This document shows, one piece after another, positions 1 to 64,000 of a stretch of DNA of 64,000 nt; position 1 is the stretch's first letter, and every line of letters starts with the position of its first letter. Both the position numbers and the translations under genes were made by a program. The DNA comes from Candidatus Bathyarchaeota archaeon (GTDB lineage Archaea; Thermoproteota; Bathyarchaeia; Bathyarchaeales; Bathycorpusculaceae), in assembly GCA_963768425.1 (NCBI GenBank), contig CAVYHV010000022.1, positions 40,326 through 104,325 on the forward strand, written 5' to 3'. Under the pieces are notes generated by a model that searched no databases, had not been told where the DNA came from, and saw only the letters and a list, made by a program, of their open reading frames with translations.

Positions 1-1671
1 AGGAAACACGAAGGAAAACGGCAATAATCCCAGAAAACGAGCAAGCAGCTGCTGATCACAACCAAGATCTTTTAAGCTTCCTCGATTTTATTAAAGAAAA
101 AAGAAAAAGTCGTTATCAAAAATTCGTCAGTTTCTGGGACGAAAACAAAAGCAAAAACGCCTTAGAGGAATTAAGGAAAAACGCGAGCGCCGGCTTTACA
201 GCAGCGGAACATAGAACTAAAGAAGAACTGACAAATCCATACGTCAAAATTGGTGTAATTGCGGACATTCATGCAAACCTAAATGCTCTTGAAGCTGTTT
301 TTGAAGATGCCAAACGTCGAGGAATAACCGTTTTCTTAAATGCGGGTGATTTAATAGGGTTCGGGGCTTTTCCTAACGAAGTAGTTGAAGCCCTATACTC
401 GAAGAATGCTTTGAGCGTGATAGGAAATCTGGATCTTGAAATTTTGGACAAGAACAAGAAGGGCAAAGGTATCCAAAAATTCTCTATAGAATTCGCCAGA
501 AAAGAGTTGAAAAAATCTTACGAGACTTATCTTCGCGCCTTGCCTTTCAAACTCGAGCTTGAAGTCGCTCATAAGAAACTTCTTATGATTCATGGACCTC
601 CCAACGCGGTTGACGAACATTTGTTCGATGATACGCCAATCGAAAGATTTCAGGAAATAGCAAAAACCGCGAACGCGGACATATTTATCTTTGGGCATTC
701 GCATGATCAGTTCACAAAAGAAGTTGACGGAGTCTTGTTCATCAACCCGGGCAGCGTGGGAAGACCTGGGGATGGAAACCCTCAAGCCGCCTACGCGGAG
801 ATTACAACTAACCCCTTTTCTGTTGAGTTAATTAGAGTTAATTACGATGTGGAGGCAGCGGCTGATGGTTTGAGAAGAAGGGGCGCTTCTGAAAGTTATG
901 CCCAAATGCTGCTCCGGGGGTTATCATTAGATAACATAATCGCGGAAGACAAAACCAAAGAACACGATATGGAAGAAAAGTGCGTTGAGATAACCAGAAG
1001 TTGCCAAACTATTTCGCAAATCTATTGGCCAGGATTTTAAGCATGCAGAGCAAGTAAGAAAGTTATCCATGGAACTCTTTGACTCCCTGCAAGATCTGCA
1101 TAAACTCGACAGGAGGGAACGGTGCTGGCTAGAATGCGCTTCAATTCTTCACGACATCGGCCTGGCACGGGGACCAAAGGCACACCAAAAGAATACACTA
1201 AAACTTATTCTAAACGAGACAAAGCTGCCTTTTACCTCAGGAGAGAGACAGGCCATAGCGAACGTAGCGCGATATCATCGCAAGAGTTGCCCAAAAAATA
1301 AAGACTATGACTTCAAGTCGCTTAGCACTGAATTGAAACGGAAAGTCAAGATTTTAGCGGGCATTTTGCGTTTGGCTGACGGTTTAGACTTCTCTCATCA
1401 GTCAATAGTTCAAAGAGTAGAAGCCCACTTGGCTTTCGAGTACGTAACTATTGAAGCGATTGCGCTTTTAAGCCCTGTTGCAGAAGAGTTAGCTGTAAAC
1501 AAGAAAAAAGAAATGTTTGAACAGTTCTTCAGAAAGAAAATTTTGCTTGCGTGGAAGCAGGCCAAACCCCTTCAACAACAAACAAGCGAGCAAGCAGGAA
1601 CGATATCACAAGAGCCAATCCCTTCAACCGATGGAAACTTGATTACACAAACCGACGGCAAAATCGATTGA
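1..1671 (+). CDS. 5'-truncated multidomain protein: helical region (possibly the end of a CHAD domain) + calcineurin-like metallophosphoesterase + Ppx/GppA-type HD domain; apparent +1 frameshift near 1032
   Basis: Frame 3 is open from base 3 to 1040 with ADIHAN, AGDLIG, IGN, IHG, GHSH and NPGSVG motifs. Removing one base at 'ccagga' joins it to HAEQVRKLSMELF...ASILHDIG...RYHRK...LRLADGLD (ORF 1069..1671). Confidence 0.8.
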
Positions 1672-1743
1672 AACCAGTCAGCCAAACTAACGCAGTAGCG
1701 TTTTTAGCCTAGAACAAACTACTCAGAAGATGAGGCTACTGAA

Positions 1744-2239
1744 GTGGCTAACTCAAATCAAATTTTTTGGCCAAGCGGTTTTGAACCAGAAAAATGTCCA
1801 ATTCATGTACACAATGAACTTGCAATGGGCGCTCTTGCCGAAACAGTATGGGCGTGGCTGATACGCGCACAGCTTTGGCCAGACTTGGTACCCTAACTCA
1901 GCTAACATCCAATTTCTAAGAGGACAATCTTCCGACCTTGCTTTAGGAACAAGGTTCCGCTGGAAAACCTTCGGCGTAACCGTAGTTTCAACGGTGCTCG
2001 AGTTTGTGCCTTATGAACGCTTAGCGTGGGATGCCTATGGCAATGGACTTAGCGCTTACCATGCATGGTTGATCCAAAAAACGGAGCAAGGCTACAATGT
2101 TGTAACGGAGGAGACACAGCGTGGATGGCTCAACCGACTTGGAAATGCCTTAAGACCCAAAAGAATACAGCAGCAACACCAAATTTGGTTGGAAGGCTTA
2201 CGGGCAAAAGCTAGCAGTGGTTTGCCGCCTGCTCTGTAG
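1744..2239 (+). CDS. SRPBCC/polyketide cyclase-like protein; apparent frameshift near 1881
   Basis: GTG at 1744 reads MANSNQIFWP...VHNEL...ETVWAWLIRAQLWP. A one-base shift continues as TWYPNS...GTRFRWKTFG into ORF 1994..2239. Confidence 0.7.
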
Positions 2240-2459
2240 GTTTCTGCTGACTGCTTTGAGCGGGTTGTTTTTTTCCGCATTCAGGACAAAACTTGGCGCT
2301 TGCAGAGATCTTATTGTTGCATCGAGGACAAATTTTCAGCAAAACTGGCTGATGCAAGAGTGCGCCGCAAAAATTGCAATAGTTAGAATTCGCTGTAACC
2401 TGCGACCCGCAATTTTGGCACCTCACATACTGTTGTCCGTAGGAGGGAACTGGAAACAT
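2211..2459 (-). CDS. double zinc-ribbon protein
   Basis: Four CxxC pairs (CQNC, CNFC, CPRC, CPEC). ATG at 2459; the longer ORF extension runs into the tRNA. Confidence 0.75.
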   Translation of the reverse strand: MFPVPSYGQQYVRCQNCGSQVTANSNYCNFCGALLHQPVLLKICPRCNNKISASAKFCPECGKKQPAQSSQQKPTEQAANHC

Positions 2460-2551
2460 AAGGTAACCTGAAAAAATGATCCAACACCGCAATACTAGAA
2501 CCAGAACTGTCTCTTTTCTCTTTTGCCTCTGAAATCGTCCGAAGAAAATTT

Positions 2552-2657
2552 TGGTGCGGTCACCGGGATTTGAACCCGGGTTGTCAGGTTGGGAACCTTC
2601 CACAGCACGTCAGTAAGGCAATGCTTTGATGTCCTAACCAAGCTAGACTACGACCGC
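2552..2657 (-). tRNA. tRNA-Gly(CCC) with a 29-nt intron at non-canonical position 29/30 (intron 2598..2626); CCA encoded
   Basis: Minus strand reads GCGGTCG-TAGTCTAGCTTGGTTAGGAC-A-TCA[intron]GG-TTCCCAA-CCTGA-CAAC-CCGGGTTCAAATCCCGG-TGACCGC-ACCA. All stems close after intron removal (77 nt). Confidence 0.92.
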
Positions 2658-2881
2658 ATGAGTAATACTGAAATTGATTGGCTAAAATATAAAGAATGGC
2701 TCTCTCTAAGGTACAGTACGCATTACGTTGATAATGTCTTTGCTACTGGCTGAATCCTTTAAACCCCAAGAACTTCTGGCTTGACAAGCCAAAAAACCAG
2801 CCAAAATGCAACTGCAGCTTCAAAGCAAGCATAATCGTTATTTCTGACATAACAGAAAGAATACCCGAGGAGAACAACAGC

Positions 2882-3961
2882 TTGCCTAAAAACTACACTT
2901 ACACCGACGCGGGCGTAAACCGGCAACAACGCGTCGAGTCAAAAAAAGTCCTAAAAGACCTGCAGGAAACCTACAAGCATAGCCACTTCGGAAACGTGAT
3001 GCGCCTGCCATATGGCAACATCTTTCCAGTTGGAGAAAACACCTTTTTAGACCTTGTTATCGAAGGAGTGGGCACCAAAGTTCTTCTGGCACAGATGGCG
3101 GGGAAATATGACACTATAGGCGTTGATGCGGTGGCGATGGCGGTGAACGATGTCATCCGTTCAGGAGCAAGACCACTTGCAATAGCCGACAACATTCACG
3201 CGCAAGCCAGCGAACCACGCCTCGTAAGAGAGTGGCTCAAAGGAATCATTCAAGGCGCTGCAGAAGCAGAATGCCCAGTTACAGGCGGCGAAACAGGTGA
3301 CGTCGCAGAAATAATAAAGGGTCTTGTCGACAACGCCGGCTTTGATATGGTCGTTGCCTCGGTCGGCACGGTTGAAAGGGAAGAAATCATCACTGGTGAA
3401 AACATCAAGCCAGAAGACCCAGTAATCGGCTTACCAAGCAGCGGATTGCATAGCAACGGTTTAACAATGGTTAGAAAAATCCTGTTCAAGCAGTGGGGAG
3501 GAAAATACATGCCGAACGATATTCCGGAAGGTTTGGAGAGGGAAGTCGTGCTTGAAACGTTGGAGCCGACAAAAATCTATGTAAGGCCGCTTCTCAAAGT
3601 AGCGAAAAAGGTCAAAGTCAAAGCGGCAGTCCACATAACCGGCGACGCCTACATGAAATTCAACAACTTGGCAAATTATTCGCCGGGAATAGGCTTCGAA
3701 TTTACCAACTTCAAACCGCAACCTATCTTCGCACTAATCCAAAAAACCGCATCCGAACTAGGCTACTGCATTTCTGATGAGGAAATGTTCAAAACCTTCA
3801 ACATGGGATGGGGCTTCGGAATAATCGTTGATAAATCTGAAGCTGACAAAGCCATGAGCATGCTAGAGCAAGAAGGCGCAAAGCCTGAAATTATAGGCAA
3901 AGTGACAGGGAAACAAAATGTTGAAATAAAGCACAAAAACAAAAAGCTTGTTTTGACGTAA
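2882..3961 (+). CDS. purM: phosphoribosylformylglycinamidine cyclo-ligase (AIR synthase)
   Basis: YTDAGV, EGVGTK, AMAVND, GGETG, SSGLHSNG, HITG and TFNMGWG motifs. Confidence 0.95.
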   Translation: MPKNYTYTDAGVNRQQRVESKKVLKDLQETYKHSHFGNVMRLPYGNIFPVGENTFLDLVIEGVGTKVLLAQMAGKYDTIGVDAVAMAVNDVIRSGARPLAIADNIHAQASEPRLVREWLKGIIQGAAEAECPVTGGETGDVAEIIKGLVDNAGFDMVVASVGTVEREEIITGENIKPEDPVIGLPSSGLHSNGLTMVRKILFKQWGGKYMPNDIPEGLEREVVLETLEPTKIYVRPLLKVAKKVKVKAAVHITGDAYMKFNNLANYSPGIGFEFTNFKPQPIFALIQKTASELGYCISDEEMFKTFNMGWGFGIIVDKSEADKAMSMLEQEGAKPEIIGKVTGKQNVEIKHKNKKLVLT

Positions 3962-4020
3962 AGTTTTGCGTTTTTTATGTCGAAAGCGTTTAAATCTTGA
4001 AGCATAATTTAAAGAATTTT

Positions 4021-4269
4021 ATGAAATACCGAGCGAAAATCGAAGTAAGCCTCAAACCAGGCCACAGCAACCCTGAAGGAGAAACAACAGCCCGTCTGCT
4101 GAAGGAACTCGGCTACAAAGTAGAAGCTGTGGAAGTAAGCAAACTCTACATAGTCTCGCTTGAAGCTCAAACGGCTAAAGAGGCAAATGCCAAGGCGGAA
4201 GAAATGAGCAAACGGCTCCTCGCAAACCCAACCAAAGACAACTACACCATCATCCTTGAGGAGCAATAA
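4021..4269 (+). CDS. purS: FGAM synthase subunit PurS
   Basis: 82 aa with LKPGHSNPEG and LLANP; abuts purL. Confidence 0.92.
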   Translation: MKYRAKIEVSLKPGHSNPEGETTARLLKELGYKVEAVEVSKLYIVSLEAQTAKEANAKAEEMSKRLLANPTKDNYTIILEEQ

Positions 4270-6653
4270 TGAACTCTAACATTTTCCACCCATGCAAAAC
4301 AAATTATGCTCTCTACGAAGCAGTCTTAAAAGAAGCTAGCGATCAGCAACTCGCCGAACTCAATAATGAATTGGCCTTGGGATTGAGCCTTGAAGAAATG
4401 AAAAGTATCCAAGACTACTTCAAAGCAGAAGGCAGAAACCCAACTGACGTGGAGCTTCAAACCATCAGCCAAACATGGTCCGAACACTGCTACCACAAGA
4501 CCTTCAAAGGAAAAATCCTTCTCGACGGCAAAGAAATCGACAGCCTCTTCAAAACCTACATTGCAAAAGCGACCAAACAAATCAAAGCACCTTGGTGCTT
4601 TAGCGTCTTCGAAGACAATGCAGGCATCGTCCGCTTCGACCTTGGCTACGGCATAGCCGCAAAAGTCGAAACCCATAACCACCCCTCTGCCGTAGAACCC
4701 TTCGGCGGAGCAGCCACTGGAGTCGGCGGCGTAATCAGGGACATATTAGGCGTGTGGGCTGATCCGATCGCATGCACAGACGTTTTAGGCTTTGGACCGC
4801 TCGATTACGATTACAACAAACTTCCGGCAGGCGTGAAACATCCCAAGTACGTTTACATGGGCGTCACCGCGGGCATAAGCGCCTACGGAAACAACATGGG
4901 GATTCCAACAGTCAACGGAGCAATTTACTTTGATGAAAGCTACACAGGCAACGTCACCGTATACTGTGGATGTATAGGACTTCTTCCCCTTGCAAAATTT
5001 ACAAAAAATGCCAAGCCAGGGCACATTTTGGTTTTGGCAGGTGGAAAAACTGGACGTGACGGTATTCACGGCGTAACATTTGCCTCAGCGGAATTGACTG
5101 AGAAATCTGAGGAAATTTCTCGACCGGCTGTCCAAATTGCCGATCCAATTGAAGAAGAGAAAGTGAAAAGGGCGATAATTGATATTCGCGATCTTCAACT
5201 TGCTTCCGCGACAACTGACCTTGGCGGAGGGGGATTATCATCGGCGGTAGGGGAAACAGCGGAGCGGTTCAACTGCGGAGTAACCATCGACCTCGCCAAG
5301 GTGCCGCTGAAGCATATTGGTTTGGCTCCGTGGGAGGTTTACATTTCAGAATCCCAAGAAAGAATGCTCATAACGGTTCCTCCTGAAAACCTGGAAAGGG
5401 TTATGGAGGTTTTTGAAAAAGAAGACGTGGAAGCAACGGCAATTGGCAAACTCACAACTGAACGTCGTCTGAAACTCAATTTTAACGGCGAAAAAGTTGG
5501 TGACATGGATATGGCATTCCTGTTTAATCCATGCAGCAGCATGAAAACAGCCAGCATCGAAACTCAAACATTCGTCGAACCCCAATTTCCTGCTCCCGAG
5601 AGCTTCACCGATACTCTGCTTCAGTTGCTTGCCGCGCCTAACATCGCCAGCAAAGAAAGCGTCATACGCACATATGACCATGAAGTTAAAGGTAACACGA
5701 CACTAAAACCTCTTCAAGGAGTGTACGCTGGACCAAACGATGCCGCCGTACTCAAACCGCTTGACAATTCATGGAGAGGTCTCGCGATTTCCTGCGGCAT
5801 GAACCCGAATTACGGCAAAATTGACCCATACTGGATGGCGGCTTCCGCGATTGACGAGGCGGTTAGAAACAACGTTGCTGTTGGGGGAAGAAGGATCGCT
5901 TTGCTTGATAATTTCACTTGGGGTAACCCTGAGAAGCCAGAGCGTTTAGGCTCATTGGTTCGGGCTTGTGAGGCATGCTATGATTTCGCCGTCGAGTTTA
6001 AGACGCCATTTATCTCGGGAAAAGACAGCTTATACAATGAATCCCCGATGGGTCCCATAACGCCCACACTGCTAATTACAGCTGTAGGCATAGTTCCCAA
6101 CCTTCAATTCGTCACTTCTATGGATCTGAAGTCGCCAGGTAACTTGCTTTACATTGTAGGCGAAACCTTCAACGAACTCGGAGGCTCAGAATACTACAAG
6201 CTCAAGGGCTACTTGGGATCAAGCGTTCCAAAAGTTAAAGGCGCCAAAGCCAAACGCACATTCAGAGCAGTAACCAAAGCCATAGATTCAGGCTTAGTCA
6301 GGTCATGCCATGACCTCTCCGAAGGTGGGTTGGCGGTCGCGGCTGCGGAGATGGCGTTTGCGGGCGGCTATGGTTTGAACTTGGATTTATGCAAGGTGCC
6401 TGGCAAAGGTCTGGAGCGCAACGATTTCGTGTTGTTTTCTGAGTCGAATAGCCGATTCCTGCTGGAAGTGTCAGAGCGGGACAAAGAAGACTTTGAGGCA
6501 AAAATGAAAGATAAGCCCTTCGCTCAAATCGGCACGGTCACTAGGGAAGAGCGGCTTGTCATTAACGGGTTGGGCAAGAAAATGGTTGTCGACGCTTCAA
6601 TTGCAGAGTTGCGGAAAAGCTGGAAGAAAACGTTCGGGGTAGAAACAAAATGA
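4269..6653 (+). CDS. purL: FGAM synthase subunit PurL
   Basis: WSEHCYHK, KVETHNHPS, GGAATGVGG, DLGGGGL, SESQERM, SGKDSLYN and HDLSEGG motifs. Confidence 0.97.
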   Translation: MNSNIFHPCKTNYALYEAVLKEASDQQLAELNNELALGLSLEEMKSIQDYFKAEGRNPTDVELQTISQTWSEHCYHKTFKGKILLDGKEIDSLFKTYIAKATKQIKAPWCFSVFEDNAGIVRFDLGYGIAAKVETHNHPSAVEPFGGAATGVGGVIRDILGVWADPIACTDVLGFGPLDYDYNKLPAGVKHPKYVYMGVTAGISAYGNNMGIPTVNGAIYFDESYTGNVTVYCGCIGLLPLAKFTKNAKPGHILVLAGGKTGRDGIHGVTFASAELTEKSEEISRPAVQIADPIEEEKVKRAIIDIRDLQLASATTDLGGGGLSSAVGETAERFNCGVTIDLAKVPLKHIGLAPWEVYISESQERMLITVPPENLERVMEVFEKEDVEATAIGKLTTERRLKLNFNGEKVGDMDMAFLFNPCSSMKTASIETQTFVEPQFPAPESFTDTLLQLLAAPNIASKESVIRTYDHEVKGNTTLKPLQGVYAGPNDAAVLKPLDNSWRGLAISCGMNPNYGKIDPYWMAASAIDEAVRNNVAVGGRRIALLDNFTWGNPEKPERLGSLVRACEACYDFAVEFKTPFISGKDSLYNESPMGPITPTLLITAVGIVPNLQFVTSMDLKSPGNLLYIVGETFNELGGSEYYKLKGYLGSSVPKVKGAKAKRTFRAVTKAIDSGLVRSCHDLSEGGLAVAAAEMAFAGGYGLNLDLCKVPGKGLERNDFVLFSESNSRFLLEVSERDKEDFEAKMKDKPFAQIGTVTREERLVINGLGKKMVVDASIAELRKSWKKTFGVETK

Positions 6654-7472
6654 AGCAGGAAGAAATCAAAGCCTGTGTCATGCGCGTCGGCGGAACCAAT
6701 TGTGACGCTGAAACACAGCGAGCTTTCCAAGAGTTAGGCATTCAGGTTGATGTCCTGACACGTAAACGAACTGGTGAAACTGCATAACCTACTTGATTAT
6801 CAAGTGCTGATTTTCCCAGGCGGCTTCTCTTTTGGAGATTACGTGCGTTCAGGTGTAATTTTTGCAAGGCATCTTAGCGCGAAGTTAGGCAAAGAAATGG
6901 AAACGTTCATCGACGAAGGCAGACCAATTCTGGGTATATGCAACGGCTTCCAAATAATGGTTGAATACGGTTTGCTACCGGGATTCAAAGGTGTAAGTTC
7001 ATATCCAGAAGCCACATTGACGACAAATGAGCCTGCAGGCTTCAAGTGCCAGTGGATTTACCTTAAACATGAAAACCGCGGAAAATGCGCCTTCACAAAT
7101 AAAATCGCTCCTAACAAAGTGCTTCGAATGCCTATTGCCCATGGGGAAGGCCGGTTGCTTTTCCCGAAAGAAAAAGAGGAAGCGTTGCTGGCAGAACTCG
7201 TCGAAAACGACATGGTTGTTTTCCGTTATTGCGACAATGACGGCAACGTCGCCGACGGAAAATACCCAGTTAACCCAAACGGGTCATTCTACGACATCGC
7301 TGGCATATGCAACAGAGAAGGTAACATATTCGGACTGATGCCTCACCCAGAAAGAGCCATGTTCTGGTGGCAGCAACCCGATTGGACGCAACAACAACAG
7401 ATGCCTCACTACGGGGATGGAAAACTAATCTTCCAAAGCATAATCGATAGACTAACCAAAAAATGCCCTTAG
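6650..7472 (+). CDS. purQ: FGAM synthase glutaminase subunit PurQ; apparent +1 frameshift near 6758
   Basis: ATG overlaps the purL stop and reads MKQEEIKACVMRVGGTNCDAET. The downstream frame has PGGFSFGD, GICNGFQ, AHGEG and MPHPER. Confidence 0.93.
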
Positions 7473-8369
7473 ATCTTCTGAAGAAGGCAAACCCGCGCGA
7501 GCACCCATCTGCGCGACGCATCTTGAAGCAACAAAATTGCCGAAGCGCCCGCATTCGAACAGGCTTTTCTCTTTGATTAATCCGTAAAGAAATCCAGCGC
7601 AGAAAGCATCCCCTGCACCAGTTGTGTCGACTACTTTAACTTTGAAAGGCTCAATTCTCAGCCTTTCCTCCCCATCCGTGACGTAGCAGCCCTTTTCCCC
7701 GAGCTTGACCGCGACAATTTTGACTCCTGCATCAAGCATCAAATCTGATGCTCTGCGGATATCAGGTTCTCCGGTTAAAAGTTCAAGTTCGCCAATATTT
7801 GGCATCAAAATGTAGGAGCTTCGAATTATCGGCTCTATAGCCGCAAAACCTTTCTGTGCATACAATGAACCAGGGTCAAAGCTGATTTTGACATTTGTAC
7901 TTAATGCGCCTAAGAGCTTTTTTTGCGCCCGAAAAGATTTCTCACCAACAAAGGATGAGTAATGCAGAAACTTCGTTTCAGAGGGGTATGTGTAATTGAT
8001 TTCCCGAGGCTCAATCGTGTCGTTGACGCCCGGATTGACGTATAGTGCTCTTGCGCCTTTCTTGTCTACGAATCCTAAGACTGAACCGCTTTTTCCATGC
8101 TTAGCCTGAATTATACCTGCCGTGTCGACTCCTTCAGTTTTGAAACAGTCAATTTGCAGTTTGCCTTCCCTGTCATCCGCCACTTTTCCGATGAAGCCAA
8201 CTTTGCAGCCTAGTCTTGCTAACCCAACTGCAGTGTTGGCCGCTGAGCCGCCGCAGGATTCCTTGTAATCTTCAACGAAGCTTTCTTCCTCCGCGCCAGC
8301 CAATCGTTCAACTTTCAGAAGGGTATCAACGTTAAGCGCGCCGAAACCTACAAAATCAAATTTTGTCAC
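7452..8369 (-). CDS. PfkB/ribokinase-family kinase (EhaT-like)
   Basis: GGSAANTA, SFDPG, VKLGEKG and DTTGAGDAF signatures. The start overlaps the ftr-like stop (GTGA). Confidence 0.9.
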   Translation of the reverse strand: MTKFDFVGFGALNVDTLLKVERLAGAEEESFVEDYKESCGGSAANTAVGLARLGCKVGFIGKVADDREGKLQIDCFKTEGVDTAGIIQAKHGKSGSVLGFVDKKGARALYVNPGVNDTIEPREINYTYPSETKFLHYSSFVGEKSFRAQKKLLGALSTNVKISFDPGSLYAQKGFAAIEPIIRSSYILMPNIGELELLTGEPDIRRASDLMLDAGVKIVAVKLGEKGCYVTDGEERLRIEPFKVKVVDTTGAGDAFCAGFLYGLIKEKSLFECGRFGNFVASRCVAQMGARAGLPSSEDLRAFFG

Positions 8370-9274
8370 GAAAATAACTCCTTCAAGTTAATTTTGTGAT
8401 CGCCCAATTTGCCGCCGTAGTTTCCCGCGGAAACCTTCATCATCCCATCAACATCAAGCACAGCTTCGATTCCTACCTTGGTTGCCCGCTTTACCGCGTC
8501 TAAAGAGACCCCGTTAAAGACTATTTCGGCTATGTAGCCCACGCCGTCGGGCACAAGGGATTCTTTGCCCAACTTCTTCTTAAGGGATGGACAGTAAAGG
8601 TGATTTGTAGTGGGTCCAATCTTGGGAAAATGGGTTTCTGGTTTAGAACCCGCTGAGCAAACATCGAAGGGTGTGACAACGCCAGACAATTCGTGTATTG
8701 CAACTAAGGCTTTCTCACCCGCAGACTTTAGAGCTTGTTTGGTTTTACAAAGAACCCAAAAATTGCCGCCCATAACCCCGCGAGCGTAGCCAAGGTAACG
8801 TTCAATCACGAAGTCTGGAACCATCAATGGAACCACGATTACTTCTCTACCGAACCGTTTTTCAACCCACTCATAACCATCGCCGCAGTGTCCAACAGTC
8901 TCCATCAGGTCCAGTTTGCCCTCAGGGTTTGGCAGGGCATCATAGACGGCAGTGAAGGGCTTAACTAAGATGTCTTGGCGGATGCGGTAAGAAAGTTCAG
9001 TCTCGAATTTCTTTACGGATTGTTCAAAGGTTTTTTTAGGGTTGATTTCTCCCCAGAACTGCAGCAGCACACCCAAGCGTTGGTCTGGGGTTTCCTTTTG
9101 ACTGAGATATCTTTCAACTCCGCCCTCTGTTCTGCCGATTACAACAGAAGGGGTTGCCGTCGAATCCTCAGCCGCCTTACGCAGGGTTTCCTCGTCGTCG
9201 GCGGTAACAATTACACGACAAAAAAGTCCAGTAAAAGCCTCAGCGTACGTGTCATCTATCTCCAGTTTCGCCAT
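8366..9274 (-). CDS. ftr: formylmethanofuran--tetrahydromethanopterin formyltransferase family protein (possibly an Ftr paralogue, EhaS-like)
   Basis: IDDTYAEAF, TEGGVE, TPDQRLG, RIRQDIL, GHCGDGYE, GVMGGNF, SAGSK, EIVFNG and SAGNYGGKLG motifs. Confidence 0.9.
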   Translation of the reverse strand: MAKLEIDDTYAEAFTGLFCRVIVTADDEETLRKAAEDSTATPSVVIGRTEGGVERYLSQKETPDQRLGVLLQFWGEINPKKTFEQSVKKFETELSYRIRQDILVKPFTAVYDALPNPEGKLDLMETVGHCGDGYEWVEKRFGREVIVVPLMVPDFVIERYLGYARGVMGGNFWVLCKTKQALKSAGEKALVAIHELSGVVTPFDVCSAGSKPETHFPKIGPTTNHLYCPSLKKKLGKESLVPDGVGYIAEIVFNGVSLDAVKRATKVGIEAVLDVDGMMKVSAGNYGGKLGDHKINLKELFS

Positions 9275-9275
9275 A

Positions 9276-10358
9276 TCACCCGAGTTTCCCAACTGCTACT
9301 CCTCGCACTTTCTTTCTAAACTCGCTACTTTCTTTTATTAGTATTTCCATGTTTTGGTCTGTCACTATTTTCGCTTTGGGCAACGCATCAGGATACAACT
9401 GCGAAAGCTGTTTGAGCAAAGAAGAGTCAACTTCGCTGTTGTTGAGGATTTCGTAACTCCAACCTTGAAGAGTATTGAGAGCTTTTTCTTTCCCGAATCT
9501 GCAGAACAAATCTGCAATAACAGCTGTGACAAGGCTACTTTCTGACAAAACCGCGACTTCGGCGTTTCTAACAGCATACCCGTTGCCGTTGAAGGAAACT
9601 GTTAATCCGCCGCTCTCGCGCACCAGCCTGAAGGCTTCCACGTCGGTGATGCTGTCACCAACGTACAAAACTTCTGATAGTTCTGAGCCCAAACGTTTCA
9701 CTGTATCTCGAATTGCCTCAGCCTTTTGTTCCCCACCGACGGTTACGATGTCTGTGAGGAATTTGCCGACGAACATCTTTGGGATTAAACTCCAGAAGAT
9801 CTCATCCAAGCGTTTGATAGCTTCTTGATCAACAAATGAGAAATCTTCGATGGTTCTTGCAGATGCAGAAATATCTATTAAGGGCATTTTTGCGATTTCT
9901 TGGGCTACCTGTTTTAGGCGGTCTTTTTCGTGGGGGGTGATTCCGCATTTGTCGAGTTTAAGTTTGGTGCAGTAGGTATTTTTGTATGGGAAATCTGTGG
10001 CTTTGCAGAGTGCTTTGATGTAGTGTTCGTAGCTGGTGCTGACGATGAATGCGTCGGCGATGTCTTGCACATGGTTTATTGTGGTTTGGCTGTTGGCGAT
10101 TAGGAGAATGTTGTCGGCGGAGAACTCGTCCATCTGCTTGTCTGAGAGGCTGTACGCTTTGAAAAAAGGCAAAATAAGCTTCAGAGTGCTTCCAGCGGAG
10201 TAGCACGGTTTGTGCAGAACATCAGCAAGCACGTCGTCGTACTTGCTTATGTTTGTGAATAGCTTGTCGCCGTTGGGAATAAAATTCGCGGCTAACTCGA
10301 AGGCATTATCGTTTTTGCTTATTGGTCCCTCGCAGTCGGAAATGAACACACGTTTCAC
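9276..10358 (-). CDS. HAD-superfamily phosphohydrolase (COG4030/EhaR-like)
   Basis: Motif I variant FISDCEGP, IVSTSYEHY, K in GEQKAEA, motif IV YVGDSITD and SFNGN. The start overlaps the purD stop. Confidence 0.82.
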   Translation of the reverse strand: MKRVFISDCEGPISKNDNAFELAANFIPNGDKLFTNISKYDDVLADVLHKPCYSAGSTLKLILPFFKAYSLSDKQMDEFSADNILLIANSQTTINHVQDIADAFIVSTSYEHYIKALCKATDFPYKNTYCTKLKLDKCGITPHEKDRLKQVAQEIAKMPLIDISASARTIEDFSFVDQEAIKRLDEIFWSLIPKMFVGKFLTDIVTVGGEQKAEAIRDTVKRLGSELSEVLYVGDSITDVEAFRLVRESGGLTVSFNGNGYAVRNAEVAVLSESSLVTAVIADLFCRFGKEKALNTLQGWSYEILNNSEVDSSLLKQLSQLYPDALPKAKIVTDQNMEILIKESSEFRKKVRGVAVGKLG

Positions 10359-11770
10359 GCTTTGCCCCTCAAACTCTCCATGTGCCTGACCGCTTTAGCG
10401 ATATGCTGCTTTGAGGCGACATCAGTTCGGCTCCACAACCCGCCGCCACTGATTGCCCGAGTACCTTCAAGGCTTATGCTGCGTGCTTCCTCGATGTTCG
10501 CCCCTATGCCTAAAACACCAACGGCGCGGGATTTGAGCGCGAAGTTTTTGCCATCCCTCGTCTCCATCGAGCCGGGGTAGACGCGGATACGGTTGCCGTA
10601 TTTCTTAGTGAGTGCCTGGGCTTTCGACAGATCAACTGAAGTGTTAGCCTCCTCCTTGTTGGCTTTGTTCGGGAAGGCTTCCGCGTAGCCTCCGTACTCA
10701 AGCGGGACTTTATATGTTAAAACTGACGCGGCATTCTCCATTTTGACGCTTGTCAAGTTTCCTTCTATCATATTGAAGCAGACGTCGACAAAGTCGTCTT
10801 TGATTAGCGCGAGAAGATTGATGATTTCTGGATCTCCTGGGCGACTGTTGTTCTCGAGAACTTTGATACCGTGGCCTGTATGCATAAAGGCAAGGTAGAG
10901 CGGGATACCTCTAAGGGCGGAGTCATCTTTGATTTTGGCTTTCCATCCTTTGAAAATCTTATTGGCCAAGGTGAGCTCCTCTTCGCGTTCAGCCGCAGTT
11001 AGAAAAGGCATTTTGTCGTCAATGTCCTTGTATGAGCCCATGCCTCCCGTGTTCGGGCCACGGTCGTCGTCAAAGGCACGTTTGTAATCGCGCGTGTCTG
11101 GAAGGGCAACGAAATGCTTGCCATCGCAGAACGCCATGAAACTGGATTCTTCCCCATCAATTTTCTCTTCGATTATTACGCTGCCATACCTGAAGTTGGA
11201 CATAAAATGCTCAAAAAGTTCCCCGCGGTTAGCGAAATGGTCGCCCCAAACGCCCACACCTTTCCCAAGTGCCGGTTTATCAGGTTTAACGACAGCCTGA
11301 TTATCAAGTTCATCAAGCCAACGCCAAACAGCGCCCTTAACATCTCCAGATTCCTTGTACTCAGTGGGGCTGAAAACTTTGAACCGCGGGTTTGCTTCCG
11401 GCGCAATCTCGTCGAAAAGGACGCGCTGCTCCACTTTGCTTACTTCTATGGCGTACTGTTGCTTTGGGCAGATAACGGGTATGCCTGTTGATTTTTCAAT
11501 TTGGTCGCGGACGCCGTCTATTATGGGTTTTTCTGACCCGACCAGGACGAAGTCGATTCTGTCTTTGTTTGCTTGGGCGAATTTGCATATCTCCTTCACA
11601 TCAAGGCTAGGGATAACGGCGTGTTTTGAAGCTTTCTCAGCATTGTAGGAGTTGCGTTGTTTATCAGCGATATAGAGTTCCACTTGGTAACGTGTGCTTT
11701 GCAGCAACGCGTCGACCATGGCGACCTCTCTTGCACCGTAAGAAATTACGAGTACGCCTATTTTCTCCAT
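10355..11770 (-). CDS. purD: phosphoribosylamine--glycine ligase
   Basis: GARE, VVKPD...GKGV, IEEKIDGEE, DYKRAFDDDRGPNTGGMGS and ENNSRPGDPE motifs. Confidence 0.93.
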   Translation of the reverse strand: MEKIGVLVISYGAREVAMVDALLQSTRYQVELYIADKQRNSYNAEKASKHAVIPSLDVKEICKFAQANKDRIDFVLVGSEKPIIDGVRDQIEKSTGIPVICPKQQYAIEVSKVEQRVLFDEIAPEANPRFKVFSPTEYKESGDVKGAVWRWLDELDNQAVVKPDKPALGKGVGVWGDHFANRGELFEHFMSNFRYGSVIIEEKIDGEESSFMAFCDGKHFVALPDTRDYKRAFDDDRGPNTGGMGSYKDIDDKMPFLTAAEREEELTLANKIFKGWKAKIKDDSALRGIPLYLAFMHTGHGIKVLENNSRPGDPEIINLLALIKDDFVDVCFNMIEGNLTSVKMENAASVLTYKVPLEYGGYAEAFPNKANKEEANTSVDLSKAQALTKKYGNRIRVYPGSMETRDGKNFALKSRAVGVLGIGANIEEARSISLEGTRAISGGGLWSRTDVASKQHIAKAVRHMESLRGKA

Positions 11771-11817
11771 AATGGTTACACCTGTAACTGCAAGCGGCAA
11801 GAAGGTTGAGGGTTGTG

Positions 11818-13302
11818 CTATTCTTTGGGTTGGGCTTCCTCGGTTTCATAGATTCTTGATTTTTCCTCGTAGCCTTCAAGGAACCTCTTTTTCATAGCGT
11901 CAGCCATCTTTTGAGCACAGGGCGTTGGGTACTTGCCTGTGATGCAGGCCATGCATAGTTCATTTTCTGTTTGACCTGTCGCCTTGATCAATTCTTCAAT
12001 CGACTGATAGCACACTCTGTCTGCACCGATGATTTTGGCGATTCCTTCTGCATTGTGCTTGGAACCGATGAGTTGCCCGTAAGTTGACATATCAATGCCA
12101 TAGAAACAGGGGCCAATGATTCTTGGGAACGTGACGAATACATAGACTTTTTTGGCTCCTGCCTTTCGGAGCTTGTCTATTATGACTTTTGTCGTGTCTC
12201 CCCGGACTATGCTGTCCTCGGTTATTATGACTCGTTTTCCGTCTACTTTGGAGCCTAGAATGTTGATTTTCTTGTCGATTGTTGAGAACCGCTCGGTGTT
12301 AAGAAGTATAAACGCGCGTTCAGTTACGTAGCGGTGCCGTCTGGAAGCCCGCTCCCATCGCAGTCCTGAGGCTTCATGGACTCCCATAGCGGGGTCGTCG
12401 CCTGTCTCAGGCACGGACAGGATTATGTCGCTGTCTTGAACCACCTCTGGAAACTCGCGAACGATGTTCCTCCCAAAGTCCTCGCGGATTTCATAAACAT
12501 ATTTGCCGTCAAACCTTGAATCTGGCCTAGCAAAATAAGCATATTCAAACGCACAAAAAGCTGGACGAGGCTTCTCGATGAGTTGCATGCGTTTGAATCC
12601 GTCTTTTGAAGCAGTAACCAACTCGCCTGGGTTCAGTTCGAAGTCCCGTAAAAAGCTGTTCATGTCTAACCCAACAGTTTCAGAGCAGAATGCAAACGTT
12701 GCTCCTTGCGGGTCGTGCCCAGCGCAAAGGGGTTTTATTCCGTGAGGGTCTTTGAAAGCGAAAAAGTCGCCGTCGCCCGTCAGCCCAGTTACGGAGAATG
12801 CGCCGTCAAGGCTTTCCATAACGGACTTAACCGCTGATGCCAAGTCTTTTCCCTGTTTAAGTCCCAGGAGCAGTTTGTGGCAGACGACGTCTGAGTCGCA
12901 GTTGAAGTAGAAGTCAGAGAAGTTTTCAGTCATTTCTCTTTTGAGAGGCAACGTGTTGACGATGTTGCCGTTGAATGACAAAGCTAGTTTTATGTTGCCT
13001 GAGGATGCATAGACCGGCTGAGTGCCTTCGACGATTGAAGTGTCGTCGCATTTGCCTGAAGTTGTGTATCGCACGTTGCCGATGCCTACTGGACCGGGCA
13101 GACGGTCAAACCATTCATGTATCGCCTCATTTCTGAGGCGGGGAACTAAATCGAGGCTTTTGTAAACGTGAAACTTGTTGTCGTAGGTTAAGAAGCCGTG
13201 GGATTGGTGTCCTCGATGGTTTTGGGCGCGGAGACCCCAATATACATATGGGAAGACCGTTTGGTTTTCAAAGTTTTTTGCTCCGAAGATACCGCAGCCT
13301 AT
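11818..13302 (-). CDS. purF: amidophosphoribosyltransferase; the frame extends upstream of the ORF call to (I)GCGIFG with no canonical start codon
   Basis: CGIFG nucleophile, QNHRG, GNVRYTTSG, FNGNIVN, CAFEYAYFARPDS, EDSIVRGDT, PCFYGIDM and CMACITG motifs. Confidence 0.93.
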   Translation of the reverse strand: MGCGIFGAKNFENQTVFPYVYWGLRAQNHRGHQSHGFLTYDNKFHVYKSLDLVPRLRNEAIHEWFDRLPGPVGIGNVRYTTSGKCDDTSIVEGTQPVYASSGNIKLALSFNGNIVNTLPLKREMTENFSDFYFNCDSDVVCHKLLLGLKQGKDLASAVKSVMESLDGAFSVTGLTGDGDFFAFKDPHGIKPLCAGHDPQGATFAFCSETVGLDMNSFLRDFELNPGELVTASKDGFKRMQLIEKPRPAFCAFEYAYFARPDSRFDGKYVYEIREDFGRNIVREFPEVVQDSDIILSVPETGDDPAMGVHEASGLRWERASRRHRYVTERAFILLNTERFSTIDKKINILGSKVDGKRVIITEDSIVRGDTTKVIIDKLRKAGAKKVYVFVTFPRIIGPCFYGIDMSTYGQLIGSKHNAEGIAKIIGADRVCYQSIEELIKATGQTENELCMACITGKYPTPCAQKMADAMKKRFLEGYEEKSRIYETEEAQPKE

Positions 13303-13510
13303 CTTTTGTCCCTTCTCGCCTTGATTGGGGATGTAAGTGAAAAAAGGGGTTTATCAGCTTTTAGTACATATTTAGCTCAAAAGCATGGCTTTTTGACATT
13401 TTTAAGGTTTAAAGTAAACAAGAAGCGGGAAGTGTTTTTTGGGCGTAGAATTTTGTTGTTTGTGTTTTGAGCTGGATTCTTGATTTAGGCTTTGAGGCGT
13501 TTGCAGATTG

Positions 13511-13590
13511 CGACTCAATTTGACTCTGTTTGACTCCTTGTGACTCCTAACGACTCCAAACGACCCAATTTGACTCTAATTGACTCCAAG
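13511..13590. repeat. eight tandem 10-bp units with a conserved YGACTC core
   Basis: cgactcaatt tgactctgtt tgactccttg tgactcctaa cgactccaaa cgacccaatt tgactctaat tgactccaag. Confidence 0.9.
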
Positions 13591-13734
13591 TCCTTGGCCT
13601 GGTTTCAAAACCAAGACGCTCATGCATCTCACAGAGAAAGTAATGTTCACATTGCAAGCTTCAGAAGCGCCCGCGTGCACCTTTGACAGAGATTAGGTTT
13701 CCGAACGTGAAAACACGCCTTTCAAGTATGAAAG

Positions 13735-14133
13735 TTATTTCTGCATGTACTCCAGCAAACCGAAGTGATTGCCTTCAGGGTCCAGCGCCAGTGCCCACCA
13801 GCCTAACCCGGGAATCTCCATCTTAGGCACAATAATTTTGCCGCCTAACGCCTCCACCTTCTTGCTGTATTCCTCAACTGATTCCACTGAAATGTAGTTC
13901 GTTGGCTTAGCCACCTCAGGCATAGAAGAGTCTTTCCTATTGTATAATCCGCCGTTGACTCCAGGTCGGATAGGCATCATTGTCTTTCCATCCACGGGAA
14001 CAGTCCCCACAAGATAGTAGGTTGTCGGTCCAGGGTATTTTTCCATTTTCCAACCAAACAAATCAACATAAAACTGCTTTATCTTCTCGATATCGTTGGC
14101 TGGAATCTCAAAATGCACAATCGTATGATCCAA
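13735..14133 (-). CDS. VOC/glyoxalase family protein
   Basis: IVHFEIPA, FYVDLFGW, GVNGGL and DPEGNHFGL motifs. Confidence 0.88.
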   Translation of the reverse strand: MDHTIVHFEIPANDIEKIKQFYVDLFGWKMEKYPGPTTYYLVGTVPVDGKTMMPIRPGVNGGLYNRKDSSMPEVAKPTNYISVESVEEYSKKVEALGGKIIVPKMEIPGLGWWALALDPEGNHFGLLEYMQK

Positions 14134-14231
14134 AGAATCACCGCAAAACCAATTCGTAGACCATAATAAAAACTTGGCGAAAACCGCTGACTAACGAAAA
14201 TGTAAAGAAACAAAAAGAAAGAAAGGCTATT

Positions 14232-15653
14232 TTATGGCTGCCATTTCTCTATGAGATATTTGGGTATCTCGCTGCTGTCGCGTGGCCCGACGAGGACTTT
14301 CCAGCCGCTGAGTTCTTCGATCTCGCCGCTGATGCGTGATGCTTTGCCGGGGATTATGATTTTGCGGTGTTTGACTTTGCTTTCTATGCCTGAGGCTTTG
14401 ATTGCGTCGGCTACGCGTTCCGCGGTTAGTTTTCTTCCTGCGACTCCGCTATCGATTGCTGAGCCTTCAGTTTCAACCACGATTAGGTACGCGTTGAGTT
14501 TGCTGCTTTCGATGTCTGAAGCGACTGTATAGTATGTTAAGGCGAAGTTTGTGGTGAACATTACTGGCGAGTTTTCGTCTGGAGTTCCGAATACTTTGAG
14601 TCCTGGAGCTACTGCAACGGGTTTGCGTGGGTCAGTGTAAATGTTCTGTCTGAGAACTGTGTCTGGCAACAGTGACCAGCCGCTTACACTATGCATTACA
14701 AGTACGTCTGCATACCGCACTATGAGCATTCCTGCTAGGTACGCTTCACGCCATTTCAAGAGGTCTTCAGCTGTTGCTGTGTCTTCCCAAGCAACCATAG
14801 GTACGCCGATTAATGGGAAGCCTGCTAATTCTTCGCCTTCTTTACATGCAGCTCTGCGAAGCATCGTGAAGTTGTTGATTGTGTCTGGTAAGCCTTCGTG
14901 TGGGAAGGTCCCTGGGTCTAAGACCAAGTCGGTTACTCCGTAAGCCATCAACGTCTTTGCAAGTGAAACCAACGTGGTTAAGTCGTTTGGCGCGGACACA
15001 ACTAGAGGGGCATCATACATCAATGCAAGTTCTGCCATGTCTTTCCAGTTGCTCTGAGTTGCTGCATAAAGCAGCGGTCGCGCTTTGGGTGCCGCCATCA
15101 AGCCTGCCTCTGCAATTGCAGGGTTCAGGGTGCAGAGTATAAGTGGCAGTTTAGTTATTTCCTCGACTTTTTTGACAACAGCCTTGAATTTGTCTGCGTC
15201 GCCGGATGTGCATCTTACTGCAATCATATCCAATCTGAGTGTGTTGCCGATGTATTCGAATGTAAAGTTCTCTGTGTACTGTACTCGCGAGACAACTTCT
15301 TGCATTGGCATTTCGTCAGTTACATCTAAGGCGATGGCTGTGGGGTTCTTGTAAGTGAATTCGTGGCGGTACATGACAAGTTTGCCGCCAAGTTTCTTAG
15401 CTTTATCGCCAGCGCCCACAGTAACTTCTTTTATTGCGGGTTTAAGTAGATCCTGAAGTGCAGCGTAGGCTTTTGCATTTTCTGGTTTTAGCAGTGGTTT
15501 GCAGCTATCGAGTTCTACTTCGCGGTTAACGATTTTTGTCGCAAACGCCATGCAGTTGTCTTGACCGCATTCTTTGCAGTTTGTTTTTGGTAGAAGCTTG
15601 TAAATGGTTATTGGGCTTAATTCTTTTAGTCCGCCTTTCTTTTTCTCGCTCAT
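14232..15653 (-). CDS. cdhE: acetyl-CoA decarbonylase/synthase gamma subunit (corrinoid Fe-S protein, large)
   Basis: LPKTNCKECGQDNCMAFA, IYTDPRKP, TTNFALTY and VLVGPRDS motifs. Confidence 0.95.
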   Translation of the reverse strand: MSEKKKGGLKELSPITIYKLLPKTNCKECGQDNCMAFATKIVNREVELDSCKPLLKPENAKAYAALQDLLKPAIKEVTVGAGDKAKKLGGKLVMYRHEFTYKNPTAIALDVTDEMPMQEVVSRVQYTENFTFEYIGNTLRLDMIAVRCTSGDADKFKAVVKKVEEITKLPLILCTLNPAIAEAGLMAAPKARPLLYAATQSNWKDMAELALMYDAPLVVSAPNDLTTLVSLAKTLMAYGVTDLVLDPGTFPHEGLPDTINNFTMLRRAACKEGEELAGFPLIGVPMVAWEDTATAEDLLKWREAYLAGMLIVRYADVLVMHSVSGWSLLPDTVLRQNIYTDPRKPVAVAPGLKVFGTPDENSPVMFTTNFALTYYTVASDIESSKLNAYLIVVETEGSAIDSGVAGRKLTAERVADAIKASGIESKVKHRKIIIPGKASRISGEIEELSGWKVLVGPRDSSEIPKYLIEKWQP

Positions 15654-16891
15654 TGCTTGCCAACCCCTTGTGCTTTCATGGTTATCCAATCTGCGTATTT
15701 CGATGCATCTGCTTTTTTGCCGCTTGTCAGGTAGTTTGTGACGTCTTTGAGCGTCTTTACTGCTGCTGGATGCATCATCATGAATAAGTCAACGCCTGCG
15801 AGCAGAAGTGTTAAGGCAGTGGTTACTTCCCAGAGTGGTCCTCGGAGTTCGCGTGGTTCCCAGTCAGCTGACATTTTCAGCCATGCTTCACGGGCAGCCC
15901 ATGCGTTGGTTGTGCCGGAAGACATTGGGTGAGCAAGTTCCATGTCGCCCATTAATCCGCCGAGTCGTGCTCGCTCCATGTTGGTGAATGCGTAGTCTAA
16001 GCCGTATCCTAAGGCTGCTGTAGTTAAGTCCATAACGATGTCTTCTCTGCCGAGAAAGTCGTATAGTCTCCGGTTAAGTTCCCGTGCCAGGTTAAGGTCC
16101 ATCGGAGTGAACGAAAGTGCAGCATGCCCGTTTTTCTTGACGAACTTTGCGCAGCGTTCAACATCCATATCCCTTGTTATTGAGCTTATTAGGAAACGTT
16201 CTCCTGGGAAAGCGTTACAGATTTCTTCGAAAACGTTTGCGTCTTTAACTGGGTCGCCGCAGCCGCCGATAACTAGTGGTACGTCAACGGCTTGCAGAAC
16301 TTTTTCAACGGTTTTCACTGCGTCTTTCGGTGTCGCGTTCTTGAGCAAGGGGTCAATGCTGATTAAGTGGATTGTAACCATGTCGGCCTTGAATTGTTGT
16401 ACTGCAAGTTTCGCCCAAGCTGCTGGATCTCCAACGACGTCCTTAACATGCATCTTGACTGCTTTGCTTAGGGGTACTTCCATGTCGAAAACGTCAAGGG
16501 TGATGACTGGTTTGTGTGTGGTTGGTCGCTCAAAATTGTAGAATGCAGGTGATGTTTCGCCGCCGATGGTGAATGAGGTTCCACGTGTGCCGCCTTCTTT
16601 TCGTGTTGCGCCTAATTTGACTTCCGCGATTTTGTTCGGGTAGGTTTCAATTGGGGGTAAGAATGGTACTTGAAGCATTGATACAGGTTTTCCGCCTGTG
16701 ACTACTGCTGGAAGCTTTAGCTTGGGCATTATTTGGCCAGCCATTCCTGGCTCAAAGAGTATCTCTAGCTCTTTGACGTCAATCTGGAAGTCTTCGAGTT
16801 CAATTTGCTTGAACCTGGCTAAGGCATCCAGTAGATCTTGGCTGAGCTTTAGACCTTCGTTGTCTTTCTTCTTGTCGCCGTCTGTGGGCAA
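15650..16891 (-). CDS. cdhD: ACDS delta subunit (corrinoid Fe-S protein, small)
   Basis: LGATRKEGGTR, ALGYGLDY, NAWAAREAW and MMHP motifs. Confidence 0.95.
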   Translation of the reverse strand: MPTDGDKKKDNEGLKLSQDLLDALARFKQIELEDFQIDVKELEILFEPGMAGQIMPKLKLPAVVTGGKPVSMLQVPFLPPIETYPNKIAEVKLGATRKEGGTRGTSFTIGGETSPAFYNFERPTTHKPVITLDVFDMEVPLSKAVKMHVKDVVGDPAAWAKLAVQQFKADMVTIHLISIDPLLKNATPKDAVKTVEKVLQAVDVPLVIGGCGDPVKDANVFEEICNAFPGERFLISSITRDMDVERCAKFVKKNGHAALSFTPMDLNLARELNRRLYDFLGREDIVMDLTTAALGYGLDYAFTNMERARLGGLMGDMELAHPMSSGTTNAWAAREAWLKMSADWEPRELRGPLWEVTTALTLLLAGVDLFMMMHPAAVKTLKDVTNYLTSGKKADASKYADWITMKAQGVGKQ

Positions 16892-16897
16892 CTAGGT

Positions 16898-18316
16898 TCA
16901 CCGCTTGTCTTTGTCGTCTTTGACAGTTTGGATTATGACTTTGTTAGCGTAGATTTTTGCGTCTTTAAGGATGATTCTAAAGCCGCCCGCCATGATTGGC
17001 AGTGTGCCTGCAGTTGCGACCGGCATCATTGTGGCTGCTGCTTCTTCTGTGACTTGTAATGTTTGAGCTTCTGGTGCTGCTACCGGTGCTTCTTCTGCTG
17101 TCCATCTTGCTACGACTGGGTGGTTCTTGGCTTTCAGGAATGCTTTGAGTTCATCAACAGTTTTTGCGTCTTCTTCAGTGGCAACTTTGTCGACGAGTTC
17201 GGGTGGGATGAAGTCTTTGACGCGTTCTTTGACTTCTTTAGGTACCCAGACAACGCGGTTCCATCCGCCGTCTGCAGCGAAGAATTTCTTGCTTCTCATG
17301 TATTCGATGGACATTCCGTGGAATCCGTCGATTTGTCTTCCGCCTGCCGCTGAGTCTGCAATTGTGCTGAAGGGTAAGCCGTTTACTGCTGGACCTTTGA
17401 AGCTTCTGTGGACTACTGCTAATCCGTCGACTTCGGGGACGTAGAAGGTTACTGCTTCGAAGCATCCGCACGAAGTGTGTGGGTGATCGAATGCTGTGTA
17501 GAGCCAGACTTGGTTAACTTCGCCCATGCTACGTTTCTTTGCAGCTTCGTTGACACCTGAGAACTCGCCTTTTTCAGCGTTTAACATTTGTCCCCTGGGT
17601 ATAGCGAAAACTGGACCTTTGGGGTCGATGCTTGCTGATGCTTTTCCGTCAAACCAGCTGATAGCGCCGCAATTGCTGTATCTTTGAGGTGTGATAACGC
17701 AGACGTGGCTTGGTGCGAATGATTGGCATAGGGCGCAGCCGTAGAATGTGTCAACATCTTCGTCTTTGAGTCCTCTTGCTTTTGCGTCACGTGATTCGTA
17801 AGCTTGGACTGCTTCTGGGTACATTTCGTCCAGTTTGGCTGTGTCTGTTATGAAGGTGATTTGTACTTTCTCAATGATAGGCAATTCACTCTTGAATAAG
17901 CGGTACAGGACTTTTCCGATGGGGTCAAAGCTGTTTAAGCCTTTTTGGAATGATTTTTTGCCGAGGCGTATCCAGATGTCGTAGCGTTGGTTGAGGTGCA
18001 TGAATCCCTCGATGTAATTCAGGTAACCGTGAATGCGCCTTTCTATGACACCTTCAAGTCCTGCATCAAGTTTTTCGCCTGCAGCTTCAACAAGAATTCC
18101 TAGCGGGTATGCTCCGCCTTCCTTCAGGTCTTTGATGTCGGGTCCGATGATGGTGATTTTTCCGTCGTCGATTTCGCTCATGGGTTTTACTTTGGCTAAC
18201 TCAAACTTCTGTTTAACTGTGGGTCCGCCGAGTTCAACTTGCATGTCGTTTCTTCTGATACGTTCTCCTTCGTAGATTACGCCAACTTCAACAGGTATAT
18301 CTTTAAACATAGACAT
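16898..18316 (-). CDS. cdhC: ACDS beta subunit (acetyl-CoA synthase)
   Basis: YEGERIR, FYGCALCQSFAPSHVC and PHTSCGCFE motifs. Confidence 0.96.
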   Translation of the reverse strand: MSMFKDIPVEVGVIYEGERIRRNDMQVELGGPTVKQKFELAKVKPMSEIDDGKITIIGPDIKDLKEGGAYPLGILVEAAGEKLDAGLEGVIERRIHGYLNYIEGFMHLNQRYDIWIRLGKKSFQKGLNSFDPIGKVLYRLFKSELPIIEKVQITFITDTAKLDEMYPEAVQAYESRDAKARGLKDEDVDTFYGCALCQSFAPSHVCVITPQRYSNCGAISWFDGKASASIDPKGPVFAIPRGQMLNAEKGEFSGVNEAAKKRSMGEVNQVWLYTAFDHPHTSCGCFEAVTFYVPEVDGLAVVHRSFKGPAVNGLPFSTIADSAAGGRQIDGFHGMSIEYMRSKKFFAADGGWNRVVWVPKEVKERVKDFIPPELVDKVATEEDAKTVDELKAFLKAKNHPVVARWTAEEAPVAAPEAQTLQVTEEAAATMMPVATAGTLPIMAGGFRIILKDAKIYANKVIIQTVKDDKDKR

Positions 18317-18319
18317 TTT

Positions 18320-18862
18320 TTATTGTCCTCCTTCAAATTTTGAAGTCATGACTTTGAGATTTGCAGCCCATTCTTCAAGGGTTGCGTTTGGGAAAGACCA
18401 GCTTGCATGCACATGGAACAAGTTGTCCAAGGTCATGGTTTTCAGGTCAGGTGCGAAGTGCTTGAGTCCACAGAGCATCAACGATTCAACGTAATAAGGT
18501 AACCCCACCATCATAACTAGGTCTGGGTGTCCTTTGCCGTCTAAGCCTTGCCATGTTGGGTCAACTACCAGGTTGCCGATCTCCATTGCATTCATGTATG
18601 CTGCTGGTTCGTATCCGCGTTTCAGAAATTCGCCGACCATATGTGCTGTGGCTACTACGGGTAGTTTTGATGCTTTTGCGAGGTCGATCAGGTATTCGAT
18701 TAGTTGTTTGCCTTCCAGGTATCTTTCTGTGGCGTTGCTTCCCACAATGAGAATGGGATGTTGGGCTTTTTTCATCATTGCTACTGCTATTTCGGGTTTT
18801 TGAATTGGGTTTGCTTTTTTAGTTGAAGCTATTTCTGCACATTGCCAGGGTTCACATGACAT
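18320..18862 (-). CDS. cdhB: ACDS epsilon subunit
   Basis: EPWQCAE, WQGLDGKG and ASWSFPN motifs; lies between cdhA and cdhC. Confidence 0.92.
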   Translation of the reverse strand: MSCEPWQCAEIASTKKANPIQKPEIAVAMMKKAQHPILIVGSNATERYLEGKQLIEYLIDLAKASKLPVVATAHMVGEFLKRGYEPAAYMNAMEIGNLVVDPTWQGLDGKGHPDLVMMVGLPYYVESLMLCGLKHFAPDLKTMTLDNLFHVHASWSFPNATLEEWAANLKVMTSKFEGGQ

Positions 18863-18869
18863 TTCATTT

Positions 18870-21219
18870 TCACTCCTTCATTTTCCTGATCATTCTTGGA
18901 AGCAATGTTGGGTCCGGTATTACTGTTTCTTTCCAGTCGTGTGCTTCCAGTATCTTGGTGAATTCGTCTTTCATGGTCATTGGGATATCAGCCATTGTTC
19001 TCACGAATAAGTGTAAGTCGTTTGGCATAACTCCCATGTAGCGTTTGCTTAAGTCAACGTAGTGGCTTAGTTTTATGCTGCGTCCTTTCCATGTGTCGTT
19101 TGGTCTGATGCAAAGCTTTGCGATTGCAACCATGCATTCCTCTTTGGTTTCTACTGTGTTGAAGAGGTGTTCTGGTGCGGGTCCGACTCTAACTTTGTCG
19201 CCTGTACGTGCATCGTAGACTTCGAAGTCTTCGGGGTGGTCTTCTCTGCCAAGGAGCATTCGACGGTACTTAACACCATGCGGTCCGACGAGAACGGGTA
19301 TGCCTAAGCGCCAGAATCCAGCGCCTATAGCTGCAGCTTTCTGTGAGTATGCACCCCACGCTAGACCAACAGCACCTAAGCGGTTGTGGATGTAATCTGC
19401 GATTTCTTCGTAATTGCCGCGAAGTGGGCGTTTTGCGAATATGTTTGCTACTTTGATTGCAGCGCCTGCGATGTGGCTGTTTGCGACGCATGAGCCAACG
19501 TTAAGTACTCCTCCCGCTTCAAATCCGCCTGGAAATTCTTCGTATAGTGTTTGTCCGTCGCTGTTGCGGTAACTGCCTGCGGACATTGCTGAGCATCCTG
19601 ACAGTACTACGATGTATCGTCTTAGAGCAAATTCTCGACAAATGTCGTAGACGTCTTTGCCTCCTTTTGGATAGTTGCTGCATCCTACTACTGCAACGAT
19701 ACCTGGGATTTCTCCGAGCACTATTGGGCTACCGACATTGCGGATTTCAACGTCTGAGACTGCGCCTCTGCCAACGCGGCACAGGTTATCTTCAGCGAGC
19801 ATTGCCTTTTCGCCTGATTTGATGATTAGACTATGAATCATGATTTTTTGCGGGCAAGCTTCTTCGCATCTTCCGCATCCAATGCAGGTCTCATAAAGAT
19901 CTTCTAGTAAGGATAGGTCACCTTTTGCTGCTGCTTTGATGGCTGCTGGAATCGCGTAGTCTTGTGGGCAGTTCCGTTGGCAACTCTTGCATTGAGTGCA
20001 GGTCTTAGCGATCTGTGTAATTTCCTCTATGGTTGGAAGACTGGTCTTTCGTTTGCGTATAGGAGCAACTTTTTGGGCGACACGTACTGCGACTTCGCCG
20101 ACTTTTTCTGGATCAAGAATTAGCACGCCTTTGACTTTGCCGCTAACGAGGTCAGCAACGATTTCGTCTGCTGGATCGTTTGTACGGTTCTTGAAGCCCA
20201 TGCAGTTCTTTTCGGATGCTGCAATTACTGGAGCGTTGACTTTACCGGCTTCGTCATAGACGTCTGTTCGGATACATTGTTCGTCAAGTACAACTACATC
20301 GGCTAAGCCTGCACGTATGAATCTTAGCTCCCAACTGATAGGTCCAACAACTCTTGCACGATTATAGTATCTTGTCATGTCGTGTGCCGTGCAACATAAG
20401 CCCGACAACTTCGATTTTCTCGTCAACTTTGTTTTCTTTTGCGTAGTCAATTATTCCGATTGATGGAACAACGTTGTGGCCAATGCACATGATGACTGGT
20501 TTTGTTCGATCAACGCTTCCGATTCCGAGTTTTACAAGAGGTGCTTCTGCGTCCGCTTTTGGATAGCCTAATGTAGAAATTTGTGCGATATCTCCGACTT
20601 CCATTCCGACATGGTCAATCATACCGACGTGAAAAGCTTTAGATTCAAAGTCTAAATTGTTGCCTTCTTGACCTGTATGTCCTACCGCGAGAATTTGGGT
20701 GATTTGCTCTTCTGTGTAAGTTAAAATATCCTCCAAGTCGCCAAGTGTTTCAGGCTTTATACCAGTAACAAGGCGGCTAACGGGCGCTTCAACTTTTATG
20801 TTCAGACCTCCAACGTCTAACGGAGTTCTGCGTCCATATTTTTCAATTAAATGGTGAAGAAGATGGCGTGAGTGGGCTGTATGGCAAGCGGCTCCAATTG
20901 CGCAAGCTAACATCACGATGCGAGATGATTGAGTCGCGATGTCTATTCCGCATGCGCCTCGTTTCCCTGCTGTCAAATCGCATTTTCCAAAAGTACATAG
21001 ACAGCAAAGGTCACAGTCGGGCATGTAGAAGGGCTTGTACTTGTTTAGGAGTTTCATGTCCCAGTCTCGTAGGGTGGTCATGGAGGGCATTGGAGTTGGT
21101 CCCATGGGTTCAGTGTAGTTGTCGTTGACAACTTTGCCAATGGAGACTTCGAGGTTTTTAATAAGACCTGAGTTGGTCTTCATTTCGCCTATTTTTACGT
21201 TAACGTTTTTAGCAGTCAA
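18870..21219 (-). CDS. cdhA: ACDS alpha subunit (Ni-CODH); apparent +1 frameshift near 20397
   Basis: GPTPMP, CDLCCLCTFGKC, IGHN, GLCCTAHD (spans the shift), two CxxCxxCxxxCP motifs, GCSNY and GSCVAN. Confidence 0.95.
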
Positions 21220-21375
21220 ATTAATGACTCCTCTGTAAAGGTTTAGGTATAAGACTGCCATGATTTGTTTTTAAACCTTTCCAGAAATCGAGGCAAAAGT
21301 CATGATCCAATTACAGAAATGTTAAGGTTCTGAGAAATTGTGTAAAGAAAGAGCCAGAGAATATATACACGCTGA

Positions 21376-22140
21376 CTACAAGTAGCCAAGCGTCTTCATG
21401 ATAGCCTTCACTGAAGCATAAGCCGCGCTATTGCTAGGCAAATCAAGCAGCGATTTCCCGTTAAGCACATACTCATCTAAGACTTCGTCCGCAACGATTT
21501 TTCCTAAATACTTGAACCCCAAGTCAGCTTCAGCCTGCTTGCCCAGCTCAAATGGAAAACGGTAGCCGCCGACCAAGTAGAAATTGTCAAACTTCATGTC
21601 AACCTCTTTAGCTATTTTGAAGGCTCTTTTCACGTGGTCCTGGGATTTCTTTGAATGATCCAAAATGTCAAAAACGTCGTTAACAGTCGAAGTAATTCGA
21701 CGGTTCAGGTTTTCAAGCCCAGCAGGAGAATCAACCAAGATGTACTTGTAATTTTTAGTCAACGACTCCAACGCACCCTTCAACGCGGAGTTCGGCATGC
21801 AGTAGCAGCCCTCAACCCATTTGGTGCCAACCGCGAGGAAATCGAAATTTTTGCTTTCATAGAGCCCTTTTTCCCAAATGCGGCTTTCTATGCGTTCAGT
21901 TGGGGCAACTCCGACTGTGGTGCCGCCCTGCTCAATGAAGGTGCTTACTAAGAGCTCGGCGATGGTTGATTTTCCCGCTTCTCTGAGGTCTATTCCAAGC
22001 ATTTCGGCTAGGTTCTGGTCTGGGTCAGCGTCAACAAGCAGAAGGGGGGCTTGGCCTGATTCGATTAGAGATTTGGTCATTAAGGCTGTGAAACTGGATT
22101 TTCCTGTTCCGCCGCGTCCGATTGTTACAAGAGTTTTCAT
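21376..22140 (-). CDS. cooC: CooC/AcsF-family nickel-insertion ATPase
   Basis: GRGGTGKS, DADPD, GCYC and DSPAGLE motifs. Confidence 0.88.
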   Translation of the reverse strand: MKTLVTIGRGGTGKSSFTALMTKSLIESGQAPLLLVDADPDQNLAEMLGIDLREAGKSTIAELLVSTFIEQGGTTVGVAPTERIESRIWEKGLYESKNFDFLAVGTKWVEGCYCMPNSALKGALESLTKNYKYILVDSPAGLENLNRRITSTVNDVFDILDHSKKSQDHVKRAFKIAKEVDMKFDNFYLVGGYRFPFELGKQAEADLGFKYLGKIVADEVLDEYVLNGKSLLDLPSNSAAYASVKAIMKTLGYL

Positions 22141-22162
22141 AGATTAAACCTCAAAGTTAGCG

Positions 22163-22936
22163 TCATTTCTTTAGCAGAAGCTCGCATATATTATCTATGG
22201 TTTTAACGGCTTCGATTTGCATGTTTTTTAGTGGTGTTTCGCCAAGCATGTCAGCTTCTGTGACTTTCTGGTCAAAAGGCACAAAGGTAAGCAGCGGCAA
22301 TCCGTTCTTTTCAGCAAATCCGCTGATTGCTTCCTTCTGAATGTCGTTCATGACCCTGTTCCCGACGAGGTAGAGCTGCTGCATCCCCGCGTCTGTAGCC
22401 ATATCATAGATGTGTTTTGCAATCTCCAAAGATTTCAAGTTTGAATCAGCAACAATAAGCAACGCATCTACTTGTCGAGCGGTGCCTCTTCCAATGTGTT
22501 CAACACCGGCTTCAAGGTCCAAAACTACGGCTTCGTCACGTTCCACAACCAAGTGCCTAAGCAAGGCGCGTATGACAGCGTTCGGCGCGCACATGCAGCC
22601 AGCACCCATCGATTGCACGGTGCCCATAACAATCAAACTTACGCCTAGTGGAGTGGGAACAGAGTACTGTTTGACTATGTCGTCAACGGTGAAATTTAAA
22701 TTGTAAACACCTGAGTACCCCGTGCTTGTTTTAGATTCAACAAGTGTCTTGTTTTCGGAAATGGGGACGATTTTGCGGGTTTCCTCCGTGGATAAACCCA
22801 AAGTTAAGCCGAGGTTTGGAGAAGAATCAGCATCAATAGCGATAGTTTTCAGCCCTCGTGCAACAAAGCCATGGGCTAAGCCGCCTGCAATGAGCGTTTT
22901 TCCAACACCGCCTTTACCTGAAACAGCGACCTTCAT
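22163..22936 (-). CDS. cooC: CooC-family nickel-insertion ATPase
   Basis: GKGGVGKT, DADSSPNL, GCMC and DLEAGVEH motifs. Confidence 0.9.
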   Translation of the reverse strand: MKVAVSGKGGVGKTLIAGGLAHGFVARGLKTIAIDADSSPNLGLTLGLSTEETRKIVPISENKTLVESKTSTGYSGVYNLNFTVDDIVKQYSVPTPLGVSLIVMGTVQSMGAGCMCAPNAVIRALLRHLVVERDEAVVLDLEAGVEHIGRGTARQVDALLIVADSNLKSLEIAKHIYDMATDAGMQQLYLVGNRVMNDIQKEAISGFAEKNGLPLLTFVPFDQKVTEADMLGETPLKNMQIEAVKTIDNICELLLKK

Positions 22937-23163
22937 AACAACTCACATAAGAAAGAGTGGTGAGCAAGGCATTAATTTAAGTTTCTTCTGGAAATAGAAA
23001 ACACAATCGGCTTGAGGCTGATAATTGGGATTTTGGAAAACCTAACAGAGACAAAGATTCTTCAAAAATGATAACGAAATATTTCGTCGACAGATCCAGA
23101 GAGAAATAATGATATATCAAACAGAAGCATAGGGATATGGAATTAGCATGCAGGCCGCTTGCC

Positions 23164-24522
23164 ATGAAAGGAACTAATCGTCCTATAATTATCTTTGTAA
23201 CATCTGTTTTAGCAGTATCGACGATTTTCTGTCTGCTTCTATCTTCATCGTCGATTGCATATGTCTATTCACCGGACAATTGGCCAATGTTTCATCACGA
23301 CATAGGCCACACAGGCTATTCACCCAGCTCACGAACCCCAATTCAAGACACATTGTTGTGGAACTACACAACCAACAGCGTAGTCGGGGCTTCGCCCGCA
23401 ATCGTTGACGGCCATCTTTTCATAGGTTCTGACGCGGGAGTTGCCTATTGCATCAACGCGCTGGACGGGTCCGAAGTATGGAATTTCACTGTTCCCATTA
23501 ACTCACAGATTGTTCATGGCGTAGAAAGTATCGCAATCAGTTCTTCGATGGCAGTGGCTAACGGCAAAGTCTACTTTGGATGCTACGACCGCAACATTTA
23601 CTGCTTAAACGCTGCAACAGGCGCTGAACTCTGGAACTTCACAACAGGAAACACCGTGGAATCATGTCCCTCAATCGTAAATGGTTACCTGTATGTTGGG
23701 TCATGGGATGGAAACGTCTATTGCATCAATGCAGCAGATGGCACCAAAATTTGGAGTTTCAAGACGGGTGGACTTGTAGAGTCATCGCCAGCAATCGCGA
23801 ATGGTTATGTTTTTGCGGGCTCCGCAGATGGCAAAGTCTACTGCTTTGATGCCGCCTCGGGTGCCGAAATTTGGAATTACACCACTGGGAACATTGTGGA
23901 GTCTTCTCCCACCGTAATTGATAATCGCCTATATGTCGGGTCAGATGGCAATAATGTCTATTGCCTTAATGCAACAAATGGAAACAAGATATGGAACTAC
24001 CCCACTCAAAGTTGGGTTACTTCAACCCCTGCAGTCGCAAACGGCTACGTTTATGTAGGGACCGGCGAATCTGGATCTGCCAACCCTGACAAAAACGTTT
24101 ACTGCCTCAATGCAGTGACAGGAGCGAAAATCTGGAATTTTGCCACAAGTGACGGGGTGGATTCTTCCCCCGCTATTGCAGGGGGCTTTGTCTACATCGG
24201 AGGGTGGGACGGAAATGTTTATTGCCTGAATGCTTCAAGTGGGGCAAATATATGGACATATAACACAGGGAATCATGTAAGTTCTTCTCCAGCCGTTTGG
24301 AACGGAATCGTTTATGTAGGGTCATGGGATCATAATGTTTACGCTTTTGGCTATCCGCTGACGACTTCCACACCTTCGCCAGGAACTCAGCCAATGCTCT
24401 CCGTTACAGCAGAAATCGTTTACATAGTAGCTTTTGTAATAGTTGTTGTAGCCATCGTGGCTTCAGTAATAACAGTTCGGCACAAAAAATATTCAAGGAG
24501 CCATAAACAAGCTACACGTTGA
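23164..24522 (+). CDS. secreted PQQ-like beta-propeller protein with a C-terminal membrane anchor
   Basis: Signal-like N terminus, WPMFHHD, about 8 repeats of ~40 aa (VYCLNAxTGxxIWNxTT...SSPA...VYVGS), then a hydrophobic helix and basic tail. Confidence 0.88.
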   Translation: MKGTNRPIIIFVTSVLAVSTIFCLLLSSSSIAYVYSPDNWPMFHHDIGHTGYSPSSRTPIQDTLLWNYTTNSVVGASPAIVDGHLFIGSDAGVAYCINALDGSEVWNFTVPINSQIVHGVESIAISSSMAVANGKVYFGCYDRNIYCLNAATGAELWNFTTGNTVESCPSIVNGYLYVGSWDGNVYCINAADGTKIWSFKTGGLVESSPAIANGYVFAGSADGKVYCFDAASGAEIWNYTTGNIVESSPTVIDNRLYVGSDGNNVYCLNATNGNKIWNYPTQSWVTSTPAVANGYVYVGTGESGSANPDKNVYCLNAVTGAKIWNFATSDGVDSSPAIAGGFVYIGGWDGNVYCLNASSGANIWTYNTGNHVSSSPAVWNGIVYVGSWDHNVYAFGYPLTTSTPSPGTQPMLSVTAEIVYIVAFVIVVVAIVASVITVRHKKYSRSHKQATR

Positions 24523-24556
24523 ACATGTCAAAAACCTATTCAATTTAATTGAAAAA

Positions 24557-24910
24557 CTAAGTGGTCCGGAAAGAAAAAATCTCCAAGTTCTCTTTTTCAA
24601 ACTCTTTCTGTAAAATCGTCTTGATTTCATCTTCGTCAAGGTTATAGAGACCATTTTTGCCTTTGCGCAAAGGAATCCCTGTTTCTCTGAGACACTGATC
24701 TTTTGGGAAAATCTAGAAAGATGTAGTAACGCTTGTCATACATCAATATTATTCTTAACGGTTGCAATTTCTTTGTTTGGTGAGAAGAGCATTTTGTTCA
24801 AGAATATAGACTATCGATTTCGGCTTCTTTTCCCCAACTAAGCGTTTGAATTTTTCCCAGCTTCTAACCCTGATATGACCTTAACTCAATTTCTTCAATC
24901 TGCTTCTATC
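24557..24910 (-). pseudogene. degenerate hypothetical gene
   Basis: Protein-like segments lie in shifting frames: HIRVRSWEKFKRLVGEKKPKSIVYILEQN / LRIILMYDKRYYIFLDFPK / LRETGIPLRKGKNGLYNLDEDEIKTILQKEFEKENLEIFSFRTT*. Confidence 0.5.
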
Positions 24911-24935
24911 GATTAAAGAAAACAGTAAGTTGAAA

Positions 24936-25220
24936 TTAGGTTTTGCCTTCTTTTATTTTGTCGATTATCTTCTGTGTTTTCTCTTCCGAGGGATGAGTGA
25001 TAGCGCAGGAAGGACAAATGTCCTCACAACCTCTGCAGAATACAACACATCTGTTTGGGTTCACCACAGTTCGTTTTTCGCCACCTTTTTCCTCTATTCT
25101 AAAGGCACTCGTATGGCAAAAATCAACACATTTCCCACATGTCACACACTTTTCATAATCGATCTTTGGGTCCCAAGGTATTTTGCCTCTGGGGATATCT
25201 TCGTATGCTTCCTCAGACAT
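24936..25220 (-). CDS. 4Fe-4S dicluster ferredoxin
   Basis: CVTCGKCVDFC and CVVFCRGCEDICP motifs. Confidence 0.87.
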   Translation of the reverse strand: MSEEAYEDIPRGKIPWDPKIDYEKCVTCGKCVDFCHTSAFRIEEKGGEKRTVVNPNRCVVFCRGCEDICPSCAITHPSEEKTQKIIDKIKEGKT

Positions 25221-25818
25221 TTTTAGCTCTTCCCTAGTTGATTCAATGTAATAATTAATGGTAATCAATTATTTCATGATTACTTAGTTCATAGCGGCTG
25301 GCCTTTAATTTTTCTTTGCAAAACGACAGCACTTAAGATAATAATTGAGGTAATAGTAGCTACTAATGCTAGTATCTGAGGACTAAATTCTGAAATGCTT
25401 GGTAAAGTAGTTGAACCAAAAATGTTTGTCTCAAGATGCTGTATAAATAGGTTGATGTTATTGGCGGAGGTAGGGCTTGGGTAACAGTTTTTGACGTTGA
25501 TTCCAGCAGCATTCCTAAGAGTTTGTCATAGCCATAGCGCGCATTGTGCAAGAGCTCAGACGATTTTGGCGTAAGCCCGGTCCGCCTCACTTAGGAGACG
25601 CCAAACTTGTCGAATGCATAGACCCTGTTAAAGTGAAGTTGTGGACATCCCGATTTAAGATTTGTTTATGCTGCTTTAAGCAGTAGCGGGCCCGAGCCCA
25701 AACTCTGATGGAACTTTCAAGAACATAGAGTTGAGTTGAATCAAACTTGTATCCGAGTAGTCTGATTCCTTACTTAGACGTGGTTTTCGCGGCGCTTTAG
25801 GCTCTGTCATGTTAATTT

Positions 25819-26304
25819 CTATTTACAGAATCTGCCATCATCCTTTGTTTCTTTGAGCTTGCTAATTTTGTTGCTGAACCAACCTATCTTGGTAGTTCTT
25901 CTATAATCAAACTTGGGAACATATGGCTTAATATCCAGCAGTGGCGTGCCGTCTAAAATGTCTACATCTTGAATGTACAGTATGTTGTTTTCGATTCGGA
26001 TGAGGCGTACAGTAGATAGTCCTATTGCATTTGGTCTAGCAGGCGAGCGAGTAGCGAACACACCATGGAGTTTATTATCGAGAAACGGCTTGACCAACAA
26101 AGAACATGCCTTGACTAAACTAAAATTATAAAGGAGAATAATATGAGAAAAACCTTCTAAGTCCTTTAAGCCTTCGACATATTTGGGGTTTATTTCTATA
26201 CTTCCTTTAGTGCCCTTTGACGCAGAAGCTTGAATGGGTACGTTTTTAGGTTCCTTGAAAGGCGAGTGCACAACCCCAATAGACCTGTATGTTACTTCGT
26301 TCAT
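25819..26304 (-). CDS. tsaA: TsaA/TrmO-family SAM-binding protein (tRNA m6t6A37 methyltransferase family)
   Basis: IGVVHSPF, GVFATRSPARPNAIGLS and DGTPLLDIKPY motifs. Confidence 0.9.
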   Translation of the reverse strand: MNEVTYRSIGVVHSPFKEPKNVPIQASASKGTKGSIEINPKYVEGLKDLEGFSHIILLYNFSLVKACSLLVKPFLDNKLHGVFATRSPARPNAIGLSTVRLIRIENNILYIQDVDILDGTPLLDIKPYVPKFDYRRTTKIGWFSNKISKLKETKDDGRFCK

Positions 26305-26408
26305 CCGCTCCCTTCTTCACCGTCTCTTAGAAGAGACATTAAGAATTTAGATATACCTGAAAATAAATAAACAAAAAAGAAGAGTGGTAGAGGCGCAACT
26401 TTATGGGT

Positions 26409-26597
26409 TTAGCATTGGTTATGACCGCAACTGCAGCTTTGACTTGACGAGTTACCACCGATGTATTTTTGGGGGTTTGCTTCGAAGGATTTCTTGCATC
26501 CTGGAGCGCAGAAATAGTAGTATTTGTCTTGGTAGATTGTTTTGTACTTTGCGGTTTTCTCGTCAACTTCCATGTTGCATACCAAATCTTTAGCCAT
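26409..26597 (-). CDS. YHS/TRASH-domain metal chaperone
   Basis: AKDLVCNMEV...YYFCAPGCKKSF with a Cys/His tail; directly downstream of copA. Confidence 0.88.
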   Translation of the reverse strand: MAKDLVCNMEVDEKTAKYKTIYQDKYYYFCAPGCKKSFEANPQKYIGGNSSSQSCSCGHNQC

Positions 26598-26636
26598 ACT
26601 TTTCCACCTCCAAAAACATTGCATGATTTCTTGTGA

Positions 26637-29054
26637 CTAGATTTTCGGTTTAAATCTCCTGAGGAGTGAAGCGTTGGTAACCACTGTTACTGAGCTACTC
26701 GCCATGGCCACTGCCGCGTACACCGGATTAAATAGCACATGTATAATGGGGTAGAATGCGCCTGCCGCCAAGGGAACCAAGATGATGTTGTAGAAAAATG
26801 CCCAGAATAGATTCTGCCGAATTTTCTTCATCGCAGCCCGGCTCAACTGGATAGCTACCACTACATCCCTTAAATCATCCTTAATTAACACTATGTCTCC
26901 AGTTTCAATTGCTACATCTGTTCCATTGCCTACAGCAATACCAATGTTTGCCTGCGCCAAAGCCGGAGCATCGTTTATTCCATCTCCAACCATGGCAACA
27001 ACTTTGCCCTCGGATTGCAACCGCTTTATCTTAGTGCTTTTCTCACTGGGGAGAACCTCGGAGAACACGCTATTTACACCCAATTGTTTTGCTATCGCGC
27101 TGGCTGTTTTTTGATTATCGCCAGTAATCATTACAACCTCTAAGCCCATTTGCTGAAGAGTTCTCACAGCCTCGGCAGAGTGTTCTTTCAGGGTGTCAGC
27201 CACAGCTATCAATCCTGCAAGCTGATTGTCTATCGCAAGGAGCATTGCGGTTTTTCCTACTTCCTCAAGCTCTTTCATCTTTAGGTCAAACGCGCCAATG
27301 TCCAAGTTGTTTACTTCCATGAGTCTGCGATTGCCTAACAATATTTTAGCGCCTTTATGCTCCACTTCCACTCCGTACCCCGGGAGGGCGTTGAAGACGT
27401 CAGGCTCATCAATCTGGAGGCCTTTCTCCTTTGCCTTTTTTACTATGGCTTCTCCAAGCGGGTGCTCTGAGTTTTTCTCCGCGATGCTGGCTAACTGCAA
27501 AAGTTGGTCTTCCTTGAACGCTTCTGTTGAGATGATATCTGTGACTTCAGGCTCGCCTTTTGTGAGTGTTCCTGTTTTATCAAAAACTACCGTTTGAAGC
27601 TTATAAGCCGCTTCCAATGTTTCGCCGTTTTTGATTAAAATTCCGTTTTCGGCTCCTTTCCCAACACCAACCATAATTGCTGTGGGTGTAGCAAGTCCAA
27701 GAGCGCAAGGACAAGCAACAATTAACACAGCGATGAAAACAGTGAGGGCAAAAATGAAGCTTGCGCCAGCTATGAAATACCATGCCAACGCTGCGAGCGT
27801 GGCTGTTATTATGATTGTTGGAACAAAAAAACCTGACGCGATATCTGCTAGTCTTTGAATAGGTGCTTTAGAACTTAATGCATCTTCAACCATGCTTATG
27901 ATCTGGGAAAGAACTGTATCTTTGCCAACTTTGGTGGCTTCGAATTTCAACACCCCAGTTTTATTCATGGTGGCACCAACAACTTGGTCTCCGCTTTTCT
28001 TTTCAATGGGGATGCTTTCGCCGGTGATAACTTTCTCATCCACTGCTGAATATCCTTCTGTAACGATGCCGTCGACAGGAATTTTTTCTCCTGGTCTAAC
28101 GACTACGATGTCTTCTACCTGGACATCTTCAATCGGTATTTCCTCTTCTTCGCCATTCCTAATTATTCTGGCAGTTTTTGCTTGCAGACCCATGATTTTT
28201 CTGATGGCTTCTGAGGTTCTGCCTTTTGCTATGGCATCTAAGAGTTTTCCCAGCAAAATGAAGCTCATGATCATTGTAGCAGTATCGAAGAATACTCCGG
28301 CGCCTGGGAACTGGCTTGGCGCAAATGTAACTGCGGTGCTGTAGGTCCAAGCGGTGGATGTTCCCATTGCAATTAAGGTATCCATGTTGGCAGTTCTGTT
28401 TCTCAAGCCCTTGTATGTGCCAACGTAGAAGGTCCATCCGACAATGAATTGCACGGGAGTTGCCAAAATAAACATTAAAATGTTGTTTTGTTGTTTGGGC
28501 AAAACGGGGAACAACATCAAGAGGATGATGGGGATAGTCAATGTAGTACTTGTTGCCAAAAGGATTTTTAGGCGTTGAATGTGGCGTTGGCGCTCTTTGC
28601 CTTCAGTATCCTGCAGCACTGTTTTTTCAGGTTCTATGACCTGGTACCCGACGTCCTGTATGGTTTTTTTGATTCCAGCGAAGCTTAGTTGCTCGGGGTT
28701 ATATTCAACGGTGACTTTTTCTGTAGCAAAGTTAACGGTTGCATTGTAGACGCCCGCCTTGCTGTTTAATGCTTTTTCGATGCTTTGGGCGCAGTTAACG
28801 CAGCTCATGCCACCTACTTGGAGAACGATTTTCTCATGGATAACCCGGTATCCTGATTCAGCGATGGTGTTTTCTATGGTTTTCTGGTCGACGAGGTCTG
28901 GGTTGTATTCTATAATTGCTTTTTCGGCGGCGAAGTTAACGGTGGCGTGGATTACACCATTTAGTTTAGAGAGTGCTTTTTCTATGGTCAGTGAGCAGTT
29001 TATGCAACTCATGCCGCCGATGTTGAGGGTGATTTTTTTGTTTTCTCGACTCAT
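26637..29054 (-). CDS. copA: Cu(I)-translocating P1B-type ATPase
   Basis: Two GMSCxNC HMA domains, [33 protein letters not shown] and MASSS motifs. Confidence 0.95.
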
Positions 29055-29068
29055 TTTGTTGCTTCCGC

Positions 29069-29638
29069 TTATAGAGAACCTTTGTAGTTACTCGTTGCTG
29101 GACAACCAACACACTTTTTGGTTTCATATCGGTTACAGGGGTCGCATTCAACATTGCACGGTGAAACTTTTTTTTCTTTATTCGCCAAGTTTTCTCTTAT
29201 TTGAAGGAAAGGCGAAAAATATGTGTCGCTTACAGGGTAAAACTCCGATCTGCGGATTCCTTTGCTGCATCTTAAGGAGCATTTCTCCATCGAGATGCTT
29301 TCTAAGGTTTCTCTCGTTTCTGCAACTATAAGTGCCATCAGATTGTAGCCACCTATTGTTTTGAAAATCTGAACTATTCTGGGGCACTCCTCGAAACGGA
29401 CGAGAACATCTTGCATCGCTTCAGCGCTCTCCATTTCCAGCATCACGATGGCCAGATGCAGCCCAAGCGTAGTTGGGTTGATCAGAGCAGATATTTTAAT
29501 TGTGCCGTTTTCGATGAGTTTGTCCAACCTCTTCTTTGTTCCCATGCTCGTAAAACCTGTTAGTTTGGATAAATCCTCAAGAGATGTCCTACCATCCGCT
29601 TGGAGTTGAGCTATTATTTTCTTGTCAACCTTATCCAT
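29069..29638 (-). CDS. Lrp/AsnC-family regulator with a Cys-rich C terminus
   Basis: [19 protein letters not shown] and C-terminal CNVECDPC...CVGCP; directly upstream of copA. Confidence 0.85.
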
Positions 29639-29726
29639 GAGCGCACCAGTTTACTTTATAAACATAACCTATTAATATTGTTTATCTATTAAACTATGTT
29701 ATCATCAAAACAAAAGGTTATCAAGA

Positions 29727-30122
29727 ATGACAAAGAGAATAATGTTGCCGGTTGAAGACGAATCAGGATTAGAAGCTCAAGTAGCACATCACTTCGGAAG
29801 AGCACCCTATTTCGCCATAGTGGAACTTGACGAGAACAAAGAAATCTCGAAAGTTAAAACTGAGCCAAACAGAAGCGAACACATGGGAGGTGCCCCAGGG
29901 CATTCACATGAAAGTTTTCTGGCGCTGGAACCAAACGTTGTTATAGCTTATTCAATGGGACCTGGGGCAATGAATACCTTTCAAGATGCCGGCGTAACCG
30001 TTTTGGAAGCAACCGCAGACACAGTGAAAGGAAACATTGAATCCTTCAAAGAAGGCAAACTCAAAGAACTTGCAGTTGGATGCGAACACGCCCATCACCA
30101 CGAACATGAACATTCACATTAA
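29727..30122 (+). CDS. NifB/NifX-family (FeMo-cofactor-binding domain) protein with a His-rich tail
   Basis: HFGRAPYF, MGPGA and a CEHAHHHEHEHSH tail. Confidence 0.87.
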   Translation: MTKRIMLPVEDESGLEAQVAHHFGRAPYFAIVELDENKEISKVKTEPNRSEHMGGAPGHSHESFLALEPNVVIAYSMGPGAMNTFQDAGVTVLEATADTVKGNIESFKEGKLKELAVGCEHAHHHEHEHSH

Positions 30123-30151
30123 ACTAATAAAATATAAAAAGAGGTGAAAAA

Positions 30152-30568
30152 ACGCCAAAAATAAAAGCAAAAGCAACATGGGTTGAAAATGTACGCTCAA
30201 AGGTTGATAATCAAAGAAACCACAGTGTAGAATGTGACCTCTCTACTGCTGCGGGCGGAACAGATTGCGGTCCAACAGCGCTTGAACTTAGTTTAATGGC
30301 GCTTGCAGACTGTGGTGTCACAATCTTCGCTGATGTGTGCAAAAAAAGTAACATAAAACTGAAAAAAGTCGAAGTAATTGCTGAAGCTGACAAATCGCCT
30401 GATTCGCCGATGATAAGTGGCGTTACTATGAAAGTCAATGCTTCTTCTGATGCAAGGAAAGAACTGATAGAGGCTGCTTGGAGGAGAACCGAAGCAAACT
30501 GCCCAGTTTTGTTCATTTTCAAAGAACCGACTCCCGTAAAGGTTGAATTTGAAGCAAAAACAGAATGA
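30152..30568 (+). CDS. OsmC-family protein; apparent ACG (or ATA) start
   Basis: After GAGGTG the frame reads (M)PKIKAKATWVEN...GGTDCGPTALELSLMALADC...ANCPV. Confidence 0.82.
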   Translation, partial: TPKIKAKATWVENVRSKVDNQRNHSVECDLSTAAGGTDCGPTALELSLMALADCGVTIFADVCKKSNIKLKKVEVIAEADKSPDSPMISGVTMKVNASSDARKELIEAAWRRTEANCPVLFIFKEPTPVKVEFEAKTE

Positions 30569-30586
30569 AGCATTCAGGCTTGAGAA

Positions 30587-31123
30587 ATGAAAACTGCACT
30601 AATAGTCTATTGGTCTAAAACTGGTAATACAGAGAAAGTCGCCAACGCTATCAAACAAGGGTTAGAAGAAGCTGACGTCAAGGTGACTATTAAGAAGCCT
30701 GAGGAAGCAGAAGCTCTGGATTATTTTGACTATGATTTAGTTTGCGTAGGTTGTCCATCGTACTCTTGGCATCCTCCTGAACCGATGACAAATTTTCTAA
30801 AGAAAAAATTCGCTGAAGATCGCCAGAAAGGTAATATTAAGCCTTCAGCTCCAAAAGTCTCTGGCAAAAACGCATTAGTCTTTGTAACTTACTCAGGACC
30901 ACATACAGGAATTGACGAGGCAACCCCAGTCGGCAAGGATATACGACAATGCTTTGAGCATATAGGCTTTAATGTTATCGATGAATGGTACGTTCTAAGC
31001 GAATTTCACGGCTCACTAAAGTACAGCACAATAGGCAGATTGGGTGATATTAGGGGAAAACCTACTTCTGATCAACTGCAAGTCATTAAAGATGATTCAA
31101 GGCGCTTAGGCAGGCTGCTCTAA
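30587..31123 (+). CDS. flavodoxin-family protein
   Basis: YWSKTGNTEKVA and VGCPSY motifs. Confidence 0.88.
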   Translation: MKTALIVYWSKTGNTEKVANAIKQGLEEADVKVTIKKPEEAEALDYFDYDLVCVGCPSYSWHPPEPMTNFLKKKFAEDRQKGNIKPSAPKVSGKNALVFVTYSGPHTGIDEATPVGKDIRQCFEHIGFNVIDEWYVLSEFHGSLKYSTIGRLGDIRGKPTSDQLQVIKDDSRRLGRLL

Positions 31124-31131
31124 CTCCGTTC

Positions 31132-31488
31132 GTGGTCATTTTGGTTAACGCTCATAATAGTTGCAGTCCAGAAGTGGCTCAGAAAATTCTGATGACAGTT
31201 CCTTATGCTCAAGGATTCAACTTCTTTATGCCAGATGGTCATTACACCGGTGAGACAGCACTGTCCCTTCGCTCATTCTTAAGAGACATGGGAAGCGTTG
31301 ATGTTCAATCGATCAAATTCCACTTTGACCGCGGCGACTTTCAGAAGTGGCTAAGAACTACAATCGGCGATGAAGAACTTGCTCAAACAATTGACAAATT
31401 AGACAAGAAAACCCCAGAAGAAAGCCTCCTGGAAAAGTTGACGGATATCGTTCAAAAAAGAATTTCAGAATTGCAGTTAACCTATTAA
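31132..31488 (+). CDS. DUF5752-like protein
   Basis: GFNFF...YTGETALSL...SIKFHFDRGDFQKWLRTTIGDEELA. Confidence 0.7.
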   Translation: MVILVNAHNSCSPEVAQKILMTVPYAQGFNFFMPDGHYTGETALSLRSFLRDMGSVDVQSIKFHFDRGDFQKWLRTTIGDEELAQTIDKLDKKTPEESLLEKLTDIVQKRISELQLTY

Positions 31489-31544
31489 ATCATCTTGGTT
31501 GCACGGCGTGGGTAATATGGTAATTTTTTTAAAGGTTGAATATT

Positions 31545-31934
31545 TCAAACACTTTTTGTTTCCCATTTTGTAAAGTATGTTTTGCCGTTTTCTCTAAAGG
31601 CACGGAGTAGTTCGCAATGCCTGAAGAAAGCAAACTCTTGTTCTAACTGCTCTGGCTTCAAATTTAGAATTTTGGCCAGATCTTCCTTGGTTATTTTATC
31701 ATGTTTCTCAACTGTATCATAGATTCTTTGTTGGAGCTCGTTTAAACCTGAATTCCCAGTTTGGCCTAATTGTTTTCGAACGGATAAAGCTGAGGCTACA
31801 GCCATGGGGTCGCAAGCCTTCGGTGGATTGGTTTCATACATATAACAGTCCTCGCATAGGACTTTCCCGTGCAGGTCATAGGCTTCCTCGTCTCGTAAGG
31901 GTGCTTTGCATCTTTCACAATCCATTTTCATCAA
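31545..31934 (-). CDS. zinc-finger + winged-helix hypothetical protein
   Basis: CERC...LCEDC...ACDPMAV followed by an HTH-like C terminus. Confidence 0.75.
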   Translation of the reverse strand: MMKMDCERCKAPLRDEEAYDLHGKVLCEDCYMYETNPPKACDPMAVASALSVRKQLGQTGNSGLNELQQRIYDTVEKHDKITKEDLAKILNLKPEQLEQEFAFFRHCELLRAFRENGKTYFTKWETKSV

Positions 31935-32314
31935 CCTTGATTCATATGGTTTTGAAAGTCTGATTCAAACCTATTAATCAGTTTGTTAAGGCTCACAGTA
32001 ATCTCTCTCACTTTTTCTTTGGCATGCCCTTTAATTATAGCAGGGTTTTGAATGGAATAAACATGGTAATATCCCCCGCCCTTTAGAGTCATTGTTTGCT
32101 TATTCACAAGATTTAGGCTCACTAGTTTTGCGAGACAGCGATGCACAGAGCTGCGATCCTTTTGCAGCAATTTTGCGATCTGGTCGAGGGAGCTACCTTC
32201 ATTTCTTGCAACAGCCTGAAACGCTTGGAGGTCTGCTGGTTTTAGGTTGTATAGGCAAGTTAGTAAATCGGTGCAAGAGGCTCCTTTCTTTGTGAGCTGA
32301 TTTATGCTTTCCAT
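31931..32314 (-). CDS. TrmB-like HTH transcriptional regulator
   Basis: CTDLLTCLYNL, SLDQIAKLLQKDRSSVHRCL and GGYYHVY. The stop overlaps the next start. Confidence 0.82.
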   Translation of the reverse strand: MESINQLTKKGASCTDLLTCLYNLKPADLQAFQAVARNEGSSLDQIAKLLQKDRSSVHRCLAKLVSLNLVNKQTMTLKGGGYYHVYSIQNPAIIKGHAKEKVREITVSLNKLINRFESDFQNHMNQG

Positions 32315-32425
32315 GAGAGAGTGATTGTAGTATCTTGAATATAAATAGTATTGTTTGGTGTTGTCAATACCGTAAGATATATTTGGCTGGGCTTGTAATC
32401 CATTGACATATACGGAAGTGTAATT

Positions 32426-32533
32426 ATGGAGAAAAAATTTGAATGCCCAAGAGGCATACCAGAAGAAATGTGCGACCATGCCCCACACTGTAACGTTTGG
32501 AAACTAAGAGAGACTGCAAAGAAACAAGCATAA
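32426..32533 (+). CDS. 35-aa Cys/His microprotein (below the ORF-track cutoff)
   Basis: MEKKFECPRGIPEEMCDHAPHCNVWKLRETAKKQA*; ends 26 nt before the thioredoxin gene. Confidence 0.5.
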   Translation: MEKKFECPRGIPEEMCDHAPHCNVWKLRETAKKQA

Positions 32534-32559
32534 GAGTCCATACACACTGGTGATAAATT

Positions 32560-32967
32560 ATGGCCGAAGAGAATGATTTAGATCAAATTCGATTAAGAAA
32601 GATTCAAGCTTTGCATGACCAAACCAAGAACCCAGAGCAGGCTAATAATCAACCCATGATAGTAACGGACAACACTTTTCATAAATCTGTTCAAACACAT
32701 GACCTTCTGGTTGTGGATTTTTGGGCTCCTTGGTGTGGCCCCTGCCGAATGGTAGGACCCATAATTGAGACATTATCAGCTGAATATGCCGGTAAAGTAG
32801 CGTTTGGAAAAATGAACGTTGACGAGAATCAAATGGTGCCAAGCAGCTTTGGAGTAATGAGCATTCCAACTATAATCATCTTTAGTCATGGCAAAGAAGT
32901 TGAGAGATTAGTTGGCGCTTACCCCAAAGCGCACATCGAATCAATGATTAAACGATATCTGGCATAG
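32560..32967 (+). CDS. trxA: thioredoxin
   Basis: VDFWAPWCGPC and SIPT motifs. Confidence 0.93.
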   Translation: MAEENDLDQIRLRKIQALHDQTKNPEQANNQPMIVTDNTFHKSVQTHDLLVVDFWAPWCGPCRMVGPIIETLSAEYAGKVAFGKMNVDENQMVPSSFGVMSIPTIIIFSHGKEVERLVGAYPKAHIESMIKRYLA

Positions 32968-33138
32968 CAGTCGCAGAGGATAGCACATGACAAATGTTGA
33001 AGAAAAAATAGACGCAGTAAAAACACGGTTTGCTGGCGGCAAAAATCTCCCAGCTATCCGCTGGAACAGCTTATTGCGCAGGCGCGAATTTGTTGTGCCA
33101 AAAAATCCTTATATGTCAATGGCTTGGAAGAGGCTGTC

Positions 33139-33618
33139 ATGACGGAACCAAAAAACGGTCGACCAATTTTCTTCCCAGAAAAACTGGTTCTCTTTGGTAA
33201 CCTAGCGCTTTTCCTATGGATTGTTCTTGATTCAGTGGCTTTCCTGCTATATGATTTCACAATCGGTATTGTGTTTTTTGTCCTAACTCTTATCTTGATT
33301 TATGGTGTACTGCATATTCTGGGTTGTCTACGTCCATGCTACAATTGCATAAAATGCACTCATGGCATGGGACGCTTGGCAGCCTTGTACTTTGGCAGAC
33401 GCATCTTTAAAGACTACAAATACAACTACAAACTGCCCACAGCAATATTTTTCACAATATACATCGGAGGGTTCCCCGCAGCCTTCGCACTTTACTCAGT
33501 CATCGTAGATTTCACGACCATCAAAGCAGCGGTGTTTGTGGCTCTTTTAGTGTTTACGATCTATAGTGCTTTAACATGGCGACCGAGAAAACCAAAAAAC
33601 ACAAAAGAGGTAGTATAG
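33139..33618 (+). CDS. hypothetical membrane protein (about 4 TM helices) with a Cys cluster
   Basis: Hydrophobic helices flank CLRPCYNCIKC. Confidence 0.7.
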   Translation: MTEPKNGRPIFFPEKLVLFGNLALFLWIVLDSVAFLLYDFTIGIVFFVLTLILIYGVLHILGCLRPCYNCIKCTHGMGRLAALYFGRRIFKDYKYNYKLPTAIFFTIYIGGFPAAFALYSVIVDFTTIKAAVFVALLVFTIYSALTWRPRKPKNTKEVV

Positions 33619-33745
33619 CCTCGGCGGAGTTTAACGTGATTAAACGTTTGTTGCTTGTTAGCTTACAAGGAATTTCGGCGCTTGCTTCAGTCAGTCGAAC
33701 CATAAATCGCAATAAAGCCTTTAGGAAACCTTCCAAGTGAGGGCT

Positions 33746-33940
33746 ATGCATAAGGCGTGTATTGATCCAGAAAGGTGCGGTCATTGTGTTGAATGTAAGG
33801 CTGCTAAGATATGCCCATACAAGGCGATTAACCGAATTGATAGCAATGAACCGAGCGTTGTTGACGCTACATATTGCAGAGGGTGTGGCGACTGCACAGC
33901 AAAATGTCCAGCTAAAGCTATAAAGTTAAAAAGTAATTGA
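33746..33940 (+). CDS. small 4Fe-4S ferredoxin
   Basis: CGHCVEC...CP and CRGCGDCTAKCP motifs. Confidence 0.85.
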   Translation: MHKACIDPERCGHCVECKAAKICPYKAINRIDSNEPSVVDATYCRGCGDCTAKCPAKAIKLKSN

Positions 33941-34045
33941 TTTTAGGGTACTTTTTCAAAGACCCAAGTCTTGTAAAAGTTTATTTCTGAGGGATATCAG
34001 AATAAACATGTCTGATTTTCTTTTCAGGAAAAGGGAGGTGATTGA

Positions 34046-34330
34046 ATGTTATTTGAGGCAACACATAAACACCAAGCTTCTCAGTGTCCTCTGCTGACAT
34101 CTGAAGGCAAAGGCATGCTCAAAAAACTGTTTTCCGACGAGAACGTCAAGAATGCTGGAGTCAAAATAGTCGCTGGCTACATGAGCTGCCCAGCCGACAC
34201 ATCAATAGATCACAAAGGTTTCTTCACGATAGAGGCGGATAGCCCGCTTGCAGTTTCAAAATTCTTCGGTCAGATGGCGGTTGAAGTGAGGCCAGTCCAA
34301 CCTTTAAGCGAAGTTGCAAAAAAGCTATAG
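34046..34330 (+). CDS. hypothetical protein (DUF3303-like)
   Basis: Strong GGAGGTGA RBS; HKHQASQCP and HKGFFTIEADS motifs. Confidence 0.65.
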   Translation: MLFEATHKHQASQCPLLTSEGKGMLKKLFSDENVKNAGVKIVAGYMSCPADTSIDHKGFFTIEADSPLAVSKFFGQMAVEVRPVQPLSEVAKKL

Positions 34331-34361
34331 CGAACGAAAACACAATTGACGCCTCTTCACC

Positions 34362-34544
34362 ACCCCGGCGATTCCCAACTGCCCCAGTTCGTTACGTATT
34401 GATTGTGGCGGAAGTCACCGCTAAAGGGTCGCATGCGTTAGGCATATTTGTTTCGTACATGGAGCAATCTTCATACAGAATTTTTCCATGGAGACTGTAA
34501 ACTTCCTCCTCTTCGAGAGTTAAACCCCAACGTTCACACTGCAT
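34362..34544 (-). pseudogene. decayed, truncated paralogue of the 31545..31934 gene
   Basis: MQCERWGLTLEEEEVYSLHGKILYEDCSMYETNMPNACDPLAVTSA/SIRNELGQLG aligns with MDCERCKAPLRDEEAYDLHGKVLCEDCYMYETNPPKACDPMAVASALSVRKQLGQTG. Confidence 0.85.
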
Positions 34545-34677
34545 TCTGAAAACCAAAATAATGCATCATCAGTCAACCCTTATTTTTCTTATAGTCGAAA
34601 ACCAATGAATCTTTAGGCATCCATGTTTTATATTTCGATATTGTTATAGGACATCCGAGTTCTAAAGGTCAAAAGAA

Positions 34678-37105
34678 TTGCCTAAAACACGTAGTGATCA
34701 AGATTCAAAAATTCAAGCGGAAGACACGTTCAACTTGAACTATGCGAATGGCTTGAATTCTTCGGAAGCCCAAGAAAAACAAAAGTTGTACTGGCCGCAA
34801 CGAGGTTGCGGAGAAACAAGCAAGTCCGATTGTGGCATTTGCAAAAAAGTTTTGGGGTTTAGCTGCTTGGATGCTTGAAGTGGCAATTGTACTCTCGGCT
34901 GTTTTAGGAAAATATTTAGACGTTTACATTATCGCGGCCCTGTTGCTTGTAAACGCCGTTTTAGGGTTTATTCAGGAACAGCAGGCAACCCGTGCGGTAA
35001 AGGCGCTTAAGCAGAAGCTCCAGTTGCAAGCAAGAGTTCTTCGGGATGGCGTCTGGCAAACTGTGAACGCCGCTGAAATTGTTCCCGGAGATGTTGTCAG
35101 GGTTAGGTCGGGCGATTTCGTACCCGCGGACTTCAAGATTCTTGATTCCGAAGTCACCGTGGACCAATCAGCCATTACGGGGGAGTCTCTTCCAGTCGAG
35201 AAAAATGCCGGCGACGTCGTCTACTCGGGATCGCTCGTTAAGAAGGGCGAGGTAACGGGGGTTATCACTGCGACCGGGGTGCAAACAATGTATGGGAAGA
35301 CAGCTCAGCTTGTGCAGTTTGCCAAACCGAAGCTGCATATGGAAGGAGTCATCTCAAATCTAATGAAGTGGCTTCTTGTCATGGTGGTTTCGCTCCTTCT
35401 TGTCGCCGCCGCAGTTTCCTGGGCGCGCGGGCTAAACCTCTTGGACTTGTTGTCTTTAGCGCTGGTTTTGCTTGTGGCTGCAATTCCTGTTGCGTTACCC
35501 ACGATGTTCACAATTACAATGGCACTTGGCTCCTACGAGCTAGCGGGAAAAGGTGTTTTGGTTACTAGACTTAGCGCCTCCGAAGACGCCGCCCTCATGG
35601 ACGTACTGTGTGTTGACAAAACCGGAACTATCACGGAAAACAAACTGACAGTAGCTGATACAGCTGAAATGGGCAACTACACGGAAGAGGACACGCTCAT
35701 CTTCGGCGAGTTAGCGTCTCAAAGGGCAAACCAGGACCCTATAGATTTAGCGTTCTTTGCCGCTGTCGATGACAAAAAAATAAGGCTCGATGAATTTAAA
35801 CAAACGAAGTTCACGCCTTTTGACCCCTCGACAAGAAGGACTGAGGCAATAGTTGAGAAGCAAGGCCAAACATTGCGGGTTACAAAAGGAGCGGTCTCGT
35901 CGATAACAGAAGTTTGCCAACCCACAAAAGAAGAACTTGCAGAAATTAATAGCAAAACGGATGCTTTCGCAGAGAAAGGCTACAGAGTTATCGCTGTTGC
36001 CGCTGGCAAAGAATCCGGCAGAATGGATGTGGTTGGGCTGGTAGCGCTTTATGACAAGCCGAGACCTGAATCAGCAAAACTGATAACGAAACTTCGATCT
36101 CTGGGAATAGCCGTGAAGATGTTGACAGGTGATTCGCAGCCGATTGCCACACAAATAGCCAAAGAAGTAGGTTTGGGAGAAAAAATAACTCGGATGGCTG
36201 ACGTTGAAAAAAACGTGGGTAACGCTGTGGTTGCCGCTGAAATCGTCGATGAAATGGACGGTTTTGCCGAAATTTACCCTGAAGGGAAGTACCGTATCGT
36301 TAAGGGTTTGCAGGTTGAAAACCACGTTGTCGGAATGACCGGCGACGGCATAAACGACGCGGCCGCGCTTAAGCAGGCCGAAGTTGGGATAGCGGTAAGC
36401 AACGCAACGGACGTGGCCAAAGGTTCAGCCAGCGTTGTCCTCACAGAAGAGGGCTTATCCAATGTTGTGGATTTGGTTATAACAGGCAGAATGATTTACC
36501 AGCGAATCTTAACATGGATATTTAACAAAATCGTCAAAACATTCCAAGTTATCTTGTTCGTCATCGTGGCTTTTCTGCTCACGGGTCTGTTTGTTGTCGG
36601 AGCTTTCCAAGTTGTTCTATTGCTCTTCCTAGTTGACTTCGTCACTATATCACTGTCCACAGACAACGTTACGCCCTCGGAGAAACCCGAAAGCTGGAAT
36701 ATCTCGCCGCTCGTTAAAGGAGCCACGCTTCTGGGCGTCGCAACCGTAATTGAATCATTGGGACTTCTGTATTTAGGTCTCAACTATCTAGGACTATCGA
36801 ATACAGGCATGTTGAATACATTCTCTTTTGACATGCTGCTATTCGGCGGATTATTCACCATTTTTGTTGTTCGCGAAAGAAGCAACTTTTGGAACTCAAA
36901 ACCAAGCCGACCCCTCCTAACCGCTGTAGCCGTAGACATAATAATTTCATCTTTAATCTCCATTATCGGAATTCCCGGGTTAACCCCTATACCCCCACTA
37001 TACGTGGCTATGGCTTTGGGATGGTTCTTCGTGTTCGCTTTGTTGTTGAATGATCAGCTGAAGACGCGTTTGTTACTGCATAATCCTTCAAAAACGAAAG
37101 GATAA
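34678..37105 (+). CDS. plasma-membrane proton-efflux P-type ATPase (type IIIA); apparent frameshift near 34790
   Basis: GLNSSEA, KFWG...WMLE, DQSAITGES, IPVALP, DKTGT, KGA, MLTGD and MTGDGINDA motifs. Confidence 0.9.
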
Positions 37106-37191
37106 GAAACAGCTTTGATAAATCTGCATTCGAACTTGAATCGGGTTTCTTGTCTAAAATTTAAATAGAATCAGTTTCATATGCTAGTTCC

Positions 37192-38250
37192 ATGAGCTCA
37201 AATAAGGTTGGTTTTGGAAACTCTCTTTTAACTGAAGTCGTTGAAACAGGAAAATGCGCAAGCTGCGGAACATGCGTTGTAACCTGCCCCTTCGGCAGCC
37301 TTGAACTTGTTAAGGGAAAGCCCAGTTTGATCAAAGAATGCAAGGTCTGCGGCATATGCGCCCAAGCCTGCCCGCGGTACAACTTGACAATGGCAAAAGC
37401 AGAAGAATTCACCTTCGGCAAAATCAGAAATCCGCAGGAAGAATTCGGAATTTACCGCCGAATAGCTGCAGCTCAAGCCAAAACAGGCGACATCCAGAAA
37501 GCACGTCAGGACGGAGGAGCCGCAACGGCGATGCTTGTTGCCGCCTTAAAGAACGGGTTAATTGATGGAGCAGTGGTCTCAGGAAAAAGTCAAGAAAAAC
37601 CTTTCCTTCCGATCCCTGTTCTCGCTACGACTCCTGAGGAAATCGTTGAGGCAGCAGGAACAAAGTACACGTGCTCGTCAGCACTTCTAGCCCTGCCAGA
37701 AGTCATAAAACAGAAGAAAACCAAGGTTGCCTTCGTAGGCACGCCCTGTCAGATTCAAGCTATCCGAAAAATGCAAATGAACAACGTGAAGAAGATGAGC
37801 GCTCCGATCAAGTATCTTGTAGGTCTTATGTGCTCTGAATGCTTTGACTACGAAGGGCTAATGGAAACCCATATCAAAGGCAAACTTGGCATCAACCTAA
37901 ATGACATAATAAAAATGAACATAAAAGGAAAAATGCTAGTCACCACGCCAACAGGGACCACCGCAATACCGCTAGCCGACATAAAGCCATACGTAAGAAT
38001 GAGTTGCAGCGTGTGCGAAGACTTCAGCTCTGAACTTGCAGACGTGTCTGTTGGAGGGTTGGGACTTGATGGCTGGACATTCACGATTATTCGAACTGAA
38101 AAAGGCGAAGAGCTCTTCACAAACGCTGAAAAAGCTGGAATGCTTGAGTCAAAACCTATAGAAGAAGGATCCTTCTCGAAAGGGCTGCTGCTTAAGTTGA
38201 CTAAGAAGAAAAAGGACTCGGCAGCAGCAAAAGCTCAGCCGAAACAGTAG
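37192..38250 (+). CDS. F420 hydrogenase/dehydrogenase beta-subunit family protein (FrhB/FpoF-like) with an N-terminal ferredoxin domain
   Basis: Two CxxCxxCxxxCP motifs, QDGGAAT, AGTKY, GTPCQI, GLMCSECF and CSVCEDF...ADVSVG. Confidence 0.9.
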   Translation: MSSNKVGFGNSLLTEVVETGKCASCGTCVVTCPFGSLELVKGKPSLIKECKVCGICAQACPRYNLTMAKAEEFTFGKIRNPQEEFGIYRRIAAAQAKTGDIQKARQDGGAATAMLVAALKNGLIDGAVVSGKSQEKPFLPIPVLATTPEEIVEAAGTKYTCSSALLALPEVIKQKKTKVAFVGTPCQIQAIRKMQMNNVKKMSAPIKYLVGLMCSECFDYEGLMETHIKGKLGINLNDIIKMNIKGKMLVTTPTGTTAIPLADIKPYVRMSCSVCEDFSSELADVSVGGLGLDGWTFTIIRTEKGEELFTNAEKAGMLESKPIEEGSFSKGLLLKLTKKKKDSAAAKAQPKQ

Positions 38251-38411
38251 CATCCAGGCGAATGCCCATAGTGGGCACAGGCGCGAGATTGTTTGGACTA
38301 TGTCGATCTAGCCAAGTGAAATGGTCGCTTCTTATTTAAACGCTAAGAGCATACTATGCAAAAGATTTTTTAATCTTAACCCATTTAGCCTTTAGCCGAG
38401 ATGAAATCTCC

Positions 38412-39137
38412 ATGAAAATACTAAACGAGTTTGTGCCAACACGTAAATTCTTAAAGCTTGCAGATGAACTCAAGGATCTAGTTGATGGATGGAACGTAAC
38501 TGACGGCGCGGCTGGTTATCCAGCTCCAAGCGGCGTAGTAGTAAGCTGCCTACTCAAATACAAGTACCCAGACAAATACGTCTGCCCAATCTTCATTCTA
38601 AAGTATAAAGGCCCAGTTGAAGTAGGAGGCCTAGCTTTAGCATCAGACGTCATCGGATTAGATGGTTTAGCAGTCACCATGGGAGACAACCCAAAGTTTG
38701 GTGAGCCTATAACGATGCTGCCATCGTCTGAAGCAGCCAGAGACTTCATTCGCACTCAAGTCAAAACTAAAAACCTAAAACTCGGTTGCTTGTTAACTGC
38801 AAGACGCTCCATAGAAGAAACTCTTCAAAGGGTGCGTGAGCCATGGGACTTCGTATATTTCATGAGGCTAACTGACGACTCATTCGAGGCACTCAAGGCG
38901 GTATCGGCCGAATGCAAAAAACTAAACAAGCCGCTCTTCGCATACTTCCTAGTCGGAACCGCTAAAAACGTCGAAACCGTAAAAATGATCGGCTGGCCAG
39001 TCGCAGCAACAATGGATACAGTTGAAGAAAAAGCTGCAAAACTAAACGGTTTGGTCGACGGCATTATCGCAACATGCGCCGGAGACGCCGAAGGCGACAA
39101 AGAAATGTTGCGAAAACTGCAGAAATTCAGAAGCTAA
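38412..39137 (+). CDS. divergent methylenetetrahydrofolate reductase (MetF)-like protein
   Basis: The order NEFVP, VDGWNVTDG, CPIF, GLDGLAVTMGDNP matches the N-terminal half of the MTHFR barrel. The C-terminal half is not recognisable. Confidence 0.55.
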   Translation: MKILNEFVPTRKFLKLADELKDLVDGWNVTDGAAGYPAPSGVVVSCLLKYKYPDKYVCPIFILKYKGPVEVGGLALASDVIGLDGLAVTMGDNPKFGEPITMLPSSEAARDFIRTQVKTKNLKLGCLLTARRSIEETLQRVREPWDFVYFMRLTDDSFEALKAVSAECKKLNKPLFAYFLVGTAKNVETVKMIGWPVAATMDTVEEKAAKLNGLVDGIIATCAGDAEGDKEMLRKLQKFRS

Positions 39138-39256
39138 ACCAAAGCTTCTATTTTCTATTTTATTATTTTTTTGATAATTTTGTTGTGAATTATTTTTTCA
39201 TGCCTGTGCAAGATAACCTTTTAAAGTGTTTGTTCTTGTAGTATTAGCCTTTAAAG

Positions 39257-40030
39257 ATGAGTGAAAACTGCATGGAACCAGTGAAAGTGATAGCTGTTGA
39301 GAATCTTCCGCTGATAAAAAAGGGAGACAACCTTGGGCAACTGATTGTTCAAGCAGCAGAAAAGCAGAAAACGCCCATCCAAGAAAAAGATGTCATTGTT
39401 GTGACCCATGTGGTCGTTTCTAAAGCTGAAGGTAATATCATTAACCTTGACGACGTAGTTCCCTCACAGCAAGCTAAAGAAATGGCGTTGAAGACAAATA
39501 AAGATCCAGCCTTGGTTGAGGTTGTCCTTCAAGAAACGAAAGAAGTCGTCAGATGCAGCAGGAACAGCATAATCGTAGAAACGAAAAACGGCATTATCTG
39601 CGCTAACGCTGGAGTCGACAGATCAAACGTTTCAGGTGACAGAAATGTTGTGCCTCTGCCAAAAGAACCGAATGTTTCAGCCCAGAACATTAGGAAAGAA
39701 ATAAGACGGCTGACTGGCGCCGACGTAGCGGTAATCGTCTCCGACACGCATGGAAGACCTTTCCGCATTGGTGAAATAAACGTGGCAGTCGGTGTAGCAG
39801 GAATCATGCCGATCAGAGATAGACGTGGCGAAAAAGACCTGTTCGGGTACGTCCTTAGAGTAAAACAAACAGCTGTAGCTGACGAGTTGTCCTCGGCAGC
39901 GGAACTGGTGATTGGCCAAGCGAATGAGGGTGTCCCCGCAGCAATCATCCGCGGCTACAATTACCAAAGTACAGACAACGCCTCGACCATAGATCTTACG
40001 CGATCCAAAGAAAAAGACCTATTCAGATAA
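39257..40030 (+). CDS. cofE: coenzyme F420-0:L-glutamate ligase
   Basis: VSKAEG, CANAGVDRSN, DTHGRPFR, DLFGYVL and ADELSSAA motifs. Confidence 0.95.
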   Translation: MSENCMEPVKVIAVENLPLIKKGDNLGQLIVQAAEKQKTPIQEKDVIVVTHVVVSKAEGNIINLDDVVPSQQAKEMALKTNKDPALVEVVLQETKEVVRCSRNSIIVETKNGIICANAGVDRSNVSGDRNVVPLPKEPNVSAQNIRKEIRRLTGADVAVIVSDTHGRPFRIGEINVAVGVAGIMPIRDRRGEKDLFGYVLRVKQTAVADELSSAAELVIGQANEGVPAAIIRGYNYQSTDNASTIDLTRSKEKDLFR

Positions 40031-40052
40031 ACAAAAAATATTGAGTTTGAAC

Positions 40053-40397
40053 ATGATGGAAGCTAAAATACCCAAGCAATACCTGGAGGAAGTACTTCCC
40101 TGTAAATTCAAGCCCGAAAAGGCGGGGGACTTCGATGTTATTACTCAACTGAACCTAACGGGACCAAACGGCGGTTGCTGGGTGCTTACACTGAAAAACC
40201 AAACATTAAAAGTCACAGAAGGAGCCCACCCGTCGCCTAACTTGACACTGACGGTCGCCGACGCAGATTTCATGGATCTTGTAAACGGAAAACTGAAAAC
40301 AACACAGGCTTTTTTCAACGGGAAAATCCATCTTAGCGGCAACCTTGTTTTAGCCTTAAAGCTAAAGGATGCGGGGTTGTTGGATTTTGAAGCATAG
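40053..40397 (+). CDS. SCP2 sterol-binding domain protein
   Basis: FKPEKA, LTGPNGGCW and AFFNGKIHLSGNL motifs. Confidence 0.85.
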   Translation: MMEAKIPKQYLEEVLPCKFKPEKAGDFDVITQLNLTGPNGGCWVLTLKNQTLKVTEGAHPSPNLTLTVADADFMDLVNGKLKTTQAFFNGKIHLSGNLVLALKLKDAGLLDFEA

Positions 40398-40532
40398 ACG
40401 AATTTTCGCCCTTTAACAAAACCGCACTTCCAATCAAACATAGCGGAGACAGAAAGCATAATTTTAAAACTGTTCATCGCCAAATAGATGAGATTAATTT
40501 AACTCTGGTTAATCTTTCAAAGCTGGTTGGAC

Positions 40533-41158
40533 ATGTCTGCATATGCCGTAGTGCCTGTAAAGACTCTTTTGAAATCCAAGACGAGACTCTCCAACTTTTT
40601 CACCCTTCAAGAACGGCCCCTTTTCACCCTAGCAATGCTTGAGGATGTCTTGAAGGCACTAAAGTCTTCGAAGGTCGAAAGGACTGTTGTTGTAAGCTCT
40701 GACTCAACAGTCGAGTGTTTAGTGAAAAACTTTGGGATGACTTTTCTCAATGAGACAAAGGTGGGTCTGAACCAAGCGCTCAATCAAGCGGTAAAATGGT
40801 GTGTCAAGAACAAAGCGGAACAGGTTTTAGTCTTGCCTGCAGATGTCCCACTTGTAACATCAAAAGACATAGATCACACTTGTCAAGCTGGCGGTAAACA
40901 ACTCCATGGTTATTTCCCCATCGCGAAACGGCGGAACCAACGCGCTACTGCAAACGCCTCCTGGAATAGTTTCACTCTGTTTTGGACCCGACAGCTTCAA
41001 AAGGCACGTAAGCAAAGCGCAGCGTCAGACATGTTCACACCAAAATCTACGTCTCTTCAACCATCATGTTGGACATCGACTCTGAAACAGATTTAGAACA
41101 ACTCCTCAAGGGGCGAGCACACAGTTCCAAACAGCTTCTTCAACCAAGCTTTGCTTAA
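40533..41158 (+). CDS. cofC: 2-phospho-L-lactate/PEP guanylyltransferase; two apparent frameshifts (near 40877 and 41025)
   Basis: VVPVK...KTRLS, AMLEDVL, GLNQAL and PADVP; shifted frames give GGTNAL, FGPDSFKRH and LDIDSETDL. Confidence 0.88.
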
Positions 41159-41203
41159 GATGCAAAGCATCTTGAAGGAATTGACAGTAAACGCAAAAAA
41201 ACC

Positions 41204-41751
41204 TCATTTCAACTCGAGCTTTTTTACGGTTTCCAAAGGCAAGGTCGTCTTCCCCAATTTTGAAAGTCTGAGGTTCATCAATTTTCACGATAGCTCTGAG
41301 CTCTTCAGGGTCAAGTTGCTGTATTAATTGGGTTAGCTGTTTCTTGGCTACGATCGAAATGCTTCTTAAAAGCATCTTTGTCAGCGTACAGCATGCTCGC
41401 ATAAGCGCAGATTTCACTTTTTTTTAGAAACCACTCAATCTTATTGGTGTAAAAATTAATGTCAAAAGTCACTGGGCCAGCGATGCAACTTTCAGGCTTA
41501 ACGGCATGAACCATACATTTTCCTGTTTTCTTGTCGAAAAAACCGCAAAAAAGAAGCCCATCAACCGAAGGGTAAGAATAGCCTTCTTTAGCAAACGGTT
41601 CTATAAAGCTGATTTTCTGTTTCTGCATGTATTCTTTTAAGATTTTTTTCCTTTTTTCGGTCAGTGGCGGTTTCGCATCTTGACAGCAGCAGACTTTGCA
41701 TCGGCTGCAGACATTGAATGAATAGGTCACTCCTTTGTCGTCTTTAGGCAT
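41204..41751 (-). CDS. YkgJ-family (CxxCxxCC) cysteine-cluster protein; two apparent frameshifts near the 3' end
   Basis: CSRCKVCCC and CGFFD...CMVHAVKPESCIAGP; shifted frames give AKKQLTQLI...DEPQTFKIGEDD/LPLETVKKLELK*. Confidence 0.8.
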
Positions 41752-41766
41752 GGCTTTTTCGCCTTT

Positions 41767-42957
41767 TTAGAAGCAGGGTTCATTATTGGATAGGCATTTA
41801 ATAAGTGTTGAATAAACATCCAAGATTGCTTCATGAAAACTGGTTTTTTCGGCGCGACGACAAACTCTGTCCAAGATGACTTCTGATAGGCTGCCTTTTT
41901 CCAGCCGCTTCTCAACAATCCACAGATATCTTTTTTCATCTGCGTCGGCGTATTCTTTTGCTAGGTCAACGTAGGCTTGGCACACTTGTTTTGCCGTTTT
42001 GCCATTGGGATTGGAGACTTTAGCGTTTAATCCTTCCTTAATGACGGCGTTAAAGTCGTGTACCAACAGGTCGTGTGGTAAAAGCTCGGCTTTCTTCGCG
42101 GCTAACCCTCTTAGAGCTGCACGGATAAAGCAGCTCAATGCAACGTCGGATTTAATGCATTCTTGCTCATCCATCACCCTTACTTCAAGGGCCGAACGAT
42201 CAAAACGGAAAATAACGCCTCTCGAGTTAATCCACTCGCGCCAAAGAATCGTTTTTTCAGCACCGGCTTGAGCTAAATCCTCGGAGTACTGAACGATAAC
42301 GTCATGTTTGTACCTGCTAAATGAGGTTGTGTACTCGGGTACAACGTCCGCTGTTATGGATGGGATTTCCTTCTGGTTAACCTTGTAAAACTGAAGCCGA
42401 TTGTCCCTGTCTGGACCAGCCTTGCCCTCGTAAATGGGGGAGGAAGCGGTGATTGCGGGAAGATAAGCGCACATGTTGGCAAGCAAATTATGCATTTGAA
42501 TCCCGTCTTGCTCTTTTTGATACGGCAGATTCAGGTGGAAGCTTTGGATGTTCAGCCAGCCATGCTGGTTCAGGTTAAAGATTTTGGCGAATTCATTATA
42601 GATTCTTCTGTGGTAATGAGGCCAAACAGCGGTTTCTTCCAGATTAAGCAGGGGATGCATGCCTGTTCCAAGGAGTTTGGCACCGTGTTTCTGCACGATT
42701 TGGCTAAGTGTCAAAACCCCATTCTGCATTGTCTCCTCAAACTCTCCAGGGGATCTAAAAGGAGAGTTGGCTTTCAGTTCCATTACATGCATTTGAAGTT
42801 CTTTGCCAAAGGTGAAGGTTGGTAGTTCAACGAAGTTGATGGTTTTTCCACAGTAGCCTTTGATGATTTTGTCGGATATGGGCAAAGGTTTCAGTTCGCT
42901 ATCTACGAGCGCTAATTCATGTTCTGGTCCAAAGACTTCAAGGGGTTTGTACGTATG
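41767..42957 (-). CDS. glutamate--cysteine ligase family 2 (GCS2) carboxylate-amine ligase
   Basis: The frame extends upstream to TYKPLEVFGPEHELALVD. Motifs include KELQMHVMEL, GMHP, QSFHLN, NSRG and ALEVRVMDEQE. Confidence 0.88.
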   Translation of the reverse strand, partial: HTYKPLEVFGPEHELALVDSELKPLPISDKIIKGYCGKTINFVELPTFTFGKELQMHVMELKANSPFRSPGEFEETMQNGVLTLSQIVQKHGAKLLGTGMHPLLNLEETAVWPHYHRRIYNEFAKIFNLNQHGWLNIQSFHLNLPYQKEQDGIQMHNLLANMCAYLPAITASSPIYEGKAGPDRDNRLQFYKVNQKEIPSITADVVPEYTTSFSRYKHDVIVQYSEDLAQAGAEKTILWREWINSRGVIFRFDRSALEVRVMDEQECIKSDVALSCFIRAALRGLAAKKAELLPHDLLVHDFNAVIKEGLNAKVSNPNGKTAKQVCQAYVDLAKEYADADEKRYLWIVEKRLEKGSLSEVILDRVCRRAEKTSFHEAILDVYSTLIKCLSNNEPCF

Positions 42958-43060
42958 GTTGTGCCTCTTTCTGTTTAGCGTTAAATTAGAATGCGAATAT
43001 GGTGGTAGTTAATCTTAAATATAACTGACGAATAACGCCTTTTGATTAACCTGGTGTACC

Positions 43061-43762
43061 ATGACCGTGTTGGTCGTCTCAAACATCGACCTAACCACTA
43101 AACTTCAAGTAGTGAAGCCCACAACGTTTTTAGACTCCACAATCAAAGAGCCCACACTTAACATTAACAACGAGTACCGTTACCTCAAAACAGGCTACTA
43201 CGTTTCTATGCACGCTGAAATCTTGGGCAACCGCGTGATTCCATCATGCGAAAATATCATTGACTCAAGCAGAACCCCAGTTTTTCTTCTCAGAGCAGCC
43301 AAAGCAGGAGTGCTAACTTTACCCGTCCTCGTCACCGACTCAGTTAAAAAAATAACCAATGAACTCGGCTTCCCAGTGCTGATTTTCGCAGTTAACCCAT
43401 TCATTTACGACGGCTACAAAATAGCCGGCAACAAAAGCGCCCTTTACCGCGCCATGAAAAGCTTAGGCATGAACTACAAATTCGCGGTATGCGCGCAACC
43501 TCTAAGGGGAGAGCTTTCCGCAGTCAAAACATACTTCGGAAAAACCGTTAACCAAGACATTGACATCCAAAAAATCGCTGAAAAAGTATACAGAATTTTC
43601 GGAATTCCAATTTGCAAATTGTACATACAAAAAACTGTTGACAAAGCTTATCTCTGTGGACTACAACCCGTAGATAAAGAGGAGCTTTCCGAACAGGACT
43701 TGAAAATAATATCCAAAGAGGTCTCGCTCATTTCTGAGCAGGGTGAACCCTTCGGTGTCTAA
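43061..43762 (+). CDS. RimK-like ATP-grasp N-terminal (RLAN) domain protein
   Basis: YRYLKTGYYVSMHAE...VIPS. Confidence 0.82.
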   Translation: MTVLVVSNIDLTTKLQVVKPTTFLDSTIKEPTLNINNEYRYLKTGYYVSMHAEILGNRVIPSCENIIDSSRTPVFLLRAAKAGVLTLPVLVTDSVKKITNELGFPVLIFAVNPFIYDGYKIAGNKSALYRAMKSLGMNYKFAVCAQPLRGELSAVKTYFGKTVNQDIDIQKIAEKVYRIFGIPICKLYIQKTVDKAYLCGLQPVDKEELSEQDLKIISKEVSLISEQGEPFGV

Positions 43763-44633
43763 GATCGCGTGCTTTGTTGAGAAATATAATTTTACTGATC
43801 CCCGGGAGGAAGGCGCTCTTCAAAACTTCAAAGCAGCCGCTGAAAAACAGGGAAGCGAATTTCATTTCCTCTTCCGAGAAGACATATCCGAAGTCCCAAA
43901 ATACGACGCGGTCTTCATCAGAGCAACAACCGACCCGTTGAACACGGCTTATGTGGTTTCTAAAACCGCTTGGGAACTGGGTTTGAAAGTCATTGACGAC
44001 CCAGAATCCATCACTATATGCGGAAATAAAATCCATCAGTACGCGCTGTTTGAAAAGTACAATGTTCCACGAATACCGACAATGTTTCTTAACAAGGATG
44101 AGTTGCACCACAAAAAAATCAGCGAAATATTTGATGCACTGGGAAAACCCGTTGTCATAAAGGCGCCTTACACAAGTTTCTCACGTTACGTTGAGAAAGC
44201 CGCCTGCGAAACAAGTTTCCGAGATGTTGCTAAACGCTTCTTCCGAAAATCCGATGTTTTAGCCATTCAAAAGTTTACGCCAACAGCTTTCGATTGGAGA
44301 GTTGGCGTTCTAAACAATGATGTACTTTATGTTTGCAAATATATGATTCCCAAAGGCAAATGGAAACACGGCGCGAAACTCCGAGGCAAACCCACAGTCA
44401 TTTGGGGAAGAACGGTCAGCCTCAGAAAACGAGAGATGCCATCAAGGCTCAGGGAAGTTGCTTTGAAAGCCTGCAGCGTTGTTGGGAAAGGGCTCTACGG
44501 CGTGGACATCAAAGAAGTCGACGGCGACTACGTTGTGGTCGAAGTAAACGACAACCCAAGTATCTACGCTGGCTATGAAGACTCATCTGACCGCGATATT
44601 TACCGAAGAATCATAAACTACCTATCAGAATAG
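43755..44633 (+). CDS. RimK-family ATP-grasp ligase
   Basis: FIRATT, VIDDPESI...NK, VIKAP..SFS, FDWRVGVL, YGVDIK and EVNDNP motifs. Confidence 0.9.
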   Translation: MSKIACFVEKYNFTDPREEGALQNFKAAAEKQGSEFHFLFREDISEVPKYDAVFIRATTDPLNTAYVVSKTAWELGLKVIDDPESITICGNKIHQYALFEKYNVPRIPTMFLNKDELHHKKISEIFDALGKPVVIKAPYTSFSRYVEKAACETSFRDVAKRFFRKSDVLAIQKFTPTAFDWRVGVLNNDVLYVCKYMIPKGKWKHGAKLRGKPTVIWGRTVSLRKREMPSRLREVALKACSVVGKGLYGVDIKEVDGDYVVVEVNDNPSIYAGYEDSSDRDIYRRIINYLSE

Positions 44634-44695
44634 CCCCAGTCGCTAGGCACGTATTTATTTTAATGCTTGTTAATCCAGTGCAAGGAGATCGGGTA

Positions 44696-45676
44696 ATGCC
44701 CAAAAAAGAACATAACGCGCATAAAGAAGCAGTAAAAGACTACGAGCTAACCCAAGAAATGTCTGTGGATGAGCTTGTTCGCCAAATGGATAAGGCATGG
44801 GGTTTTACTGCTGGGAAACTTGCATCTGGCGTTAGCATCATGGAATCCATGATTAACACAAAGGGCTGCGTCAAATTTCTCTCGTTCCCCGCCGACATAG
44901 TAGCCACAGGCACCCGAGGCGTGATCAAAGAATTGGTGAAACGAAAACTCGTTGACGTCCTCATAACAACCTGCGGCACATTGGATCATGATGTCGCGCG
45001 ATGCTGGAAAGACTACTACAAGGGTAGCTTCATAATGAACGATTCAAGGCTTCATCGGGAAGGCTTAAACCGCCTAGGAAATGTGATCGTGCCCAATGAT
45101 AGCTACGGAATAATCATCGAACAGAAAATCCAAGGGCTCCTCCAGGAACTCTATAAGGAAGGCAAACGAGAGCTTTCAACCAGCGAACTCTCTCGGGAAA
45201 TCGGGTTACGCTGCTGCAACGAGAACTCGATTCTTTACTGGGCAGCCAAAAACAATATCCCAGTCTACGTTCCAGGCATAACCGATGGTGCAGTAGGCTA
45301 CCAGCTATGGTTCTTCAGCCAAGACCACCATGACTTTAGAATTAACCTGCTTAAAGATGAAGGAGACCTCAACAACATCATTTTCGACGCTAAAAAAAGC
45401 GGCGCATTAATCGTTGGCGGCGGCATCTCCAAACATCACACGATATGGTGGAACCAATTCAAAGACGGCTTAGACTACGTAGTCTACATTAGCACCGCAG
45501 ACGAATGGGACGGCAGTCTAAGCGGTGCAAGACCACGTGAAGCAGTTTCATGGGGAAAAATCAGCGAAAAAGCAAGGCGCATAATGATTGAGGGCGACGC
45601 CACAGTAATCTTGCCAATAATGACATGCTCCCTTCTAGAAAGGCTAAGCCAAAATAAAAAGGACAAAAAAGAATAG
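44696..45676 (+). CDS. dys: deoxyhypusine synthase (archaeal type)
   Basis: GFTAG, NRLGNV, DGAVG, GGGISKHH and DGSLSGARPREAVSWGK motifs. Confidence 0.93.
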   Translation: MPKKEHNAHKEAVKDYELTQEMSVDELVRQMDKAWGFTAGKLASGVSIMESMINTKGCVKFLSFPADIVATGTRGVIKELVKRKLVDVLITTCGTLDHDVARCWKDYYKGSFIMNDSRLHREGLNRLGNVIVPNDSYGIIIEQKIQGLLQELYKEGKRELSTSELSREIGLRCCNENSILYWAAKNNIPVYVPGITDGAVGYQLWFFSQDHHDFRINLLKDEGDLNNIIFDAKKSGALIVGGGISKHHTIWWNQFKDGLDYVVYISTADEWDGSLSGARPREAVSWGKISEKARRIMIEGDATVILPIMTCSLLERLSQNKKDKKE

Positions 45677-45764
45677 ATGCACCATCTTCGTAACACGTTT
45701 TTCCACACTCATTGAGGAAACTTCGGTTTTTGGCGTAAACCTTAATTTAATGTAAGTTTGTTCT

Positions 45765-46451
45765 TTGTCTATGCAGAGATTGCGCATTTTTCTTTTGATT
45801 CTTGCAATAACATTCATTGTTTTAGTCATCCTTGCTTCGATTTCTTGGTACCTTTCTGTTTCAGCTCCGTCATATTACAGGTCAAGCTGGATAGGTCAAA
45901 TGTGGGGAAGCGTGACGGGCAATAGCTACGGAGGAATGGGAGGCATGATGGGAAACGGCGGTTCCGCCAACTCGTCTTACTACTGGGTAATTCCTGTTGC
46001 TTTGATTGCGACTGTTGCAGTCGCCATAATTGGAGTTAGCTTCTACTTGGTTTTTCCGCAGTTGGGATATATCAAGGGTGAACAATGCAACCCAGAGAAA
46101 ATAGAGCCAAATCCGAGTCTAGTCAAGACCACGATTCCTGCAGCGGCGACCGGGTCATCCATTGCCAGCAACGTTTCAGACGCAGCGAACAGTTGCGATG
46201 TGCTTTTGAAAACGATGACCGTGGAAGAGCAGAAGGTTTTCAGTGTTCTAATGGCGCACCACGGAAAATACCTTCAAAAATACATAGTTAAGGAAGCAGG
46301 ACTTAGCAGGCTCAAAACGCATCGGGTGGTTGCTCGTTTTGCCCAACGAGGCATCGTGACTGTTAAGGAGTTTGGAAACACCAACGAAATACAGCTTTCC
46401 GACTGGGTCAAAGAATCAAAACCCGAGAGTACTAACTGCAGTTTAGACTGA
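45765..46451 (+). CDS. membrane-anchored winged-helix protein
   Basis: Two TM helices around a GGMGGMMG loop; C-terminal EEQKV...QKYIVKEAGLSRLKTHRVV...GNTN. Confidence 0.78.
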   Translation: MSMQRLRIFLLILAITFIVLVILASISWYLSVSAPSYYRSSWIGQMWGSVTGNSYGGMGGMMGNGGSANSSYYWVIPVALIATVAVAIIGVSFYLVFPQLGYIKGEQCNPEKIEPNPSLVKTTIPAAATGSSIASNVSDAANSCDVLLKTMTVEEQKVFSVLMAHHGKYLQKYIVKEAGLSRLKTHRVVARFAQRGIVTVKEFGNTNEIQLSDWVKESKPESTNCSLD

Positions 46452-46578
46452 TCAATGAACTGGGAACCGTCAAAGATGCAAAATATTGGAAATCAAACGT
46501 CAGTCTTTATCTAATTCGGGCGTAATGGTAAAGTAACTCATCAATCCTAAAAATACACTTAGAAGTGCAATAGCCAAT

Positions 46579-47693
46579 TTGTCAGCGCTCAAGCATTTTT
46601 CAACCCGCAAATCTTTCTTCTTCATCTTCATAGGCCTGACTGTTTTCATCCTATACTTGTATTTCTTTGCGGGATTCAAACAAATACTGATAGTCCTAAA
46701 GGGAATAAACCCAGGACAATACGCTTTCTTCTATTCCCTTGCTATAGGCGCAGTTTTGGTCGGCAACTTTTTTTGGCTCGCATCGTGGCGAGCAGTTCTT
46801 AAGCAAGCTCAAAGTCAAGATTAGCTTGAAAAACGCTTTCTTGTACTACTGGACCGGCTACTTCGTTGACCTTGTTGTTCCCTGCGAAACCGTCTGCGGC
46901 GAACTCACAAGATTGTACCTTGTACACAAAGAAACCAATGACAATTACGGAGTCATCGCCGCCGGAGGAATAACGAACCGCATAATAGCCTACCTGATCG
47001 TTGTAACAGGGCTTTTCACAAGCGCAGGGCTTCTCTTCCTAAAATCTAACATTCCAGCAGTCGTGTTAACTGTTTTTATTTTCATCCTTGTCGGAGCGAC
47101 GGCTTACCTCGCGATTCTGCTGTATTTGGCTTTCAGCGAAAAAGCGGCAGGAAGAATTGCGAACTTAGGATTAAGGGTTCTGAAGGTTCTGCGACCTAAA
47201 AAATACCGTTCAAGCAACCTTTCATCTGAGACAAAAGAAAGTCTTAGCCGCCTTTTACTCAGGATTCAAAATCTTCCGCGAAAACCCTAGATATCTAGCA
47301 AAACCGGTCATCTATCTGACAATATCATGGTTGTTTAACCTTTCACAGTATCTTCTGGTCTTTTTCGCGCTTGGCATCTTCAACCAATCTTTCAGCTTCT
47401 TCATCATAATCTATTTTGTTGCCGGATCCTTGACAGATGTCTCTGCCAGTTTCTCGGTGGGCACTCTTGACATACTCTTAGCGACGATTTTTGTGCTCTA
47501 CGGCTTGAACCCAGCTCTTAGCGGAATCACAGCAGCCCTTGTAAGAAGTGTAACTTTCTGGTCCCCGTTGATAATAGGCTATGTAATAGTACAGATCGTA
47601 GGAGCCAAGAACGTACTGGCGCCGCCTCCTCGCCAAGAAAAAAGCAATATCACTGCGCCAAAAGCAGCTAGCGTAATTCCGGGAACCGAATAG
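46579..47693 (+). CDS. lysylphosphatidylglycerol synthase TM/flippase-like (UPF0104) membrane protein; two apparent frameshifts
   Basis: Three consecutive hydrophobic ORFs with SWRAVL, FVDLVVP...GELTR and ALVRSVTFW. Confidence 0.78.
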
Positions 47694-47874
47694 TAGATTT
47701 CAACAACAACATCAACAACAATAGTTTTTTTGGTGTCGTTGTTTACCTTGAATAATCAGAGTTTTGTCGAGTTATGGCGAATAGATTCTTTGGAATTGCT
47801 CACTAAAACTAAAAAATAGAACTTTAAAAACCGATTGTTCGGATAAAAATAGGCTTGACAATAAAGTCAAGAGT

Positions 47875-48939
47875 TTATGTTACGCCTTTGAATAGCCAGT
47901 TCATATCTGGCCCTTTCCGCTTTTCAGGCATTCTCTCGCAAAGTGCATGTGCTATCAACGGCAGCGCAATAGTGGCGTCGCAGTAGCATACTGCTCGTGT
48001 TCCTTCTTGGCTGTTGATTTTGCCCCAACTGATGGCTTCTTCTAGTGTGCAGCCACTTAAGCCGCCCCACTGCTGTGAGTCTGTTGTGATTTGTATGGCA
48101 TATTTGTGCGGGTAGTAGTATTCTTGTAGGCCTTTGCGTAAGCCGCCTTTTCTTCCTTTTACTCCTTGATCCTCAGTAAGCGGTGAAACGGAGATGGCGA
48201 TAAGCTGAGTAAGGTCTTTTGGTACACCACCGCCGATGTAGACGACACCTACGTCTTTAGTTTTTGTACCTATGCTGATGAACTCATCGAATTCCCTAAC
48301 AGAGTCAATGTGCACGCTGTGCCCTTGGTTTTTGGCCATTAGGAATGTTTCGCCATAAGCGCTGTCAACCATAGCTGGACTGAAAATTGGAACGCCGTTG
48401 GCTGCGGCAACGGTGGAGATAGCCGGAATCTTTTTCTTGCCAAGGTACTTGCCGAGCAAATACAGAAATTCGGCTGAGGTGTAGTAGTAGTCGGTTTTAA
48501 GGGTCATAACGAAGTCTGTCACTAATTCTTCCATTTTGCGGTAATCCGTCTCTTTCCCAAAAACATCATAGTACCTGTTTACGTCGGCCTTAAGCAACGC
48601 TGAATCGTCAACCATGTGGCTTCCCTGCCAGTAACCCAAGCCCATTGCGTCAACTATGTCTTCTGAAACGTTGGCGCCGGTGGAAACCAACACGTCAATG
48701 AAGCGGTTTTCCATAAGCCAATTGATAATTGTCCATTGCCCAGCCGTGCTCATTGAGCCAGCGAAACCCATAGCGATAGTAAGTTCTTTTTCTTTAAGCA
48801 TGTTTTCCCAGACATCTACTGCTTCGCCAAGTTTGCGTCCCTGGTAAGCGGTTCTGCTCATTTCTGAAAGAAGCTGAGAAATACTTTTTTGTTTGACTTT
48901 TATTGGTTCAAGTTTCTTTTTAAAGTATGATTCGCTCAT
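47875..48939 (-). CDS. second deoxyhypusine synthase-like protein (possible homospermidine synthase)
   Basis: AYQGRKL, VSTGAN, DSAYG, GGGVPKD and GGLSGCTLEEAISWGK motifs. Confidence 0.88.
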   Translation of the reverse strand: MSESYFKKKLEPIKVKQKSISQLLSEMSRTAYQGRKLGEAVDVWENMLKEKELTIAMGFAGSMSTAGQWTIINWLMENRFIDVLVSTGANVSEDIVDAMGLGYWQGSHMVDDSALLKADVNRYYDVFGKETDYRKMEELVTDFVMTLKTDYYYTSAEFLYLLGKYLGKKKIPAISTVAAANGVPIFSPAMVDSAYGETFLMAKNQGHSVHIDSVREFDEFISIGTKTKDVGVVYIGGGVPKDLTQLIAISVSPLTEDQGVKGRKGGLRKGLQEYYYPHKYAIQITTDSQQWGGLSGCTLEEAISWGKINSQEGTRAVCYCDATIALPLIAHALCERMPEKRKGPDMNWLFKGVT

Positions 48940-49263
48940 CCGCGAACACCCCGTTTTAGATTATTCGGCTTGTATATGAAATTTGTCATACCAAAAAGCT
49001 CCTGACAATGCATATCCAACTGATAATGTCCTTTAAACCCCCTTAACACTCTACCCAATGACATAAAGGCACTGATGCCGAAATCTGTTTTCTCAAAGAT
49101 CCAGCTATTTATCATTGACAAGCTTAATTTGTGATGTGCCATGATGTAAGGGAAACTCTTTGCGCGACTTTTTTTCCATGGAAAAAATGCTTTTCTTAAG
49201 CAACGGTTAAAAGGCAAATGATGCACAAACTAAATAACATCATAGTAAGGTTTGGTCATCAAA

Positions 49264-49884
49264 ATGCAATCTGTTAAAACAGAACAGAAGAGAAAATTCA
49301 TCTCCGTTGACCCAGCTAAGTGTATCGGCTGCGGAATCTGCGAGTACGCTTGCACGGTTGAGAAAGGCGAAGCAATCTGGAACCCTATGAGGTCAAGAAT
49401 CCGTGTTGTCCGCATGGCGCCGGCTTTCAACTTTGCCCTTTCATGTCGAGGCTGCAAGGATGCGCGATGCGTTAAAGCTTGCCCCGAACATGCAATCAGG
49501 CAGACAGAAGATACTGGTTTACTTGTAATCGATAATAAAGCTTGCAAGGGCTGCGACTGGTGCGTTCAAGCCTGCGAGCACGGTGGAATTACCATTAACC
49601 CTGAAACGGGACAAGCCATCGCATGTGACCTATGTCAAGGTGAACCAAAATGCAAGGAAGCATGCCCTGAAGAAGCTTTAGAAATCGTTGAGTCTGATGA
49701 AGCCGCTGACAAACGTTTCAACGAGGCACTGGCAGGTTTGGCGGTCCAATGTGAGCAAATGACCACGATGGCGAAGAACAAAGATTGGAAACCGCTATTA
49801 GCTACTGCCGAGAAACGGTCTGAAAAGGTTTCAGCTACGCTTGAAAAGCTGAACAAGAAGACAATGGAAAAAAGGCAGAAATAA
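49264..49884 (+). CDS. 4Fe-4S dicluster electron-transfer protein (CooF/HycB-like) with a helical C-terminal extension
   Basis: Four Cys clusters: CIGCGICEYAC, CRGC...CVKACP, CKGCDWCVQAC and CDLC...CKEACP. Confidence 0.87.
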   Translation: MQSVKTEQKRKFISVDPAKCIGCGICEYACTVEKGEAIWNPMRSRIRVVRMAPAFNFALSCRGCKDARCVKACPEHAIRQTEDTGLLVIDNKACKGCDWCVQACEHGGITINPETGQAIACDLCQGEPKCKEACPEEALEIVESDEAADKRFNEALAGLAVQCEQMTTMAKNKDWKPLLATAEKRSEKVSATLEKLNKKTMEKRQK

Positions 49885-49890
49885 AAGACC

Positions 49891-50754
49891 CTATTCTTTT
49901 CCTTTTACTCTGTTTTCTTCATAACCCCTTAGGAAACTATCAATATCTAAACCGACCTTTTCGCACGCATATCCGCCCTCCAAGACAAAAAAAGCTGGTT
50001 TTTTCATGTTCGCAACTCTTTTGCCGATCTCCCAGTAATCGTGCTCTATCAGCCCTAAAGTCGCCAGATCACCAACATGAGTGTCAAAGCCGCAGGAAAC
50101 CGCGACGACCTCGACTTTATCGAAATTAACCAGGCACAGGGCTTTATCAAGCGTCTTTAAGTAAAGTTCTCCTCCTGCTTGAGGAGGCAAAACATAGTTG
50201 ATGCAGTTTCCCTCGGTGAAGTCGCCTGTTCCCGGGTAATTCGGTGACTGATGCAGCGAAACGTATGTTACTTTTTTGTTGTCTTGAAATATCTCTTGGG
50301 TTCCGTTTCCATGGTGCCCATCTATATCCAAAATGAGTGTTTTTTTGCATAGTTTTTCGACAGCGATTGCGATGTTGTTGAGGTAGCAGAATCCACGTGT
50401 ATGGACGCCTAATGCGGCGCCGCTTCTGCCAACGTGGTGTCCCGGTGGTCGCATGAGTGAGAAACCATTAGTTTCACTTGCTAGAACTGCTCCGCCGGCA
50501 GAAAGCCTCGCGTACTCGTAGATGTCGGCGTATGCTGGCGTATCGGCGTCTTCAACTAAACCTTTTTTTAATTTCCAGAGGTAATCGGCATCGTGAACAG
50601 CAAGTAGATCATCTTCACAGGCTGGCTTGGGCTCCAAAAAACCGTATCCTTTCTCTTTGAGGATTTCAGATGCAACCTTGACTCTTTGCGGTCCCTCGAC
50701 ATGCCAGGCTCCATAGCCTAAACACTTTTCAGAATAAACTATCGTGGTTTCCAT
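49891..50754 (-). CDS. histone deacetylase/acetylpolyamine amidohydrolase family protein
   Basis: RPPGHH, GFCYLNN, DIDGHHGNGTQ, GFDTH and LEGGY motifs. Confidence 0.92.
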   Translation of the reverse strand: METTIVYSEKCLGYGAWHVEGPQRVKVASEILKEKGYGFLEPKPACEDDLLAVHDADYLWKLKKGLVEDADTPAYADIYEYARLSAGGAVLASETNGFSLMRPPGHHVGRSGAALGVHTRGFCYLNNIAIAVEKLCKKTLILDIDGHHGNGTQEIFQDNKKVTYVSLHQSPNYPGTGDFTEGNCINYVLPPQAGGELYLKTLDKALCLVNFDKVEVVAVSCGFDTHVGDLATLGLIEHDYWEIGKRVANMKKPAFFVLEGGYACEKVGLDIDSFLRGYEENRVKGKE

Positions 50755-50848
50755 CAGTTAAGGCATCCATTACACAGATAAGTAACGATTTAACTTTAAA
50801 AGATAACGAAGCAAAGTTGCCGTCGGAATCAAACGGAGAAAAATAAGA

Positions 50849-52798
50849 ATGTTTGCTGAAAACCCGTTCGAACAATTTCGCAGTGAATGCCAAACCGTTT
50901 TAGCGAAGGCACTGAAGAAGACCTTGCCGGAAATAAAGATGCCCAACATCACGTTGAGCAAGACACCCAACATCGAGTATGGTCAGTTAGCGTCGTCGCT
51001 TTGTTTCGAGTTGGCGAAGAAATTGAATCAGAAGCCTCTTACCGTCGCTGAGCATCTCTCCGCCGCCATCGACAGCTCGAGCTTTAACTTGATTGAGAAG
51101 GTTTCGTGCGCTGGCGCCGGCTACATCAATTTTCACGTTAACTTCGCAAAGTTCTCAGCCCTAACCTTGGAATCTGTCAAGAAGCTAAAGTTTGAGTACG
51201 GGTTCGTCAAGACCTCCAAACCTCTTAAAATCATAGTTGAACACACCAGCGTCAATCCTCTTCACCCCATCCACATTGGACAGGCTAGGAACCCAATGAT
51301 CGGCGACGCTTTGGCACGTATTTTGGAGTGCAGGGGACACACAGTTTTCCGCCACTATTACATTGACGACGTGGGAAGACAGTCGTCTGTGGTGGCTTAC
51401 GGATACAAAAAGCTGGGCAGACCCAAACCCACTGAGAAACCTGACCTTTTCGTGGGTAAAATTTACACTGTTACAAGCTGCTTGGTTGAAATTAACCGTT
51501 TGAAAAGGGTTCGCGATCTTGCCGCTGCAGTTAATTCGGTGGATGATTTGGCGAAGGCGAACAAAGAAATCGACGAGTGGATGTCTATTGCTGCCGAGCT
51601 CAAAGAGAAGTATCCCGTGCTGTTTGAAGCGTTGATGAACAAGATCAGCTTGGATGAGAATCCGGAGGAAGAAATCAACAGGCTTAACCGCGCGTACGAG
51701 GACGGGGAACCCAAGGCTAAGCAACTTATCCGTGAAGTCAGCGATTTGTGCCTTGAAGGCTTCCGAGAAACCATGAAGCGCATCGGTGTGACCTACGACA
51801 GTTGGGATTGGGAAAGCGACTTCGTGTGGAGTACTCAGGTGAAGGAGGTTTTGCAGAAGCTGAAGACCACACCGTTCGTTTATGCCGAAAAAGGCGTGCT
51901 TGAGTTTGACGCTGAAAAAGTCACTCAGGTGCTTGGCTTAAAGGATAAGTTGGGTTTGAGCGAGAACAACGAAGTCTCACCTTTAACGCTTGGGCGCGCC
52001 GACGGCACTACACTCTACACAACACGTGACATAGCATACACCCTGTGGAAGTTCAAGAAGGCACAGAAAGTCATCAACGTCATCGGCATGGAACAGTCAC
52101 TCGCGCAGCTGCAGCTCAAAATCGCTCTGTACGCTTTAGGCTACGGCGAATACGCCGACGACCTCGTGCACTTCGCCTACAACCTCGTCACTTTGCCCGG
52201 CTACAAGATGAGCAGCCGCAGGGGACACTACATCACTTTTGACGCGGTCCTTGACGAAGCAATCCAACGAGCTTACGAAGAGGTTTCGAAGCGTTCACCC
52301 TTGCTGTCCGATGATGAAAAACGTAAAATTGCCAACTTCGTCGGGTTAGGAGCAGTACGCTACGCACTTGTCGACGTTGACTCATCGAAGCCAGTGGTCT
52401 TTACCTGGGACCGCGTGCTTAACTTTGAAACCAACAGCGCACCATACGCGCAATACACCCACGCGCGAGCCTGCAGCATCCTACGCAAAGCAGCAAAGGA
52501 ACCAGAGAACCCGGGCTACGAGTTGCTAGTGGAGAAGCTTGAATGCGAGCTTGTTTTGAACCTTGCTGGTTTCCCAGATGCTTTTGTCGAAGCCACGGAA
52601 TACCTAAAACCCAATATGATTGCGGACTATGCGAACGCGCTGGCTGACAAATTCAACACCTTCTACAACGCGCTGCCAGTGCTGAAGGCGGATTCAAATA
52701 GGCTCATAGATGCACGCCTGACTTTGACCCAAGCTATAGAAATTGTGATGCACAACGCCCTAACTCTCATCGGTATTGTCGCGCCAGACAAAATGTGA
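50849..52798 (+). CDS. argS: arginyl-tRNA synthetase
   Basis: EHTSVNPLHPIHIGQARN, RADGTTLYTTRDIAY, KMSSRRG and YAQYTHARACSI motifs. Confidence 0.96.
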   Translation: MFAENPFEQFRSECQTVLAKALKKTLPEIKMPNITLSKTPNIEYGQLASSLCFELAKKLNQKPLTVAEHLSAAIDSSSFNLIEKVSCAGAGYINFHVNFAKFSALTLESVKKLKFEYGFVKTSKPLKIIVEHTSVNPLHPIHIGQARNPMIGDALARILECRGHTVFRHYYIDDVGRQSSVVAYGYKKLGRPKPTEKPDLFVGKIYTVTSCLVEINRLKRVRDLAAAVNSVDDLAKANKEIDEWMSIAAELKEKYPVLFEALMNKISLDENPEEEINRLNRAYEDGEPKAKQLIREVSDLCLEGFRETMKRIGVTYDSWDWESDFVWSTQVKEVLQKLKTTPFVYAEKGVLEFDAEKVTQVLGLKDKLGLSENNEVSPLTLGRADGTTLYTTRDIAYTLWKFKKAQKVINVIGMEQSLAQLQLKIALYALGYGEYADDLVHFAYNLVTLPGYKMSSRRGHYITFDAVLDEAIQRAYEEVSKRSPLLSDDEKRKIANFVGLGAVRYALVDVDSSKPVVFTWDRVLNFETNSAPYAQYTHARACSILRKAAKEPENPGYELLVEKLECELVLNLAGFPDAFVEATEYLKPNMIADYANALADKFNTFYNALPVLKADSNRLIDARLTLTQAIEIVMHNALTLIGIVAPDKM

Positions 52799-52968
52799 CT
52801 TCGCCTTTCATCAAGCTTCACGATTAAATGGCATTTTTTGGTTGGTTTTGATCATAAGATGCTAGACTAGCTCCCTGTTGATCTTTCTTTTTCGTTTTAC
52901 TCTATCCTATCGGCTGTCTGAGTGGTCCAAACAGGAACAATAGGACCGAGCAACAAAAAAGAGGACTC

Positions 52969-53421
52969 TCATTTTCCAAGCTCTTTTTCCATTGCTCTTG
53001 CCAAAAGCTTCCATGCAGCCGCATCTTCTTTGCACAGTTTCTGGGCAAGCGACTCAGCACCTGTCTGCGTTTGATAATCCATGTGCAGACCTGTGAAATC
53101 TAAAATGGAAGCTTCACCTTCAGGCGAAATTTTATAGAGGAATTGAGAATACTTGTTTGGTCCCGTCAAATGCGTGGATACCCATGATAACTGATCTGGA
53201 TAAAGTTGCACGAGTTTTTCCTTTTCACTTGTGCCAGTCGCTGTATGAAAGATGTCTTTCAGAATAATTGTGCCCTCGGCAATTTTGGTTACATGCCTCC
53301 CGGCGCCTTCGTCGCCCATTAACTTGTGGTCCTGCGGGTCAAAGGTGGTACACCATTCGAAAGCCCTCTTTGCGGAAACAGCGAAACGCTGACAGAAATG
53401 GTATCTTACAGGTAACGGCAT
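52969..53421 (-). CDS. hypothetical protein (possibly SRPBCC-like fold)
   Basis: Clean 150-aa ORF with AFEWCTTF and a C-terminal helix containing W. Confidence 0.6.
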   Translation of the reverse strand: MPLPVRYHFCQRFAVSAKRAFEWCTTFDPQDHKLMGDEGAGRHVTKIAEGTIILKDIFHTATGTSEKEKLVQLYPDQLSWVSTHLTGPNKYSQFLYKISPEGEASILDFTGLHMDYQTQTGAESLAQKLCKEDAAAWKLLARAMEKELGK

Positions 53422-53539
53422 AGCGGTCGCCAACTATTAAATCAGCGAACAACCCTTAATATTTTGTCTATCTATGCCTGTTGGTGTGGAGAAAGGTGGA
53501 CTTTAGTTCAGTTAAAAAAAGAAAAAAGGATTTTTGAGA

Positions 53540-54250
53540 TCACAATTGTTTTCCGCAATTAGGGCAGAAAACTGCGTCTTGTTTTACTTGCGCGCCGCAG
53601 TAGGAGCAGTATCGTGGTGTTTGAGTTAGCGGTGCTGCAGAGGCTGTGCTGGGCGGTGACGTGTAACTGTATTGTGGTGGAGCGTTGGATTTCTGTTGTG
53701 TTGATTTCATGGCGAAGAAGCCAATTACTGCAAATATCCAAGCGATGAATATCAGAATGAAGCCAAAACCCGCTATTATCGTCAGTATGGATCCCCACCA
53801 AAGTAATGTTGCGGTTGTTGCAAACGAGTGTTCTCCTGATTTCTGCGCGAGCGTATTGAAGGTTTGTCTTAAGTGCACTGCTGCAAGAACGTAGAATATG
53901 AAAGCAATAACAATCCCGCCTAAGAAGACTGCCAATCCGATTCCGAAGCCTGCCGTCAGTGTAAAGCTTGAATTAAATTTGAAGCCTGTTGCGCTTCCAA
54001 CGCCGACCACTATTGCCGTAATGGCTACTGCCGCAGCTATCAAAGCGACTACATAGAATTTGACCCCGGTCAATGCGTTCTGGTAGATTTCGTGGTCCTG
54101 ATAGTAATTTGCAATTTCCTTGAGTCCCCTCAGAAGCAATATTACCCCGATGATTCCCAATACCCATCCGACGTAAGGAACCAAACCCAGTATAAGCAGG
54201 ATTGATCCTTCGCCGCATAATGTTTTGCTGTATTCAAAACTTGTACCCAT
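53540..54250 (-). CDS. DUF996 membrane protein with a C-terminal zinc ribbon
   Basis: GSILLIL...GIIGVILLL...LWWGSILTII; CSYCG...FCPNCG. Confidence 0.82.
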   Translation of the reverse strand: MGTSFEYSKTLCGEGSILLILGLVPYVGWVLGIIGVILLLRGLKEIANYYQDHEIYQNALTGVKFYVVALIAAAVAITAIVVGVGSATGFKFNSSFTLTAGFGIGLAVFLGGIVIAFIFYVLAAVHLRQTFNTLAQKSGEHSFATTATLLWWGSILTIIAGFGFILIFIAWIFAVIGFFAMKSTQQKSNAPPQYSYTSPPSTASAAPLTQTPRYCSYCGAQVKQDAVFCPNCGKQL

Positions 54251-54313
54251 TTTGTTTTTTCCTCCTAAATTTTTTGTTTCTTGGAAAGCATACAAGTGGC
54301 CGGCGGGTTATAG

Positions 54314-54370
54314 CCCTAACATTTAGAGTTGCTACCCTAACACTTAGAGCAACGCCTCTAAGAGTTAGAG
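54314..54370. promoter_or_regulatory. three palindromic CYCTAA-N3-TTAGAG boxes at an exact 21-bp period (candidate operator)
   Basis: CCCTAACATTTAGAG (54314), CCCTAACACTTAGAG (54335) and CTCTAAGAGTTAGAG (54356), between divergent genes. Confidence 0.78.
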
Positions 54371-54473
54371 TCATAAGCAAACCAGCAGACTATAGTGAAA
54401 TCATGGAAAGAAAAGAGGGCTACAGAGCTTCGTTTATCTTCCCGTTATCAATTAGCTGGAGCAGTGTCTGTAA

Positions 54474-54950
54474 GTGTCAAAGCCACGTGGAATAAGCGCT
54501 GATATTCAATCGCCAAGAACAAAGCTACTGTACTTCATCTACTCTGCCCCAAACAACAGAATCAGGGCTGAACCAGGCGTCAAATCAAGCATCAGCTCAG
54601 CGTTGGGTTACAAGTCAGACGGCCACTTCCACTATGACTGGAACTACCTGTTGACAGCGGGGATGATTGAGGAACAACACGGGTTTTACGTTGTGACGGA
54701 AGATGGAAAAAAAGAGTTCGCCCTGCACGCAACTGCCGCCAGAAGCAACTCGACAATGATTCTTATCGGAATTGCAATAATTGTTTTCACCTTTGGACTT
54801 GAACTGAAACTTGTTCCCGTGCTAAGCGTTACATTCTTCGGCGCAGCGTTAATCGTAATAGGGTCTTTATTTTTGGTTGTAAGCCGAAGAAACAAGCCGA
54901 AACTGGTACCTGAAGCCAAGGCGCTACTCAAAGAGCTAAATCACCATTAA
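54474..54950 (+). CDS. winged-helix-like protein with two C-terminal TM helices
   Basis: ISSALGYKSDGHFHYDWNYLLTAGMIEE...YVVTEDGK followed by two hydrophobic helices. Confidence 0.72.
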   Translation: MSKPRGISADIQSPRTKLLYFIYSAPNNRIRAEPGVKSSISSALGYKSDGHFHYDWNYLLTAGMIEEQHGFYVVTEDGKKEFALHATAARSNSTMILIGIAIIVFTFGLELKLVPVLSVTFFGAALIVIGSLFLVVSRRNKPKLVPEAKALLKELNHH

Positions 54951-55007
54951 AGTGCAAAAAAAGCGCCCGGTCAGCATCGTTTCTCAAAAGAATTAGCGCT
55001 CGTAAGT

Positions 55008-56146
55008 CTACAAGACATTTTTTAGTAAGGGTATTCTGCGGAAAACAAAGTGTGTCGCTGCAAAGCACAATGGAACGCAGATGAGGCAGAGAAGAAGCCA
55101 TTTTGCGACTGGGTACAACACAAGCGGGCTAAGCAACAATGTAGCCGGGATAATGATCATTGGATGAAACAGGTAAACGGCAAACGAGTTATCCGACAGT
55201 GCCTTTACCAACCTGCTTTAGCTGTTAAATTTTTCCCTGAAGACAGCAATCAACCCAAAGCTCATGGCAACTGCCACAAAGGACTCCCACGTCGAAAATG
55301 CCGCGCTCTGCCATGTCAACCCTCCCTCCAATGCAGCGGTGGTTCCGGTCGCAGTAGCTACTGCCACAATTACAAACCAAACAAGGAAGCCCAAAGCGAT
55401 GGCGCCGATTACCAATCTTTTTCCACCTCGATAGCTAATCTTTGCGAACAGATTGTTTCTGTAAGCCAATACACCTATGATGAAAAGTGCGATGTATGAG
55501 GCGAAGTAGCAAAGCTGAAAGTTCAAGATGTCTGTGCCGATCGGTTGGACGATTCTAATCAAGAAAGCAAAGACGGCAATAATCAGGGCAAGGCTAACTG
55601 CCACTCCCAATGTCGGCTTGAGCTGTTTCCAGCCGGAAGCGGGAGCGGACCTACGGGATCCCAATCGCACCAACCCGTAAATCAGGGAAAACCCGAAAAG
55701 CGCCACCGCGAACCACATTGGCCCAGTACCTGAAAGAAAACCAACCAAGTTAAAGCCAGTATACTTGTTGCCTAGCTCCACAATTTCGATGAAGGGCGTT
55801 ATCGCTATCATGAAGATCAAAGTGGGAATGATCAAGCGCTTGAACCTGTCTCCGACGAACTGTCCGAGTTCCTTTCGGTCGTAGCTTCCCGCCACAAAAT
55901 AGCCGGATATCATGAATAAAAGGACAGGAAGTATCCCTGGGTGAACGACTGGTAGAAGGCGAACCAAACTGTGGATAAAGTGTCCAGATGGGTGCCGTAG
56001 AGGTAGTACCAGCTGCCGAAGCCGCTGACCGTCACCGCCAAGTGGATCGAGACTACCAAAACGATTACGAGCAGCCTCAGGTTGTCGATGTAAAGCAGCC
56101 TTTCTCTCGGCTTCGGGGTTTCGTCGCTGATTAAAGTGGCTGTCAA
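55008..56146 (-). CDS. acyltransferase family 3 (OpgC/MdoC-like) membrane protein; two apparent frameshifts
   Basis: RLLYIDNLR...H, LFMISGYF, DRFKRLIIP, GPMWF and SFAVYLFH motifs across three frames. Confidence 0.85.
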
Positions 56147-56155
56147 TCAATGACC

Positions 56156-56887
56156 TCATTTCCACTTAGTCAGAATCTCTTCGCGGTTGAAGGTAGCTTT
56201 GCTCAAGAAAAACAGAATTACATCGGCGATTACTACTACGCCGGAGAAGATCAGCAAGTTATCGATGCTGAAGGCAAAGATTCCTTCCGCTCCTGCGAAG
56301 AAGACTACAACAAACGGGATGAACATGAGGCCAGCGATCTGGTTTGCACCCCTAACGTCGGTTACACGGGATGATGCAATCACTGCAACTTCGATACTAA
56401 GAATTGCGGCAAGTGGCGCAAGTAGGAGCAACATAACGCCGGCGTTCCAGTTGGGAAAATAATAGTAGCCTAAACCCGCGTTCAGCAATAAATAGTCCGC
56501 CAATCCCATGAAGATGGATGCTCCCGCCCAAGCAGATAGAACTGGAGGTATGAATGCAGCTATGCCTTTTCCGAGCAGAATCTCGCCGTCAGTCGTCGGC
56601 GTCGCAAGCAGCGGCTCCAGTGTCTTCTCAACTTTTTCACCTACGATGCTGTATGCAGCAATCGTACTGGGAAGAACAGTTGCTAGGACAACGAAGATGT
56701 AAATGATTGATATGGCACCCAACGATATTGTGTCGGGTATTCCGTTGGCTAGTTGGCCTTTTAGGACGAGCAAGAAGGAGACCGCGACGAGAAGAGGAAG
56801 CCCAACAGTGTAGAATATGATACTTCTCTTTCTGCCGATCACCTTCAACTCTTTGCGCGCTATCTTCCACGGCATCCAAGCGGTCAT
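56156..56887 (-). CDS. ABC-2 type permease
   Basis: IARKEL and SIVGEKVEKTLEPLLATP...ILLGK motifs. Confidence 0.88.
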   Translation of the reverse strand: MTAWMPWKIARKELKVIGRKRSIIFYTVGLPLLVAVSFLLVLKGQLANGIPDTISLGAISIIYIFVVLATVLPSTIAAYSIVGEKVEKTLEPLLATPTTDGEILLGKGIAAFIPPVLSAWAGASIFMGLADYLLLNAGLGYYYFPNWNAGVMLLLLAPLAAILSIEVAVIASSRVTDVRGANQIAGLMFIPFVVVFFAGAEGIFAFSIDNLLIFSGVVVIADVILFFLSKATFNREEILTKWK

Positions 56888-57807
56888 TGCGTGTTCTCCT
56901 TCACAAGTTTCAGGTAAGCGTCCTCCAAGGAGCTGCTGGTCACCGTTATTGTTTCGATGCGTCCCCCCGCCGCAACAATTGCGTTCACCATATCGGGGTT
57001 CTCTTCTTCGGGATTTACGACGTCGACCGTCAGCTTGTTACCTTCCCTGAACAAGTTCTTGACTTGCAGCCTTTTGAGCGAATCCAAAATCGAATCGTTC
57101 AACTGCGTCAGCTGGATCACAGTCTTCCTTCCATGGATCGAACGTTCCAGCTCCTCGGGCGTACCTACCGCCATCAGCCGAGTGTTTAAGATGCCGATTT
57201 TGTCACAGATCCGCTGTGCCTCATCAAGGTTGTGCGTGTTAAGAAAAATCGTTTTCTTCTGCTTCTTCAGCTCAAGAATAAATTCCCGAACAGTCTTCGC
57301 CGACTCTGGATCCAGATTCGCTGTGGGCTCATCCATAAAAAGAATCTCGGGGTCATGTACAAGTGCCCGTGCTATAGCGAGTTTCTGCTTCATCCCTTTC
57401 GAGAATGACCCTGCCAAAGCATCTCTTTTCTCCCAGAGCCCGAGCAATTTGAGGAAGTATTCGTTGCTTTCTTTCCGCTGGGTGTCAGTCCTCCGATATA
57501 ACGTGCCGTAATAGTCGAGGTTCTCGAAGGCAGTGAGTGATTCGTAGAGGCCAACGTTGTCGGGGACGAGCCCAATCATCTTTCGGATCTTCAGAGCGTT
57601 TTCTTGGTTGCCGACCTCGTATTCGCCGATCTTGGCGCTGCCACTTGTCTTGCCTATCAGGCAGCAAAGCATCCGCACTGTGGTGGTTTTTCCTGCGCCG
57701 TTGGGTCCAAGAAACCCGAAGACTTCGCCCTTGTCAACGCGGAGGGTCAGGTTGTCAACGGCAGTGAGGCCGCCGAATTTCCTTGTGAGATTCTCTGTTT
57801 CAATCAT
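56884..57807 (-). CDS. ABC transporter ATP-binding protein
   Basis: GPNGAGKTT, FSKGMKQK, DEPT and THNL motifs. Confidence 0.93.
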   Translation of the reverse strand: MIETENLTRKFGGLTAVDNLTLRVDKGEVFGFLGPNGAGKTTTVRMLCCLIGKTSGSAKIGEYEVGNQENALKIRKMIGLVPDNVGLYESLTAFENLDYYGTLYRRTDTQRKESNEYFLKLLGLWEKRDALAGSFSKGMKQKLAIARALVHDPEILFMDEPTANLDPESAKTVREFILELKKQKKTIFLNTHNLDEAQRICDKIGILNTRLMAVGTPEELERSIHGRKTVIQLTQLNDSILDSLKRLQVKNLFREGNKLTVDVVNPEEENPDMVNAIVAAGGRIETITVTSSSLEDAYLKLVKENTQ

Positions 57808-58015
57808 GTCAAGCAGCCACGGTTCAGCTTCATTTCTTTATTTAGATTGAGTGTTGGATATAAAGTGGGGTAGTTGCCAAATTTCGAAAACGACAACCGA
57901 CGGTCGCAAACTTGTTCGTTTTGTAGGATAGGAGCCTTAGTCCTACTCCTTCGCCTTGATTGACTTAGAAAGGTTTATCTGATTACTTCAAAAGTAAACT
58001 CCAAAGGACTAGCGA

Positions 58016-58826
58016 ATGGGCGATAGTCTGAACAGAACCCTACCGTCAAAAAGAATGGTGCTTCAATACGGCAGAGACTCCAATCAGTTTGCCGAGTTGC
58101 AGTTTCCTTTGGGAGAGGGCTTTTCCGTTGCTCTTTGTGATACATGGCGGATTCTGGTTAGCTGCCTATGACCTACAGCATATATCGCCCCTTTGCGCTG
58201 AAATAACGTCGTGTGGAATAATCACATGCAGTCTTGAATACAGGAAAGTCGGACAAGAAGGCGGAGGCTGGCCAGGAACCTTTCTAGATATAGCAAACGG
58301 GACGGAATACTTCAGGCAGTTGTTGATCCGAGACAGAAGGGTAGACATGGGAAGAGCTGCAGTAATGGGACATTCGGCAGGTGGACACCTCGCGCTTTGG
58401 TTAGGAGGAAGTCATAGGTTGCCGAAAAGCTCGGCGCTGCATGTGGACCATAAGCCTTGGCTTACAGCTGTGATTTCTCTTGCAGGAGTGGCAGATCTTC
58501 GCAACGCATGGGACCTTCGTCTTGGCTCTGGAGCAGTCGACAGGTTGATCGGCGGGAGTCCTAACCAGTGGCCTGAACGGTACTCGGAGGCTTCGCCAAT
58601 AGAACTCTTGCCGATGGAGATCAAGCAAGTTCTCATTCACGGCAGAGATGACGACACCGTTCCAATCATTCAGAGCGAACGTTTTGTTCAGAGAGCGTGC
58701 GCTGTGGGGGATAAGGCATCTCTGGTTCCGCTCGACAGGGTCGGTCATTTCGAACTTATCGACCCGGAGTCCGAATCATGGGACGCGGTAGCTGGCTCTA
58801 CACTCGAAGTCTTAGAGATGAAATAG
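58016..58826 (+). CDS. alpha/beta hydrolase; apparent frameshift near 58120
   Basis: ATG at 58016 reads ...QYGRDSNQFAEL; the shifted frame has HGGFW, GHSAGG, HGRDD and GHFELIDP. Confidence 0.87.
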
Positions 58827-58854
58827 GCTCTATCCAAAAAACAGAGGTTTGGTC

Positions 58855-58881
58855 TGGTGCGGAGGGTGGGACATCAAACCC
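58855..58881 (-). other. isolated tRNA 3'-end fragment (tRNA-Leu-like), candidate att scar
   Basis: Minus strand reads GGGTTTGATGTCCCACCCTCCGCACCA: a degenerate T-loop, T-stem 3' side, acceptor 3' side and ACCA. No 5' half of a tRNA is nearby. Confidence 0.6.
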
Positions 58882-59191
58882 TATTTTACCGGCAAAAAAC
58901 TCCTAAAATATGCCATGCATTCGAGTGGTAAATCCCGGTAAGCATAGCCGCTCAAATGCATACTGAAAAAAGATTAACCAAAGCTCCACGGAGAAAAGGT
59001 CAAGAAACGATTATTTGGAAAAACAAGCCGAATTTGGAAATGACCGCAGAATGCTAGGGTTACACCCACGTTTAAATTTCACACGAATTAAGTGAAGAAC
59101 ATGAGATGAAAAATGCGAGATATTGCACCATTATTGGATAGTCTTCTTAATTCGTGGGAAAGAGAACTGAGAAAAGGATAATTGTTTATTC

Positions 59192-59383
59192 TTAGCTTTT
59201 TTTTGCCCTTTCTTTTTTCGGTGTTTCTTCCGCGCTTCCACCAGCGCATTTTACGCAGCAAGCGGTGTATTCTTTGCCTTCAATTATGGTTGTGGCTGTT
59301 GACAGCTTGCATATTTCGGGTGTGCCTTCTGGGCTGCAGAATTCGCATTTGCCGGTCTTTGTCTTCTTTGTCGGTGTCTTCAT
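59192..59383 (-). CDS. small Cys-rich (TRASH-like) protein
   Basis: CEFC...C...IEGKEYTACCVKC; the start overlaps the iscU stop (ATGA). Confidence 0.72.
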   Translation of the reverse strand: MKTPTKKTKTGKCEFCSPEGTPEICKLSTATTIIEGKEYTACCVKCAGGSAEETPKKERAKKS

Positions 59384-59769
59384 TTTTTCACCTCGGTGGA
59401 TGCTTCTTGTTTTTTGTAGTAGTCCTTTATTGCTGCATGTAATGCATCTGAGGCTAGGTTTGAGCAGTGCATCTTGACCGGTGGCAGCCCTCCCAACGAG
59501 GAGGCAACGTCGGCGCGAGTAATTTTCAGGGCTTCTTCCAATGTTTTTCCTTTAGCCATCTCTGTTGTCATGCTGCTTGTGGCTATTGCAGCTCCGCAGC
59601 CAAAAGTTTTGAATTTGATATCCACGATTCGTTCGTCTTTCACTTTAATGTACATGGTCATTAGGTCGCCGCAAACGGGGTTTCCTACGGTGCCTACGCC
59701 ATCAGCATCAGGAATTTCCCCTGTGTTTTGGGGGTTTTTGAAATGTTCCATAACTTTGTCTGAGTACAT
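59380..59769 (-). CDS. iscU: Fe-S cluster scaffold IscU/NifU
   Basis: YSDKVMEHF, GNPVCGD, FGCGAAIA and LPPVKMHCS motifs. Confidence 0.96.
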   Translation of the reverse strand: MYSDKVMEHFKNPQNTGEIPDADGVGTVGNPVCGDLMTMYIKVKDERIVDIKFKTFGCGAAIATSSMTTEMAKGKTLEEALKITRADVASSLGGLPPVKMHCSNLASDALHAAIKDYYKKQEASTEVKK

Positions 59770-60954
59770 TATTCTTTCAACTCCTTAGGTGTCAATGGTG
59801 ACATTGACCTTAACCGATTAACTATACCAGGCATCAAGCCTATAACATATTCGACATCTTCCATGCTGTTTTCCCTACCCAAGCTGAACATTATTGACCC
59901 ATGAGCTTCTTCATGTTTTAGTCCAGTTGCAAGCAACACGTGTGAGGGCTCTAACGTCTTTGAAGCACACGCAGAACCAGAGGAGACAGACACACCCTTT
60001 ATTTCCAAGCTGAGCAGCATTGATTCCCCTTCTATGAAGCTATATCTGACGGAGACGTTGTCGGGCAGTCGATTAGTCGGGTGTCCATTTAGAAAAGTGT
60101 AAGGCAGTGGTTTGAGCAAACCTTCGATTAATTTGTCTCTAAGTTTAGTCAACTTTTCGAAGTTGAATTTGCATTTCTTGCTTAGCGATTTCCGCAGCTT
60201 TCCCAAATGCTACAATGCTCGGTATGTTTTCTGTTCCGGATCTTAGACCTTTTTCCTGCCCCCCTCCATGAAGCAGAGGCTCTATGCGTACTCCATCTTT
60301 CACATATAGTGCACCAACGCCCTTGGGACCATACATGTCATTTGAGGAAATAGTTAGCAGATCAATGCCTAAGGCTTGCACGTCAATTGGGATTTGACCG
60401 GCGGCTACTGTCGCATCAACATGCAGAAAAACGTTTTTGGCGTGTACTATTTTGCTGATCTCTTGAATAGGCTCAATCGTGCCTATCTCACCGTTTGCAT
60501 AGACTATCGATACAAGGGTTGTTTTGTCGTTTAGTTCTTTTTCGAGACTACCTAAGTCCACGGAGCCAAACTTGTCCACGGGAAGAAAGACTGCTTCAAA
60601 GCCTTTTGTTGTCAGAAATTTTACTGGGTTCACAACAGACATGTGTTCTACGCTTGAGGTTATGATTTTTGTGCCTCTGTCTTTGTTGCGGTTTGCAGCG
60701 CCTTTAATTGCTAAATTGTTGCTTTCGGTTGCACCCGAAGTGAAGATTATTGAGTCTGCTTTTTCGGCATTGATCAGCTCCGCAACTTTAATTCTTGCTT
60801 CGTCAAGTGCACGTTTTGCTTCTTGACCAGCAACATGCAGCGATGAGGGATTGCCATAAGACGTTTTCATGTAGGGTAGCATTGCTTCTACTGCACGGGG
60901 ATCAACGGGTTTTCCCGCTGCATAATCCATATTTACTCTTTTTGCCATGGACAT
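59769..60954 (-). CDS. iscS: IscS/NifS-family protein with the PLP lysine replaced by Asp; apparent frameshift near 60165
   Basis: YGNPSS, FTSGATESNN, EH, SSNDMYGPKG, GGGQE..RSGTEN and SSGSAC motifs. Confidence 0.92.
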
Positions 60955-61064
60955 TGCTCTTCACCTTATAATAAAATTCTTCTTTTATCAAAACCTGAAT
61001 TTGAGGTTAACAGCACTGAAATAATTATCGTGCTGTTTTTTCTTTAGTTTCTTGCATTCAGTTT

Positions 61065-61301
61065 TTACTTTATCTTCTTAATAAGGATTCGAATTGTACT
61101 GCCTTCTTTGGCGCTGCTAACTATTTCCTGTTCCAGATGCTTTACGAGGCTGTGTATGTCTGATTCAGCAGCGGGATCATCAGCAACAACCTCTAACGTT
61201 TCCCCTATCTCCATCTCATCTAGTGCCAATCTCGTCCTAAAGACGGGCTCAGGACAGTACAAGCCCAAACAATCAAGTTTTTTGTCAACTTTAAAAGTCA
61301 C
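61065..61301 (-). CDS. tusA: TusA-family sulfur carrier
   Basis: LDCLGLYCPEP and VADDP motifs. Confidence 0.9.
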   Translation of the reverse strand: MTFKVDKKLDCLGLYCPEPVFRTRLALDEMEIGETLEVVADDPAAESDIHSLVKHLEQEIVSSAKEGSTIRILIKKIK

Positions 61302-61348
61302 TAAATCTCCTCCAAAGCGTGGCCATGTTCTTGTTTAGGGGTGGTTCT

Positions 61349-61720
61349 TTAGAACCACATAGTAGCGTTAGCACTTAAGGCCAAGTCGTTTAGCGTTGCT
61401 GCCCCCACGATTTTTACTCCTGGAATGAGGGTTACTTTGTCCCATCCTAACATCTGTTTGGAGGCTTCACATACGTCGATTTCGATCCCCATTTGTAGAG
61501 TCTTTTGGATCATTTCTGCAACGCTGGGGAAAGTACCTAGCTTTATCTTTTCAGCTGCTCCCGGAAGCAGTATTCTTAGGCTTTGACCTAGAAAGTAGAC
61601 TTTAGGGTTTAAGCCCATAGCTTTGGCTGTTTGCGCTAAAACTAAAGGAGAATATTGTCTTTCAGGATTGTCACTAGTTTGTACATACAAAATAAATTTT
61701 TCGTCTTTCAATAAAATCAC
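61349..61720 (-). CDS. DsrE-family protein
   Basis: PERQYSPLVLA, IDVCEAS and IVGAATL motifs. Confidence 0.82.
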   Translation of the reverse strand: MILLKDEKFILYVQTSDNPERQYSPLVLAQTAKAMGLNPKVYFLGQSLRILLPGAAEKIKLGTFPSVAEMIQKTLQMGIEIDVCEASKQMLGWDKVTLIPGVKIVGAATLNDLALSANATMWF

Positions 61721-62045
61721 CTAAAATATTTACCTGCTATTACAATTATTCGTTCATAGAAATAAATATAACGCGGTTATTCAAAGAATTTTGATGTTAA
61801 GTAGCCTAAGAATCATCTTAAATGGATACGCCACAGTTTCTAAGGAGCGTTTGGCCATAGTCATAATTATTAATAATAGTTGCAAAAATAAACTGAATTA
61901 GGAAATGGCGGGTCATTGAAGTCTATCTCTTGGTCTTGGCAAGTCGGTTTCTCTTTTGCTTTCGTTGCTGAAGATACAATCTACGTTGTTATTGTTCCAT
62001 TGCTCGTCGATGGGGTCAGCGACTCTTTTATGAGTTGTCGCGAAG

Positions 62046-62996
62046 TTACTTAGAGAGGAATCTCCAGGAGAGAACTATCCCAATCGCAGATAATATTATC
62101 GCAAATCCTATCACGACCGCGAAGTCAAGCAAGAGATTATTCATGCCTGTAGCTCCAATCAACACTTGTCTTATTCCGTCAACTGCATAGCTTACCGGGT
62201 TAACTTTTACAACGTCTTGAAGCCAAGCTGGCATTATTTTTACCGGAAACAATGCGTTACTTGCAAATAGCAGTGGGAGGTTGAGTAGGTTTATGATTGC
62301 CATTTGTGTTTGCCAATCACCTGACCTTAGCGCGAGCACAGTGAACAACGCAGATAACCCGACAGCCATAAGAAAGATAATGACGAAAGCACCAGCGATT
62401 CCTTGAGGGGTAAAATGCGCCGTATCCATCCCGAGAGCTACTGCAATCACTAGAACCACGGCTGCTTGTATCAGAGACCTACCGACGCTCTGTAGGATTT
62501 TGCCCATAACAATTGATCCGCGTGCAACTGGTGTGCTCAGAGCTTTGTTTAGGAACCCGAATCTGCGGTCGAAGACTACGGACATTCCGCTGAACGCTGA
62601 AGTGAAAAGGACTATGAAAGCAAGCATTCCGCATGATAAGAAGGAGAAGTAGCTTGTTGTTCCGAAAAAGCTCTTCAAAATTATGTCCTGTTGTGCTATG
62701 GTGGCTCCTGACCCGGCGATGAAGGATCCAAAGTTCAGGGCTTTGCCGAACAAGCCAAGCCAGATAATTGGTTGAATCAGTGACACAAAGAGTTGTATTG
62801 GGTTAGTGTACCACTTTCGAAGGTCTCTGTTTGTCAGCGCCCATAATCCGTGAAAGGGACTCCTGCTGAGCTTGGGTGTTTTCCTAAATTTTTGTTCGCG
62901 CTCGGCCGAAACTTGTTCGGGAGTTTTGGCTTGCCCTTCAGGGTCTTTTGAAGCGTGGATTTCAGTGTTTGCCTTGTCTCTGTCCATGATTGTCAC
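62046..62996 (-). CDS. ABC-2 permease (DrrB-like)
   Basis: SLIQPIIWL, DRRFGFL...TPV and NPVSYAVDG motifs. Confidence 0.88.
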   Translation of the reverse strand: MTIMDRDKANTEIHASKDPEGQAKTPEQVSAEREQKFRKTPKLSRSPFHGLWALTNRDLRKWYTNPIQLFVSLIQPIIWLGLFGKALNFGSFIAGSGATIAQQDIILKSFFGTTSYFSFLSCGMLAFIVLFTSAFSGMSVVFDRRFGFLNKALSTPVARGSIVMGKILQSVGRSLIQAAVVLVIAVALGMDTAHFTPQGIAGAFVIIFLMAVGLSALFTVLALRSGDWQTQMAIINLLNLPLLFASNALFPVKIMPAWLQDVVKVNPVSYAVDGIRQVLIGATGMNNLLLDFAVVIGFAIILSAIGIVLSWRFLSK

Positions 62997-62997
62997 C

Positions 62998-64000
62998 TTA
63001 GGACCTTGCTCTCCTCATAGTTACCCGTTGACGGAACATTGTCAGCTTATCGACTTCCTCCTCTCTGAGGTTGCGACCTGTTAATTCGAGGTAGGCTTCG
63101 TCTAAGGTGGGCTTTGTCAGAGAGATTCTGGTGACGTGCATTCCCTTGGATCGGATCAGGTCGGTTATCTGGGGAGATGCTTCTTCCCCATCGTTCACCT
63201 TGATCCTGTAATTGCGGTCTTGCCTCTTGACTTCTCTTACAAGTTGGATTTCGGCTATGTCGGATGATATGTCTGGCTCGTTTTCTTTTATGTCAACGAC
63301 TATGACGTCTCCACCTACGCTTTGTTTGAGTTCTTCTGGTGAGCCGATCTTTACTATTTGGCCGTGATCTATTATGGCTACTCTTTCGCAAAGAGAATCG
63401 GCTTCTTCAAGGTAGTGGGTGGTGAGAAAAAGCGTCATTTGGTACTCTTCCTTCAGTGTCTTAATGTATTTCCAAACTGCAGTTCGCGTTTGAACATCAA
63501 GACCCAGTGTGGGTTCATCAAGGAAAAGCAGTTTCGGGTAGTTGATCAGGCCGCAGGCGAGCTCTAGACGCCTTCTCATTCCTCCTGAATACGTGGAGAC
63601 TTTCCTGTTCGCCGCGTCTTCAAGCTCGACAAGTTTTAGAAGCTCTTTTGCGTGTGCCTTCGAATCGCTTCTAGGCATTCCGTAAAGGTCTGCGCAGAGA
63701 AGGATGTTGTTGATTCCTGACATGTCCTCGTCCGCCGTGTATTCCTGCGGGACAACTCCAACGTTTCTCCGCACTTCGTTTGCGTCTTTGAATATGCTGA
63801 ATCCGCAAACCATAGCTTTTCCAGACGTGGGCTTCAGGAGGGTCGTTAGCATGTTGATGGTGGTAGTTTTGCCAGCGCCGTTGGGTCCGAGAAAACCGAA
63901 GATTTCTCCTTCTTTAACAGTGAAGCTTACATTATCAACAGCCTTGAGGCTTCCGAAGGTTTTCGAAAGGTTTTCAACCGTAATTATGTTCGAAGTTGAC
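62998..64000 (-). CDS. ABC ATP-binding protein (DrrA-like); starts just beyond the window edge
   Basis: GPNGAGKTT, YSGGMRRRL, DEPT and THYLEEA; the frame is open to the window end. Confidence 0.92.
   Translation of the reverse strand, partial: STSNIITVENLSKTFGSLKAVDNVSFTVKEGEIFGFLGPNGAGKTTTINMLTTLLKPTSGKAMVCGFSIFKDANEVRRNVGVVPQEYTADEDMSGINNILLCADLYGMPRSDSKAHAKELLKLVELEDAANRKVSTYSGGMRRRLELACGLINYPKLLFLDEPTLGLDVQTRTAVWKYIKTLKEEYQMTLFLTTHYLEEADSLCERVAIIDHGQIVKIGSPEELKQSVGGDVIVVDIKENEPDISSDIAEIQLVREVKRQDRNYRIKVNDGEEASPQITDLIRSKGMHVTRISLTKPTLDEAYLELTGRNLREEEVDKLTMFRQRVTMRRARS

What the first reader, a model, noticed from the sequence alone, without database searches (positions are those of the whole stretch)
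7452..13302. Candidate new route for purine step 3: a HAD + Ftr-like + PfkB module occupies the PurN/PurT slot behind purF-purD
Seen: the cluster encodes steps 1, 2, 4 and 5 (purF, purD, purLQS, purM) and no GAR transformylase. Three genes are tightly coupled after purD: purD/HAD overlap by GTGA, HAD/ftr are 1 nt apart, and ftr/pfkB overlap by GTGA. Established: Ftr reversibly moves a formyl group between N5 of H4MPT and the primary aminomethyl group of methanofuran, and GAR formylation also targets a primary aminomethyl group. From memory, to be verified: several H4MPT-using archaea lack both purN and purT, and the same trio (ehaR, ehaS, ehaT) sits with no known function at the end of the Methanothermobacter eha operon. 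Inference: the Ftr-like protein is a formyl-H4MPT- (or formyl-MFR-) dependent GAR formyltransferase. It may act on the riboside, with HAD dephosphorylating GAR, the Ftr-like enzyme formylating it, and PfkB re-phosphorylating it to FGAR. That would link purine C8 directly to the archaeal Wood-Ljungdahl C1 pool.
Basis: partly seen in the sequence, partly recalled or inferred. Interest (0 to 1): 0.93.

Follow-up and report, generated by a model that had tools for sequence, protein, structure and literature searches.

The report
Candidate missing archaeal purine formyltransferase module
In this Bathyarchaeia genome, three tightly linked genes (a phosphatase-like protein, a second copy of the methanogen-type formyltransferase Ftr, and a ribokinase-like kinase) sit where relatives carry the third enzyme of purine synthesis, so they are a strong candidate for an archaeal step whose enzyme has been missing since 2011.

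Summary
The minus strand carries purF-purD-[HAD-like]-[Ftr paralogue, "Ftr2"]-[PfkB kinase] with overlapping or 1-nt junctions, facing purM-purS-purL-purQ.

The host is a Bathyarchaeia MAG (91% complete). It has a separate canonical Ftr, FwdA, Mch, MfnB and two PurP genes. No PurN, PurT or PurH1 was found.

In 121 Bathyarchaeia genomes, 96 have purD:
- 41 carry Ftr2 + HAD-like and no PurN/PurT.
- 32 carry only a PurN-type gene.
- 12 carry only a PurT-type gene.
- 4 carry the HAD-like gene plus a divergent PurN-like gene in Ftr2's place.
- 1 carries only an Ftr2 fragment, and 6 carry none.

None of the 45 Ftr2 genomes has a PurN-type gene. In sister lineages PurN or PurT lies directly after purD. 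The module-type PfkB and the HAD-like protein occur only in module genomes. Fusions of the HAD-like domain with PurN-like and PurT-like domains exist.

Best reading: the trio carries out GAR-to-FGAR formylation from the H4MPT/methanofuran C1 pool (about 0.8). A dephospho-riboside shuttle is plausible (about 0.5 given that).

No biochemistry exists. Papers describe the gap and the uncharacterised paralogue separately, and my searches found none linking them.

The parts
11818..13302 (-). purF (amidophosphoribosyltransferase, step 1). The N-terminal CGIFG motif lies upstream of the first canonical start codon.
   Evidence: TIGR01134 283 bits, model positions 71-432, for the 418-aa ORF. The upstream frame is open to about 13330 and contains CGIFG with no ATG/GTG/TTG before it.
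10355..11800 (-). purD (GAR synthetase, step 2), a divergent subtype that travels with the module.
   Evidence: GARS_N/A/C domains. TIGR00877 235 bits, below the 288 cut-off. purD genes next to the HAD-like gene score about 206-270 bits in the class sample, against more than 300 in most PurN/PurT genomes.
9276..10358 (-). HAD-like protein of the AF1437/'EhaR' family. HAD motifs are intact, but motif I reads D-C-E-G-P.
   Evidence: Weak HAD Pfam hits. Profile A2 matches PDB 1Y8A 'hypothetical protein AF1437' at 210 bits. D8, E10, K212, D235 and D239 are invariant in A2/A4. Homologues are named 'energy-converting hydrogenase A subunit R' by JGI.
8366..9274 (-). Ftr2, a paralogue of formylmethanofuran:H4MPT formyltransferase and the proposed step-3 formyltransferase.
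   Evidence: PF01913 + PF02741. NF002554 334 bits, above 297; TIGR03119 229 bits, below 292.6. Full-length match to Ftr structures 1M5H/1M5S/1FTR. Forms a clade separate from Ftr1.
7452..8369 (-). Ribokinase-like PfkB kinase specific to the module.
   Evidence: PF00294 188 bits. TIGR02152 172 bits, below 299.65. Nearest solved structures are ribokinases. Orthologues of at least 286 bits occur only in Ftr2 genomes.
6650..7472 (+). purQ (step 4 glutaminase subunit), convergent with PfkB. It has an apparent 1-nt frameshift near 6757.
   Evidence: NF002252 281 bits for the 232-aa ORF from 6774. The N-terminal 36 aa are in another frame, starting at ATG 6650.
4269..6653 (+). purL (step 4).
   Evidence: TIGR01736 697 bits, above the 526 cut-off.
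3997..4269 (+). purS (step 4).
   Evidence: TIGR00302 64 bits, above the 39 cut-off.
2882..3961 (+). purM (step 5).
   Evidence: TIGR00878 263 bits, above the 236 cut-off.

Best explanation
The HAD-like, Ftr2 and PfkB genes form one functional unit that carries out purine step 3 (GAR to FGAR) in archaea that use H4MPT and methanofuran and have neither PurN nor PurT.

Ftr2 is the formyltransferase. It takes the formyl group from N5-formyl-H4MPT or formyl-methanofuran. It puts it on the primary amine of the glycinamide moiety, using the same oxyanion-stabilising glutamate as canonical Ftr.

The most likely route runs through the dephospho-riboside:
1. The HAD-like enzyme removes the 5'-phosphate of GAR.
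2. Ftr2 formylates glycinamide riboside.
3. The kinase re-phosphorylates the product to FGAR at the cost of one ATP, the same cost as PurT.

Shown here: the anatomy, the absence of PurN/PurT hits, the complementarity, the shared slot, the in-place displacement, the fusions and the conserved catalytic residues. Inferred: the function itself, the formyl donor, the acceptor and the order of steps.

My odds: the module performs step 3, about 0.8. The riboside route given that, about 0.5. The confidence below is for the whole statement.
For: 1. Own genome. No PF00551 hit and no PurT. A separate canonical Ftr is present. FwdA, Mch and MfnB are present. PurP is present and PurH1 was not found. So only step 3 lacks a gene, and the H4MPT/methanofuran carriers are there.

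2. Class sample of 121 genomes; 96 have purD (tally, corrected).
- 41 have Ftr2 + HAD-like and no PurN/PurT.
- 32 have PF00551 only.
- 12 have a PurT-type gene only.
- 4 have HAD-like plus a PurN-like gene and no Ftr2.
- 1 has an Ftr2 fragment only; 6 have none.
- 0 of the 45 Ftr2 genomes has a PF00551 hit.
- 19 of the 25 purD-less genomes have none of these.

3. Slot. purF-purD-purN(-folD) is contiguous in G037, G099 and G063, and purF-purD-purT in G016. purD-HAD-Ftr2-PfkB is found in 20 of 20 fetched loci from 11 families. The HAD-Ftr2 gap is at most 200 nt in 40 of 44 genomes. The purD-HAD gap is at most 125 nt in 41 of 45.

4. Displacement. G034 and G028 have purF-purD-[PurN-like]-HAD-PfkB-FolD.

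5. Fusions. P0177 is PurN-like + HAD-like. P0182 and P0202 carry an ATP-grasp domain fused to HAD-like. Its best family is PurT, and it is 37% identical to the G016 PurT.

6. HAD-like and module-type PfkB occur only in module genomes. The best PfkB hit in any genome without the HAD-like gene is 141 bits.

7. Ftr2 keeps 56 columns conserved with Ftr1, including the glutamate of 'EIV.NG'. The corresponding FhcD Glu252 stabilises the oxyanion (PMC6926001 passages).

8. Points for the riboside route.
- The module's PurN-like proteins keep N106/H108/D144 but replace the G11-S12-N13 loop by D-x-(A/D). Stand-alone PurN types keep that loop.
- The PfkB keeps RbsK N14, D16, N46 and D255, but has K43S in 25 of 25 sequences and lacks E143 in 24 of 25.
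- HAD catalytic motifs are intact in 215 of 254 family members.

9. Literature passages. Lineages reported to lack both PurN and PurT (Archaeoglobales, Methanobacteriales, M. kandleri, ANME-1) are those reported to hold Ftr2.
Against: - No enzyme of the trio has been assayed. Everything here is comparative.
- The complementarity is phylogenetically structured by family, so independent events are far fewer than genomes. The PurN-like displacement is a single event on the HAD tree.
- ANME-2a and ANME-2b are described as having both PurN and Ftr2 (PMC9012536 passages), so exclusivity is not strict outside Bathyarchaeia.
- About 30 of 254 HAD-like family members lack the nucleophilic Asp and usually the first Asp of motif IV. 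These are Methanomassiliicoccales and an environmental clade. There the protein cannot be a phosphatase, and I could not see their gene context.
- Motif I is D-x-E, not the D-x-D of HAD phosphatases.
- A dephosphorylation/rephosphorylation cycle looks wasteful. It is not needed thermodynamically for a 10-formyl-folate or ATP-dependent partner.
- The roles I give to the PurN loop 11-13 and to RbsK K43/E143 are recalled, not taken from a call.
- The genome is 91% complete, and 6 purD-positive genomes show no candidate at all.
- purQ in the window is frameshifted.
Confidence: 0.4

Rival explanations
1. Ftr2 formylates GAR itself, on the phosphorylated ribotide. The HAD-like protein and the kinase are accessories. 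For example, the HAD-like protein could be a phosphate-binding, GAR-presenting or regulatory partner of the formyltransferase. The kinase could salvage ribosides that leak from the pathway.
For: - GAR resembles the amine-CH2 head and anionic tail of methanofuran, so no dephosphorylation is chemically required (inference).
- Two clades of the HAD-like family have lost the nucleophile but keep K212 and D239. That points to a binding rather than a catalytic role.
- The HAD-like domain is fused to formyltransferase domains.
- All the evidence that the module performs step 3 fits this version equally well.
Against: - The kinase is as tightly tied to the module as Ftr2, and it survives the swap to a PurN-like enzyme.
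- Stand-alone PurN and PurT in sister lineages need neither partner.
- The module's PurN-like proteins have lost the G-S-N loop.
- HAD catalytic residues are invariant in the Bathyarchaeia proteins.
Confidence: 0.35
2. The trio has nothing to do with GAR formylation. Ftr2 is a second isoenzyme of the C1 pathway or acts on a cofactor precursor, and HAD and PfkB serve ribose/PRPP supply or cofactor synthesis. Step 3 is done by an unrecognised enzyme elsewhere.
For: - In Methanothermobacter the homologues are co-transcribed with the Eha hydrogenase genes, not with pur genes (PMC3087415 passage).
- ANME-2a/2b are reported to hold both PurN and Ftr2.
- Ftr2 scores above the NF002554 cut-off for Ftr.
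Against: - Ftr1 is present in most Bathyarchaeia whether or not they have the module, so the module is not needed for the C1 pathway or its cofactors.
- The module tracks purD and excludes PurN/PurT.
- It occupies the PurN/PurT slot.
- It was replaced in place by a PurN-like gene beside FolD and PurH1.
- The module's PfkB is absent from PurN/PurT genomes, so it is not a housekeeping ribokinase.
Confidence: 0.1
3. The module is a salvage or repair route for dephosphorylated purine intermediates such as glycinamide riboside taken up or formed by stray phosphatases. It is not the main biosynthetic step.
For: A PfkB kinase that rescues a purine-pathway riboside has a precedent in aminoimidazole riboside kinase of Salmonella (recalled, not from a call). 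The kinase here looks like a 1-substituted ribofuranoside kinase.
Against: A salvage route would not be mutually exclusive with PurN/PurT. It would also leave these purD-positive genomes without any step-3 enzyme. The HAD-like phosphatase has no place in a pure salvage route.
Confidence: 0.05

Closest known systems
PurN (10-formyl-tetrahydrofolate-dependent GAR formyltransferase, EC 2.1.2.2)
   Same: Proposed same reaction (GAR amine to FGAR). Same genomic slot directly after purD in sister Bathyarchaeia.
   Different: Unrelated fold and cofactor. Ftr2 has the FTR/FTR_C fold and no PF00551 domain. PurN works alone, while Ftr2 always comes with a HAD-like protein and a kinase.
PurT (formate- and ATP-dependent GAR formyltransferase)
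   Same: The step-3 alternative in folate-free archaea. Same slot after purD in G016. The same ATP cost if the riboside route is right.
   Different: PurT is an ATP-grasp enzyme using free formate. The module would use carrier-bound formyl. No PurT is present in the genome.
Canonical Ftr (formylmethanofuran:H4MPT formyltransferase; PDB 1FTR/2FHJ, 1M5H, 1M5S)
   Same: Same two-lobe fold over the full length, with 33-41% identity to the Bathyarchaeia Ftr1 copies. The oxyanion glutamate and 56 conserved columns are shared.
   Different: A separate clade with long stems. 18 columns are conserved differently. Ftr2 has a 9-residue insertion and a 2-residue deletion. It sits in a pur operon rather than a C1 context, and the genome has its own Ftr1.
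EhaR/EhaS/EhaT at the end of the Methanothermobacter eha operon, and 'Ftr2' of ANME-1/2a/2b, Archaeoglobales and M. kandleri
   Same: EhaS is Ftr-like and EhaT ribokinase-like (PMC3087415). Ftr2 is described as an uncharacterised paralogue (PMC9012536). Homologues of the HAD-like protein carry the JGI name EhaR.
   Different: In Bathyarchaeia the trio is in the pur operon with no hydrogenase genes beside it. I could not place the euryarchaeal sequences in a tree with this one.
AF1437 of Archaeoglobus fulgidus (PDB 1Y8A, 'hypothetical protein')
   Same: Same family as the HAD-like protein: profile 210 bits. Same D-x-E-G-P motif I.
   Different: A structure with no assigned function. Its genomic neighbours were not seen here.
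Ribokinase RbsK and nucleoside or aminoimidazole-riboside kinases (PfkB family)
   Same: PfkB fold with a GAGD anion hole and catalytic Asp. The residues matching RbsK N14, D16 and N46 are kept.
   Different: Below the ribokinase equivalog cut-off. K43 is Ser and E143 is deleted. Restricted to module genomes.

Membership tests
Ftr family (PF01913 + PF02741; NCBIfam NF002554) | Both FTR lobes over the full length, scoring above the family cut-offs | tested here: met
   PF01913 150 bits, PF02741 178 bits. NF002554 334 bits, above 297.
Ftr family (PF01913 + PF02741; NCBIfam NF002554) | Equivalog-level match to the functional formylmethanofuran:H4MPT formyltransferase (TIGR03119) | tested here: not met
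   229.4 bits, below the 292.6 cut-off.
Ftr family (PF01913 + PF02741; NCBIfam NF002554) | Orthology with the canonical Ftr of the C1 pathway | tested here: not met
   The genome has a separate Ftr1. Ftr2 hits are at least 49% identical to the window copy and Ftr1 hits at most 44%. The two groups are reciprocally monophyletic, 21 against 21 sequences.
Ftr family (PF01913 + PF02741; NCBIfam NF002554) | Conserved oxyanion-stabilising glutamate | tested here: met
   E256 in 'AEIVFNG' aligns with the Glu of 'YEIVING' in 1M5H. It is conserved in both groups. Its role is taken from PMC6926001 passages.
Ftr family (PF01913 + PF02741; NCBIfam NF002554) | Formyl transfer between methanofuran and H4MPT | not testable with these tools
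   Needs an enzyme assay.
GAR formyltransferase (functional class: PurN, PurT) | Homology to PurN or PurT | tested here: not met
   No PF00551 or PurT-type domain in the trio. It would be a third, non-homologous class.
GAR formyltransferase (functional class: PurN, PurT) | Presence where, and only where, the known enzymes are missing in purine-synthesising genomes | tested here: met
   None of the 45 Ftr2 genomes has a PF00551 hit or a PurT-type gene. 41 of the 96 purD-positive genomes have only the module. Counter-case reported in the literature: ANME-2a/2b.
GAR formyltransferase (functional class: PurN, PurT) | Catalysis of GAR to FGAR | not testable with these tools
   Needs an assay or genetics.
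HAD superfamily phosphatases | Motifs I-IV with D-x-D in motif I | tested here: not met
   Motif I is D-C-E-G-P. DxE is found in 215 of 254 family members. Motif II STS, K212 and G-D-S-I-T-D are present.
AF1437/'EhaR' HAD-like family | Full-length homology to AF1437 (PDB 1Y8A) and to proteins named EhaR | tested here: met
   Profile 210 bits, E 3.8e-61. JGI names appear.
AF1437/'EhaR' HAD-like family | Being a subunit of the Eha hydrogenase (encoded with the eha genes) | tested here: not met
   The neighbours are pur genes in 80 of 80 and 20 of 20 Bathyarchaeia loci.
Ribokinase (TIGR02152 equivalog) | Score above the equivalog cut-off and the full set of ribose-binding residues | tested here: not met
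   171.7 bits, below 299.65. K43 is Ser in 25 of 25 and E143 is missing in 24 of 25.
PfkB kinase family (PF00294) | PfkB fold with a GAGD anion hole and catalytic Asp | tested here: met
   PF00294 188 bits. 'DTTGAGDAF' aligns with the RbsK 'DTIAAGD' stretch (residues 249-255, ending in catalytic D255).

The most novel reading that the evidence does not exclude
Purine carbon 8 in many H4MPT-using archaea (Bathyarchaeia, and by homology Archaeoglobales, Methanobacteriales, Methanopyrus and ANME-1) comes straight from the Wood-Ljungdahl/methanogenesis C1 carriers.

The route would be a new three-enzyme, ATP-driven shunt. GAR is dephosphorylated by an EhaR-type HAD enzyme, formylated as the riboside by an Ftr-fold enzyme (a third, non-homologous class of GAR formyltransferase), and re-phosphorylated by a dedicated PfkB kinase.

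The phosphatase/kinase pair would be a portable scaffold into which Ftr-like, PurN-like or PurT-like formyltransferases have been slotted. This would also explain why the trio sits at the end of the eha operon. Eha is thought to refill formyl-methanofuran drained by biosynthesis (recalled, not from a call).
Probability: 0.4. Interest if true: 0.93.

Novelty: new variant of a known kind. Interest (0 to 1): 0.88.

Why it matters
The enzyme for GAR formylation has been an acknowledged hole in archaeal purine synthesis since the 2011 survey (PMC3261824). It was still called unidentified in 2022 (PMC9012536).

The same 2022 paper lists Ftr2 as an uncharacterised paralogue in largely the same lineages, without connecting the two. 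The Bathyarchaeia operon connects them. Ftr2 and its two partners sit in the PurN/PurT slot, exclude PurN/PurT, and can be swapped for a PurN-like enzyme.

If right:
- It adds a third, unrelated class of GAR formyltransferase.
- It ties nucleotide synthesis directly to the H4MPT/methanofuran C1 pool.
- It gives a function to EhaR/S/T and to the structural-genomics protein AF1437.
- It corrects routine annotation of Ftr2 as a catabolic formyltransferase in genome-based metabolic reconstructions.

The question is directly testable with three recombinant proteins, or with the folate-type module in an E. coli purN purT mutant.

Tried and rejected
**Reaching other phyla.** My one genome-contig scan returned only Bathyarchaeia, because only the best 80 of 550 relatives are kept. 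The phylum sample found the HAD-like family in none of the 257 Thermoproteota genomes outside Bathyarchaeia. So the euryarchaeal part rests on paper passages, JGI product names and the AF1437 PDB entry. I could not build a tree that includes EhaS or AF2207.

**Fusions.** A 'longer' search with the HAD-like protein found nothing. This is weak evidence, because it also missed P0182 and P0202, which were already known.

**Organism of the Asp-less clade.** I used the last protein search on P0155, hoping for named Methanobacteriales EhaR. Only unnamed environmental sequences came back.

**G081.** I checked whether its 604-aa frame is a PurD-HAD fusion. It is not: it has an FAD/NAD-binding and 4Fe-4S N-terminus joined to a partial HAD-like part.

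**G001.** Its 'PurT-like' hit proved to be PurK at 466 bits, so I removed it from the PurT count.

**H4MPT or methanofuran biosynthesis as the trio's role.** Rejected, because Ftr1 is present with or without the module.

**Substrate site of Ftr2.** The differences between Ftr2 and Ftr1 could not be assigned to the methanofuran or the H4MPT site. The contact lists are in a subscription paper and in a supplement that I could not open.

**Literature.** One search on 'AF1437' was wasted on unrelated matches. No paper linking Ftr2/EhaS to GAR formylation appeared in the searches. The library lacks most subscription journals, so earlier publication is not excluded. Per-genome tables in the supplements of PMC9012536 and PMC3261824 may bear on the co-occurrence, and I could not see them. 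The Eha anaplerosis paper was not held, so that point is recalled.

**Consensus scan.** The promoter/terminator scan of 6600-13800 gave no more sites than shuffled sequence, and it uses bacterial consensus patterns.

**Rows dropped before counts.** In one search only proteins of 300-420 aa were kept. Nine of the 39 sequences 'lacking D8' are N-terminally truncated rather than substituted.

Full report
**What is there.** On the minus strand the window carries five genes in a row.
- purF: 11818-13074 from the first canonical start. The frame and a CGIFG motif continue upstream to about 13302.
- purD: 10355-11800.
- A 360-aa HAD-like protein: 9276-10358.
- An Ftr-family protein with both FTR lobes: 8366-9292, probable ATG at 9274.
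- A 305-aa PfkB kinase: 7452-8369.

GTGA overlaps join purD/HAD and Ftr/PfkB, and one base separates the HAD stop from the Ftr ATG. Facing them on the plus strand are purM, purS, purL and purQ. Names attached to close homologues place the organism in Bathyarchaeia.

**The genome.** The assembly has 2.96 Mb in 33 contigs and is 91% complete.
- It holds a second Ftr on another contig that fits the Ftr model better: 189 against 152 bits.
- There is no PF00551 (PurN/Fmt-type) domain at all. Nothing approaches PurT; the best hit is 53 bits against a cut-off of 502.
- It has two tandem PurP genes and no PurH1. The second formylation of the pathway is therefore covered by the formate-dependent enzyme, and only step 3 lacks a gene.
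- FwdA (790 bits), Mch (360 bits) and the methanofuran-synthesis enzyme MfnB (264 bits) are present. Both formyl-methanofuran and formyl-H4MPT are therefore plausible donors.

**Distribution in the class.** I searched the same evenly drawn sample of 121 Bathyarchaeia genomes six times. The queries were the HAD-like protein, PF00551, PurT, PurD, the Ftr-like protein and the PfkB.

Hits to the Ftr-like protein fall into two groups.
- Ftr2: at least 49% identity and, for full-length hits, at least 265 bits. It nearly always lies beside the HAD-like gene.
- Ftr1: at most 44% identity and at most 213 bits. It lies elsewhere and is present in most genomes, with or without the module.

A quick tree of 21 against 21 sequences separates the two groups with long stems and similar internal divergence.

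The table below counts the 96 purD-positive genomes. It is the tally, corrected for one PurK mistaken for PurT.

| Step-3 candidate genes | Genomes |
|---|---|
| Ftr2 + HAD-like, no PF00551 or PurT-type hit | 41 |
| PF00551 only | 32 |
| PurT-type only | 12 |
| HAD-like + PF00551, no Ftr2 | 4 |
| Ftr2 fragment only | 1 |
| None | 6 |

- None of the 45 Ftr2 genomes has a PF00551 hit.
- Of the 25 genomes without purD, 19 have none of these genes, 3 have PF00551, and 3 have Ftr2 + HAD-like on short or odd contigs.
- Some of the 32 PF00551 proteins are canonical PurN (153-247 bits on TIGR00639). Others are a longer PurN-like type (96-100 bits, below the cut-off) whose best family is still PurN.
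- The pattern follows families, so the number of independent changes is much smaller than the number of genomes. Mixed families do exist: f10 holds all three solutions, and f20 holds both Ftr2 and the PurN-like type.
- In a sample of 301 Thermoproteota genomes, the HAD-like family was found in 40. All 40 are Bathyarchaeia. It was found in none of the 257 genomes of other classes.

**The slot.**
- In PurN-type Bathyarchaeia (G037, G099, G063) the order is purF-purD-purN, followed by folD in two of the three. In a PurT-type genome (G016) it is purF-purF-purD-purT.
- In 20 of 20 fetched module loci from 11 families, purD, the HAD-like gene, Ftr2 and PfkB lie together.
- The purD-HAD gap is at most 125 nt in 41 of 45 genomes. 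The HAD-Ftr2 gap is at most 200 nt in 40 of 44.
- So the place directly behind purD is taken by PurN, by PurT or by the trio.

**Displacement and fusions.**
- The four genomes with a HAD-like gene but no Ftr2 (G002, G010, G034, G028) have a 278-330-aa PurN-like gene instead.
- In G034 and G028 the order is purF-purD-[PurN-like]-HAD-PfkB-FolD. In G034 a PurH1 gene also sits alongside.
- The best NCBIfam family of the PurN-like gene is PurN (74.5 and 50.9 bits, below the cut-off).
- On a tree of the HAD-like proteins these four form one well-supported clade. This is therefore one replacement event, not four.
- Among representatives of the HAD-like family, P0177 is a fusion of this PurN-like protein (52% identity) with the HAD-like domain.
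- P0182 and P0202 carry a 540-600-residue ATP-grasp domain fused to the HAD-like domain. Its best, weak NCBIfam match is PurT. It is 37% identical to the G016 PurT by BLAST.
- The HAD-like protein is thus linked to formyltransferases of three different folds, all of the GAR type.

**The three proteins.**

*Ftr2*
- It aligns over its full length with the solved Ftr structures.
- It shares 56 columns conserved at 90% or more with Ftr1, including the glutamate of 'EIV.NG'. The corresponding Glu252 of FhcD is described as stabilising the oxyanion during formyl transfer to an amine (PMC6926001 passages).
- It differs from Ftr1 in 18 differently conserved columns, a 9-residue insertion and a 2-residue deletion. 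I could not assign these to one of the two coenzyme sites.

*HAD-like protein*
- It belongs to the family of AF1437 of Archaeoglobus fulgidus, solved as PDB 1Y8A with no function assigned.
- JGI calls many homologues 'energy-converting hydrogenase A subunit R'.
- Its HAD motifs are intact, but motif I is D-x-E-G-P.
- Of 254 family members, 215 have D-x-E. About 30 have lost the nucleophile, mostly together with the first Asp of motif IV. These are Methanomassiliicoccales proteins and an unnamed environmental clade.

*PfkB*
- It is closest to ribokinases among solved structures.
- Orthologues of at least 286 bits occur in 39 genomes, all with Ftr2.
- The four PurN-like modules have a 175-186-bit version.
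- No genome without the HAD-like gene has a hit above 141 bits. It is therefore not a housekeeping ribokinase.

**Mechanism.** That the trio stands in for PurN/PurT is an inference from anatomy and distribution, but a strong one. I put it at about 0.8. How the three enzymes share the work is less clear.

- All three genes are inherited, and were replaced, as a unit.
- Stand-alone PurN and PurT need no partners.
- The PurN-like enzyme that joined the module keeps N106, H108 and D144 of E. coli PurN. It has replaced G11-S12-N13 by D-x-(A/D). Every stand-alone PurN-type protein I aligned keeps G-[ST]-N, with Asp for Asn in one. I recall this loop as the binding site of the GAR phosphate; no call shows that.
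- The kinase keeps the RbsK residues N14, D16, N46 and D255. It has Ser for K43 in 25 of 25 sequences and lacks E143 in 24 of 25. From recall, this is what one expects of a kinase for a ribofuranose substituted at C1.
- The gene order purD-HAD-Ftr2-PfkB follows the proposed order of reactions.

Against it:
- Some family members cannot be phosphatases.
- Motif I is atypical.
- The cycle costs an ATP that a folate- or ATP-dependent partner would not need.
- Nothing has been measured.

Given that the module performs step 3, I rate the shuttle at about 0.5. Most of the rest goes to direct formylation of GAR with accessory partners.

**Literature.** I read passages only, found with the 'find' mode.
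- PMC3261824 (2011) reports that two Archaeoglobi, four species it lists under Methanomicrobiales and M. kandleri have an otherwise complete pathway but no purN/purT. The species it names are Methanothermobacter, Methanosphaera and Methanobrevibacter. It states that M. thermautotrophicus is a purine prototroph.
- PMC9012536 (2022) repeats that the enzyme is unidentified in Archaeoglobales and Methanobacteriales. It notes that ANME-1 lacks PurN and PurT. It describes Ftr2 as an uncharacterised paralogue in ANME-1, ANME-2a, ANME-2b, Archaeoglobales, M. kandleri and Methanothermobacter. It does not connect the two points.
- The same text gives ANME-2a/2b a PurN, so Ftr2 and PurN can coexist there. 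This counts against strict exclusivity.
- Seven searches for a paper joining Ftr2/EhaS to GAR formylation found none. The library omits most subscription journals.

**Limits.**
- As a result I could not see the gene context of euryarchaeal, Methanomassiliicoccales or fused homologues. I could not test binding of Ftr2 to the HAD-like protein, and I could not look at transcripts.
- Paper supplements were closed.

**Verdict.** It turns a 15-year-old gap in archaeal purine synthesis into a three-protein experiment.

Noticed in passing
window 13072-13392 (minus strand): purF has no ATG/GTG/TTG between the upstream stops and its conserved N-terminal CGIFG motif. Translation probably starts at a non-canonical codon such as ATA 13302-13300, or the start is otherwise unusual.
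   Followed up: partly
window 6650-6800 (plus strand): purQ starts at ATG 6650, in an ATGA overlap with the purL stop. After about 36 codons it changes frame near 6757, compared with intact relatives. This is either a 1-nt assembly error or a real frameshift in a step-4 gene.
   Followed up: partly
class sample, (for example G008:C44:81601-82944 against G111:C22:4919-6175): PurD comes in two score classes. The purD next to the HAD-like gene scores about 206-270 bits on TIGR00877, below the cut-off. Most PurN/PurT genomes have a purD above 300 bits. Exceptions are G031 (397 bits next to HAD) and family f14 (about 245 bits with a PurN-like gene and no HAD). Whether the divergent PurD differs in substrate or product is open.
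   Followed up: no
L116 (G081:C1) 5393-7207: A 604-aa open frame joins an FAD/NAD-binding and 4Fe-4S N-terminus to the C-terminal two thirds of the HAD-like protein, directly before Ftr2 and PfkB. No purD was found in this single-contig genome at E <= 1e-30.
   Followed up: partly
proteins P0209, P0236, P0243/P0298, P0250, P0255, P0258, P0259 and P0155, P0335-P0367: Two clades of the HAD-like family lack the nucleophilic Asp and usually the first Asp of motif IV, but keep K212 and D239. One is from Methanomassiliicoccales and the other is unnamed and environmental. They are probable pseudo-enzymes, and I could not see their gene context.
   Followed up: partly
G000:C6:102410-104049: Two tandem PurP-type genes (PF06973, 229 and 251 bits) in the window's genome.
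   Followed up: no
G000:C9:122611-122775: A short Mch-like fragment with two in-frame TAA stops lies about 1.1 kb from the intact mch gene.
   Followed up: no
L144 (G016:C53) 3466-4869: The PurT of this lineage matches the PurT model in two stretches separated by an insertion (467 aa in all, 472 bits on NF006766).
   Followed up: no
window 13735-14133 and the rest of the 64-kb window: A glyoxalase/bleomycin-resistance-fold protein lies upstream of purF. I did not examine the window beyond about 14 kb.
   Followed up: no
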